Assembly (NCBI RefSeq): GCF_036971445.1
Contig: NC_091471.1
Coordinates: forward strand, 329,282,001-329,346,000
Direction of reading: 5' to 3'
DNA: 64,000 nt
Origin: Narcine bancroftii
Lineage: Eukaryota
Below, piece after piece: positions 1-64,000 of this stretch. The position numbers and the translations under genes were made by a program. The notes below the pieces were generated by a model. The model was not told where the DNA came from. It saw only the letters and a list, made by a program, of their open reading frames with translations, and made no database searches. How positions within the stretch are numbered: the stretch's first letter is position 1; each line of letters starts with the position of its first letter.

Positions 1-3000
1 AAGGGGAAAGGGGGAGAGAGATGGGGAAAGGGGAGGGAGATGGGGAAAGGGAGAGAGAGATGGTGAAGGGGAGAGATGAGAAAGGGAAAGGGGGAGAGTG
101 GTGGGGAAAGGGGGAGAGAGATGGGGAAAGGGGAGAGAGATGGGGAAAGGTGCAGAGAGATGGGGAAAGGGGACAGAGAATTGGGGAAAGGCGACAGAGA
201 ATTGGGGAAAGGGGGAGAGGGATGGGGAAAGGAGAGCGAGAGATGTACAAAGGGGAGCGAGAGAATCAGAAAGGGGTAGAGAGAGGGGCAAACGGGGAGA
301 GAGATGGGGAAAGGGGGATAGAGATGGGGAAAGAGGAGAGAGAGATGGGGAAATAGAGAGATGGGGAAAGGGAAGAGATTTGGGAAAAGGGGAGAAAATG
401 GGGGAAATGGGAGAGAGATGGGGAAAGGGGGAGAGAGATGGGAAAAGAGAGCGAGAGTTGTGGAAAGTGGGAGAGATGGGAAAAGGGGAAGGGAAATGGG
501 GAAAGGGGGAGAAAGATGGGGAAAGGGGGCGAGAGAAAGAGAAAGGGGGTGAGAGAAGGGGAAAGGGAGAGAGATGGGGAAAGGGGAGAGAGATGGGGAA
601 AGGGGAGAGAGATAGCGAAAGGGTAGAGAGATGGGGAAAGGGAGAGAGATGGGGAAAGTGGGAGAGAGATGGGGAAAAGAGAGCGAGAGTTGTGGAAAGT
701 GGGAGAGATGGGAAAAGGGGAAGGGAAATGGGGAAAGGGGGAGAAAGATGGGGAAAGGGGTCGAGAGAAAGAGAAAGGGGGTGAGAGAAGGGGAAAGGGA
801 GAGAGATGGGGAAAGAGGAGAGAAATGGGGAAAGGGGGAGCGATATGGGAAAAGTGGGAGCGATATGGAGAAAGGGGGAGAGAGAAGGGGAAATGGAGAG
901 AGATATGGGGAAAGGGGGACAGAGATAGGGAAATGGGGAGATAGATATTGGGAAATGGGGAAAGGTCGGGGAGAGATAGATGAAAAAGGGGGAAATGGTG
1001 AAAGGGGAAAGAATGGTGTAAGGATGGAGAGAGGGGAAAAGAGGAGAGAGAGATGAGAAAAGGGAAGAGATTTGGGAAAAGGGGAGAGAAATGGGGAAAG
1101 GGGAGCAAGAGATGCGGAAATGGGTATAGATAGCGGGGAAAGGGGAGAGAGATGGGAAAGGGGAGAGATATCGGGAAATGGGGAGAGAGATGGGGAAAGG
1201 AGGAGATAGATGGGGAAATGGGGAGAGAAATGGGGAAAGGAGAGAGAGATGGGGAAAGGGGGAGAGAAATGGGGAAATGGGGAGAGAGATGGGGAGAGAA
1301 GTGGTGAAGGGGAGAGATGAGAAAGGGAGAGAAAGGAGGGAGAGAGGTGGGGAAAGGGGGAGAGAGATGGGGAAAGGGGGAGAGAGATGGGGAAAGGGGG
1401 AGAGAGAAGGGGAAAGCTGGATAGAGATGGGGAAAGGGGGAGAGAGATGGCGAAATCGGGAGAGAGATATCAAAAAATTGAGAGAGGTGGGGAAGGGGAG
1501 AGATAGACGAAAAAGGGGAAGAGAAATGGTGAAAGGGGAAAGAATGGTGTAAGGAAGGAGAGAGGGGCAAGGTGGTGAGAGAGATGAGAAAAGGGAAGAG
1601 ATTTGGTAAAATGGGAGAGAGATGGGCAAAGGGGAGGGAGATGGGGAAAGGGGGAGAGAGATGGCAAAATCGGGAGAGAGATATCAGAAAATGGAGAGAG
1701 GTGGGGAAGGGGTGAGATAGACGAAAAAGGGGAAGAGAAATGTTGAAAGGGGAAAGAATGGGGGAAGGAAGGAGAGAGATGGGAAAAGAGGAGAGAGAGA
1801 TGGGGAAATGGAAATTTGGGAAAAGAGGAGAGAGATGGGGAAAGGGGGACAGAGCTGGGGAAGGGGAGAGAGATGGGGACAGGGGGAGAGAGATGGGAAA
1901 GAGAGAGAGATGGTGAAGGGGAGAGAGATGAGCCAGGGGAACACTAAGGGGAAAGGGGGAGAGAAATGGGGAAAGGGGGAGAGAGATATCAGAAAATGGG
2001 GGAGAGGTGGGGAAGGGGTGAGATAGACGAAAAAGGGGAAGAGAAATGGTGAAAAGGGAAAGAAAGGGGTAAGGAACGAGAGAGATGGGGAAAGAGGATA
2101 GAGAGAGATGGGGAAAGGGAAGAGATTTAGGAAAAGGGGAGAGAAAGGGGGAAAGGGGAGCGAGATGGGGAAAGGGGAGAGAGATGGGGAAAGGGGAGCG
2201 AGAGATGTACAAAGGGGAGCGAGAGAATCAGAAGGGGGTAGAGAGAGGGGACAGGGCAAGAGAGATGGGGAAAGGGGCTGAGAGATGGGAAAAGGGGTAG
2301 AGAGATGGGAAAGGGAGAGAGAAATAGTGAAGGGGAGAGATGAGAAAGGGAGAGAAAGGGGGAGAATGGTGGGGAAAGGGGAGAGAGATGGGGAAAGGGG
2401 GAGAGAGATGGGGAAGGGGGGAGAGAGATGGAGAAAGGGGAGAAAGTGTAGGAAAGGAGACAGAGTTGGGGAAAGAAGAGTGGGAGATGCAGAATGGAGT
2501 AGAGAAAGGGGGAAGGGGGAGAGAGATGGGGAAAGGGGAGCGAGAGATGTACAAAGGGGAGCGTGAGAATCAGAAAGGGGTAGAGAGAGGGGGGAAAGGG
2601 GGAGAGATGGGGCAAGAGGAGAGGTGTGCAAAGGGAAGAGATTTGGGAAAAGGAGAGAGGAGGGGGAAAGGGGAGAGAGATGGGGAAAGGGGGAGAGAGA
2701 TGGGAAAAGGAGAGCGAGAGGTGGAAAGAGGGAGTGAAGGAAAAAGGGGAAGAGAGATGGGGAAAGGGGGAGTGAGATGGGGAAAGGGGGATAGAGATGG
2801 GGAAAGGGGGAGAGAGATGGGAAAGAGAGATGGTGAAGGCGAGAGAGATGAGACAGGGGAAGACAAAGGGGAAAGGGGGAGAGAGATGGGGAAAGGGGAG
2901 GGAGATGGGGAAAGGGAGAGAGAGATGGTGAAGGGGAGAGATGAGAAAGGGAAAGGGGGAGAGTGGTGGGGAAAGGGGGAGAGAGATGGGGAAAGGGGAG

Positions 3001-6000
3001 AGAGATGGGGAAAGGTGCAGAGAGATGGGGAAAGGGGACAGAGAATTGGGAAAGGCGACAGAGAATTGGGGAAAGGGGGAGAGGGATGGGAAAGGAGAGC
3101 GAGAGATGTACAAAGGGGAGCGAGAGAATCAGAAAGGGGTAGAGAGAGGGGCAAACGGGGAGAGAGATGGGGAAAGGGGGATAGAGATGGGGAAAGAGGA
3201 GAGAGAGATGGGGAAATAGAGAGATGGGGAAAGGGAAGAGATTTGGGAAAAGGGGAGAAAATGGGGGAAATGGGAGAGAGATGGGGAAAGGGGGAGAGAG
3301 ATGGGAAAAGAGAGCGAGAGTTGTGGAAAGTGGGAGAGATGGGAAAAGGGGAAGGGAAATGGGGAAAGGGGGAGAAAGATGGGGAAAGGGGGCGAGAGAA
3401 AGAGAAAGGGGGTGAGAGAAGGGGAAAGGGAGAGAGATGGGGAAAGGGGAGAGAGATGGGGAAAGGGGAGAGAGATAGCGAAAGGGTAGAGAGATGGGGA
3501 AAGGGAGAGAGATGGGGAAAGTGGGAGAGAGATGGGGAAAAGAGAGCGAGAGTTGTGGAAAGTGGGAGAGATGGGAAAAGGGGAAGGGAAATGGGGAAAG
3601 GGGGAGAAAGATGGGGAAAGGGGTCGAGAGAAAGAGAAAGGGGGTGAGAGAAGTGGAAAGGGAGAGAGATGGGGAAAGAGGAGAGAAATGGGGAAAGGGG
3701 GAGCGATATGGAAAAGTGGGAGCGATATGGAGAAAGGGGGAGAGAGAAGGGGAAATGGAGAGAGATATGGGGAAAGGGGGACAGAGATAGGGAAATGGGG
3801 AGATAGATATTGGGAAATGGGGAAAGGTCGGGGAGAGATAGATGAAAAAGGGGGAAATGGTGAAAGGGGAAAGAATGGTGTAAGGATGGAGAGAGGGGAA
3901 AAGAGGAGAGAGAGATGAGAAAAGGGAAGAGATTTGGGAAAAGGGGAGAGAAATGGGGAAAGGGGAGCAAGAGATGCGGAAATGGGTATAGATAGCGGGG
4001 AAAGGGGAGAGAGATGGGAAAGGGGAGAGATATCGGGAAATGGGGAGAGAGATGGGGAAAGGAGGAGATAGATGGGGAAATGGGGAGAGAAATGGGGAAA
4101 GGAGAGAGAGATGGGGAAAGGGGGAGAGAAATGGGGAAATGGGGAGAGAGATGGGGAGAGAAGTGGTGAAGGGGAGAGATGAGAAAGGGAGAGAAAGGAG
4201 GGAGAGAGGTGGGGAAAGGGGGAGAGAGATGGGGAAAGGGGGAGAGAGATGGGGAAAGGGGGAGAGAGAAGGGGAAAGCTGGATAGAGATGGGGAAAGGG
4301 GGAGAGAGATGGGGAAAGTTGGAGAGAGATGGGGAAAGGGGAGAGATGGGGAAAGGGGGAGAGAGATGGGGAAATGGGGAGAGAGATGGGGAAATGGGGA
4401 GAGATATCGGAAAATGGGGGAGAGTTGGGGAAGGGTAGAGAAATGAAAAAGAGGAAGAGAAATGGTGAAAGGGGAAAGAATGGGAGAAGGAAGGAGAGAG
4501 ATGGGGAAAGAGGAGAGAGAGATGGAGAAAGCGAAGATATTTGGGAAAAGGGGAGACAGATGGGGAAAGGGGGAGAGAGATGGAGAAAGGGGAGGGAGAT
4601 GGGGAAAGGGAAAGAGAGAAGGTGAAGGGGAGAGATGAGAAAGGGAAAGCGGGAGAGTGGTGGGGAAAGGGGGAGAGAGATGGGGAAAGGGGGAGAGAGA
4701 TGGGGAAAGTTGGAGAGAGATGGGGAAAGGGGGAGAGAGAAGGGGAAAGCTGGATAGAGATGGGGAAAGGGGGAGAGAGATGGGGAAAGGTGCAGAGTGA
4801 TGGGGAAAGGGGGAGAGATGGGGAAATGAGGGGAGAGATGGGGAAAGGGGAAAGAGTTGGGGGAAGGGGGAGAAAGATGGGGAAAGGGGAAGAGAGATGG
4901 GGAAATGGGGAGAGAGATATCGGAAAATGGGGGAGAGTTGGGGAAGGGTAGAGAAATGAAAAAGAGGAAGAGAAATGGTGAAAGGGGAAAGAATGGGAGA
5001 AGGAAGGAGAGAGATGGGGAAAGAGGAGAGAGAGATGGAGAAAGCAAAGATATTTGGGAAAAGGGGAGACAGATGGGGAAAGGGGGAGAGAGATGGGGAA
5101 GGGGAGAGAGATGGGGAAGGGTGAGAGAGATGGGGAAAGGGGTAGAGAGATGGAGAAAGGGGAGAAAGAGTAGGAAAGGAGACAGAGTTGGGGAAAGAAG
5201 AGTGAGAGATGCAGAAAGGAGTAGAGAAAGGGGGAAGGGGGAGAGGGATGGGGAAAGGGGAGCAAGAGATGTACAAAGGGGAGCGTGAGAATCAGAAAGG
5301 GGTAGAGAGAGGGGGGAAAGGGGGAGAGATGGGGAAAGGGGAGAGAGATGGGGCAAGAGGAAAGGGAGGTGTGCAAAGGGAAGAGATTTGGGAAAAGGAG
5401 AGAGAAGGGGGAAAGGGGAGAGAGATGGGAAAAGGGGGAGAGAGATGGGAAAAGGTGAGCGAGAGGTGGAAAGAGGGAGTGGCGGAAAAAGGGGAAGAGA
5501 GATGGGAAAGGGAGAGTGAGATGGGGAAAGGGGATACAGATGGGGAAAGGGGGAGAGAGATGGGAAAGAGAGAGAGATGGTGAAGGCGAGAGAGATGAGA
5601 CAGGGGAGGACAAAGGGGAAAGGGGGAGAGAGATGGGGAAAGGGGAGGGAGATGGGGAAAGGGGGAGAGAGATGGCGAAATCGGAGAGAGATATCAGAAA
5701 ATGGGGGAGAGGTGGGAAGGGGAGAGATAGACGAAAAAGAGGAAGAGAAATGTTGAAAGGGGAAAGAATGGGGGAAGGAAGGAGAGAGATGGGAAAGAGG
5801 AGAGAGAGATGGGGAAAGGGAAATTTGGGAAAAGATGAGAGAGAAGGGGAAAGGGGGACAGAGCTGGGGAAGGGGAGAGAGATGGGGACAGGGGGAGAGA
5901 GATGGTGAAAGGGGGAGAGAGATGGGAAAGAGAGAGAGATGGTGAAGGGGAGAGAGATGAGTCAGGGGAAGACTAAGGGGAAAGGGGGAGAGAGAAGGGT

Positions 6001-9000
6001 AAAGGGGAGAGAGATGTGGAAAGGGGGAGAGAGATTGCGAAATGGGGAGAGAGATATCAGAAAATGGGGGAGAGGTGGGGAAGGGGTGAGACAGACGAAA
6101 AAGGGGAAGAGAAATGGAGAAAAGGGAAAGAATGGGGTAAGGAACGAGAGAGATGGGGAAAGAGGATAGAGAGAGATGGGGAAAGGGAAGAGATTTAGGA
6201 AAAGGGGAGAGAAAGGGGGAAAGGGGAGCGAGAGATGTACAAAGGAGAGCGAGAGAATCAGAAGGGGGTAGAGAGAGGGGACAGGGCAAGAGAGATGGGG
6301 AAAGGGGCTGAGAGATGGGAAAAGGGGTAGAGAGATGGGAAAGGGAGAGAGAAATAGTGAAGGAGAGAGATGAGAAAGGGAGAAAAAGGGGGAGAATGGT
6401 GGGGAAAGGGGTAGAGAGATGGGGAAAGGGGGAGAGAGATGGGGAAAGGGGGAGAGAGATGGGGAAAAGAGAGCGATAGTTGTGGAAAGTGGGAGAGATG
6501 GGAAAAGGGGAAGGGAAATGGGGAAAGGGGGAGAAAGATGGGGAAAGGGGGCGAGAGAAAGGGAAAGGGGGTGAGAGAAGGTAAAAGGGAGAGAGATGGG
6601 GAAAGGGGAGAGAGATGGGGAAAGGGGAGAGAGATGGGGAAAGGGGAGAGAGATGGGGAAAGGGGGAGAGATGGGGAAAGGGTGAGAGATGGGGAAAGGA
6701 GAGATATGGGAAATGGGGGGTTGAGAGATGGGGATAGGGGAGAGAGATGGGGAAAGGGGAGAGAGATGGGGAAAGGGAGAGATGGGGAAAGAGAGAGATG
6801 GGGAAAGGAAGAGAGATGGGTAAAGGAGAGATATGGGAAAAGGGGGGGAGAGAGATGGAGATAGGGGAGAGAGATGGGGAAAGGGGACAGAAATTGGGGA
6901 AAGGGGACAGAGAATTGGGGAAAGGGGGAGAGGGATGGGGAAAGGAGAGCGAGAGATGTACAAAGGGGAGCGAGAGAATCAGAAAGGGGTAGAGAGAGGG
7001 GCAAACGGGGAGAGAGATGGGGAAAGGGGATAGAGATGGGGAAAGAGGAGAGAGAGATGGGGAAATAGAGAGATGGGGAAAGGGAAGAGATTTTGGAAAA
7101 GGGAAGAAAAAGGGGGAAATGGGAGAGAGATGGGGAAAGGGGGATAGAGATGGGGAAAAGAGAGCGAGAGTTGTGGAAAGTGGGAGAGATGGAAAAAGGG
7201 GAAGGGAAATGGGGAAGGGAAATGGGGAAAGGGGGAAAAAGATGGGGAAAGGGGACGAGAGAAAGAAAAAGGGGGTGAGAGAAGTGGAAAGGGAGAGAGA
7301 TGGGGAAAGGGGAGAGAGATGGGGAAAGGGGAGAGAGATAGCGAAAGGATAGAGAGATGGGGAAAGGGGAGAGAGATGGTGAAAGGGGAGAGAAATGGGG
7401 AAAGGGGGAGCGATATGGGAAAAGTGGGAGCGATATGGAGAAAGGGGGAGAGAGAAGGGGAAATGGAGAGAGATATGGGGAAAGGGGGACAGAGAAAGGG
7501 AAATGGGGAGATAGATATCGGGAAATGGGGAAAGGACGGGGAGAGATATACGAAAAAGGGGGAAATGGTGAAAGGGGAAAGAATGGTGTAAGGATGGAGA
7601 GAGGGGCAAAGAGGAGAGAGAGATGAGAAAAGGGAAGAGATTTGGGAAAAGGGGAGAGAAATGGGGAAAGGGGAGCAAGGGATGCGGAAATGGGTATAGA
7701 TAGGGGGGAAAGGGGAGTAAGATGGAGAAAGGGGAGAGAGATGGGGAAAGGGGAGAGAGATGGGGAAAGGGGAGAGAGATGTGGAAAGGGGAGCGAGAGA
7801 TGTACAAAGGAGAGCGAGAGAATCAGAAGGGCGTAGAGAGAGGGGACAGGGCAAGAGAGATGGGGAAAGGGGCTGAGAGATGGGAAAAGGGGTAGAGAGA
7901 TGGGAAAGGGAGAGAGAAATGGTGAAGGGGAGAGATGGGAAAGGGAGAGAAAGGGGGAGAATGGTGGGGAATGGGGAAGAGAGATGGGGAAAGGGGGAGA
8001 GAGATGGGGAAAGGGGGAGAGAGATGGGGGGGAGAGGGGGGAGAAAGGAAGGGGAAAGCTGGGGGAAGGGGGAGAAGAAGGGGAAAGCTGGAGAGAGATG
8101 GGGAAAGGGGGAGAGAGATGGGGAAAGGTGGCGAGAGATGGGGAAAGGGGGAGAGATGGGGAAATGAGGGGAGAGATGGGGAAAGGGGAAAGAGTTGGGG
8201 GAAGGGGAGAGAGAAGGGGAAAGGGGGAGAGTGATGGGGAAATGGGGAGAGATATCGGAAAATGGGGGAGAGTTGGGGAAGGGTAGAGAAATGAAAAAGT
8301 GGAAGAGAAATGGTGAAAGGGGAAAGAATAGGAGAAGGAAGGAGAGAGATGGGGAAAGAGAAGAGAGAGATGGAGAAAGAAAAGATATTTGGGAAAAGGG
8401 GAGAGAGATGGGGAAGGGGAGAGAGATGGGGATAGGGGGAGAGAGATGGAGAAAGGGGAGAAAGAGTAGGAAAGGAGACAGAGTTGGGGAAAGAAGAGCG
8501 AGAGATGCAGAAAGGAGTAGAGAAAGGGGGAAGGAGGAGAGAGATGGGGAAAAGAGAGCGAGAGATGTACAAAGGGGAGCGTGAGAATCAGAAAGGGGTA
8601 GAGAGAGGGGGGAAAGGGGGAGAGATGGGGAAAGGGGAGAGAGATGGGGCAAGAGGAAAGAGAGGTGTGCAAAGGGAAGAGATTTGGGAAAAGAAGAGAG
8701 AAGGGGGAAAGGGGAGAGAGACAGGGAAAGGGGGAGAGAGGTGGGAAAAGGTGAGCGAGAGGTGGAAAGAGGGAGTGATGGAAAAAGGGGAAGAGAGATG
8801 GGGTAAGGGGGAGTGAGATGGGGAAAGGGGGATAGAGATGGGGAAAGGGGGAGAGAGATGGGAATGAGAGAGAGATTGTGAAGGCGAGAGAGATGAGACA
8901 GGGGAAGACAAAGGGGAAAGGGGGAGAGAGATGGGCAAAGGGGAGATGGGGAAAGGGGGAGAGAGAAGGCGAAATCGGGAGAGAGATATCAGAAAATGGA

Positions 9001-12000
9001 GAGAGGTGGGGAAGGGGAGAGATAGACGAAAAAGGGGAAGAGAAATGGTGAAAGGGGAAAGAATGGTGTAAGGAAGGAGAGAGGGGCAAGGTGGTGAGAG
9101 AGATGAGAAAAGGGAAGAGATTTGGTAAAATGGGAGAGAGACGGGGAAAGGGGAGCAAGAGATGCGGAAAGCGAAGCAAGTGAAAAGCGGAGCTATTGAT
9201 GCGGAAAGGGGTATAGAAAAGGGAGAAAGGGGGAGAGAGATGGGGAAAGGGGGAGAGAGATGAGGAAGGGGAGAGAGATGGGGAAAGGGGGAGATGGAGA
9301 AAGGGGAGAAAGAGTGGGAAAGGAGACAGAGTTGGGGAAAGGAGAGTGAGAGATGCGGAAAGGTGTAGAGAAAGGGGGAAGGGGGAGAGGTGGGGAAAAG
9401 GGGAGAGAGATTGGGAAAGAGGAGATAGAGATGGCGAAAGGGAAATTTGGGAAAAGAGGAGAGAGATGGGGAAAGGGGGACAGAGCTGGGGAAGGGGAGA
9501 GAGATGGGGACAGGGGAAGAGAGATGGTGAAAGGGGGAGAGAGATGGGAAAGAGAGAGAGATGGTGAAGGGGAGAGAGATGAGTCAGGGGAAGACTAAGT
9601 GGAAAGGGGGAGAGAAATGGGGAAAGGGGGAGAGAGAAGGGTAAAGGGGAAAGAGATGTGGAAAGGGGGAGAGAGATGGCGAAATGGGGAGAGAGATAAC
9701 AGAAAATGGGGGAGAGGTGGGGAAGGGGTGAGATAGACGAAAAAGGGGAAGAGAAATGGTGAAAAGGGAAAGAATGATGTAAGGAACGAGAGAGATGGGG
9801 AAAGAGGATAGAGAGAGATGGGGAAAGGGAAGAGATTTAGGAAAAGGGGAGAGAAAGGGGAAAAGGGGAGAGAGATGGGGAAAGGGGAGAGAGATGGGAA
9901 AAGGGGAGCGATTGATGTACAAAGGGGAGCGAGAGAATCAGAAGGGGGTAGAGAGAGGGGACAGGGCAAGAGAGATGGGGAAAGGGGCTGAGAGATGGGA
10001 AAAGGGGTAGAGAGATGGGAAAGGCAGAGAGAAATGTTGAAGGGGAGAGATGAGAAAGGGGGAGAATGGTGGGGAAAGGGGGAGAGAGATGGGGAAAGGG
10101 GGAGAGAGATGGGGAAAGGGGAGAGAGATGGGGAAAGGGGAGAAAGAAGGGGAAAGCTGGATAGAGATGGGGAAAGGGGGAGAGAGATGGGGAAAGGTGG
10201 AGAGAGATGGGGAAAGGGGGAGAGATGGGGAAATGAGGGGAGAAATGGGGAAAGGGGAAAGAGTTGGGGGAAGGGGGAGAGAGATGGGGAAAGGGGGAGA
10301 GAGATGGGGAAATGGGGAAAGAATGGGAGAAGGAAGGAGAGAGAGATGGAGAAAGCAAAGATATTTGGGAAAAGGGGAGAGAGATGGGGAAGGGGAGAGA
10401 GATGGGAAAAGGGGGAGAGAGATGGAGAAAGGGGAGAAAGAGTAGGAAAGGAGACAAAGTTGGGGAAAGAAGAGCGAGAGATGCAGAAAGGAGTAGAGAA
10501 AGGGGGAAGGGGGAGAGAGATGGGGAAAGGAGAGCGAGAGATGTAGAAAGGGGAGAGTGAGAATCTGAAAGGGGTAGAGAGAGGGGGGAAAGGGGTTGAG
10601 ATGGGGAAAGGGGAGAGAGATGGGGCAAGAGGAAAGAGAGGTGTGCAAAGGGAAGAGATTTGGGAAAAGGAGAGAGAAGGGGGAAAGGGGAGAGAGATGG
10701 GGAAAGGGGGAGAGAGATGGGAAAAGGAGAGCGAGAGGTGGAAAGAGGGAGTGAAGGAAAAAGGGGAAGAGAGATGGGGAAAGGGGAAAGAGTTGGGGGA
10801 AGGGGGAGAGAGATGGGGAAAGGGGGAGAGAGATGAGGAAGGGGAGAGAGATGGGGAAAGGGGGAGATGGAGAAAGGGGAGGAAGTGTGGGAAAGGAGAC
10901 AGAGTTGGGGAAAGGAGAGTGAGAGATGCGGAAAGGGGTAGAGAAAGGGGGAAGGGGGAGAGTTAGGGAAAAGGGGAGAGAGATTGGGAAAGAGGAGAGA
11001 GAGATGTGCAAAGGGAAGAGATTTGGGAAAATGAGAGAGATGGGGGAAAGGGGAGAGAGATGGGGAAAGGGGGAGAGAGATGGGGAAAGGAGAGCAAGAG
11101 GTGGAAAGGGGAGAGAAGGGACAAGGGGAAGAGAGATGGGGAAAGGGAAATTTGGGAAAAGAGGAGAGAGATGGGGAAAGGGGGACAGAGCTGGGGAAGG
11201 GGAGAGAGATGGGGACAGGGGGAGAGAGATGGTGAAAGGGGGAGAGAGATGGGAAAGAGAGAGAGATGGTGAAGGGGAGAGAGATGAGTCAGGGGAAGAC
11301 TAAGGGGAAAGGGGGAGAGAAATGGGGAAAGGGGGAGAGAGAAGGGTAAAGGGGAGAGAGATGTGGAAAGGGGGTGAGAGAATGCGAAATGGGGAGAGAG
11401 ATATCAGAAAATGGGGGAGAGGTGGGGAAGGGGTGAGATAGACGAAAAAGGGGAAGAGAAATGGTGAAAAGGGAAAGAATGGGGTAAGGAATGAGAGAGA
11501 TGGGGAAAGAGGATAGAGAGAGATGGGGAAAGGGAAGAGATTTAGGAAAAGGGGAGAGAAAAGGGGAAAGGGGAGAGAAAGGGGGAAAGGGGAGAGAGAT
11601 GGGGAAAGGGGAGAGAGATGGGGAAAGGGGAGCGAGAGATGTACAAAGGGGAGCGAGAGAATCAGAAGGGGGTAGAGAGAGGGGACAGGGCAAGAGAGAT
11701 GGGGAAAGGGGCTGAGAGATGGGAAAAGGGGTAGAGAGATGGGAAAGGGAGAGAGAAATGGTGAAGGGGAGAGATGAGACAGGGGAAGACAAAGGGAAAA
11801 GGGGGAGAGAGATGGGGAAAGGGGAGAGAGATGGGGAAAGGGGGAGAGAGATGGCGAAATCGGGAGAGAGATATCAGAAAATGGGGAGAGGTGGGGAAGG
11901 GGAGAGATAGACGAAAAAGGGGAAGAGAAATGGTGAAAGGGGAAAGAATGGTGTAAGGAAGGAGAGAGGGGCAAGGTGGTGAGAGAGATGAGAAAAGGGA

Positions 12001-15000
12001 AGAGATTTGGTAAAATGGGAGAGAGACGGGGAAAGGGGAGCAAGAGATGCGGAAAGCGAAGCAAGTGAAAAGCGGAGCAAGTGATGCGGAAAGAGGTATA
12101 GAAAAGGGAGAAAGGGGGAGAGAGATGGGGAAAGGAGGATAGAGATGAGGAAGGGGAGAGAGATGGGGAAAGGGGGAGATGGAGAAAGGGGAGAAAGAGT
12201 GGGAAAGGAGACAGAGTTGGGGAAAGGAGAGTGAGAGATGCGGAAAGGGGTAGAGAAAGGGGGAAGGGGGAGAGGTAGGGAAAAGGGGAGAGAGATTGGG
12301 AAAGAGGAGAGAGAGGTGTGCAAAGGGAAGAGATTTGGGAAAATGAGAGAGATGGGGGAAAGGGGTGAGAGATGTGGAAAGGGGGAGAGAGATGGGGAAA
12401 GGAGAGCAAGAGGTGGAAAGGGGAGAGAAGGGACAAGGGGAAGAGAGATGGGGAAAGGGAAATTTGGGAAAAGAGGAGAGAGATGGGGAAAGGGGGACAG
12501 CTGGGGAAGGGGAGAGAGATGGGGACAGGGGGAGAGAGATGGTGAAAGGGGGAGAGAGATGGGAAAGAGAGAGAGATGGTGAAGGGGAGAGAGATGAGTC
12601 AGGGGAAGACTAAGGGGAAAGGGGGAGAGAAATGGGGAAAGGGGGAGAGAGAAGGGTAAAGGGGAGAGAGATGTGGAAAGGGGGTGAGAGAATGCGAAAT
12701 GGGGAGAGAGATATCAGAAAATGGGGGAGAGGTGGGGAAGGGGTGAGATAGACGAAAAAGGGGAAGAGAAATGGTGAAAAGGGAAAGAATGGGGTAAGGA
12801 ATGAGAGAGATGGGGAAAGAGGATAGAGAGAGATGGGGAAAGGGAAGAGATTTAGGAAAAGGGGAGAGAAAGGGGGAAAGGGGAGAGAGATGGGGAAAGG
12901 GGAGAGAGATGGGGAAAGGGGAGTGAGAGATGTATAAAGGGGAGCGAGAGAATCAGAAGGGGGTAGAGAGAGGGGACAGGGCAAGAGAGATGGGGAAAGG
13001 GGCTGAGAGATGGGAAAAGGGGTAGAGAGATGGGAAAGGGAGAGAGAAATGGTGAAGGGGAGAGATGAGAAAGGGAGAGAAAGGGGGAGAATGGTGGGGA
13101 ATGGGGGAGAGAGATGGGGAAAGGGGGAGAGAGATGGGGAAAGGGGGAGAGAGATGGGGAAAGGGGGAGAAAGAAGGGGAAAGCTGGAGAGAGATGGGGA
13201 AAGGGGGAGAGAGATGGGGAAAGGTGGCGAGAGATGGGGAAATGGAGAGAGATATGGGGAAAGGGGGAGAGAGATGGGGAAAGGGGGAGAGAGAAGGGGA
13301 AATGGAGAGAGATATGGGGAAAGGGGGACAGAGATAGGGAAATGGAGAGATAAATATCGGGAAATGGGGGAAAGGTCGGGGAGAGATAGACGAAAAAGGG
13401 GGAAATGGTGAAAAGGGAAAGAATGGTGTAAGGATGGAGAGAGGGGCAAAGAGGAGAGAGAGATGAGAAAAGGGAAGAGATTTGGGAAAATTGGAGACAA
13501 ATGGGGAAAGGGGAGCAAGAGATGCGGAAATGGGTATAGATAGGGGGGAAAGGGGAGAGAGATGGGGAAAGGGGTGAGAGATGGGGAAAGGGGAGAGATA
13601 TGGGGAAAGAGGGAGAGAGATGGGGAAAGAGGGAGAGAGATGGGGAAAGGAGGAGATACATGGGGAAATGGGGAGAGAAATGGGGAAAGGAGAGAGAGAT
13701 GGGGAAAGGGGGAGAGAAATGGGGAAATAGGGAGAGAGATGGGGAAAGGGGGAGAGAGAAGGGGAAAGCTGGATAGAGATGGGGAAAGGGGGAAAGAGAT
13801 GGGGAAAGGTGGAGAGAGTTGGGGAAAGGGGGAGAGATGGGGAAATGAGGGGAAAGAGTTGGGGAAGGGGGAGAGAGATGGGGAAAGGGAAGAGTTGGGG
13901 AAAGCGGAGAGAGATGGGGAGAGGGGAGAGAAATGGGGAAAGGGGAGAGAAATGGTGAAGGGGAGAGAGATGAGACAGGGGAAGACAAAGAGGAAACGGG
14001 GAGAGAGAAGGGTAAAGGGGGAGAGTGTGGGGAAACGAGGAAAGGAATGGGGAAAGGGAGTGAGAGATGGGGAAAGGGAAGAGTTGGGAAAGTAGAGAGA
14101 GACGGAGAAAGGGAAGAGAGATGGGGAAAGTGGAGAGATATGGGGAAAGGGGAGTGAGATGGGGAAAAGGGGAGAGAGAGGGGGAAAGGCTAGCGAGAGC
14201 TGCGGAAAGGGGAAGAGGGGGATAAGGGGGAAAGAGATAGGGAAAGGGGAGAGAGTTGGGGAAAGGGGACAGAGAATTGAGGAAAGGGGGAGAGAGATGG
14301 GGAAGGGGTAAAGATGGGGAAAGGGGAGAGATGGGGAAAGGCGGAGAGATGGAAAAGGGAGAGGGATGGGGAAAGTGGGAGAGATGGGAAAAGGTGAGAG
14401 AGATGGGCAAAGGGGGAGAGTGATGGGCAAAGGAGGAGAGAGATGTGGAAAGGGGGAGAGAGATTTGGAAGGGGGAGAGAGATGGGAAAGTGGAGAGAGG
14501 GGAGAGAGATGCGAGAGAAGGAGAAAGATGTGGAAAGGGGAGAGAGATGGGGGAAGGGGGAGAGATGGGGAAAGGGTGAGAGATGGGGAAAGGGAGAGAT
14601 GGGGAAAGAGAGAGATGGGGAAAGGAAGAGAGATGGGTAAAGGAGAGATATGGGAAAAGTGGGGAAGAGAGATGGGGATAGGGGGAGAGAGATGGGGAAA
14701 GGGGACAGAGAATTGGGGACAGGGGACAGAGAATTGGGGAAAGGGGTAGAGGGATGGGGAAAGGAGAGCGAGAGATGTACAAAGGGGAGCGAGAGAATCA
14801 GAAAGGGGTAGAGAGAGGGGCAAATGGGAGAGAGATGGGGAAAGGGGGATAGAGATGGGGAAAGAGGAGAGAGAGATGGGGAAATAGAGAGATGGGGAAA
14901 GGGAAGAGATTTGGGAAAAGGGGAGAAAAAGGGGGAAATGGGAGAGAGATGGGGAAAGGGGGAGAGAGATGGGGAAAAGAGAGCGAGAGTTGTGGAAAGT

Positions 15001-18000
15001 GGGAGATATGGGAAAATGGGAAGGGAAATGGGGAAAGGGGGAGAAAGATGGGGAAAGGGGGCGAGAGAAAGAGAAAGGGGGTGAGAGATGGGGAAAGGGG
15101 AGAGAGATGGGGAAAGGGAAGAGAGATGGGGAAAGGGGAGCGAGATAGCGAAAGGGTAGAGAGATGGGGAAAGGGGAGAGAGATGGTGAAAGGGGAGAGA
15201 AATGGGGAAAGGGGGAGCGATATGGGAAAAGTGGGAGCAATATGGGGAAAGGGGGAGAGAGAAGGGGAAATGGAGAGAGATATGGGGAAAGGGGGACAGA
15301 GATAGGGAAATGGGGAGATAGATATCGGGAAATGGGGGAAAGGTCGGGGAGAGATAGACGAAAAAGGGGGAAATGGTGAAAGGGGAAAGAATGGTGTAAG
15401 GATGGAGAAAGGGGCAAAGAGGAGAGAGAGATGAGAAAAGGGACGAGATTTGGGAAAAGGGGAGAGAAATGGGGAAAGGGGAGCAAGAGATGCGGAAATG
15501 GGTATAGATAGGGGGGAAAGGGGAGAGAGATGGGGAAAGGGGAGAGAGATGGGGAAAGGGGAGAGATATGGGGAAAGGGGGAGAGAGATGGGGAAAGGAG
15601 GATATAGATGGGGAAATGGGGAGAGAAATGGGGAAAGGAGAGAGGGATGGGGAAACTGGGAGAGAAATGGGGAAATGGGGAGAGAGATGGGGAGAGAAAT
15701 GGTGAAGGGGAGAGATGAGAAAGGGAGAGAAAGGGGGGGGAGAGTGGTGGGGAAAGGGGCAGAGAGATGGGGAAAGGGGGAGAGAGATGGGGAAAGGGGG
15801 AGAGAGATGGGGAAAGGGGGAGAGTGATGGGGAAAGGTGGAGAGAGATGGGGAAAGGGGGAGAAATGGGGAAATGAGGGGAAAGAGTTGGGGGAAGGGGG
15901 AGAGAGATGAGGAAAGGGGGAGAGTGATGGGCAAAGGAGGAGAGAGAGGTGGAAAGGGGGAGAGAGATTTGGAAAGGGGGAGAGAGATGGGGAAAGTGGA
16001 GAGAGGGGAGAGAGATGCGAGAGAAGGAGAGAGATGAGGAAAGGGGGAGAGATGGGGAAAGGGTGAGAGATGGGGAAAGGGAGAGATGGGGAAAGAGAGA
16101 GATGGGGAAAGGAAGAGAGATGGGTAAAGGAGAGATATGGGAAAAGGGGGGGAGAGAGATGGGGATAGGGGAGAGAGATGGGGAAAGGGGACAGAGAATT
16201 GGGGAAAGGGGACAGAGAATTGGGGAAAGGGGAGAGGGATGGGGAAAGGAGAGCGAGAGATGTACAATGGGGAGCGAGAGAATCAGAAAGGGGTAGAGAG
16301 AGGGGCAAACGGGGAGAGAGATGGGGAAAGGGGGATAGAGATGGGGAAAGAGGAGAGAGAGATGGGGAAATAGAGAGATGGGGAAAGGGTAGAGATTTGG
16401 GAAAAGGGGAGAAAAAGGGGGAAATGGGAGAGAGATGGGGAAAAGAGAGCGAGAGTTGTGGAAAGTGGGAGAGATGGGAAAAGGGGAAGGGAAATGGGGA
16501 AAGGGGGAGAAAGATGGGGAAAGGGGGCAAGAGAAAGAGAAAAGGGGTGAGAGAAGGGGAAAGGGAGAGAGATGGGGAAAGGGGAGAGAGATGGGGAAAG
16601 GGGAGAGAGATGGTGAAAGGGGAGAGAAATGGGGAAAGGGGGAGCTATATGGGAAAAGAGGGAGCGATATGGGGAAAGGGGGAGAGAGAAGGGGAAATGG
16701 AGAGAGATATGGGGAAAGGGGGACAGAGATAGGGAAATGGAGAGATAGATATCGGGAAATGGGGAAAGGTCGGGGAGAGATAGACGAAAAAGGGGGAAAT
16801 GGTGAAAGGGGAAAGAATGGTGTAAGGATGGAGAGAGGGGCAAAGAGGAGAGAGAGATGAGAAAAGGGACGAGATTTGGGAAAAGGGGAGAGAAATGGGG
16901 AAAGGGGAGCAAGAGATGCGGAAATGGGTATAGATAGGGGGGAAAGGGGAGAGAGATGGGGAAAGGGGAGAGAGATGGGGAAAGGGGAGAGTGATGGGGA
17001 AAGGGGAGAGATATGGGGAAAGGGGGAGAGAGATGGGGAAAGGAGGAGATAGATGGGGAAATGGGGAGAGAAATGGGGAAAGGAGAGAGGGATGGGGCAA
17101 CTTGGAGAGAAATGGGGAAATGGGGAGAGAGATGGGGAGAGAAATGGTGAAGGGGAGAGATGAGAAAGGGAGAGAAAGGGGGGGGAGAGAGGTGGGGAAA
17201 GGGGCAGAGAGATGGGGAAAGGGGGAGAGAGATGGGGAAAGGGGGAGAGAGAAGGGGAAAGCTGGATAGAGATGGGGAAAGGGGGAGAGAGATGGGGAAA
17301 GGTGGAGAGAGATGGGGAAAGGGGGAGAGATGGGGAAATGAGGGGAAAGAGTTGGGGGAAGGGGGAGAGAGATGGGGAAAGGGGGATAGAGATGGGGAAA
17401 GAGGAGAGAGAGATGGGGAAATAGAGAGATGGGGAAAGGGTAGAGATTTGGGAAAAGGGAAGAAAAAGGGGGAAATGGGAGAGAGATGGGGAAAGGGGGA
17501 GAGATGGGGAAAGGGTGAGAGATGGGGAAAGGGATAGATGGGGAAAGAGAGAGATGGGGAAAGAGAGAGATGGGGAAAGGAAGAGAGATGGGTAAAGGAG
17601 AGATATGGGAAAAGGGGGGAGAGAGTTGGGGATAGGGGGAGAGAGATGGGGAAAGGGGAGAGAGATGGGGAAAGGGGGAGAGGGATGGGGAAAGGAGAGC
17701 GAGAGATGTACAAAGGGGAGTGATAGAATCAGAAAGGGGTAGAGAGAGGGGAAAACGGGGATAGAGATGGGGAAAGGGGGATAGAGATGGGGAAAGAGGA
17801 GAGAGAGATGGGGAAATAGAGTGATGGGGAAAGGGTAGAGATTTGGGAAAAGGGAAGAAAAAGGGGGAAATGGGAGAGAGATGGGGAGAAGAGAGCGAGA
17901 GTTGTGGAAAGTGGGAGAGATGGGAAAAGGGGAAGGGAAATGGGGAAAGGGGGAGAAAGATGGGGAAAGGGGGCGAGAGAAAGAGAAAAGGGGCGAGAGA

Positions 18001-21000
18001 AGGGGAAAGGGAGAGAGATGGGGAAAGGGGAGAGAGATGGGGAAAGGGGAGAGAGATAGCGAAAGGGTAGAGAGATGGGGAAAGGGGAGAGAGATGGTGA
18101 AAGGGGAGAGAAATGGGGAAAGGGGGAGCGATATGGGAAAAGTGGGAGCGATATGGGGAAAGGGGGAGAGAGAAGGGGAAATGGAGAGAGATATGGGGAA
18201 AGGGGGACAGAGATAGGGAAATGGAGAGATAGATATCGGGAAATGGGGAAAGGTCGGGGAGAGATAGACGAAAAAGGGGGAAATGGTGAAAGGGGAAAGA
18301 ATGGTGTAAGGATGGAGAGAGGGGCAAAGAGGAGAGAGAGATGAGAAAAGGGAAGAGATTTGGGAAAAGGGGAGAGAAATGGGGAAAGGGGAGCAAGAGA
18401 TGCGGAAATGGGTATAGATAGGGGGGAAAGGGGAGAAAGATGGGGAAAGGGGAGAGAGATGGGGAAAGGAGGAGATAGATGGGGAAATGGGGAGAGAAAT
18501 GGGGAAAGGAGAGAGAGATGGGGAAAGGGGGAAAGAAATGGGGAAATGGGGAGAGAGATGGGGAGAGAAATGATGAAGGGGAGAGATGAGAAAGGGAGAG
18601 AAAGGGGGGAGAGAGGTGGGGAAATGGGGAGAGATGGGGAAAGGGGGAGAGAGAAGGGGAAAGGTGGAGAGAGATGGGGAAAGGGGGAGAGATGGGGAAA
18701 TGAGGGGAAAGAGTTGGGGGAAGGGGAGAGAGATGGGGAAAGGGGGAGAGAGATGGGGAAATGGGGAGAGAGATGGGGAAATGGGGAGAGATATCGGAAA
18801 ATGGGGGAGAGTTGGGGAAGGGTAGAGAAATGAAAAAGAGGAAGAGAAATGGTGAAAGGGGAAAGAATGGGAGAAGGAAGGAGAGAGATGGGGAAAGAGG
18901 AGAGAGAGATGGAGAAAGCAAAGATATTTGGGAAAAGGGGAGACAGATGGGGAAAGGGGGAGAGAGATGGGGAAGGGGAGAGAGATGGGGAAGGGTGAGA
19001 GAGATGGGGAAAGGGGGAGAGAGATGGAGAAAGGGGAGAAAGAGTAGGAAAGGAGACAGAGTTGGTGAAAGAAGAGTGAGAGATGCAGAAAGGAGTAGAG
19101 AAAGGGGGAAGGGGGAGAGAGATGGGGAAAGGGGAGCGAGAGATGTACAAAGGGGAGCGTGAGAATCAGAAAGGGGTAGAGAGAGGGGGGAAAGGGGGAG
19201 AGATGGGGAAAGGGGAGAGAGTTGGGGAAAGTGGACAGAGAATTGGGGAAAGGGGGAGAGAGATGGGGAAGGGGTAAAGATGGGGAAAGGGGATAGATGG
19301 GGAAAGGCGGAGAGATGGAAAAGGGAGAGGGATGGGGAAAGCGGGAGAATGGGAAAAGGGGAGAGAGATGGGCAAAGGGGGAGAGTGATGGGCAAAGGAG
19401 GAGAGAGATGTGGAAAGGGGGAGAGAGATTGGGAAAGGTGGAGAGAGATGGGAAAGTGGAGAGAGGGGAGAGAATGCGAGAGAAGGAGACAGATGTGGAA
19501 AGGGGAGAGAGATGGGGAAAGGGGGAGAGATGGGGAAAGGGGGAGAGATGGGGAAAGGGTGAGAGATGGGGAAAGGGAGAGATGGGGAAAGAGAGAGATG
19601 GGGAAAGAGAGAGATGGGGAAAGGAAGAGAGATGGGGAAAGGAAGAGAGATGGGGAAAGGACGAGAGATGGGGAAAGGGGAGAGATATGGGGAAAGGGGG
19701 AGAGAGATGGGGAAAGGAGGAGATAGATGGGGAAATGGGGAGAGAAATGGGGAAAGGAAAGAGAGATGGGGAAAGGGGGAGAGAAATGGGGAAATGGGGA
19801 GAGAGATGGGGAAATGGGGAGAGAGATGGGGAGGGAAATGGTGAAGGGGAGAGATGAGAAAGGGAGAGAAAGGGGGGAGAGAGGTGGGGAAAGGGGCAGA
19901 GAGATGGGGAAAGGGGGAGAGAGATGGGGAAAGGGGGAGAGAGAAGGGGAAAGCTGGATAGAGATGGGGAAAGGGGGAGAGAGATGGGGAAAGGTGGAGA
20001 GAGATGGGGAAATGAGGGGAAAGAGTTGGGGGAAGGGGGAGAGAGATGGGGAAAGGGGGAGAGTGATGGGCAAAGGAGGAGAGAGATGTGGAAAGGGGGA
20101 GAGAGATTGGGAAAGGGGGAGAGAGATGGGGAAAGTGGAGAGAGGGGAGAGAGATGCGAGAGAAGGAGAGAGATGTGGAAAGGGGAGAGAGATGAGGAAA
20201 GGGGGAGAGATGGGGAAAGGGTGAGATGGGGAAAGGGAGAGATGGGGAAAGAGAGAGATGGGGAAAGGAAGAGAGATGGGTAAAGGAGAGATATGGGAAA
20301 AGGTGGGGAGAGAGATGGAGATAGGGGAGAGAGATGGGGAAAGGGGACAGAAATTGGGGAAAGGGGACAGAGAATTGGGGAAAGGGGAGAGGGATGGGGA
20401 AAGGAGAGCGAGAGATGTACAAAGGGGAGCGAGAGAATCAGAAAGGGGTAGAGAGAGGGGCAAACTGGGAGAGAGATGGGGAAAGGGGGATAGAGATGGG
20501 GAAAGAGGAGAGAGAGATGGGGAAATAGAGAGATGGGGAAAGGGTAGAGATTTGGGAAAAGGGGAGAAAAAGATGGAAATGGGAGAGAGATGGGGAAAAG
20601 AGAGCGAGAGTTGTGGAAAGTGGGAGAGATGTGAAAAGGGGAAGGGAAATGGGGAAAGGGGGAGAAAGATGGGGAAAGGGGGCGAGAGAAAGAGAAAGGG
20701 GGTGAGAGAAGGGGAAAGGGAGAGAGATAGCGAAAGGGGAGAGAGATGGGGAAAGGGGAGAGTGATGGTGAAAGGGGAGAGAAATGGGGAAAGGGGGAGC
20801 GATATGGGAAAAGTGGGAGCGATATGGGGAAAGGGGGAGAGAGAAGGGGAAATGGAGAGAGATATGGGGAAAGGGGGACAGAGATAGGGAAGTGGGGAGA
20901 TAGATATCGGGAAATGGGGGAAAGGTCGGGGAGAGATAGACGAAAAAGGGGGAAATGGTGAAAGGGGAAAGAATGGTGTAAGGATGGAGAAAGGGGCAAA

Positions 21001-24000
21001 GAGGAGAGAGAGATGAGAAAAGGGATGAGATTTGGGAAAAGGGGAGAGAAATGGGGAAAGGGGAGAGAGAATTGGGGAAAGGGGACAGAGAATTGGGGAA
21101 AGGGGGAGAGGGATGGGGAAAGGAGAGCGAGAGATGTACAAAGGGGAGCGAGAGCATCAGAAAGGGGTAGAGAGAGGGGCAAATGGGAGAGAGATGGGGA
21201 AAGGGGGATAGAGATGGGGAAAGGGGGATAGAGATGGGGAAAGAGGAGAGAAAGATGGGGAAATAGAGAGATGGGGAAAGGAAAGAGATTTGGGAAAAGG
21301 GGAGAAAAATGGGGAAATGGGAGAGAGATGGGGAAAGGGGGAGAGAGATGGGGAAAAGAGAGCGAGAGTTGTGGAATGTGGGAGAGATGGGAAAAGGGGA
21401 AGGGAAATGGGGAAACGGGGAGAAAGATGGGGAAAGGGGGCGAGAGAAAGAGAAAGGGGGTGAGAGAAGGGGAAAGGGGAGAGAGATGGGGAAAGGGGAG
21501 AGAGATGTGGAAAGGGGAGAGAGATAGCGAAAGGGTAGAGAGATGGGGAAAGGGGAGAGAGATGGTGAAAGGGGAGAGAAATGGGGAAAGGGGGAGCGAT
21601 ATGGGAAAAGTGGGAGCGATATGGGGAAAGGGGGAGAGAGAAGGGGAAATGGAGAGAGATATGGGGAAAGGGGGACAGAGATAGGGAAATGGGGAGATAG
21701 ATATCGGGAAATGGGGGAAAGGTCGGGGAGAGATAGACGAAAAAGGGGGAAATGGTGAAAGGGGAAAGAATGTGGTAAGGATGGAGAAAGGGGCAAAGAG
21801 GAGAGAGAGATGAGAAAAGGGACGAGATTTGGGAAAAGGGGAGAGAAATGGGGAAAGGGGAGCAAGAGATGCGGAAATGGGTATAGATAGGGGGGAAAGG
21901 GGAGAGAGATGGGGAAAGGGGAGAGAGATGGGGAAAGGGGAGAGATATGGGGAAAGGGGGAGAGAGATGGGGAAAGGAGGAGATAGATGGGGAAATGGGG
22001 AGAGAAATGGGGAAAGGAGAGAGAGATGGGGAAAGGGGGAGAGAAATGGGGAAATGGGGAGAGAGATGGGGAGAGAAATGGTGAAGGGGAGAGATGAGAA
22101 AGGGAGAGAAAGGGGGGGAGAGAGGTGGGGAAAGGGGCAGAGAGATGGGGAAAGGGGGAGAGAGATGTGGAAAGGGGGAGAGAGAAGGGGAAAGCTGGAT
22201 AGAGATGGGGAAAGGGGGAGAGAGATGGGGAAAGGTGGAGAGAGATGGGGAAAGGGGAAAGAGATGGGGAAATGAGGGGAAAGAGTTGGAGGAAGGGGGA
22301 GAGAGATGGGGAAAGGGGGAGAGTGATGGGCAAAGGAGGAGAGAGATGTGGAAAGGTGGAGAGAGATTGGGAAAGGGGAAGAGAGATGGGGAAAGTGGAG
22401 AGAGGGGAGAGAGATGCGAGAGAAGGAGAGAGATGTGGAAAGGGGAGAGAGATGAGGAAAGGGGGAGAGATGGGGAAAGGGTGAGAGTTGGGGAAAGGGA
22501 TAGATGGGGAAAGAGAGAGATGGGGAAAGGAAGAGAGATGGGTAAAGGAGAGATATGGGAAAAGGGGGGGAGAGAGATGGGGATAGGGGGAGAGAGATGG
22601 GGAAAGGGGAGAGAGATGGGGAAAGGGGGAGAGGGATCGGGTAAGGAGAGCGAGAGATGTACAAAGGGGAGAGATAGAATCAGAAAGGGGTAGAGAGAGG
22701 GGCAAACGGGGAGAGAGATGGGGAAAGGGGGATAGAGATGGGGAAAGAGGAGAGAGAGATGGGGAAATAGAGAGATGGGGAAAGGGTAGAGATTTGGGAA
22801 AAGGGAAGAAAAAGGGGGAAATGGGAGAGAGATGGGGAAAAGAGAGCGAGATTGTGGAAAGTGGGAGAGATGGGAAAAGGGGAAGGGAAATGGGGAAAGG
22901 GGGAGAAAGATGGGGAAAGGGGCCGAGAGAAAGAGAAAAAGGGTGAGAGAAGGGGAAAGGGAGAGAGATGGGGAAAGGGGAGAGAGATGGGGAAAGGGTA
23001 GAGAGATAGCGAAAGGGTAGAGAGATGAGGAAAGGGGAGAGAGATGGTGAAAGGGGAGAGAAATGGGGAAAGGGGGAGCGATATGGGAAAAGTGGGAGCG
23101 ATATGGGGAAAGGGGGAGAGAGAAGGGGAAATGGAGAGAGATATGGGGAAAGGGGGACAGAGATAGGGAAATGGAGAGATAGATATCGGGAAATGGGGAA
23201 AGGTCGGGGAGAGATAGACGAAAAAGGGGAAATGGTGAAAGGGGAAAGAATGGTGTAAGGATGGAGAGAGGGGCAAAGAGGAGAGAGAGATGAGAAAAGG
23301 GAAGAGATTTGGGAAAATTGGAGACAAATGGGGAAAGGGGAGCAAGTGATGCGGAAATGGTTATAGATAGGGGGGAAAGGGGAGAGAGATGGGGAAAGGG
23401 GAGAGATATGGGGAAAGGGGGAGAGAGATGGGGAAAGGAAGAGATAGATGGGGAAATGGGGAGAGAAATGGGGAAAGGAGAGAGAGATGGGGAAAGGGGG
23501 AAAGAAATGGGGAAATGGGAAGAGAGATTGAGAGAGAAATGGTGAAGGGGAGAGATGAGAAAGGGAGAGAAAGGGGGGAGAGAGGTGGGGAAAGGGGGAG
23601 AGAGATGGGGAAAGGGGGAGAGAGAAGGGGAAAGCTGGATAGAGATGGGGAAAGGGGAGAGAGATGGGGAAAGGGGAGAGAGATGGGGAAAGGTGGAGAG
23701 AGATGGGGAAAGGGGGGAGAGATGGGGAAAGAGTTGGGGGAAGGGGGAGAGAGATGGGGAAAGGGGGATAGAGATGGGGAAATGGGGATAGAGATGGGGA
23801 AATGGGGAGAGATATCGGAAAATGGGGGAGAGTTGGGGAAGGGTAGAGAAATAAAAAGAGGAAGAGAAATGGTGAAAGGGGAAAGAATGGGAGAAGGAAG
23901 GAGAGAGATGGGGAAAGAGGAGAGAGAGATGGAGAAAGCAAAGATATTTGGGAAAAGGGGAGACAGATGGGGAAAGGGGGAGAGAGATGAGGAAGGGGAG

Positions 24001-25423
24001 AGAGATGGGGAAGGGGGAGAGAGATGGGGAAAGGGGGAGAGAGATGGAGAAAGGGGAGAAAGAGTAGGAAAGGAGACAGAGTTGGTGAAAAAAGAGTGAG
24101 AGATGCAGAAAGGAGTAGAGAAAGGGGGAAGGGGGAGAGAGAAGGGGAAAGGGGAGCGAGAGATGTACAAAGGGGAGCGTGAGAATCAGAAAGGGGTAGA
24201 GAGAGGGGGGGAAAGGGGGAGAGATGGGGAAAGGGGAGAGAGATGGGGCAAGAGGAAAGAGAGATGTGCAAAGGGAAGAGATTTGGGAAAAGGAGAGAGA
24301 AGGGGGAAAGGGGAGAGAGATGGGGAAAGGGGGAGAGAGATAGGAAAAGGAGAGCGAGAGGTGGAAAGAGGGAGTGGCGGAAAAAGGGGAAGAGAGATGG
24401 GGAAAGGGGGAGTGGGATGGGGAAAGGGGATAGAGATGGGGAAAGGGGGAGAGAAGGGAAAGGGGAAGAGAGATGGGGAAAGGGGGAGAGAGATGGGGAA
24501 AGGGGAGAGAGATGGGGAAAGGGAGAGAGAGATGGGGAAAGCTGGAGAGAGATGGGGAATGGGGGAGAGAGATGGGGAAAGGGGGAGAGATGGGGAAATG
24601 GGGAGAGAGATGGGGAAAGGGGAAAGAGTTGGGGAAAGGGGGAGAGAGATGGGGAAAGGAGAGCGAGAGATGTACAAAGGGGAGCAAGAGAATCAGAAAG
24701 GGGTAGAGAGAGGGGGGAAAGGGGAGAGAGATGTGCAGAGGGAAGAGATTTGGGAAAAGGGGAGAGAAAGGGGGAAAGGGATGAGATTTGGGAAAAGGGG
24801 AGACAGATGGGGAAAGGGGGAGAGAGATGGGGAAGGGGGAGAGAGATGGGGAAGGGGAGAGAGATGGGGAAAGGGGGAGAGAGATGGGGAAATGGGGAGA
24901 GAGATGGGGAAAGGAGAGCAAGAGATGCGGAAAGGGGAGAGAGAGATGCGGAAAGGAGAGAGAGATGGGGAAGGTGGAGAGTGATGGGGAAAGGGGAAAG
25001 AGATGGGGAAAGAGATGGGGAAATGGGGAGAGAGATGGGGAAAGGGGTAGAGAGATGGGGAAAGGGGGAGAGAGATGGGGAAAGGGAGAGAGATGGGAAA
25101 TTGCAGAGAGAGATAACGGAAAATGGGGGAGAGGTGGGGAAGGAGAGAGATAGACGACAAAGGGGAAGAGAAATGGTGAAAGGGGAAAGAATGGGCAAAG
25201 GAAGAAGAGAGATGGGCAAAGAGGAGAGAGAGAGATGGGGAAAGCTGGAGAGAGATGGGGAAAGGGGGAGAGATGGGGAAATGGTGGAGAGAGATGGGAA
25301 AGGGAGAGAGAAATTGGGAAGGGGAGAGATGAGAAAGGGGAGAGAAAGGGGAAAGGGGGAGGGAGATGGGGAAAGGGGGAGAGAGATGGGGAAAGGGGAG
25401 AAAGATAGGGAAAGTGGGAGAGT
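1..25423 (+). repeat. Complex GA-rich (polypurine/polypyrimidine) satellite array, open at window start
   Basis: Core 17-20 bp units such as GGGGAAAGGGGGAGAGAGAT, interleaved with recurring cassettes (e.g. GAGCGAGAGATGTACAAAGGGGAGCGAGAGAATCAGAAAGGGGTAGAG). C is rare on the + strand. Kb-scale block duplications are visible: identical ORF translations at 361 and 3224, and at 438 and 3301 (offset 2863). Confidence 0.97.
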
Positions 25424-25571
25424 GGGGGCGTGGCAAGATGGCGTAGGGAACAGACGTGCCTTCCAGACCTCTCCTGACTCTGATTTATTGTTTTGTCTTT
25501 AAGTGCCTGTTAAAGCTCTTTTAAAAGTTTATAAATAATAAGAGGTGCTGGATCAGTGCCTATTGGTTTAT

Positions 25572-26966
25572 ATGCAAAAAAAAGGTAAAAGAAAACATCA
25601 ACAGACTGTTAAAAAACTACATTTTCCGAAATTGTCTGGGCCTGCTTGTTTATAAGAAGCCAGGACTCAGCGTAAAATGGATCCAGAAGAAGACGTACAG
25701 AATTCGGCATTGAAACTCTGTTTTATACCGATAAGGCTCTCTGAAGGTCGCATTCAGCAGCTTTCAGAACAAAGGGCTGGCCGGGTGCCAGTATTTCACA
25801 CAACGGCCACTGTGAGTGCTGTTACTGAGACTTTGAAAGTTGAATCAGCTGGGGCGCCACCAGCTGGAGAGTTAAAGAACTGTCATTCGACTGCTACAGT
25901 GGTGGCGCTGCAAAATGCATCTTCAATTACAACGGTTTTTCCAGACATCGATTCAGTGAAGATGATTAAAGAGATTTGGCTTAAAGATAATCCTGATCTT
26001 CAGTCTCCTGGCATTGCTGGGGGGACTTTGAGAGGGATTTTTATACGAAGTCAAACTGCTAGAAAAGATACTAAATTAAGGGAAGAGACAGAAGATTCCG
26101 TGGTCTCTAAGGAACAGCAAGACCGCATTATGCCTGAATCTACTTCTGTTGAAATGTTTGTTAAGGATCTTGAAGATAAGATGTATTCTGTATTGAGTCA
26201 CTTAGCTAATTTTGTGAACCCGTTTATTTCCAAGATTAATGCGATGGGGGAAGCCATTAATGGAGCTTTTAAGCTTGAAACCATTGAAAGATTTGAAATG
26301 TGAGATCAAGGTTTAGTCGATGCACAGGATCAACTGCAAGATGAAAATAGAATAATTGAAACATTGCAGATCCAAAATAAAAATTTAGCAAAAAAGGGTG
26401 ATTATTTGGAGAATCAATCTAGACGGAACAACGTGAAAATTGTTGGTTTGCCAGAAGGCATAGAAGGACCAGATCCAAGAAAATTTTTTACTGAATGGAT
26501 TCCACGAGTGTTAGGACAGGATAAATTCCCTGAAGGTTTAATACTGGAACGTGCTCATAGAGTTTTAAGAAGAAAATCTTTTTCAGGACAGAATCCAAGA
26601 CCTGTTCTGATCCGTTGTTTAAACTATTGTGACAGAGAGACAATTTTACGTACGGCTATTAGAAATGCCCAGCAAAATAGATCTCCTTTGATGGTTCAGA
26701 ATAATTCTGTTTTCTTCTATCAAGATTTGAGTCAAGAAATTATGTTTCAATGACGCGAATTTAATTCTGTGAAAGAACGGTTGTGGAAAAAAAGACATAA
26801 GGCAACATTCAGGTATTCTGCGGTACTGAAGATTTTTCAGGATGGAAATCAGCCAAAGTTCTTTGACAATCCTAAAGAGGTTATGGACTTTGCTCAGTCT
26901 CTATCAATCATGCAGTTTCAGGAACGATGTAGTCCTTTTAGGTCTCCAAAGAGAGTAGAGATGTAA
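25572..26966 (+). pseudogene. L1 ORF1 (coiled coil/RRM/CTD, transposase-22 family) with in-frame premature stops
   Basis: ORFs at 25677, 26364 and 26769 share one frame with ATG 25572. Motifs LENQSRRNNVKIVGLPEG, LERAHR, PRPVLIR and FYQDLS. Stops at ~25653 (TAA), 26301 and 26751 (TGA). Confidence 0.9.
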
Positions 26967-27414
26967 GGTGGGATCCAGATTTTTAAAAGAAATGGAAGCA
27001 ATGGTGACCGAAGTGGTAACGTTGATTTAAAAAAAATAAATCTTTTATCTTTTTTTTGAGAAGAGTTTAAATAGTTTAAATAATGATGATAGTTTAATGA
27101 AATGGGAGTTGGGAGAGGGAACTGGGTGGGCACTAGTTTCCAGAAGTCATCAGCTACCTGTGAGTTATCTCACACCCAATATTTTGGGGGAGTTACCGCT
27201 TTGTGCGGTTTAAACAGGAGGAGGTAGTCATGACCTCCGACCTGTTTTTTTTTCTTTTTAATTTTTGGGTTAAGAAGTGAAGGTTTTTAAAAATTTTTTT
27301 TTAATAAATAATTTTTTTTAACTCTTTTTGTTTTCTGATTGTAATTGAGAGGGAATTAGGAGGTTTTTTTTCTCTTTTTTGGGGGGGGGTTTCTCTTTTT
27401 TCTCTCTTTTTTAA

Positions 27415-27620
27415 GAGGATGATGTCACAGAAGATAATAAGTCAAAAATTGAGGATGTTGAATTAGATGAAGAGGAAGATGAGCGGAACAGTGATAAGAA
27501 GAAAAAGAAGAAAATCAAGTACAAATACATTGAGGGAGAAGAGTTTAATAAAATTAAGTTAATTTCGATAGAGAATTTTGAAGATGATATAAATGAAGAA
27601 TATGGAGAATTTTATGAGTT
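27415..27620 (+). pseudogene. HSP90AA1: Captured HSP90-alpha coding fragment (charged linker into middle domain) inside the L1 derivative
   Basis: Translation [67 protein letters not shown] aligns to the remembered HSP90AA1 sequence [59 protein letters not shown]. Confidence 0.85.
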
Positions 27621-27659
27621 TGAACTTTTTTTTCTTTTTTTATATAAGGGGAGGGGAAG

Positions 27660-27776
27660 GGAATAAAAAGTTTATCTGATTGTTTTTCCAAGGGATGTTT
27701 TTGTTCTCTTGATGAATTATAAAGGAAACTTGGTATTAATGGAAATTCTGTATTTATGTATTATTAATTATGATTT
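27660..27776 (+). pseudogene. Short L1 ORF2 C-terminal remnant
   Basis: [35 protein letters not shown] resembles GIKRIENCFSGNRLLSFEQMKDKYNITQDTVLAYYQL in ORF2 of the other L1 in this window (~60990-61100). Confidence 0.7.
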
Positions 27777-28147
27777 TTTGTATAACAGATATGTGGTTGA
27801 TATATGATTTTAATATTTGAACTTAGTTTTCAAGTGGATTTCATTTGTTAAATACATGTATTATGTTTGATTTAAATATATGTTTAAGGGTATTATTTTA
27901 GTATTGATTTTTTTTTGTTGTTAGTAATTTTTGTTGTTGTTAAGTTTTATCCTTTTTTTTTAAGTGGGGTTTTTTCTATTTTATTTACAACATTGTTAAT
28001 TAATTCCTCACTCTTTATTTTGAGGGGGGAGGGTTGGACTAATTTTAAATTAGACGATTAATGTTGTGTCATAATTATTGGGGGGGGTTAATTTGTGTAG
28101 TTTAATGATGTAGTATTCTAATTTTTATTATCTTATTTTTTATTATT

Positions 28148-28630
28148 TTTTTCTTTCTTTCTTTTCCAATCTTTTTATTATTATTATAATTTATAAACAC
28201 ATACAGTTCAAAGAGATATGAAAAATACATAGTAAATAATGAATTAATACAGAGATATTAAACAATAATATTGCAGAATAAAAATATATCATAAAAAAAT
28301 TTAGATCAGTTTAGAGTATGAACTATCTCTAAAAAAAGATATAAGTAATAAAAATATAAAAAAAAGAGAGAAAAAAAAACCCCAAAAAGGAAGAAAAAAC
28401 AAATCTGAATTAAAAACTTAAAAAAAAAACTTTTGGAAAGTTTAAAAATGATTGGGAAAGAGAACTCAACATTCATATTTCCAATGAAAATTGGAATAAA
28501 ATTCTGCGACTGGTAAACTCCTCTTCTCTATGTGCAAAACATTCACTGATACAGTTTAAAGTTGTTCATAGAGCTCATATGTCTAAAGATAAACTCCATT
28601 GCTTTTATTTTCATATCGATCCGATATGAT
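28148..28630 (-). mobile_element. Nested 5'-truncated, 5'-inverted L1 insertion
   Basis: A minus-strand L1 3' end (reverse complement AATAAAAAGATTGGAAAAGAAAG..., ~28148-28430) is joined to a plus-strand ORF2 piece at 28432-28628 (FKNDWERELNIHISNENWNKILRLVNSSSLCAKHSLIQFKVVHRAHMSKDKL). Confidence 0.7.
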
Positions 28631-28692
28631 TTCTTTAAATGTAATTTTTATTTTATTTATGTCATAAAATTTTAAATAAAGTTTAAAAAAAA

Positions 28693-30650
28693 GGGAAAGG
28701 GGAGAGAGATGGGGAAAGGGGGAGAGAGATGGGGAAAGCTGGAGAGAGATGGGGAAAGCTGGAGAGAGATGGGGAAAGCTGGAGAGAGATGGGGAAAGCT
28801 GGAGAGAGATGGGGAAAGGGAGAGAGATGGGGAAAGGGAGAGAGATGGGGAAAGGGAGAGAGATGGGGAAAGGGAGAGAGATGGGGAATGGGGAGAGAGA
28901 TGGGGAATGGGGAGAGAGATGGGGAAAGGGGAAAGAGTTGGGGAAAGGGGGAGAGAGATGGGGAAAGGGGGAGAGAGATGGGGAAAGGGGGAGAGAGATG
29001 GGGAAAGGAGAGCAAGAGATGTACAAAGGGGAGCAAGAGAATCAGAAAGGGGTAGAGAGAGGGGGGAAAGGGGAGAGAGAGATGTGCAAAGGGAAGAGAT
29101 TTGGGAAAAGGGGAGGGAAAGGGAGAAAGGGGAGAGAGATGGGAAAGGGGGAGCGAGAGGTGGAAAAGGGGAGAGAAGGGAAAAGGGGAGAGAAGGGAAA
29201 AGGGGAAGAGAGATGGGGAAAGGGGGAGAGAGATGGGGAAAGGGGGAGAGAGATGGGGAAAGGGGAGAGAGATGGGGAAAGGGGAGAGAGATGGGGAAAG
29301 GGGGAGAGAGATGGGGAAAGCTGGAGAGAGATGGGGAAAGGGGGAGAGAGATGGGGAAAGGGGGAGAGATGGGGAAATGGGGAGAGAGATGGGGAAAGGG
29401 GAAAGAGTTGGGGAAAGGGGAGAGAGATGGGGAAAGGGGAGAGAGATGGGGAAAGGGGAGAGAGATGGGGAAAGGGGAGAGAGATGGGGAAAGGGGAGAG
29501 AGAGATGAGAAAAGGGGACAGTGAAAATGGGGGAGAGAGAGGGAGGAAAGGGGAGAGAGGGGTGAAAGGGGAGAGAGATGGGGAAAGCTGGAGAGAGATG
29601 GGGAAAGGGGGAGAGAGATGGGGAAAGGGGGAGAGATGGGGAAAGGGAGAGAGATGGGGAAATGGGGAGAGAGATGGGGAAAGGGGAAAGAGTTGGGGAA
29701 AGGGGGAGAGAGATGGGGAAAGGGGGAGAGAGATGGGGAAAGGAGAGCGAGAGATGTACAAAGGGGAGCAAGAGAATCAGAAAGGGGTAGAGAGAAGGGG
29801 GAAAGGGGAGAGAGATGGGAAAATGGGGAGAGAGATGGGGAAAGGGGAAAGAGTTGGGGAAAGGGGGAGAGAAATGGGGAAAGGGGGAGAGAGATGGGGA
29901 AAGGGGGAGAGAGATGGGGAAAGGGGGAGAGAGATATCGGAAAATGGGGGAGAGAGATATCAGAAAATGGGGGAGAGGTGGGGAATGGGAGAGATAGACG
30001 AAAAAGGGGAAGAGTAATGGTGAAAGGGGAAAGAATGGGATGAGGAAGGAGAGAGATGGGGAAAGAGGAGAGAGAGTTGGGGAAAGGGAAGAAATTTGGG
30101 GAAAGGGGAGAGAGATGGGGAAAGGGGGAGAGAGATGGAGAAAGGAGAGCGAGATGTACAAAGGGGAGCGAGAGAATCAGAAAGGAGGAGAGAGATGGGG
30201 AAAGGGGGAGAGAGATGGGGAAAGAGAGATAGAGATGGGGAAAGGGGAGAGAGATGGGGAAAGGGCAGAGAGAGATGAGAAAAGGGGACAGTGAAAATGG
30301 GGGAGAGAGAGGGAGGAAAGGGGAGAGAGGGGTGAAAGGGGAGAGAGAGAGGGAGAGATAGGAAAAGGGGAGAGAGATGGCGAAAGGGGAGTGTTGGAGA
30401 AAGATGGGGAGAGATGGGGAAAGGAAAAAGGGACGAGATAGGGGAAATAGGAGAGAGAGGGAGACAGGGGGTGAGATAGGGGGTAAAGGGAGATAGAGTG
30501 GGAAGGGGGAGAGAGAGGGGGAATGGCGCAGAGAGAGAGAGGGGGAATGGGGCAGAGAGAGAGGTGGAATGGGGAGAGAGATGGCGAAAGAGGAGAGATG
30601 GGTAAAGGGCAGAGAGAGTTGAGGAAAGGGGGGAGGGAGAGAGAGAGTGG
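28693..30650 (+). repeat. Continuation and decaying edge of the GA-rich satellite
   Basis: Same units and cassettes as 1-25423, degenerating after ~30300. Confidence 0.95.
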
Positions 30651-30919
30651 TCACAACTCCCCAACACCTTGCCGCCCCCTCCCCTAATACCCCACTTTCC
30701 CCATGGATTCCCCCTTCACCCTGCCCACCCTCCCACTAACCGCATCCCTCTTGCCTGCGCATTGAGCATCCACCTGGTCGGGAAGGGGTCCTGGCTGCAG
30801 CGGCGAGGGGACCTCCTTACTCCTACCCACCCTGAGCACAGGGGTCATAGCACCACCCCAGGCCCAGCAGGCAAGTGTACCTGCCTGCCAGAGGGTAGAG
30901 GGCAGGCCCCACCCAATCC

Positions 30920-31450
30920 TCCCTTCAACAATTGGTCCCGCAGAGACCCCTACCCACACCACAAACAGGTGGTCCCAAAGACACCCACCCACACCTCTCA
31001 ACAGGTTGGTCCCACAGAGATCCCCTCCCACACCACGAACAGGTGGTCCCACAGACCCTCACTCACACCCTCTCAACAGGTGGTCCTGGGAGACCACTAT
31101 CCCAGTCCCCCAGAGACACCCCCATCCCCCTTCAACAGGTCATCCTGCAAAGGCCCTCCTACTCCTTGAAACAACTCTCACCTGCTCCCTCAGAGACCTC
31201 CCACCCCACTCCCTCAGAGAACTCCTACCTCAATTCCTCAGAGACCTCCCACCCCACTCCCTCAGAGACCTCCACCCCACTCCCTCAGAAACCTCACCCA
31301 CTCCCTAAGACACCCCCCCATCCAATCCCTGAGAAACCCCCACCCCGCCCTCTGAGCATCCCACCCTCTCCCTGAGCAACTTCTTAACCCAGTCCCTCAG
31401 AGACCTCCCATCCAACTCCCTGAAAGACCTCCCACCCCACTCCCAGAAGG
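30920..31450 (+). repeat. Degenerate C-rich tandem repeats
   Basis: Recurrent AACAGGTGGTCCCACAGA and CCCTCAGAGACCTCCCACCCCACT units. Confidence 0.7.
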
Positions 31451-31571
31451 AGATATTCCACAGCGACCAGCCTCATTGACCCTAACTTCCAACAGATTGT
31501 CCCAGGTGAAACTCCCCTTTACTGAACCTGAATTCTGGAGAGCCTGACCCAAAAATCTGCACCCTCACTCC

Positions 31572-31980
31572 TCATAGAACACTACAGCACAGTACAGGCC
31601 CTTCGGCCCTCAATAATATGCTGACCCATATATTCCTAACAAAAAAAAGGACTAAATCCCTCCCTACCATGTAACCCTCTAGTTTCCTTCCATTCATGGG
31701 CCTGTTTGAGGCTGTTCCAGCCTCCACCACTACCTCGCTTCCTGAAAGAAATTTCTTCAGCCAGAGGTTGGCGAGTGTGGAACGTTGCCACGGGCAGTGG
31801 TGGAAGCGAGGTCGCTGGGCGGATTTAAGGCAGAGGTATTTGATCAGTCAGGGCATCAAGGGTCACGGAGGAGTGGGGCTGAGTGGGTGGATGGATCAGC
31901 TCACAATTAGAAGGGTGGGGGGGGGGGGAAGACTCAATGAGAAAATGGCCCTACTTCTGCTTTTCTCTCTTCTGTTCTTG
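31572..31980. mobile_element. CR1-type LINE 3' fragments in opposite orientations
   Basis: CATAGAACACTACAGCACAGTACAGGCCCTTCGGCCC (minus-strand 3' tail), then AATTTCTTCAGCCAGAGG...ATGGCC...CTTCTGCT (plus-strand tail, similar to 55850-55990). Confidence 0.65.
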
Positions 31981-31984
31981 GGCT

Positions 31985-32820
31985 CAAAAGAGGCCACTTC
32001 CTTGAGATACCGCCTGAAAGACGGTGCCTATGATGGCATTGGCCATGTTCACAATTCTCCGAGGCCTTTTCCTGTCCAGTGCATTGGCTCCTCCGTACCG
32101 GACAGTGATCCAACCAAACAAAGTGCTCTCCTCAGCACACCTGTAGCGTCCTCCGTAGATGTTCGCGATGGTGGGGGAGGGTTTTTCCCGTGATGTCCTG
32201 TGTGTCCACTTCCTTTTGCAGGGCTTTACCCTCAGGGGTATTGGTGTCCCTGTACCCGACACTTTCCACCGCACATCTGTAGAAATTTGCCAGGGTTTTC
32301 GATGTTGTACCAAACCTCCTGAGGAAGTAGAGGCGCTGACATGCTTTCTTCACGATGCCATTAGTGCGTTGGGTCTGGGAAAGATCCTCTGAGCTAGTGA
32401 CCCCCAAAAACTTAAATTTGCTCACCACTTCAGACCGCAAGACCCTGCAGTGGAGAGTGAAGTCAGCGGAAAAGAACAGTGGGGGCTCTCTTCCTACCAC
32501 GATGGACGTCTACAACACATGATGCAAGCGATAAACATTGTGAAGGACTCCACACACCCCTCACATCAATTGTCCTCCCTTTTGCCATTGATATCATAGC
32601 ACTCGGGCCCTGACATCAATTGGGAAACAGTTTTATCAGCAACTCCACCACCCCAGGCCACGAGGCTCCTGAATTCCCAGAACATTTGTGGGAATTTCAA
32701 TGTGTTTAACATCTGTTCTAACTGATATTGATGTAAATCTGCTCCGTGGTCCTGGAGAAACGCTCTCTCGTTTTTATTGTGCAAGCACGGTGTTACGGAC
32801 CACGAAGAGTTTTATTTCTG
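31985..32820. mobile_element. Rex1/Babar-like LINE 3' fragments (minus ~31985-32430, plus ~32480-32820)
   Basis: Minus-strand translation VSKFKFLGVTSSEDLSQTQRTNGIVKKACQRLYFLRRFGTTSKTLANFYRCAVES is typical of the region after the RT domain in Rex-Babar LINEs. Confidence 0.7.
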
Positions 32821-33899
32821 ACCAAGGACAGTGACTGACTGAGCGGCGTTCACTGGAGCAGTGAGCTGGGAGAGTGAACAGCTGTGCGGAGTGCGAGAGG
32901 CACACACTGAAGTCAGTGGGCTCATCGAGAGCGCGACCGCTGTTGTCTCCTACCCCTCCAATCAGGAGGGCCGAAGACATGGGCTGCGGCAGTTAAACCA
33001 TCCAGCGTGCTGAGGAACGAACGGTCAGTGTGCCCACCCAGCAGCTCCAGCCAAAAGGCAGGATGCTGAGCTGCTCTGTTGGCGGGATTCAGCACCGCTG
33101 TAACGACAGCAGATTTTACACTCTGATCCCCAGAGGGTGTGCCCAGCCTGTGCTTCTCCAGCCCCCTTTTGAGAAGTCACTGGTCAGAGTTTAGGCGGAG
33201 AAGCCTTCGTGTGACAGTGCAACCCCCAAAGAGGGCTTCGGAAGGGCAGACCGTGCTAGTGACCAGGAGGTGAGCAAACCGAGGGTGGTCATTACCCCAT
33301 GAGAAACTAAGGGAAGTTTCCTGTATTCACCTGCCAAGGTCGTAAGTCTGCTCAGTGACAACGGTCCTCTCTCTCCACATTCAATTCAAAGACCTGTGCA
33401 CAACTAAGACATTAAAGCCTGGAGATACTTTTGACTGACTTGCTTGACGAGATTGACTTGGGCGTTTTGTTTTTGGAGTTTATTTTGGGGCATTAGGGCT
33501 TAGACTGTGATGGTCTGAGGATTTTTTTTTCCACGTACAGTCTATAAATATAGTTTCCATAAAGGCTTACGTTTGGGTGTTGAGTTTATTGAGACAAAGA
33601 ACAATTGTTAATAAAATTTAACCAATCCCTCATCAAAGACACGCTGACTCGCCCTGAGTAGACTGGACTTCTCCAAATCCTCATAGATCCTATTCTTAAG
33701 AATCCTCTCCAATAGTCATGTATGTACACTGACAATAAGTCTGAAATCTATATCAGAAATATTTGTCCCTGTTCTTTAAAATCAATAAAAATCTGCATAT
33801 TTTTAAAAATTGAGAGGAAAATTGTTTCACAATTACTTAGAAAATAGACTTTGACTGACTTTTCAGGAGTTGGCTGACTTACTGTGTCCCAAGAGGCCT

Positions 33900-34112
33900 C
33901 TGAAGGCGCGGTGTGTTGTGGGTATTGTAGTCTCCATTCGCTGTTATGTCTGCACTTCGCGGCGGGCGTGACTACTGGCGTCATCACGCCCCCGCCGGGT
34001 CGGCCGAGAAGTCCGGCAGGTTGGATGCGCCTCCGCTGCCGCCCCTTACCACTACAACTCCCAGGGTGCTGCGCGAGGATTGTCCTGCTTTCAGGAGAGA
34101 AGTCACCCGCTG
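33900..34112 (+). promoter_or_regulatory. CpG-rich promoter and putative non-coding exon 1 of the RBSN-like gene
   Basis: Local CpG enrichment, GC-box-like and CGTCA half-CRE sequences, ZNF143/THAP11 (SBS) motif ACTACAACTCCCAGGGTGC at 34051-34069, and donor CTG|GTGAGT after 34112. Confidence 0.7.
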
Positions 34113-34299
34113 GTGAGTTGGATTGGGGGAGGGTGGTTGTGTGAGGTTGGGGGGAGAGATGGGTTGGCCTCAGCGAGGCGCTGGGCCTGTTCTCTGCCTG
34201 GCCGAGGGGTTGCCATGGTTACCGGGCCCTCTGGGTGGGCCCTGCCGCGGCGGGTGGGCCTCAGGCTGCAGCAATGGGGATGGGGGTGCCCGGTCCTGC

Positions 34300-34880
34300 C
34301 TGCCCCCTGGGGTCGTAGGGGGAACATGGGGAGGGGTCGTGGAGGGTCTCCTAGGGGTTCTGGAAGGTCCCTGGGAGTCGTAGTGGGGAGGGGGGGACCC
34401 TGGGGATCGTAGTGGGTCCCTGGTGGTTGTAGGGGGACCCTGGGGTCCTGGATGGTTCTGGGGAGTCCTTGGGTTGTTGAGGGGTCCCTGGTGTTGTAGG
34501 GGGGACCCTGGGGGTCGTGAAGGATCAATTTGGGGTTGTGGAAGGTCCCTGCGGGTCATGGAGGGACCTTGGGGTCATGGAGGGACCTTGGGGTCATGGA
34601 GGGACCTTGGGGTCATGGAAGCGTCCCTGGGGATTGTGGTGGGTCACTGGGGCCATAGTGGAGTTCCTGGGAGTCGTAGAGGGGACTACCAGCATTGTAC
34701 AGAGACTCTGGGGGATGTCGGGTGATCCCCTTTGTTGTAGGGGAGGCCTCCAGCACCATACAGTGACACCGGGGGTTCGTAGAGGACCCAAGGTCGTAAG
34801 GGGATTTTTCCCAGGGTTATGTAGGGACGGGTCTGTACCCTCAGGATCATGGGGGAATGTCTGCTGGGGTCCTTAGGGTT
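34300..34880 (+). repeat. Degenerate ~20 bp G-rich minisatellite in intron 1
   Basis: Units such as GGAGGGACCTTGGGGTCAT and GGTCCCTGGGAGTCGTAGT. Confidence 0.7.
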
Positions 34881-35122
34881 GTACATAGACCCCCCCCCCA
34901 TTCCCCTGGTTCCAACGCGAGGACACAACTCTCCCCACCAGTACTGACCTCCCTGCTTTCTCTGCAGTGTTGGATCACCCAGCACCCACCTGGACCCTGT
35001 GCACGGCGCTGAATCCTGCCCGTGGAGGGATGGTACCCCTGGAGAGTGCCGGCAGGAATCCTGGCCCTGCCCAACGGCTACCTCTCGCCCTGGGCTGAAC
35101 ACTGGTGTCAGCCAGGGGCGGG

Positions 35123-35300
35123 ATGTGGGCCTCGCCTCCCCAACCTGGGCCCGGGGGATGTCCCCAGTTGGAGGAGGTCCGAGAGGGCTTCCTCTGCCCC
35201 CTCTGCCTGAAGGACCTGCTATCCGTTCAGCAACTGCAGACGCACTACGAGGAGGCACACAGTGGCGAGGAGGATGGCCATGTGGTGGGGCAGATTCGGA
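35123..35300 (+). CDS. RBSN: Rabenosyn-5-like coding exon 1 (C2H2 zinc finger); exon acceptor at 34968
   Basis: MWASPPQPGPGGCPQLEEVREGFLCPLCLKDLLSVQQLQTHYEEAHSGEEDGHVVGQIR matches RBSN EVREGFLCPLCLKDL. In-frame stop upstream at 35096; donor GTGAGT at 35301, phase 1. Confidence 0.9.
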
Positions 35301-35754
35301 GTGAGTGGGCTTGGCATCCAGGGAAGGGTCTGGCAGCCCACCGCCCCACCATCCTCGATGTATCCCCTCCCCCTCCCGCTTTCCCCTCCCCCTCCTGCCA
35401 TTTTCCCCACCGTCCCATCAGTCCACGCCTCTACTGTTACTCCCTCACTCCCACCGCCCCCCCCACCCACTCCTGCTGTCCACTTCCCTCCTCACATTCC
35501 CCACTACTCCTTCACACCCCCTGCTATCCCCTCTGATCACCTCTGATGCCATCCCCCACGCTGAGCGCACGCGCCACCCCCTGCGCTGCCCTCACTTCCA
35601 CCTCCACCAGGCTGTATGCTCTTGCCTGATCCCAGAGTTGATCCCCGGGACATTGATGGCAGGTGAATCGTCTCCCTTCGGGGAGGGGGTGGGGTTGGTT
35701 TACCATGATTTGACATTCTATTGGCCCCCCCCCACACCCTCCTCACCTCCACAG

Positions 35755-35880
35755 CACTCCTGGGCAGAGCCAAGCGGAAGCTCCTGAAACGCGAGGACTC
35801 AGGACACCTGGAGCCAGAGACGCCGGACCTGGTGTACACAGGGGGTGTGGACACCAGCAAGTGGGAGCCGCAGGATCTAG
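35755..35880 (+). CDS. RBSN: Rabenosyn-5-like coding exon 2
   Basis: CAG acceptor; LLGRAKRKLLKRED...GGVDTSKWEPQDL; donor GTGAGT; phases 1/1. Confidence 0.92.
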
Positions 35881-36159
35881 GTGAGTGGGCCTGTGGGAGG
35901 GGGGGAATGGGGGGGGGGGGCAGCTCTCCTCCCACCCGGCGAGAACCTGGCCACAGTCGTTGGGTAGGGGGGAGGGGGGAGAATGACCAGCTCTGGATTA
36001 CAGCAGTTTAGATATGGAGAGAGATTCCCATATCTACCCATGTTCTCATCGATGCTGTGTAATAGTCAACCCCCCCCCCCCCCCTCCATTTTTGGCCCAA
36101 ATATTGGATGTTTTTGTTTGACTCATGGAAAAATCCACCTCCCTATTTTTGCCCCAGAA

Positions 36160-36520
36160 GCTTATCTGTCCAAGCTCCGACGCCCCGGCCACGGATTCTT
36201 GCCTACACCCGGCCTCCCACTGATCCAAGCTCCTGACGCCCCACAGCCTGCCTGTCCAAGGACCCGATACTCTGTCTGCCTGCCCATCTGAGCTCCCGAC
36301 GCCCCACAGCCTGACTGTCTGAGCTCCTGAAGCCCAGCCGCAGACTTGTTTATGCCCAGTCGCCTGCCCATCTGAGCTCCCGACGCCCCAACAGCCTGCT
36401 GTCTGACGCCCTGGCCACAGATTCTTGCTTACTCCCAGCCACCCACCCATCCGAACCCCCCAACACCTTGAATGCGGACTCACCACCTGATGCTGCCGAT
36501 CCGAGCTCCTGACATCTTAA
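36160..36520 (+). repeat. Degenerate tandem repeat
   Basis: Recurrent GAGCTCCCGACGCCCCACAGCCTG units. Confidence 0.65.
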
Positions 36521-36974
36521 ACAACGCTGGTACTTTCCAAGGTCAAAGGTCTGACCCCTCCCTCCCCCCTCAAATTTGACCTGAAAAATTGGTCCAAAAA
36601 ATTTTAACGATTACATGAAATCTAGAACATTCTGTGGCATCTGCAGACTTTTGTGTAAACTTGATTTTCCAATTGGGCCCTCTCCAACCAGATGGCATTG
36701 ATGTCAATGTCTCCGATTAGTGCCAGCCCTCTCCCCATTCTCCCTCCCATCCCCATTCTCCCTCCCTTCCCCATTCTCCCTCCCATCCCCATCCCCTTCT
36801 CCACCCCCTTCCCTCTCCGTTCAGAGCAATTCCCCTCCCCCGTTTGCTGCTCTGCCCTCCCTCACATCCACCTATTACCTCCTGCCTGTGAGACTGCGCT
36901 CCTCCCCCTCCCCCTCCCTTGATGAAGGGCTTAAGCCTAAAACGTTAGTTATGAATTAAATTTTAAATTTAGAC

Positions 36975-37210
36975 ATTCAGCATGGTAACAGACCCTTCCA
37001 GCCCATGATCCTGTGCTGCCCAATTAACCTACAACACCCCCCCCCGGTACATTTTGAACAGTGGGAGGAAACCAGAGCCCCTGAGGAAAACCCGCGCAGA
37101 CGCAGGGTGAATGAAAAACTCCTTACAGACAGCATGGGATTCGAACCCCAATCCCAACTGCTGGCGCTGTCAAGGTGTTGCGCCAACCGCTACACTAATC
37201 GTCCTGCCCT
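36975..37210 (-). mobile_element. tRNA-derived V-SINE (HE1-like)
   Basis: The minus strand has a tRNA-like head with B-box GGGTTCGAATCCC (plus strand GGGATTCGAACCC, ~37136-37149), a V-domain-like core (plus strand GGGAGGAAACC...GAAAACCC.CGCAGAC) and a CR1-like tail. Confidence 0.8.
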
Positions 37211-37224
37211 AAGTGAATCGCGGA

Positions 37225-37830
37225 AGTCTGCAGATGCTTGATTGTATTAAGAACACACAGGACTGCTGGAGGAACTCAGCCAGTTTCGCAGTGTCCACAG
37301 AAGGTAAAGATACATCACTGACATTTTGGGCCTGAGCCCTGCCTCACAGTATTAGAAAAATGCAGAAGTTGAGAGAGGTTGGGGAGGTGTGGGGGAGAGG
37401 TTTAATGGAAACCAGAGAAGTTGATGTTAACGTCGTCCAGTTGGAGGGCACCCAGGCAGAAGATGAAGGGTTGTCCCTCCAATTTGCAGGTGGTTTCAGT
37501 TTGGCCGTGCATGAGACCATGGGCAGACATGTCAGCAAGGAAATAGGATGGGGAATTGACATGAGCAGCCACTGGGAGATCTGCTTATTGAGGCGGACAG
37601 AGCTGAGTTGCTCGACGAAGCTACACCCTGCTCTCTCCGACCATAGCAGGATGCAGGAGATGACTTCCACAGATACTCAAGGGAAGTGTTTGCTTCACTG
37701 AGAAGGACTGTTTGAGGCCCCAAACAGCAGTGAGGGCAGAGGTGTGGGTGCAAGTGGAGCCTCCTGTAGTCACAAGGGATGGGTGCCGGTGTGGGCAGAG
37801 ACGAGGAAGTCACGGAGGGAGCAAGTGGTC
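37225..37830 (-). mobile_element. Penelope-like element fragment (terminal repeat plus GIY-YIG C-terminus)
   Basis: Minus-strand translation PVAAHVNS...SAHGLMHGQTETTCKLEGQPFIFCLGALQLDDVNINFS; terminal motif TGCTGGAGGAACTCAGC. Confidence 0.7.
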
Positions 37831-38622
37831 ACTGTGGAAGGGAATCTGAGTCTAGTGTTGGGATCTCATCCACAAAGTTCAGTTTTACCTTGAGAATGGA
37901 TGATGTCTGGAGTAAAAACACAGAAATGCTGGAGGAACTCACAACGCCCATAGGAGGGGGTAAAGGTGCACAGTAAAACCCTGGTATCCGGCACCTCTGT
38001 GGATTGGTAGATGCCAGATAAGTGAAGTATCCTGTTGCTTGAGGTTGCGTGGATTGGAAAACTAACAGCGAGGTGTGTGATTTTTTTTTTTTTTTTGCCG
38101 ATTGCTTGAATTCTGAATAACAAGGGATTTATGGTATTACTGCCGTTTCAGGCCTGAGCCCTTCCTGAAGGTATGGGAAGAAGCAGGTAGGCGCAGGGGG
38201 AAAGAGTCCAGACCAACAGGCTAAAGATGATGATTGGATATGGGGAGAATTTATAGGGGGACGGGGTTGGATCTGTCAATGCAAGGTTGGATCGATTTTT
38301 ACAAAGTCGAGGAATTGAGGCAGGTCGGTGAAGATGATCATCAGATCAGCCATGATCTCATTGAATGGCGGAGCAGGCTCAACGGGCCAGATGGCCGACT
38401 CCTGTGTCTGATGCTCCGACAAGATATTTGGACAGGGAAGGGATTGGTGGGATGAGGGGGTGAGCTCAGATGGGCGACTGGATGGGGTCTGGCTCTGTCA
38501 ACCTGCACGCCAAAAGTCCAGACACGGAGAAATGGGAAGTACCTGCTCTTCTGAAGGGGAAGGTTGGTGGAGCTCTGCTCTTGGAGTTGGTAGTGACAGT
38601 GCCTTTTCCTACCGGCCCACAG

Positions 38623-38723
38623 GGGTGACCCGGAATGTGAGGAGCGATTTCCAGCGCTGGCGGGGGGCCCGGATCAACCACTACGTCACTGAGGTCAACA
38701 AGCTGCTGATCCGTCTGGAGAAG
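38623..38723 (+). CDS. RBSN: Rabenosyn-5-like coding exon 3
   Basis: GVTRNVRSDFQRWRGARINHYVTEVNKLLIRLEK versus human ARIDHYVVEVNKLIIRLEK; AG/GT boundaries, phases 1/0. Confidence 0.95.
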
Positions 38724-38779
38724 GTGGGTAATAGGGAGAAATCCTATGCCAGCAGAGGGCAAAGGGGCTATCCTGAAGC

Positions 38780-39290
38780 ATGGAACACTGCAGCACAGAA
38801 ACTGGCCCTTCTAGTCTGCCTTGTCCCACTGACCTGCTCCCGGTCCAGAGCCCTCCGAACCCCTCCCATCCATGTACCTGTTCAAATTCTTCTTAAATGT
38901 TATAACTGAGCCTGCATTCACTACCTCAGCTTGTTCCACACTCCCACTGCTCACTGTGGGAAGAGGTTCCCCCTAAACTTTTCCCCTTTCATGTTTAACC
39001 CATGTTCTCTGGTTTGGATCTCACCGAACCTCAGTGGAAAAATCTAGACCTAGATTTACTCTATCTGTCCCCTCATAATTTTAAACACCTTGATCAAATC
39101 TCCTCATTCTTCTGCACTCCAGGGAATAAATTCCGAGATCAACATTTTGATTTATGAAGGCCAAGATGCCAAATGCTCTCTTTACAACCCTATCCACCTG
39201 TGACACCAGTTTCAGGGAATTATGCCCATCCATTTACCGTGTACATCCTTTCTTGGTTTGTCCTTCCAAAATGCAGTACCTCACTTGGCA
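38780..39290 (-). mobile_element. CR1 LINE 3' fragments
   Basis: Reverse complement of the CR1 tail seen at 42466-42810 (TTCCCCCTAAACTTTTCCCCTTTCA, TCAAATCTCCTCATTCTTCT). Confidence 0.7.
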
Positions 39291-39437
39291 CAGTAAGCCC
39301 TGAGTGCTGTAGAAACTGAGGCCTGACAGCACAGGGTATCGAGCAGCAGTCGCTGCAGATGGTGTCGAGGGCACTGTGAGTGCCAGGAGCCAGCATGGGG
39401 TGGCATCTCCTGGCTGACCACCTTCCTTCCCTTTCAG

Positions 39438-39483
39438 CTGACATCCTTTGACCGAGCGGCCACGGACCCCGCCAAGAGGAAAG
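39438..39483 (+). CDS. RBSN: Rabenosyn-5-like coding exon 4
   Basis: TTTCAG acceptor; LTSFDRAATDPAKRK versus human LTAFDRTNTESAKIR; donor GTTAGT; phases 0/1. Confidence 0.88.
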
Positions 39484-39666
39484 GTTAGTGTCCCTGCACC
39501 CTCGTCTCTCCTCCCTCTCCCACCTCCCCCCTCTCCCTGACCCAGTCCACCTCCCCCCTCTCCCTGTCCCCAGTCCACCTCCCCCTCCCCCTCTCCCTGT
39601 TCCCAGTCCACCTCCCCCACTATCCCCAGTCCTCCTCCCCCCCTGTCCACAGTCCACCTCCCCCCT

Positions 39667-40350
39667 CCCTGTCCCCGCCGCCCCCCTCCCTGTCCCCGCC
39701 GCCCCCCTCCCTGTCCCCGCCGCCCCCCTCCCCTGTCCCCGCCGCCCCCCTCCCCTGTCCCCGCCGCCCCCCTCCCCTGTCCCCGCCGCCCCCCTCCCCT
39801 GTCCCCGCCGCCCCCCTCCCCTGTCCCCGCCGCCCCCCTCCCCTGTCCCCGCCGCCCCCCTCCCCTGTCCCCGCCGCCCCCCTCCCCTGTCCCCGCCGCC
39901 CCCCTCCCCTGTCCCCGCCGCCCCCCTCCCCTGTCCCCGCCGCCCCCCTCCCCTGTCCCCGCCGCCCCCCTCCCCTGTCCCCGCCGCCCCCCTCCCCTGT
40001 CCCCGCCGCCCCCCTCCCCTGTCCCCGCCGCCCCCCTCCCCTGTCCCCGCCGCCCCCCTCCCCTGTCCCCGCCGCCCCCCTCCCCTGTCCCCGCCGCCCC
40101 CCTCCCCTGTCCCCGCCGCCCCCCTCCCCTGTCCCCGCCGCCCCCCTCCCCTGTCCCCGCCGCCCCCCTCCCCTGTCCCCGCCGCCCCCCTCCCCTGTCC
40201 CCGCCGCCCCCCTCCCCTGTCCCCGCCGCCCCCCTCCCCTGTCCCCGCCGCCCCCCTCCCCTGTCCCCGCCGCCCCCCTCCCCTGTCCCCGCCGCCCCCC
40301 TCCCCTGTCCCCGCCGCCCCCCTCCCCTGTCCCCGCCGCCCCCCTCCCCT
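39667..40350 (+). repeat. 22 bp minisatellite (CCCCTGTCCCCGCCGCCCCCCT)n, about 31 copies
   Basis: Near-perfect tandem copies visible directly; the first few units are 21 bp. Confidence 0.97.
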
Positions 40351-40411
40351 CTCTCTCCCCGCATGTCGTAGACTCTTGTGCTGCCCTGACCTGTGATTTC
40401 TCCACCCCCAG

Positions 40412-40573
40412 CACTGGAGCGGATGGTAGTGAGCTGGGTGAGTGACCGCGATGTGCCGTGCTGCCCGGACTGTGGCTCCCACTTCTCCCTCACCTTGCGA
40501 CGGCACCACTGCAGGCTCTGTGGGTCCATCATGTGTCGGCGCTGCAGCCAGTTCCTCACCGTTACATTTGCCC
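40412..40573 (+). CDS. RBSN: Rabenosyn-5-like coding exon 5 (FYVE N-terminal half)
   Basis: [45 protein letters not shown] has WxxD and RRHHCR motifs; phases 1/1. Confidence 0.96.
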
Positions 40574-40888
40574 GTGAGTCCGGGTGGGGGAGGGACTGAG
40601 GGGGCAGGAGGGAGGAGGACAGGAAGGGTGACATGAGGAGGAGGGAGATAGGAGGGATGACATGGGGAGGGGTAAAGGGGTGATGTGGGGGAGGGGGGAG
40701 AGAGGGGATGGGGAGAAAGGCCAGCTGATGAGCACGTTGGTCGGTGTCAGGGTGGTGGGAGGATGAGGGCTGGCGGGGGAGAAACGTGAGGGGAGGGTTG
40801 GGTGGGGGAGAGGGGAGAAGATGAGCAGCGGTGGGTTTGTACCAGACGCCAGCCACACAGCTGATGATATCTCTCTACCTCTGGACAG

Positions 40889-41133
40889 GCCAGCTGACGA
40901 GCGCAGTGAAGGCCTCAGTGTCGGCGAGCGGGAGTGGCTGGGCATCAGAGCGTCCAGTGGAAACAGTGGATGGCAGCCGCAGGGCCAGCGTATCCAGTGT
41001 GGGTTCCCTGCTGGAGGACAGCGGCGAGGACGACCGAATTCTGTCCTGCCAGCACTGCAAGGGGGTCCTGGAGCAGCAGGAGAGCAAGCTGGGGGAGAGG
41101 GGCAGCTCGCCCATCATCTGTCAGCTGTACCAG
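40889..41133 (+). CDS. RBSN: Rabenosyn-5-like coding exon 6 (FYVE insert and C-terminal half)
   Basis: QLTSAVK...GSRRASVSSVGSLLED..DDRILSCQHCK...PIICQLYQ; phases 1/0. Confidence 0.93.
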
Positions 41134-41259
41134 GTAGTGCCAGCCCTCCAAGCAAGCTGGGGGTGGCGGGGGGAGGGGGGAGAGAAAAGACAGGAAACCT
41201 GGAGGGGACGGCAGTGGGGGTGGGATCACAGACAGAGGATGGTGGGATGGGCCAGCTCC

Positions 41260-41680
41260 CTCCACACTGTCCCATCTCAAACTCCCGGGGTTGAACACAG
41301 AGCAAAGCTCTCCACCCCATCCCGTCACACACTTTTGGGGTCAGGCAAAGTGAAGCACTCTTTGCACCGTCCCATCACACACTCCTGGGGTCAGAAACTG
41401 AGTGAATCTCCCTCCACACCATTCCATCACACACTCCCAGGGTCGGGAGTGAAGATCCCTCTGCACCGTCCAATCACACACTTCCAGGGACAGACACAGA
41501 GCAAAGCTCTCTTCACCCCATCCAGTCACACACTCCTAAGGTCAGACACAGAGTGAAGCTCCTTCTACAGTGTCCCATCACTCACTCCCAGGGTCAGACA
41601 TGGAGTGAAGCTCCCTCCACACCATCCCATCGTGCACTACTGGGTTCGGACATAGAAGGAAGCTCCCTCAGTCCCTTCCC
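41260..41680 (+). repeat. Degenerate ~45-50 bp tandem repeat
   Basis: Units such as CACAGAGTGAAGCTCCCTCCACACCATCCCATCACACACTCCCAGGGTCAGA. Confidence 0.8.
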
Positions 41681-41821
41681 AGAGTGTAAACCGTGATCAG
41701 TTGGAGATGTTAGGGGTCAGAGCAGAGGCCATGTTGTATCATGGAGTAAGGGAAGTGTTGGTAGTGGGGGTGAGGAGGTTTCGGACTCTGATCATGCCCA
41801 TCTGGTTCTCTTCACCCACAG

Positions 41822-41892
41822 AAGCTGCGATCCTGCATCGCCAGGGTTGAGGAACTGGCCCCAGAGTACGGGAAGATGGCTGACTCCCTGAA
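41822..41892 (+). CDS. RBSN: Rabenosyn-5-like coding exon 7
   Basis: KLRSCIARVEELAPEYGKMADSL versus human KLRLCMEKVDQKAPEYIRMAASL; donor GTAAGT; phases 0/2. Confidence 0.93.
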
Positions 41893-42224
41893 GTAAGTGT
41901 GGGGAAGGGGCAGAGATTGATGCCTGCTCGTGCTGGTCTCTCAGCGGCCACGACCATCCCTCACCCACCCCAGGCAGGATCTGATGTTCTGCCCCACCGC
42001 CAGCCCCCAATACAGCAGGTCAAACCAGAGGGGACATTTCCTTGAAGCTGGTGCAGTGAGTACATAGGTATCAGTGACAAGAGCAGCATTTACTGCCCTT
42101 CCCTGCACCCCCTTGGTGCTCTGAGGAAGGGGGTTCCAGTATTTGGACGATAAGGGAATGAATGGGGCTTCAATCGAGTGGCTGCTGATGTTCTCTTCTG
42201 CAGAAGAGCTGGGTCTTTAGACCC

Positions 42225-42810
42225 CAAGACATAGGAGCAGAAATAGGATGTTCAGTCCATCGAATCTGCCCTGCAATTCAGTCGTGAGCTGATTCATTCT
42301 CCCACTCCGCCTCACTGCCTGGCCTTCTCCCCATAACCTTTGAAGGCCAGGCTAAACAAGAACCTCTGCTTTAAATACACCCAATGACCCAGCCTCCATG
42401 ACCGCTCATGGCAACCAATTCCACAGATTCACCACCCTTGGCTGAAGAAATTACTCCGCATCTCCATTGAACAGGTTAGGACTTTATTCCTTGGAGCATA
42501 AAAGAATGATGGGAGATTTGATCGAGGTTTTTAAAATTATGAGGGGGATAGACAGAGTAAATGGAGGTCAGCTTTTTCCACTGAGGGGCGGTGAAATACA
42601 AACCAGAGCACATGGGTTAAGGGTGAAAGGGGAAAGGTTTAGGGGGAACGTCTTCACACAGAATGGTGGGAGTGTGGAACGAGCTGAGATGGTGAATGCG
42701 GGCTCAATTTTAACATTTAAGAAGAATTTGGTCAAGCACGTGGATGGGAGAGGTATAGAGGGATGGGGACTAGGTGCAGGTCAGTGAGACTGGGCAGAAT
42801 AATAGTACGG
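42225..42810. mobile_element. Two CR1 3' ends back to back (minus 42225-42465, plus 42466-42810)
   Basis: The plus part encodes NRLGLYSLEHKRMMGDLIEVFKIMRGIDRV, a CR1 ORF2 C-terminus. Confidence 0.8.
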
Positions 42811-43251
42811 TAGAAACCAGAAGGTTTTAGGAACAGTGCAGACTGCATACACCTGCAGCAGGGAGGGGGGAGTGTTTGGTGGTGATGTGAGGAACAGAGC
42901 GAGCTTACCAGCCAAGTGGTGTGGGGTGGGTTCCCTTGCTTCTGTCTCTTGGCACATGGGAGTGTTGATCACCCTGGGACTCCCCTCTCTGGGGATGAGA
43001 GGGCCGCCCTCTGGGGGTGGGGGGGGGGGGGGCGGGGATGAGGTTTGATTCTTGGCCGGGAATGAGGACCCCAACTACAGGAAGCCAGCTGGGGTTTTCA
43101 AACCATCCCCCCACCCCCCACCCCGACCCCTGGACATCTCTTCCTCTAATTCACCAAAGAGCAGGATCTTGCTGGGTAAAGGATGGGGGTGTCTGGGTGA
43201 CCCGGAGGAAAGCTAGGCTTATGGATGAAGCAGTGTGTTCCCTCTTGGCAG

Positions 43252-43338
43252 TGCCGGGGAGAGCACCTTCAGACTGGAGCAGGCCGTCCAACTCCGCATA
43301 GAGCTGATGAAAATGTCTGAGCGGATCGACCTTCTCAG
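43252..43338 (+). CDS. RBSN: Rabenosyn-5-like coding exon 8
   Basis: AGESTFRLEQAVQLRIELMKMSERIDLL versus human AGETTYSLEHASDLRVEVQKVYELIDAL; phases 2/2. Confidence 0.9.
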
Positions 43339-44117
43339 GTAGGCTCCCCTTTTTCTCTCCTCCCCCCCCCCCCCACCTCCCCCTCTACGCCCCTCCATCC
43401 TGCCGTCCACCTGCGCCCCCGCTCTGCGCTGACCTTAATGCTAGCTCCCGCTGTCTTCTGAACAGGTTCAAAGAGAATCCAGGTTTCTCCCGGCCTGGGT
43501 GGTACTTGGGCGGCACGGGCTCGTGGGCTGGAAGGGCCTGTAACCATGCTGTATGTCTTAATTTTAAAAATTTAATTATTTGTGATGTTATTCTTTGTCT
43601 TTCGGGCGGCTCCGCAGAAGGGGAGGAACCTGCAGATGCAGCAACGGTTAAATGTTGACACAGATGGTGACTGAAAATAAAGTAAAATGCTTTAAGGTTT
43701 ATATATTCATGTAGGTGAAGTTTGTTCAGGGTAAGGACAGTGGAGTATTTTTGTTTTTTAAACTGTTTAAGCAGGTGTATTAGTAAGTTTCAAGCAACCA
43801 GAAAATACCCTTATCTTGTATCTACCAATCCCCATAGCTGCCGGATACCAGGGGTTTTACCGTTTAAGACATTTTTATATACTATTGTGTGGGGGGGAAA
43901 AAAAGGAACCTCGGAGGGGAGAGGATTCCCAAGGCTCTCTGGCATCTGGATGAAGGAGTTCCTCCCCCTCTCGATGCTGACCCCTCTCCCTCGCTCGTGC
44001 ACCTCCTGCTGCCCAGACACCCTCTGAGGCTTTTCCTTTCCATTTCCCCTCCGGAACAAGTCCACCCGGGTGTCTCTTCTCCCCTCACTCTTCTCTCTCT
44101 GCCCCCACCTGCCGCAG

Positions 44118-44220
44118 CAAGAAGATCGCCTCACTGGGCATGAGCGATGAGTCTCCCCCTCACCCCAAATCTCTACAGCTGCAGAGGATGATCCGCCTGT
44201 CGGCCACACACTTCCTTCAG
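44118..44220 (+). CDS. RBSN: Rabenosyn-5-like coding exon 9
   Basis: KKIASLGMSDESPPHPKSLQLQRMIRLSATHFLQ versus human KKILTLGLNQDPPPHPSNLRLQRMIRYSATLFVQ; phases 2/0. Confidence 0.94.
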
Positions 44221-44739
44221 GTAAGGGCAGCGCAGTTCCAGCCCAATCGCAGCAACCCAAGTTCAAATCTGCCATGTCTGTGAGGAGAGGGCACGTTTTC
44301 CTGCATGGGGTTCCTCCAGGTGCACCCTCCAGAAACAGGTTTGCAGGTTAAATTGAATGAAACGCAGAAGTCCGCAGGACACTGTGATTGTGAAAACGCA
44401 CAATAAATGCTGGAGGCAGAGTTGGCATCAGAAGAGATCTAATCGGGGCATTAGGGTAACTACTGGGGGTGGGCACATCCTCGATAACTCACCCAGGTGG
44501 ATTGGGGAGGGGAAGTGCCGTACCTGCCATGGATTACCTCCTTGGCCCCTGCTCAGTCGCTCTTCCCCCTCCCTCCGGCATGGATTCGAAACTACGTGAT
44601 TCATTTTGGTGACACCCCCCCTGATGGCGTCAACCACTGTGGTCCGCAACCCCCCCCCTTCCCCAGTGACACTAGTGCTGCAGGTGGGTGGGGGGGCACA
44701 ATGACCTATTTGGGGGAGGCATGATGCTGAGCATGGTTG

Positions 44740-45070
44740 GAGGAACTATGGGTCCAAATCCACACATCCCTCAAGGTCACTGTGCAGGTTGATAGGATAA
44801 TTAAGAAGGCCTATGGGATGCGGGGCTTCATTAGTCGGGGGATTGAGTTCAGGAGCCGAGAGGATTGTGTTCAGTTCTGGTCACCTCATTTCAGGAAAGA
44901 TGTGGAAGCTGTGGAGAGGGGGCAGAAGAGATTGACCAGGATGTTGCCTGCATTGGGAAATAAGTTTATGGGGCAAGGTGAGCAGAGCTGGGACATTTTT
45001 CTTTGGAGTGTAGAAGGATGAGAGGAGACTTGATAGAGGTTGACAAGATTCTGAGAGGCATCGAGAGGGT
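44740..45070 (+). mobile_element. CR1 LINE ORF2 fragment
   Basis: IHTSLKVTVQVDRIIKKAYG...CVQFWSPHFRKDVEAVERGQKRLTRMLP. Confidence 0.85.
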
Positions 45071-45520
45071 GAAACACAAAAGTCTGCAGGCACTGTGATT
45101 GAAGAAAAGTGCAGTAAATTCTGGAGGAACTCGGCTGGTCTCACAGCGTCCACTGGAGGCTCAACTGGTCTCACAGTGTCCACAGTGAATTCTGGAGGAA
45201 CTCAGCTGGTCTCACAGCATCCACTGGATGCTCAGCTGGTCTCACAGCGTCTACAGTGAATTCTGGAGGAACTCAGCTGGTCTCACAGCATCCACTGGAG
45301 GCTCAGCTGGCCTCACAGTGTCCACAGTGAATTCTGGAGGAACTCAGCTGGTCTCACAGCGTCCACTGGATGCTCAGCTGGTCTCACAGCGTCCACTGGA
45401 TGCTCAGCTGGTCTCACAGCGTCCACAGTGAATTCTGGAGGAACTCAGCTGGTCTCACAGCATCCACTGGATGTAAAGGTGTATCACTGACATTTCAGGC
45501 CTGAGCCCTTCTTCAAGATA
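45071..45520 (-). repeat. Penelope-like terminal sequence with internal tandem amplification
   Basis: About 10 copies of CTCAGCTGGTCTCACAGCRTCCAC alternating with AGTGAATTCTGGAGGAA or TGGATG linkers, framed by the same motifs as 37225-37345. Confidence 0.7.
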
Positions 45521-45575
45521 GGGTGTGGGAGGCTGTGACCAAGTAAAGTCCCCTGTCTCTCCCCTCTGCCCTCAG

Positions 45576-45677
45576 GAGAAGCTGCTGGGTCTGACTGCCC
45601 TCCCGAGCCTGGAGAAGCTGCAAGAGCTGAGGGAGAGCCGGCGGCAGAGAGATGCTGACATTGCTGTCTCAGGACAG
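45576..45677 (+). CDS. RBSN: Rabenosyn-5-like coding exon 10
   Basis: EKLLGLTALPSLEKLQELRESRRQRDADIAVSGQ versus human EKLLGLMSLPTKEQFEELK; phases 0/0. Confidence 0.9.
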
Positions 45678-45856
45678 GTAAGGCTTTTTGGTGGGGGGGG
45701 AGTGGAATTCCCTGGAGGGAGACTGGCAACATTGGACGGGGTCCTCAGGGGGACGGTGTGGTGCATGAGTTAAGGGTGGGGTGGTGAAGTGAGCCCCTCT
45801 CATAAATTATCTCCCCTCTTCTGACAGCCTTCCCTGATTGTATTCCTTCTCGCTGC

Positions 45857-46800
45857 CTTGGCCTTCATAAATCCAAGCGTTGATACCAGGAGTTGGGATG
45901 TTATGGTAAAGTTGTACAAATCATTGGTGAGGCCAAATTGGGAGAATTGTGTGCAGTTTTGGTACCGAACTACGGGAAAGATATCAGTAGAAAGAGGGCA
46001 GAGAAGATTTACTAGGATGTTTCCTGGACTTCAGGAACTGATTCAAAGGGAAAGGTTAAACAGGTTCAGACTTTATTCCCTTGAGTGTAGAAGAATGAGG
46101 GGAGATTTGATCAAGCCATTTAAAATTATGAAGGAGATCATATCTCTCCATCCATCACAATCTCTGACCCTCTGAATTGGAATTGTTACCTCTTCTTCTT
46201 TGAGCGAAGACCAACGTCGATGATTATACAAGGGAAAAACTACTGAAGGGATTCCTCGTTGCTGTCTTCAGTTGCAGTGTCCACACTGGATGGGTAATCC
46301 TGGCCACTGATCTGCAGATTCACCTGCCAGCTTTTTCGGTTTGGCAACCATCAATTCCAATTTGTAGAATCTGCTTGTAAAAACCATCTGCAATCCACGG
46401 CTTCAAGTGATCCTGATTGGGAGGCTAAACACTTTACCCAAGGAGAGCCTTACACCTTCTTTGCCTGAGCACCAACACTGACATGACAGAGTAAATGTAG
46501 GTCAACTTTTTCTACTGAGGGTCAGTGAGATACAAACCAGAGGACATGGGTTAAGGGTGAAAGGGGAAAAGTTTAGGGGGAACATGAGGGGGAACTTCAT
46601 CACACAGTGGGAGTGTGGAACGAGCTGATGTGGTAAATGTGGGCTCAATTTTAATATTTAATAAGTGTTTGGACTGGTACATGGATGAGAGGGGTATGGA
46701 GGAGTATGGACTGAGTGCAGGTTAGTGTGACAAGGCAGAAAAATGGTTTGGCACCAACTAGAAGGGCCTGATTCTGTGCTGTAATGTTCCATGGTTCTGT
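45857..46800 (+). mobile_element. CR1 LINE 3' part split by an unrelated ~350 bp insert (~46140-46486)
   Basis: LYKSLVRPNWENCVQFW...LNRFRLYSLECRRMRGDLI; resumes at GACAGAGTAAATGTAGG and ends in TAATGTTCCATGGTTCT. Confidence 0.8.
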
Positions 46801-46840
46801 GACCTACTTGTCTCGGTAATGCTGAGCTCCTCGTTTGCAG

Positions 46841-47569
46841 GGGCTTGTCAACACGGAGACCGGCTGGCTAGCTTCCCCCTCCCTGCCCGCGGGGTCCCAC
46901 CAGGCCGACCCTCTGCTGGAGCAGATTGCCAACATCGAGAGCTACCTGGCGCAGGCCCAGGCTGCGGGCAGGCGGGACGAAGCCCACACCCTGCAGGAGA
47001 ACCTGGGCCAGCTGCATGCTGAGCTGGAGGGCCGCCGGCGTGGAGAGGGAGACCCCCAGCCTGCCCGTGGTCCCCACACCGCTGGCTCCATCTGGGTGCA
47101 GGTCAGTGACAACGGCACCCACTACTCCCAGCGAGGCAAGCCCTCCGTGGAGGGTTCTCGCAACCTTGAGAATCCTGGCAACCCATTTGAGAAATATCTC
47201 GGTCACGGCAACCCCTTCGAAGAGGGTCCCGATCATGACAACTCCTTCAAGGATGGTCCTAGCAATCCCAAAGAGGGTCCCAGTCATGGCAACCCCTTCA
47301 AGAATGGTCCCGACGACCCCAAAGAAGGTCCCAGTCCTGGCAACCCCTTCGAAGAGGGTCCCAGACTTGGCAACCCCTTCGAGGAGGAGGAAGAGGAGGA
47401 GGGAGAGATCGAGGAGGAGCTCCTGCAGCAGCAGATTGACAACATTAAGGCCTACATCTTTGATGCTAAGCAGGCCAGTCGTCTAGACGAGGCAGCCAGC
47501 CTGATGGACCACCTCGGCGAGCTGCGCCGGGCTTTGGAACTCCAGAGGAGCAGGCGGAGGCCTCTCTAG
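46841..47569 (+). CDS. RBSN: Rabenosyn-5-like last coding exon (Rab4-binding helical hairpin, NPF repeats, Rab5-binding domain)
   Basis: DPLLEQIANIESYLAQAQAAGRRDEAHTLQENLGQL, five NPF motifs, IEEELLQQQIDNIKAYIFDAKQ, stop TAG at 47567-47569. The 11 exons sum to 1950 nt, i.e. 649 aa plus stop. Confidence 0.96.
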   Translation, partial: GLVNTETGWLASPSLPAGSHQADPLLEQIANIESYLAQAQAAGRRDEAHTLQENLGQLHAELEGRRRGEGDPQPARGPHTAGSIWVQVSDNGTHYSQRGKPSVEGSRNLENPGNPFEKYLGHGNPFEEGPDHDNSFKDGPSNPKEGPSHGNPFKNGPDDPKEGPSPGNPFEEGPRLGNPFEEEEEEEGEIEEELLQQQIDNIKAYIFDAKQASRLDEAASLMDHLGELRRALELQRSRRRPL

Positions 47570-47966
47570 GGGACACTGTCCATCCCTCTACCCCAAGGCT
47601 CCCCCTGCCCCCCTCCATCTGACAACCAGCTTGCAATGATGCCCTTGACCTGGTTTCTCCCATCCTCCACAGGGTGGCCGGCAGCTGGAAGATGGCAAGG
47701 AGGGGAAGGAGGGTGTCTGAGGCCGACTGTCAGGGGTCTGAGGCCGACTGTCAGGTGGTCTCCAGGAGACACCGCCTTCCACCACCCATGGTGCCCCGGG
47801 ATCCTGCTGTCCCCTCCGGCAGGAGGGGAATAAGAAGGACCTTTAGCTACGACACTACAGTCTGTATTCTCTATCATATTGCATGGACCCCCACCACACA
47901 TGCTGACCCCTCAGTGGAATAACGTGCAATCTTCCCCTCTAGTGTGGTTTTCAACAGAAGATGATT

Positions 47967-49040
47967 CTCTCCCCCCCGTCTGTTCCTCTCTCCCCCGTCT
48001 GTTCCTCTCTCCCCCGTCTGTTCCTCTCTCCCCCGTCTGTTCCTCTCTCCCCCGTCTGTTCCTCTCTCCCCCGTCTGTTCCTCTCTCCCCCGTCTGTTCC
48101 TCTCTCCCCCGTCTGTTCCTCTCTCCCCCGTCTGTTCCTCTCTCCCCCGTCTGTTCCTCTCTCCCCCGTCTGTTCCTCTCTCCCCCGTCTGTTCCTCTCT
48201 CCCCCGTCTGTTCCTCTCTCCCCCGTCTGTTCCTCTCTCCCCCGTCTGTTCCTCTCTCCCCCGTCTGTTCCTCTCTCCCCCGTCTGTTCCTCTCTCCCCC
48301 GTCTGTTCCTCTCTCCCCCGTCTGTTCCTCTCTCCCCCGTCTGTTCCTCTCTCCCCCGTCTGTTCCTCTCTCCCCCGTCTGTTCCTCTCTCCCCCGTCTG
48401 TTCCTCTCTCCCCCGTCTGTTCCTCTCTCCCCCGTCTGTTCCTCTCTCCCCCGTCTGTTCCTCTCTCCCCCGTCTGTTCCTCTCTCCCCCGTCTGTTCCT
48501 CTCTCCCCCGACTGTTCCTCTCTCCCCCGTCTGTTCCTCTCTCCCCCGTCTGTTCCTCTCTCCCCCGTCTGTTCCTCTCTCCCCCGTCTGTTCCTCTCTC
48601 CCCCGTCTGTTCCTCTCTCCCCCGTCTGTTCCTCTCTCCCCCGTCTGTTCCTCTCTCCCCCGTCTGTTCCTCTCTCCCCCGTCTGTTCCTCCCTCCCCCG
48701 TCTGTTCCTCCCTCCCCCGTCTGTTCCTCCCTCCCCCGTCTGTTCCTCCCTCCCCCGTCTGTTCCTCCCTCCCCCGTCTGTTCCTCCCTCCCCCGTCTGT
48801 TCCTCCCTCCCCCGTCTGTTCCTCCCTCCCCCGTCTGTTCCTCCCTCCCCCGTCTGTTCCTCCCTCCCCCGTCTGTTCCTCCCTCCCCCGTCTGTTCCTC
48901 CCTCCCCCGTCTGTTCCTCCCTCCCCCGTCTGTTCCTCCCTCCCCCGTCTGTTCCTCCCTCCCCCGTCTGTTCCTCCCTCCCCCGTCTGTTCCTCCCTCC
49001 CCCGTCTGTTCCTCCCTCCCCCGTCTGTTCCTCCCTCCCC
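47967..49040 (+). repeat. 20 bp minisatellite (CCCCCGTCTGTTCCTCYCTC)n, about 53 copies
   Basis: Perfect tandem array; the unit switches from TCTCTC to TCCCTC at ~48690. Confidence 0.97.
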
Positions 49041-49273
49041 CCTCCCCGCCCCTCCCTCCCCCCTCCCCGCCCCTCCCTCCCCCCTCCCCGCCCCTCCCTC
49101 CCCCCCTCCCCGCCCCTCCCTTCCCATCTCTTTCATCTTTCTGTACCTCTCTCTCCCATCTCCCTGTCTCTGGAATTCCCCTCCATATAGGAGGGTTGAG
49201 TGGTTACTGAGGTCAGCGCCTTGCGTTCTGGTATTTGTGTATAACTCCGTATCCATTAATGATTAATGTCACA

Positions 49274-49279
49274 ATTAAA
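49274..49279 (+). terminator. Candidate polyadenylation signal (ATTAAA) for the RBSN-like transcript
   Basis: First canonical-type hexamer I found after the stop codon, in an AT-rich patch followed by a GT-rich tract. Confidence 0.35.
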
Positions 49280-49694
49280 TCTTTGCAAGTAAAAATTGAA
49301 ACCCCGGTGATGTGCTATGGGTTGTTTATTTCCATCCCCCCCCACTCCGCGTGTCCCTGTTCATCTGGCGGTTTGCTGCATGATATGCCATCAGGATTAA
49401 CACCTCCTGCTCTTCCGCTCAGGGTGAGGCCACCGTCTGGAGTATCCTGCCTACCGGGAACCCTTGTTGCTTCTTCAGAGGGGGGTGGGGTTGCAGTGCA
49501 GGAGGGCCATCCTCTCGTCTTGCGCCTCTCTCTTGTGGTCTCTTGTTGCGCGAGGAAGTATGCAAGGTGACTGGCCTTTCCTCGCATGGTCCAGCAGGAG
49601 GAATGTTCCGGACTCTCAGTGGGTCAATGGCCAGAGAAGAGAAGGTTCACATCGAGGGCCATGCACCTGGCTCAATCATCCTGTCTCACTGGAA

Positions 49695-50480
49695 TAATTC
49701 TGGGAATTAAAGGGTTATCATACGAGGAGCGTTTAATCACTCTTGGCATGTACTCATTGGAATTTAGGAAAATGGTGGGGGGCCGCGTTCTCATTGAAAC
49801 ATTTTAAAAGACATGGACAGAGTAGATGTGGAAATGGTGTGAGAGTCTGGGACAACTTCAGGATTGAAGGGCGACTGCATAGAACAGAGATATGGAGGAA
49901 TTTCTTCAGCTGGTGGGTTGAGAATCTGGAATTTCGAGATTTGATTTACTGTCACGTAATAAAGACAATGCAATGTTACATGGAATTTGCTTTTGTCTGC
50001 CATAGGTGGACGGATTCGCAATGGGCAGAAATTGTCTAAATCACCTCTTACTGTCGGAGAAAGAGAAGCAAAAGAGTATTCCCCCCACCCCCAGAGTCGC
50101 CGAGTGTCCGTGGAGTCTGGTCCAAATCGTTGGTGGCCTGATCTCCAGATCTGAACCTCCGACATGATCGGGAAGCTCTTCAGCACCCTCGACTCCCTCT
50201 CACGTCCCAATTCTAATACCTGGTACCCCCTTCAGCCCCTCAATCGCAGTCGCTCGCAGGCCGGGTGGGTTCCTCACCTCAAGTCACCAACAGACGCCTG
50301 TGTGCGCCTAAGCCGCAGAGCCCCAGAATTAGTTGTGGAGACCGGGTCATTGGGTGTGTTTAAGGCAGAAGTCCTTAATTAGCCAGGGTTATGGGGAGAA
50401 AGGCTGGGGCATTGGGGCCATGGTAGAACAGATTGGCTCATGATGAAATGGTGGGGCAGATTCGATGCGCTGAATGGCCA
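49695..50480 (+). mobile_element. Fragmented CR1 3' end with intervening sequence
   Basis: GIKGLSYEERLITLGMYSLEFRKM at ~49700-49775; tail GTTGTGGAGACCGGGTCATTGGGTG...TGAATGGCC at 50330-50480. Confidence 0.7.
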
Positions 50481-50899
50481 ATTTGTGCACTAGCAAGGTC
50501 CTGAGGGAGCATGAGATTCAATCTGTCCCTGATACTGCAGCAAAATCCACCACTGAGCAGATCTGGTAGGTGACCCAGAGGCTACACGGTCCCTTGGGGG
50601 GGGGAGGGAGGAAAGATGAACAAATAAAAGAAGGTGAACCAATTTATTTAGCAATGTGAAAGGGTAAATTTACATCTCTAACAAACTTGCCCACAGTTTT
50701 CAAGCCACAGAACGTTGCCAACACTGCTGTTATGAGGTCATATTTTATTATGCAACAATTTGTTCATTCACCATCTCCATCTGATCACTGTCCCAAGCGG
50801 TCACCGTCCCGGGCACTCACGCCCACCCCTTCCTCACCTGACTGATAGTACACCAGGAGCATTGCGGGCTGTTTGCCAGGCACATTCGGAATCGTCCCC

Positions 50900-51465
50900 C
50901 CACTTTCTCCTCGCCAGCCTCCACTTTCTCCTCGCCAGCCTCCACTTTCTCCTCGCCAGCCTCCACTTTCTCCTCGCCAGCCTCCACTTTCTCCTCGCCA
51001 GCCTCCACTTTCTCCTCGCCAGCCTCCACTTTCTCCTCGCCAGCCTCCACTTTCTCCTCGCCAGCCTCCACTTTCTCCTCGCCAGCCTCCACTTTCTCCT
51101 CGCCAGCCTCCACTTTCTCCTCGCCAGCCTCCACTTTCTCCTCGCCAGCCTCCACTTTCTCCTCGCCAGCCTCCACTTTCTCCTCGCCAGCCTCCACTTT
51201 CTCCTCGCCAGCCTCCACTTTCTCCTCGCCAGCCTCCACTTTCTCCTCGCCAGCCTCCACTTTCTCCTCGCCAGCCTCCACTTTCTCCTCGCCAGCCTCC
51301 ACTTTCTCCTCGCCAGCCTCCACTTTCTCCTCGCCAGCCTCCACTTTCTCCTCGCCAGCCTCCACTTTCTCCTCGCCAGCCTCCACTTTCTCCTCGCCAG
51401 CCTCCACTTTCTCCTCGCCAGCCTCCACTTTCTCCTCGCCAGCCTCCACTTTCTCCTCGCCAGCC
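50900..51465 (+). repeat. 21 bp perfect minisatellite (CCACTTTCTCCTCGCCAGCCT)n, about 27 copies
   Basis: Directly visible; intergenic between the RBSN-like gene and WDR45. Confidence 0.97.
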
Positions 51466-51499
51466 ATTTGGATCTTACCAATTTGGGAAGCTGACTAGT

Positions 51500-51990
51500 C
51501 CAGACCAACAAAAGGTGTTAATTGGGGATGATGAAAGGAGAGGTGGGAATTGATTTTGGCTCAGTGAAAGGGGACACAGAGAGAGCTGGGTAGAAAGGGA
51601 CAGAGTAGGGGAGGGAAATGAAGATGGCGGGTGTGGTGAATGTAATGGAAACCGGAGAAGTCGACGTCAATGCCACTCGGAGGGTGCCCAGTCGAAAAAT
51701 GAGGTGTTGACCCTCCGAACTGCAGGTGTTCTCAGTCAGGCCAGGTGCAAGACTGCAGCCAGATACGACAGCAAGGGAATGGGGAACTGGAATGGGTGGC
51801 CACCGGGTGATCCGCACTATCACGGCGGACAGAGCCGAGGTGCTTGGCGAAGTGAGTATCAGGATAGGGCTGGGAATGTGGCAGCAATGGGTGATCCCTG
51901 CAGTACTGGAGTGCAGTTGCGGGCAAGGGCTCAGGCCCAAAACATCGGTATCTTTGCTGATGGATACTCAGCCTGGCTGAGTTCCTCTAG
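51500..51990 (-). mobile_element. Penelope-like GIY-YIG C-terminal fragment
   Basis: Minus-strand EGQHLIFRLGTL motif, homologous to 37410-37600. Confidence 0.65.
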
Positions 51991-52844
51991 TGTTAGCTGT
52001 GCGTGTTAACAATAACGGGATCTTCAGTCTTCCATGTTTCACACAAGGAAATGCTTTTTTAATGCTGCCTCTGCGGAGATCTGAATCTACAGTAACCTTT
52101 CACCCGCACTTGCTTCATGAGGATCCATCTCCCTCTGCTCTCCACCCTCATTCCCAATGCTTACGAGAGGGAAAAAAATACCTTGCTCTGATTTGGAAGG
52201 GTGACCTCTGATTAACTTAAACCCTGGGGCCTCTGAAATTCCCCCTTGCCCACCCTTTCAGAGCATTATCCTGTGCCTGGATTGTGATCAGAACTGATTG
52301 TTGTGAACGAGTCAGAAAATTTGTTGTTTTGCCTCAGCAGCAATCACGGGGGCAGTCATAGAAACTAGGTTCCAAAATAAACAAGTGGGGGATAAAGTGA
52401 GTAGAGGGAGGGGGAAAAGAGGAAAAAAGTAGAGGGAGGGGAAGAGAAAAAGGGTAGAGGGGAAAAGAGGAAAAAGAGTAGATGGAGGGGGAAGAGAAAA
52501 AGGTAGAGGGGAAAGAGGGAAAAAAGGGTAGAGGGAGGGGGGAGGAAAAAGGGTAAAGGGAAAAAGAGGGAGGGGGAAGTGGGAAGAGGGGAAAAAGAGT
52601 AGATGGAGGGGAAAAAGGGTAGAGGGAGGGGGCAAAGGGGGGAAAAAGAGTAGATGGAGGGGAAAAGGTAGAGGGAGGGAGAAGAGAGGAGAAAGGGTAG
52701 AGGGAGGGAGAAGAGGGGGAAAAGGGTAGAGGGAGGGAGAAGAGGGGGAAAAGGGTAGAGGGAGGGGAAAATGGGTAGAGGGAGGGGAAGAGTAGAATGT
52801 AGAGAGGAGGGGGAGATGGTAGAAGTAGAGGGTGAGATGAGGTG

Positions 52845-52921
52845 TTGTGACATCACGTCTGGTCACTGAGAGAAGGTCGGGGTGAAGCGGAAGTGTCAGA
52901 ACAACAACACGACAGCATGAA
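52845..52921 (+). promoter_or_regulatory. Putative WDR45 core promoter and first exon
   Basis: TGACATCACGT (CRE/E-box-like), ETS motif GCGGAAGTG and a possible donor AA|GTGAGA after 52921. It forms a unique island between a purine block (52385-52835) and a pyrimidine block (52940-53620). Confidence 0.5.
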
Positions 52922-53735
52922 GTGAGAAGTGTTGGCACCGTCCCCCATCCTCCATCATCAACCCCTCAATCCCACATCTCCGCTCATCCCCCCTCAATCG
53001 CCTCAGCCCTCATCCCCTCCCTTAGCCCCCCATCCACCTCCCTCATCCTCATCCCCATCCCACCTCACTGCCATCCCACTTCACTGCCATCCCACCTCAC
53101 TGCCATCCCACCTCACCGCCATCCCACCTCACCACCATCCCTCCTCACCACCATCCCACCTCACCACCATCCCACCTCATCCCCATCCCACCTCATCCCC
53201 ATCCCACTTCATCCCCATCCCACCTCATTCCCCTGCCCCCTTATCCCCATCCCACCTTATCCCCTCCCCATCCATCACCCCCTGTCCCCATCCCCCTCCC
53301 CATCCATCACCCCCTGTCCCCATCCCCCTCCCCATCTCTCACCCCCCTGTCCCCATCCCCACCCACAACCCCCCCCTTATCGCAACATCCCCATCCCCCT
53401 CAATCCTCACAACCTCCACCCCCTCATCCCTATCTCCCTCATCCCCCTCAGCCCCTCTCACTCCCCATCCCTACTCATCCCCATCTCATTGCTCCCTCAT
53501 CCCTCCATCCCCTTCAACACTGCCTCATCCTGCAACCCCCAACCGACTCACCACCCCACATCACCCCCTCATCCCACACCCCCCATCTCACCTTCCCTCC
53601 CTCTCTCCCCGCCCCCCCCCTTCCCTGCTGTGTGGTCGGGGACGGGGAATGTTTCAGAATGCCCTGGGATGACTGTGTGTGTCTCTCTCTCCCCTCCCCC
53701 ACAGGATCAGTGTTGAAACCCCCACATCACTTGCG

Positions 53736-53784
53736 ATGGCCCAACAGCACGGGGTAAACAGTCTCCGCTTCAACCAGGATCACA
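53736..53784 (+). CDS. WDR45: WDR45/WIPI4 first coding exon (acceptor at 53705)
   Basis: MAQQHGVNSLRFNQDH versus human MTQQPLRGVTSLRFNQDQ; donor GTAAGA, phase 1. Confidence 0.92.
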
Positions 53785-54074
53785 GTAAGATGGGTCCTCA
53801 CCTCTGCTGTCCCACAGCACAGAGCTCCATCCTCACCACCCCTTCCACAGCACCGAGTTCCCTCCTCACTGCCCTTCCACAGCACCGAGCTCCCTCCTCA
53901 CTGCCCTTCCACAGCACCGAGCTCCCTCCTCACTGCCCCTTCCGCAGCACGGTGCTCCCTCCTCACCGCTTCTCCCGCAGTGCGGAGCTCCCTTCTCACT
54001 GCCCCTCCCTCAGCGCGAATGTTCCTCCTCACTGCCCCTCCCACTGCAAAGTATGGCAGACAGACTCCCCATGA

Positions 54075-54338
<264 letters not shown>

Positions 54339-54749
54339 TGATCCGCTGTACCTCCTCCCTGTCAATGTAACCCCCTCCAGTTCCCTAAACTCCTCCCTAT
54401 CTGTAACCCTATCTGAGTCCCACACCCCTCTCCATCTCTGTAACCTCCTCCAGTCCCTTACACTCTTCCCTGTATCTGTAACCCCCTCTGGTTCCCTACA
54501 CTCCTCCCTGTCTCTGTAACCCCTCCAGTCCCCTACACCCCTCCCTGTCTCTGATCTGGACATCAATAAGAGGCAGATGGAAATGAGGGTGTGCAAGTTT
54601 TTGGCCTTCACAGAGATCCAAGTGAACAGATCACATTAAGTTCACAGGCAGTTTCCCTTTCTTGTAAAGGGGCTGGTGTTGATGAACAGGGAGCCTTTGT
54701 TCCAGTTGCACAGGGTAATGGTGAGGATGGAATCAGCCCCTGACCTGAG

Positions 54750-55995
54750 AAAGGAAATCCTAGACTGGTTAGCCTGACATCTGTGGTTGGGAAGATGTGG
54801 GAGTCAAAGATGAGGTTACAGAGTACTTGGAGACATGTGACAAAACAGGCCAAAGCCAGCATGGTTTACTTCAGGGAAAGACTGGCTTCGCAAACCTGTT
54901 GGAACTCTGAGGAAGTGACCAGCCGGCTGGGTATGGGAGATGCAGTGGATGTTGTGTGTCTGGGTTTTCAGAAGGCCTTTGACAAGGGGACGCACATGAG
55001 GCTACTGAACGAGATAAGAGCCCATGGTGTTACAGGAAACATACTAGGAGAACATTGGCTTATTGGCAGGAAGCAGAGAGTCGAAATACAGGAATCGTAT
55101 TCGGATTGGCTGCCGGTTGCTAGTGATGTTCCAAGGGGTTGGTGTTAGGGCCACTTCTTTTCACAATTTAGATTATGAAATGAACAGCTTCGTGGCCAAG
55201 TCTCCAGACAATACGAAGGAAGATGGAGGGGCAGGTGGTGTCAAGAAAACAGGGTGGTTGCAGAAGGACTTTGGTCAGGATAGCAGGCAGAGAAGTGGTA
55301 AATGAAATACAATGTCGGAGAGTTTACGGTCGTGCACTTTGGTTGAAAAAATAAACAGGCAGACTGTTTTATAAATGGGGAGAAAATTGAAAATCCCCAG
55401 ATACAAAGGGACCTGGGAGTCCTCGTGCAGAACAGCCTGAAGGTAAAGTTGCAGGTGGAGTTGGAGGTGAAGAAGGCAAACGAGATGCTGCCGTTCATTT
55501 CAAGAGGTAGAGAATATAAGAGCAGGGATGTGATGTTGAGGCTTTAAAACCCCCGGTGAGCCCCCATGTGGAGTATTGTGAACAGTTTTGGGCTTCTTGT
55601 TGAAGAAAGGATGTTCAGAGGATGTTCACTTTGTGAATAAAAGGGTTATCGTGTGAGGAATGTTTGACGGCTCTTGGCCTGGACTCGTTGGTATTTAGGA
55701 GAATGAGAGGGGAATCGCTGAAACTTTTTGAATGTTGAAAGGCAGGACAAAATAGATGTAGAAAGGTTGTTCCCCACGGTGGGAGAGTCCAGGGCAAGAG
55801 GGCACAACTTCAGAGTTGAAGGGCATCCGCTTAGAACAGAGATTCGGTGGAATTTCTTCAGCCAGAGGGTGGTGAATCTGTGGAATTTGTTGCCACTGGC
55901 AGTTGTGGAGGCCGGGTCACTGGGTGTATTTAAGGGATGATGAAATGGGGCAGACTCGATGAGTTGAATGGCCTATTTCTGCTCTTATTCCTTAT
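54750..55995 (+). mobile_element. Decayed CR1 LINE (RT to 3' end)
   Basis: VDVVCLGFQKAFDK, WLIGRKQRV, SDWLPVASDVPRG, RWNFFSQRVVNLWNLLP, plus the tail TGAATGGCCTATTTCTGCTC. Confidence 0.9.
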
Positions 55996-56362
55996 GGTTA
56001 TTGGGTTGACACCACACTCTAGGCTGAAGGATCTGTGAACTGTGCTGTAAATTTCTAGGTTCTGTGAGATTGGATTTTGAAAGATCATGATGTTAAGAGG
56101 GCTGTGGAAGTGGAAGTCTGGGGCACACCATTCTAGAGGGGCCAAGTGGCAACTATCATTTTGTGACATCCGTGAATTCTGGTTCCAGCCTCTGGCTCCT
56201 ACCTCAGTTCCAGTTACTCCACTGGGGGAGGAGTCACGTGATGGAGTAGTGGCCGGTCAGGGAATTCCAGCCCTCTCCCGAAAAGTTTAAAAAAAAAACA
56301 CACAAAGCACAAAGGTACAAGATTAAAATTTATAATAAAGTAAAAATAAAGGTGAGAAGAAA

Positions 56363-57576
56363 ATGGCAGTGAAGAGAGAAAAGTCGAAAACAACGGGAAG
56401 AAAAGAGGAAAAAAGAATGTCGGAAGAAGAAGGTGAAGGCCTTACCCGTCCGAAGAGGCCCACCGCGGAGAGAGAAGCCCGCTCCCTCAGGTCAGTGGAA
56501 GTCCCGGGCTCGGGACCACAAAAATGGCTCACAGAGCCGAGTAAAAGTGCGCGACCGTGCATGAAAAAAAACACACTGACGGGAGGGGGGAACAGCTGCG
56601 GAGTCGATCTCCACAGCTGAGAGAGACACCTGCAGCACAGCAGCAGGTGCAGAACACAGACAATAATGACAACAAGAAAGAAGAGGGTAAAAAGAAAACA
56701 AGGAAACAACAGATGGTCAACCCAGAGGAAGAAGAAGAAGAACAGAAAGAAGTGGAAGAAGAAGAGAAAGGCAAGACAATGGATGTATCTTTTTTTAAAG
56801 AATATATGGAATCAGTGAAAGAATGGCAATTGCAAGAATTTGATGAGATAAAAAGAAGAATTAAGAGTGCAGAAGAAAAAATGAATAATTTAGTAATGGT
56901 CATGTCAGAGATAGGAAAAAGAGTGGAAAATATGGAAAAACGAGAAATAATTGTAGAAATGGAAGTAGAGGAATTAAAAGAGAAATTAGAAGAATCTAAT
57001 AAAAAAGTTAAAGAGACACATGAGCTGTTAGCTCAGAAGATAGATATAATGGAAAACTATAATAGAAGAAATAATATAAAGATAGTGGGCCTTAAGGAAG
57101 ATGAAGAAGGCAAGAATATGAGAGAATTTATAAAAGATTGGATCCCCAGGGTCCTAGGAAGACCAGAATTACAGGAAGAAATGGAAATAGAGAGGGCACG
57201 TAGAACTTTAGCCCCGAAACCACAACCGCAGCAAAAACCAAGATCCATTTTAGTAAAATTCTTAAGATATACAACAAGAGAAAATATATTGGAGAAAGCA
57301 ATGAAGAAAGTAAGAGAGGACAAAAAGCCACTGGAATATAAAGGTCAAAAAAAATTTTTCTATCCAGACATAAGTTTTGAACTCCTGAAGAAGAGGAAGG
57401 AGTTCAATACAGCAAAAATGATCTTATGGAAAAAAGGATATAAATTTATGTTAAAGTATCCAGCGGTACTTAAAATAGCTATTCCAGGGCAACAAAACAG
57501 ACTATTCTCGGATCCAGAGGAAGGAAGGAAATTTGCAGAACAACTACAAAATAAGCAGAGAGATGAAGTCATGTAA
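56363..57576 (+). CDS. L1 ORF1; open from 56557 to 57576, probable N-terminus at 56363 joined by a frameshift in the A8 run at 56564-56571
   Basis: MENYNRRNNIKIVGLKE, IERARR, KPRSILVKFLRY, FYPDIS, KYPAVL. Confidence 0.85.
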
Positions 57577-57621
57577 TGAGAGTAAAAATGTCCACGAACT
57601 ATATGTATGTGTGTAAAGGGA

Positions 57622-57655
<34 letters not shown>

Positions 57656-58090
57656 GTGTGTATACATGAATGTATCCGTATTTAGATGAAAATATATAGT
57701 ATAGACAAGAATTAATAAGGGAGGGAAAGGGAATAGAGGGAATAAGGAGGGAATTAAAAGAGTGACCTTTGTTACATATGAAAATTGAAATCTTTTCTGG
57801 GGGGGCTGGGTGGGGAGGAGTTACGGTCACTACAAAATCAGTTGACGTTTGCGAGTGAATTCGCAAATCCAAATGGAGATGGGAGATGTGGTTGCCCGAC
57901 AAGGGATAAAGGGCAACTCAGGAGGGGGAGGGGAGAATGGGGTTAAAGAAGTTTTAAATAGGAGAATAAGGAAAATGTTTGATGTTTTAGAAATGTTGTC
58001 TTATAGAGTGTTCAAAACAAGAAAGCAGAAATGGATAAGAAGGAAAGGTGATGATGGAGAAACGGAAACGGAAGATAAACAAAGTATGAA

Positions 58091-61000
58091 ATGGCTACGC
58101 TGAACTATATGACTTTAAATATTAACGGACTACATAACCAAATTAAAAGGAAGAAACTGCTAAATTTACTGAAAAAAAAAAATTGATATAGCATTTGTGC
58201 AAGAAACACATTTAACTGAATTGGAGCACAAGAAATTAAAGAGAGATTGGGTAGAACATGTAACAGCAGCGTTATATAATTCAAAAGCAAGAGGAGTAGC
58301 TATATTAATTAGTAAAAATATGCCAATTAAAATAGAAGAGGAAATAATAGATCCAGCAGGGAGATATGTAAAGATAAAATGTCAGATATATTCGGAGTTT
58401 TGGAATCTACTCAATGTATATTCACCCAACGAAGAAGATCAATAGTTTATGCAAGGTATTTTTTTGAAGGTAGCAGATACGCAAGGGAACATATTAATAG
58501 GAGGGGATTTCAACCTGAATTTGGATTCAAATATGGACAAAACGTGGAAAAAAAATTAACAGAAAGAACAAAGTAACCAAATTTATAATTAAATCGATGG
58601 AAGAAATGCAACTTTTGGATATATGGAGGAAACAACACCCAAAGGAAAAGGAATATTCATATTACTCGGGTAGACATAAAACATACTCAAGAAAAGACCT
58701 ATTTTTGTTATCAGCTCGTATGCAAGATAGAGTAAGAAAAACAGAATATAAAGCTAGAATATTATCGGACCATTCACCCTTGATATTGACAATAGAGTTA
58801 GAGGACATTCCCTCCAAGAATGTATAGATGGAGATTAAACTCCATGCTACTTAAAAGGAAGGATTTTAGAGAATTCATTGAAAGACAAATAAAAATGTAT
58901 TTTGAAATAAATACGGAATCAGTGAAAGATAAATTTATACTATGGGATGCAATGAAAGCGTTCATTAGAGGGCAAATAATAAGTTATGTAACCAAGATGA
59001 AGAAGGACTACAATCAGGAAACAGAGCAGTTGGAAAGGGAAATAGTAAATATAGAAAATGAATTAGCAATGATGGAAGATACAATTAAAAGAAGAGAATT
59101 GGCAGATAAAAAAATAAAATAAGAAACACTACAAACATATAAGGTGGAGAAGAACATAATGAAGACAAAACAGAAATATTATGAACTAGGAGAAAAAACG
59201 CACAAAATTCTAGCATGGCAGCTTAAGACAGAACAAGCTAAGAAAATGGTATTGGCATCAAGGAAAAAAGACAAATCACATATAATCCAACGGAGATCAA
59301 GGAAAACTTTAGAGAATTCTATGAACAATTATACCAAACTGAAAACGAAGGGAAAGAAGGGAAAATAGATGAATTTTTAACTAAAATTGAACTACCAAAA
59401 TTACAAATAGAGGAACAAAATAAATTAACAGAACCATTTGAAATAGTAGAAATACAAGAGATAATAAAAAAAATTACCAAATAATAAAACACCAGGAGAG
59501 GATGGATTCCCAATAGAATTCTATAAAACATTTAAAGATTTATTAATTCCTCCCCTCCTGGAAGTAATCAACCAGATTGATGTAAAACAGCAATAATTAC
59601 AGTAATACTGAAGCAAGAGAAAGATCTGCTCGCAGCAGCGTCATATAGACCAATATCTTTACTTAACACAGATTATACGATAATAGCTAAGCTATTATTA
59701 GCAAACAGATTAGCAGAGTATGTACCTAAAATGGTAACTCTAGACCAAACTGGATTTATTAAAAAAAGACGCACAACAGACAATATTAGTAAATTTATTA
59801 ACTTAATTCATGCAGTAGAAGGGAGTAAAGCGCCAACAGTAGCAGTTGCTTTAGACGCAGAGAAGGCCTTTGACATAGTAGAATGGAATTATTTATTCAA
59901 AGTATTGCAAAAATTCAGTTTACCAGAGAAGTATATTAATTGGATTAAAGCATTATATAAGGGGCCATTGGCGAAAGTGACAGTAAATGGATATATATCA
60001 AAGCAATTTAACTTAAGCAGGTCAACACGGCAGGGATGCCCACTATCACCCTTATTGTTCGCGATAGCTATAGAACCACTAGCAGAATTGATAAGAACAG
60101 AAAATAATATAAAAGGGATAAAAATAAAAGACAAGGAATATAAAATCAGTTTATTTGCGGATGATGTTATAGTATACTTAACAGAACCAGAACTATCAAT
60201 AAAAGAATTATATAAGAAATTGAAGGAATATAGAGAAGTGTTGGGTTACAAGATTAACGTAAATAAAAGTGAAGCAATGCGAATGAATAATGCGGATTTC
60301 TCAAAATTTAAGAAGGAATCACCATTCAGATGCAAATGCAAGCAATAAGATACCTAGGTATACAAATAAATAAAAATCTCGGCCATCTATATAAACTAAA
60401 TAATTATCCACTAATGAAAAAATTACAGATGATTTAGAGCATTGGAAAGATTTACCATTAACACTAATAGGAAGGATAAACTGTAATAAAATGAACATTT
60501 TCTCAAGGATATTATACCTATTTCAGGCATTGCCAATACACTTGACAGAGAAATTCTTCAAGGAGTTAAAGAAAATACTAAGGAAATTTTTATGGAAAGG
60601 GGGGAAACTGAGGATAGCACTAGATAAATTAACAGAATGGTATAAACAAGGAGGCTTACAACTGCCAAACTTAAAAAATTATTATAGAGCCACACAATTA
60701 AGATACCTATCAGATTTTTATCAAACAAGGGAAAAGCCAGATTGGACTAGATTAGAATTAGATAAAATAGGGGAAAAGATACCTGAACACATATTATATA
60801 AATGGGACGAAAAATTGATACAACGTAGGAGTTCTCCAGTATTACATCATCTACTCAATATTTGGAAAAAGATTCATGTAGAAAGGAATAAAACAAATTA
60901 CCAATTACCAAAACTAATATTGACGCAAAATAAGTTACTCCCATTTACAATAGATAACCTTTCCTTTAGAGAATGGGAGAAAAAAGGGATCAAAAGAATA

Positions 61001-61862
61001 GAAAATTGTTTTTCAGGAAATAGATTATTATCCTTTGAACAAATGAAAGATAAATACAATATAACTCAAGATACAGTGCTGGCATATTACCAATTGAGAT
61101 CCTACTTGAAGGACAAATTAGGAAGCAGTCTGAGGTTACCAGAGGGAAATAACTTTGAATATGTGATTACAGATACAATAATAATCAAAAGATTTATAAC
61201 AAATATGTATATTAAACTGCAAGAAAAGGAGAATGAGGAAACAAATGGTAAAGCTAAACAAAAATGGGAACAAGATTTAAATATAAAGATAAAAAAGGAA
61301 ACATGGGAGAAGTTATGTTCTGGAACGATGAGAAATACAATAAATACGAGGTTACGTATGATACAATATAACTGGATACACAGGCTATACATTACACCTC
61401 AAAAGTTAAATAAATGGGACCCAACAGTATCTGACAGATGTTTTCGATGTAAAAACGAAATGGGAACAACAATTCATGCAATCTGGACATGTGAGAAAGT
61501 AGAAAAATTTTGGGAAGATCTAAACCAAATAATAAATAAAATTACAGAAAACAATATACCAAAAAATCCAGAGATCTTCCTCCTAAGTAACATAAAAAAC
61601 AAAGAATTTGGAATTGATTTGGATGGTGCACAAAAAAGATTTGTTAAGATAGCTCTAGCCGTAGCAAAAAAAATGTATTATGTCAACCTGGAAATTGGAA
61701 GATAATTTGAAAATACAACAATGGTATATAGAAATGAATAAATGTATTCCATTAGAAAAAATAACATATAGTTTAAGAAATAATATTGAAATATTTGAAC
61801 AAATATGGGAGCCTTACATGAAACACAATAGAGAAAACCTACTGGGGACATTCACTACCTAA
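58091..61862 (+). pseudogene. L1 ORF2 (endonuclease plus reverse transcriptase), broken by several frameshifts and stops
   Basis: MATLNYMTLNINGL, QETHL, SDHSP, DQTGF, LDAEKAFD, RQGCPLSP, LFADD, CFRC...HAIWTC. Confidence 0.95.
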
Positions 61863-62116
61863 ATTAACGAATGGAGAAGGAAAAGAAAAGAATTGACTCA
61901 GTGGAATTTCTTGTTTATTTTTATTGAATGACAACATTGTTTGACTGGTTTAATGTATCTTAGATTTTGTACTTTAAATGGATGGGGGGGGGAGGTATGG
62001 AGGGTGGGATGGGAGGAGGGGGAGGAGAAAATGACTGTATATATTTGAAAAGGAAAATGTATGTATCATGGTCAATGTGATTTATGGTGTGAAAAATAAA
62101 AAACTTTAAAAAAAAA

Positions 62117-62144
62117 GAATTTGTCACTCGGGACAACACCAGAG
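62117..62144 (+). pseudogene. WDR45: 3' rump of a WDR45 exon directly after the L1 poly(A)
   Basis: GAA TTT GTC ACT CGG GAC AAC ACC AGA G|GTAAGG = EFVTRDNTRG versus human EFDTRDNPKG, with the donor in the expected phase 1; no acceptor or 5' half present. Confidence 0.8.
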
Positions 62145-62269
62145 GTAAGGTCTCCTTGACTGTTAACCCATGCCAGCCTGCATTCATGTCCTTCTTATGG
62201 TACAAGATCCCTCATTCCGCAGCCTTCCCACTGTCTGCACAGCAGGTCAGGAAAGTGAATCAATGTGAC

Positions 62270-62650
62270 TGACGATGCACACCCCATCCACCACATTAAC
62301 CCCGCCTCCTGTGTCCTGACCATAAGTCAGTGAAGTGACAGAACCTGACTGACCGTGGTTAATTGATATTCTCCCCATCCACCATGTCAACCTCACTGTC
62401 CGTGGTTAGTCGATATACACCCAGAAGAATGATGGAACTTCCCCGTCCGTGGTTAGTTGATGTACTTCACATCCACCATGTCAACATATCCTCCCGTCCC
62501 CTGTCCAGAAGTCAGGGGAATGAGGGAACCGCACTGTCCATGGTTAGTCGATGCACTTCACATCCGCCACATCAATGATAGAATTTCACTCTGTGGTTAT
62601 TCGATGTACACCTCATCCACCTCATTAATGTCATTTCCCATTCCCCTGTC
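62270..62650 (+). repeat. Degenerate tandem repeat
   Basis: Recurrent CTGTCCGTGGTTAGTCGAT...CATCCACCATGTCAAC units. Confidence 0.65.
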
Positions 62651-62976
62651 CACAAGAACAATCTAAGTTGTGTTCCTGTAAAAATATTGTCAACGTGTGT
62701 CAACTTGCCCTCCTCAACCTTCATGTGAAGCGTAGCAGCTTCCTGACCACTGAGGAAATTTGGCTACAGGATAGAACATCCTTTCTCTGTGCCCTCAGAC
62801 CTGACCCCAGTCCTCCTGTATCCCCCCACTATTCCCGAACACGGTTTGAGTTGCAGCCCAGGATCTCCTGAAGCTGCGTTGGGTGATTGTGGCAGGGGAT
62901 TGGAGGGACAGTTTGAGGGGGCGTGCTGGGGATGTCACCAGAGCCCCGCCGTCAGCAGCCCTTCTGTTATCCGTAG

Positions 62977-63056
62977 GCCTGTGTGACCTGTGCCCCAGCA
63001 TCGAGAAGCAGCTCCTAGTCTTCCCTGGACACAAGTGTGGCAACCTTCAGATCGTG
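62977..63056 (+). CDS. WDR45: WDR45 exon
   Basis: [27 protein letters not shown] versus human [27 protein letters not shown]; 80 bp, phases 1/0. Confidence 0.95.
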
Positions 63057-63721
63057 GTGAGTGAGCGGGAAACTGAGGAGGTGGTTGGAGCCTTTCGTCA
63101 TGGCTGATCTCCCACCCCACCCCATCAACCCCTGACCGCACACACCTGCCCACCACACCCCTGCTCCGCGACCCCTGTGAATAAAGCCCGTGCACTGTCA
63201 CGCCAGGTTTAACCCCTGACTCCTCTCTCCTGCGTTACCCACGCCCACCAACCATTGAATCCCATCAGACCCCTAGACCCCTCCCCTTCTCTGTAATCCC
63301 ACTCTGGTCCCCGACACTCCTTCTCATCTTTGCAATCCACTCTGGTCCCATCCACCCCTCCCTGTCTCTAACAGCCTCCAGTCACCTACACCTCTTCCTG
63401 TCCTCTGATATCCCCTCCGTTGCCCTACACCCCTCCCTGCATCTGTAAGCCTCTCTGGTCCTCTACACCCATCCCTGTCTCTGTAACCACCCCCCCCAGT
63501 CCCCTACACCCCTCTCTGTCTCTGAAACCCCCCCCAGTCACTTTCCCCCATCACAGACCCGCCCCGTTGCACACCCTACCCCTCCACAAGAAGCCCACAG
63601 CACTCTCGCAATATTTCGCCCCACCTCGTTTATGGATGGGGATTGTGGAGGGGACATGGGTGTTTCTGGCTCCCCATCCCAGACCAGCCCCATGGACTAC
63701 TGTTACCATGCCTGGCTGCAG

Positions 63722-63844
63722 GACTTGTTGAACACAAAGCCAGGCGTCTCGTCAGCACCCTTCACCATCAACGCCCACCAGAGTGAGATTGCCTGCATCG
63801 CCCTGAACCAGCACGGCAGCGTTGTCGCATCTGCCTCCAGGAAG
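63722..63844 (+). CDS. WDR45: WDR45 exon; the gene presumably continues beyond the window
   Basis: [41 protein letters not shown]; CAG acceptor, GTATGG donor. Confidence 0.93.
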
Positions 63845-64000
63845 GTATGGATCCCAGACCGGTGGGAAGAGTCTCCTGACAAAACCCCCCCTCAATCTCC
63901 CCTCTCCCTACCTTTCTTCCTCCCTCACCTATCTCGGCAATTCCCCCCCCCCCCCCCCCACCAGCATTCTGTGGCTTACACACACATCTGTTGATGCTCG

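Follow-up and report, generated by a model that had tools for sequence, protein, structure and literature searches.

A young ORF1-only L1 family carrying a probable HSP90AA1 passenger in Narcine bancroftii

HAL1 (half-L1) elements of mammals were reportedly described by Smit in 1999 and by Bao and Jurka in 2010. In the passages that deal with them, they are non-autonomous L1 derivatives that have ORF1 only, that come from a complete L1 and that are mobile as a unit (PMC5753468, PMC13756887), and the same is true of the family that we describe here in Narcine bancroftii. These passages name mammals only, whereas our family derives from a fish-type L1 that this genome also contains. It also differs from HAL1 in being young (median divergence of 1.6% over 84 copies), in carrying a host coding fragment and in having a sub-family in which the head was exchanged.

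The gene-capturing telomeric LINEs of Drosophila are a second point of comparison, and the relevant excerpts report TART with nxf2 and elements of Zaprionus and D. auraria with aub or piwi (PMC13534243). As in our family, these are non-LTR elements, often devoid of ORF2, in which a piRNA-linked host fragment of 140-235 bp is found in all copies (PMC13534243). In contrast, the family of Narcine bancroftii belongs to the L1 clade, is dispersed, resides in a vertebrate and made one capture only. The gene captured is that of a general chaperone with a very abundant mRNA, and not a dedicated pathway gene; its identity to the host is 82%, with the decay apparently on the element's side.

A third set of relatives is formed by the U6/L1 and mRNA/L1 chimeric retrotranscripts (10.1101/2025.02.02.635956, in part) and by the tripartite LINE chimeras that, in the extracts concerned, arise by double template jumps (PMC2104539). 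Like them, our family has a fragment of cellular RNA joined directly to LINE sequence in one insertion, but they are individual insertions, whereas here the chimera is internal and gave rise to a family with about a thousand members. In the literature, searched outside Repbase and Dfam, we found no vertebrate L1-derived family that amplifies a host coding fragment. We consider it likely that we are dealing with a young ORF1-only L1 family whose HSP90AA1 passenger was captured by a template jump, and which spreads by means of a borrowed reverse transcriptase.

The element and its family

The window (the whole stretch of DNA that was analyzed, 64,000 nucleotides) contains at 25424-28692, on the plus strand, a member of an ORF1-only L1 (HAL1-type) family whose length is 2.79 kb. 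This copy is dead; its ORF1 carries two stops, and its ORF2 is lost. Its features, in window coordinates, are the following:

25424..25565, plus strand: L1 5' UTR and family start, aligning with the start of the parent L1 (copy L155)
25563..26966, plus strand: ORF1, of about 466 aa in most of the family but interrupted here by TGA at 26301 and 26751
26967..27412, plus strand: inter-ORF spacer from the parent L1, T-rich at its end (25424-27412 correspond to parent 717-2677, 78%)
27413..27624, plus strand: captured segment of a single HSP90AA1 exon, covering the charged linker and the beginning of the middle domain, in sense, 214 bp in the family
27625..27637, plus strand: rest of the spacer T-tract and first ORF2 deletion joint
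27638..27830, plus strand: stop-containing ORF2 relic that corresponds to sequence behind the RT domain (76% to parent 5632-5813, E 6e-36)
27829..28152, plus strand: second deletion joint, final ~48 bp of ORF2 and a T-rich 3' UTR (80% to parent 6725-7060)
28150..28430, minus strand: part 1 of a nested insertion, made up of the 3' UTR and tail of a different L1 family (96.5-97.5% to 9 of 9 loci)
28429..28628, plus strand: part 2 of this insertion, a piece of ORF2 from the family of part 1, inverted (95.5-98.5% in 5 of 9 loci)
28629..28692, plus strand: end of the family 3' UTR, AATAAA and short poly(A), common to other copies (89% to parent 7054-7118)

The first-pass annotation had seen in this element a chimeric, non-autonomous, ORF1-only derivative of L1, a reading that is supported. 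Its proposal of a mobile multicopy family rather than a one-off insertion is confirmed by an exact pattern across the L1-HSP90 junction, which has 871 matches genome-wide against 0 for a control pattern. A second exact pattern, made of the pyrimidine tract and the HSP90 piece, has 921 genomic matches, and both junctions are spanned at 93-97% identity in all 39 of the other scored matches (1332 candidates, 40 scored). Because the junction 28-mer is retained by 22 of 28 independently found loci, the 871 exact matches would correspond to a family of about 1,100 copies.

The 5' end had been placed at 25424, in agreement with the 17 of 19 copies fetched at greater length that start at 25424-25425, and target-site duplications were called in 15 of 17 copies. 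Several features of HAL1 are found in the family: it is a dispersed multicopy unit with poly(A) and target-site duplications, it has one long ORF1 frame (469 aa) and no ORF2 in the majority of 18 copies, and it descends from an autonomous L1 of which it keeps both ends, in three blocks collinear with L155. In a sub-family of 136 copies, the head comes from the parent L1, and the joint lies at one exact site. The HSP90 piece is present in all the family copies looked at, and a form of the family lacking it gave 0 matches with one narrow pattern, for which there was no positive control.

Four contig sets (RNA or low-coverage DNA) cover the element, and the HSP90 piece is covered in 3 of the 4; these sets come without strand or level and skip 27362-27417 as a repeat, so they have no bearing on splicing. 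Sequencing runs from two other organisms contain 0.44 and 0.31 of the sampled element words.

The stretch at 28150-28628 is a nested insertion from an unrelated, autonomous L1 family (2059 first-look candidates in the search for that family), found in 0 of 29 other copies of the HSP90-bearing family. Part 2 of this insertion has an orientation opposite to that of part 1 and lies, in intact copies, about 500 bp upstream of it, an arrangement that fits the 5'-inversion pattern.

Parent L1 and origin of the chimera

The autonomous parent-type L1 is 6.4 kb long (copy L155) and has endonuclease and RVT_1 domains. The element aligns with it in three blocks; its ORF2 disappeared through two separate deletions, the first of which removed about 2.95 kb (spacer end, endonuclease and reverse transcriptase) and the second about 910 bp. 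The ORF2 remnant noticed at first pass is real, but its size was underestimated at about 115 bp: it comprises about 190 bp (27638-27830), to which the final ~48 bp of the frame are added. That this remnant is merely a nested insertion was considered and rejected, as the parent L155 aligns to the relic. Given that the reverse transcriptase is missing and that the insertions have L1-type hallmarks, we infer that the family would be mobilized in trans by the ORF2p of complete, parent-type L1s, its own ORF1p assisting.

This ORF1 is indeed of L1 type, a sister copy (L073) matching human L1 ORF1p (E 7.8e-5), although the frame seen at first pass is broken here by its two TGA codons; a profile search gave no Pfam match for it. 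Its 229 C-terminal codons have a dN/dS of 0.09 versus the parent, a value reached by 0 of 2000 shuffles. On the family branch since the split from an old copy (L124), the C-terminal half has undergone 4 synonymous and 4 replacement changes, and the N-terminal half 6 and 13, respectively. Of 18 full-length copies, 1 has a long frame that reaches the family stop. The evidence for continued selection on ORF1 since the HSP90 capture is thus weak.

The HSP90AA1 origin that had been proposed for the segment holds, since the 83-aa frame at 27415-27663 matches HSP90-alpha (E 2.8e-11) better than beta (E 1.2e-9) in PDB, and since an exon of the intron-containing host HSP90AA1 (G000:C5, locus L042) is matched at 81% over 202 bp (E 1e-50, DNA search with DUST off). 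The Pfam HSP90 match (E 1.7e-4) is below the curated cut-off. The family piece is identical to host HSP90AA1 at 172 of 210 nt (82%), and of its last 120 nt, 96 agree with alpha versus 75 with the beta paralog. The segment was correctly seen as HSP90, with its limits set at 27415-27620 instead of the true 27413-27624; it lies wholly inside one exon and contains no exon joint. Elsewhere in the genome, there are six one-off HSP90AA1 fragments; one of them is spliced, another takes the place of 8 bp within a different repeat, and some, without tails, sit in other repeats. The six fragments show that HSP90AA1 mRNA serves as a template in this genome.

The piece does not stand in place of ORF2, contrary to what had been stated: it is inside the spacer T-run, which is found on both of its sides, and about 25 bp of spacer follow it. 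The same T-rich tract precedes ORF2 in 20 of the 20 parent-type loci shown, none of which has an HSP90 match, and L124 preserves the parent's tract sequence 3' of the piece. The HSP90 piece was thus inserted into the T-run of the spacer that the family inherited from the parent L1.

As for the mode of this insertion, we lean towards a jump of the reverse transcriptase from the U-run onto HSP90AA1 mRNA and back. In the course of copying, the enzyme would have moved from the U-rich spacer to a fragment of this abundant mRNA, and then back to the U-run that it had left. Immediately upstream of the piece, the A-rich linker mRNA is complementary to the U/C tract, and a sense foreign piece between two parts of one LINE, a feature of double template switches, is present here; against such a jump, the joints of the piece have no microhomology. 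The template switching onto abundant HSP90 mRNA put forward at first pass is plausible, the piece being confined to one exon and its mRNA origin presumed. Alternatively, a master copy could have broken within its T-run and been patched at the DNA level with HSP90AA1 cDNA or genomic exon sequence. This is possible but rather unlikely: the T-run on both sides would fit a short duplication, the piece contains no exon joint and tail-less one-off fragments sit in other repeats, yet the piece is in sense orientation inside a retrotransposed RNA, the family shows further RNA-level recombination (the 136 copies with a parent-L1 head at one exact site), and double template jumps are described for LINEs in the extracts cited above (PMC2104539).

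Coding potential and loss of cytosines

The HSP90 frame evolves without selection, which makes the piece a likely passenger with no coding role. Its synonymous changes amount to 14.5, against 13.2+-1.9 expected (5000 spectrum-matched shuffles, P 0.27), and these shuffles led us to reject the raw dN/dS of 0.23 as a sign of selection. C became T at 8 of the 10 synonymous and at 11 of the 13 non-synonymous C. That the frame is open to 27663, once pointed out as a feature, is due to the deletion of 2 bp in this copy, whereas the family continues as EFYKSL.

One could still imagine that the piece serves as an exon which is spliced or translated to yield an ORF1-HSP90 protein or an HSP90-like acidic peptide, but we find this most improbable. 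The frame is open in 59 of 84 copies (and broken in 25), there is no indel versus the host across 70 codons and no stop in the family majority, and a pyrimidine tract plus AG precede the piece. However, an open frame is expected by chance in 54% of the shuffles and there is no synonymous excess, conserved W, P, T and L residues are lost, the old copy has stops and the frame has no ATG. The splicing at the AG that had been suggested also lacks support: this AG (27414-27415) belongs to the host HSP90 sequence, the pyrimidine tract before it is normal spacer of the parent, and genomic pattern counts give 0 spliced-type retrocopies (a non-pyrimidine 5' neighbor) versus 921 unspliced ones that have the tract.

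What marks the piece is the loss of its cytosines. Compared with the host, 19 of 24 C became T while 4 of 51 G became A (p 9e-10), and the ORF2 relic behaves likewise (10 of 15 versus 4 of 31, p 4e-4), a single parent copy standing in for the ancestor in this comparison. The old copy L124 has C-to-T changes at 13 of the 24 C of the HSP90 piece. For the six one-off retro-fragments, the figures are 5 of 251 C and 9 of 282 G. Within the family, changes common to at least 3 copies are asymmetric (C to T 15/82, G to A 10/232, p 2e-4; these are counts of sites, not of independent events), as opposed to singleton changes (22/82 and 84/232, p 0.14). This means that the sense-strand C-to-T loss arose along the line of descent, in inherited and not in private mutations. 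It is invisible in the coding sequence, since the family branch of ORF1 has 8 C-to-T and 8 G-to-A changes and its four-fold sites 7 T-to-C and 4 C-to-T versus the parent. C is scarce at these four-fold sites in both lineages (10-13 of 112). CpG decay was rejected as a source, 0 of the 23 listed C contexts being CpG, and so was an APOBEC-like context, none being seen among the C contexts of the piece.

We think it likely that this loss reflects a mutational bias of the copying lineage, for which the candidate sources would be C-to-U changes in RNA, misreading of C by the reverse transcriptase, or deamination of the non-template strand in transcribed master copies. Selection for a C-poor, U-rich RNA in the untranslated part, with no mutation bias, could be considered instead, and we judge it improbable. 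Reviews, in the sections concerned, hold that selection shapes the base composition of non-LTR elements (PMC9099904, PMC7140322), fish L1 spacers and 3' UTRs are described as usually T-rich (PMC5381506), and private mutations are symmetric here. Such selection would nevertheless have to act on 19 separate sites of a foreign piece of 214 bp, and on the ORF2 relic as well; the changed sites have no context preference, and the scarcity of C extends to the ORF1 four-fold sites of both lineages. According to excerpts of one review, measured mutation patterns so far fail to account for the L1 strand composition bias (PMC9099904), and the underlying study, in its pertinent part, excluded mutations common to several copies (PMC7140322). 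Because the asymmetry is found only in inherited changes, RNA editing, RT error and transcription-linked deamination are now testable against one another.

The counter-defense idea and the meaning of the family

The small-RNA role suggested at first pass has a close precedent in Drosophila, which raises the idea that an L1 derivative could have armed itself against the piRNA system with HSP90AA1. Along the lines proposed for TART and nxf2, antisense piRNAs from the piece would cut HSP90AA1 mRNA and weaken germline PIWI loading, which would have aided the spread of the family, either today or at a time when the piece was younger; this weapon may have driven the spread before being blunted by the C-to-T mutator. 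We find both the capture for this purpose and this longer scenario very doubtful. A family-wide short host-gene fragment is indeed present (214 bp of HSP90AA1), as in the precedent, where fragment size (140-235 bp) and ORF2-less carriers are the same (PMC13534243, in part), and Hsp90 participates in piRNA loading according to the passage concerned (PMC3683924). Every copy looked at carries the piece, a fixation also expected from a benefit, and 12 of 194 windows of 21 nt have at most 1 mismatch to HSP90AA1. Nevertheless, in the excerpts on TART-nxf2-type targeting, an identity of about 90% suffices and targeting is lost near 80%, with almost no host-gene piRNAs at 79-82% (PMC13534243). The 82% found here (172/210 nt) does not reach that level and argues against a present-day piRNA attack on Hsp90. 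Likewise, 0 of 189 windows of 26 nt have at most 1 mismatch, and the longest identical run is 21 nt. The divergence appears to be on the element's side, as host residues equal those of human HSP90-alpha at the changed sites (at the residue level), which would be the opposite of a host escape. Finally, HSP90AA1 mRNA was also captured as one-off fragments, so its abundance explains the choice of gene.

With the non-coding passenger as the preferred reading, the family remains a vertebrate test case for the Drosophila gene-capture counter-defense idea. In practice, its copies yield many false HSP90 matches in annotation and read mapping. For the biology of L1, the HSP90 fragment is a natural reporter of mutation with a known ancestor, carried by an L1-derived family that brought a piece of host coding sequence to about a thousand copies.

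Family structure and the HSP90AA1 segment

The element at 25424-28692 is embedded in a purine-rich tandem repeat and belongs to a young HAL1-type family in which a piece of a host exon has been amplified. The RBSN gene probably lies within the same window.

3-25422 and 28693-30635: purine-rich tandem array, 27 kb, 20-bp unit, higher-order period 213; insertion site of the element
27413-27624: HSP90 piece, within one HSP90AA1 exon
46826-47569, + strand: exon with Rabenosyn Rab-binding domain (Pfam Rbsn, E 3.5e-22)
59581-61705, + strand: further LINE ORF2 fragment (RVT_1, E 1.2e-36; weak zf-RVT match)

The frame 27415-27663 matches HSP90-alpha (E 2.8e-11) ahead of HSP90-beta (E 1.2e-9) in a protein search. 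HSP90 genes with introns are present on contigs C5, C15 and others of the same genome, and the C5 gene, which carries the alpha-type KKKKKKIK and NEEYGEFY, is 81% identical to the window over 202 bp, which bears out the HSP90AA1 origin proposed in the first-pass annotation. The family majority is collinear with the host exon across 70 codons (172/210 nucleotides and 52/70 residues identical), which rules out a low-complexity artefact.

In this large vertebrate genome of 3.3 Gb, a 501-bp query across both junctions returned 1332 candidates. Of these, 40 were scored and every one spans the query, the 39 besides the window at 93-97% identity. There are 871 exact matches to a 28-mer across the 5' junction (0 for the control), so the chimera is multicopy and not a one-off insertion, and a looser pattern has 921 matches. 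Since the 28-mer is kept in 22 of 28 loci recovered by a different query, we infer a copy number of ~1,100. Longer stretches were fetched for 19 of 30 junction-query loci, selected for looking complete: 17 start at 25424-25425, a 3' end was called in 17, and duplications of 10-21 bp (up to 2 mismatches allowed) were called in 15 of these latter 17. The majority sequence built from 18 copies measures 2,787 bp, with ORF1 as its single long frame and without ORF2, and copies diverge from it by 1.2-3.0%. Selection of the full copies by similarity to the window means that older copies are under-represented; one such copy, L124 (89.8%), carries the HSP90 piece too. Runs from two other organisms (X5 and X10) share 0.44 and 0.31 of the words sampled from 26900-28100, so the family may be older than a species split.

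The parent-type locus L155, a 6.4-kb L1, has both endonuclease and RVT_1, and the family aligns to it in three blocks.

Family 1-1992: 5' UTR, ORF1 and spacer, 79% to L155
Family 2220-2412: ORF2 region behind the RT domain, 76% to L155, confirming the ORF2 remnant noticed earlier
Family 2411-2786: final ORF2 codons and 3' UTR, 82% to L155

The same T-rich tract precedes ORF2 in 20/20 parent-type loci, an HSP90 exon match was found in none of these 20, and L124 retains parent tract sequence at each flank of the piece. Together with the three-block alignment, this indicates that the piece was inserted into the T-run of the spacer, rather than in place of ORF2 as first annotated, and that ORF2 was lost through two deletions of ~2.95 and 0.91 kb.

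The window copy also has a nested insertion at 28150-28628, missing from 29/29 other family copies. It consists of two parts of another autonomous L1 family, the 3' end in antisense and an inverted ORF2 piece, with ~500 bp absent between them, a layout known as 5' inversion by twin priming. Its source family is young and autonomous (97% to its copies), and its target was the T-rich 3' UTR.

The family shows the HAL1 features open to sequence test, as PMC5753468 and PMC13756887 define them. In size and layout it is like the telomeric LINEs of Drosophila that have captured host genes (PMC13534243), and Hsp90 has a role in piRNA loading (PMC3683924), but the family lacks the identity feature of the Drosophila elements. 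Work on LINE chimeras (10.1101/2025.02.02.635956; PMC2104539) offers further comparison, and a search of the published literature found no report of this L1 family.

Coding capacity of the two frames

The HSP90 piece has a dN/dS of 0.23 against the host. Selection on its frame was considered on this ground and rejected, as spectrum-matched shuffles yield synonymous changes in similar number (14.5 in the piece against 13.2+-1.9 in shuffles, P 0.27); the open frame was retained in 54% of 5000 such runs. C>T is seen at 8/10 synonymous and 11/13 replacement C sites. No ATG was found in the frame 27415-27663, which is disrupted in 25 of 84 copies (the 84 remain of 88 loci after removal of 1 duplicate and of 3 loci that were short or foreign). 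Use of the AG at 27414-27415, suggested earlier as a splice site, should leave spliced retrocopies in the genome; there are 0 with purine-type bases at two tested tract positions against 921 with pyrimidines, which argues against splicing. The piece is most likely a passenger.

ORF1 is present as annotated, but not intact in the window copy, where it has two premature stops. Its C-terminal half has a dN/dS of 0.09 against the majority of 13 parent loci, with a synonymous count reached by 0/2000 shuffles. Most of this signal falls on the parent's branch; after L124 split off, the family branch carries just 4 synonymous and 4 replacement changes in this half.

Capture and recombination

HSP90AA1 mRNA is a frequent template in this genome, since six other short fragments sit elsewhere, one with an intron removed (L049). 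These fragments (L045, L046, L048, L049, L056, L057) are 130-550 bp long, 89-99% identical and from the gene's 3' part; four stop within a few bases of one mRNA position. L045 takes the place of 8 bp inside another repeat, which three loci show in its empty form. The simplest path to the family's piece would be a double template jump inside the U-run; entry as a patch at a break is a possible alternative to such a jump.

The family also recombines at the RNA level: in 29 of 30 loci from an endonuclease query, the 5' half of the parent and a further 640 bp of ORF2 are joined to family position ~1327 (136 pattern matches for this joint vs 684 for the plain form).

The resulting parent-head sub-family (L120-L122, L125-L154, e.g. 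G000:C1:82949800-82957800) is ~3.7 kb long, with parent 5' UTR, ORF1 and 640 bp of endonuclease, the family 3' half and a single exact joint; L123 has a second, different joint. Three parent-type copies (L164, L168, L161) have big internal ORF2 deletions with different break points, possibly independent steps to ORF1-only elements, and L164 retains an ORF2 block overlapping the family's relic.

One-sided C-to-T change

From host to family majority, the HSP90 piece changed at 19/24 C sites (C>T) and 4/51 G sites (G>A; p 9e-10), a direction fixed by the agreement of the host with human HSP90-alpha at replacement sites; in L124, C>T is 13/24. The ORF2 relic has C>T 10/15 vs G>A 4/31, with one parent copy as reference, while the six one-off HSP90AA1 fragments, as control, have 5/251 vs 9/282. 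Among the 18 full copies, private changes are even (65/341 for C sites vs 99/599 for G sites, p 0.37) and shared ones are not (48/341 vs 32/599, p 8e-6). After masking of CpG and homopolymers, C>T vs G>A in the 84 copies is 22/82 vs 84/232 for singletons, 16/82 vs 36/232 for doubletons (p 0.39) and 15/82 vs 10/232 for changes in at least 3 copies (p 2e-4). Against a simple picture, ORF1 has no net C-to-T bias on the family branch (8 C>T, 8 G>A). Our reading is that the bias acts during lineage replication, and is masked elsewhere by constraint on coding sequence and by an equilibrium composition that is C-poor already.

Deamination of first-strand cDNA would appear as sense-strand G>A, so the candidates are RNA, RT misreading and the non-template strand of transcribed masters. 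The same outcome of cDNA deamination is described in PMC9099904, which, with PMC7140322 and PMC5381506, serves for comparison of base composition. The chief value of the family lies in its record of how mutation differs between the strands along L1 descent.
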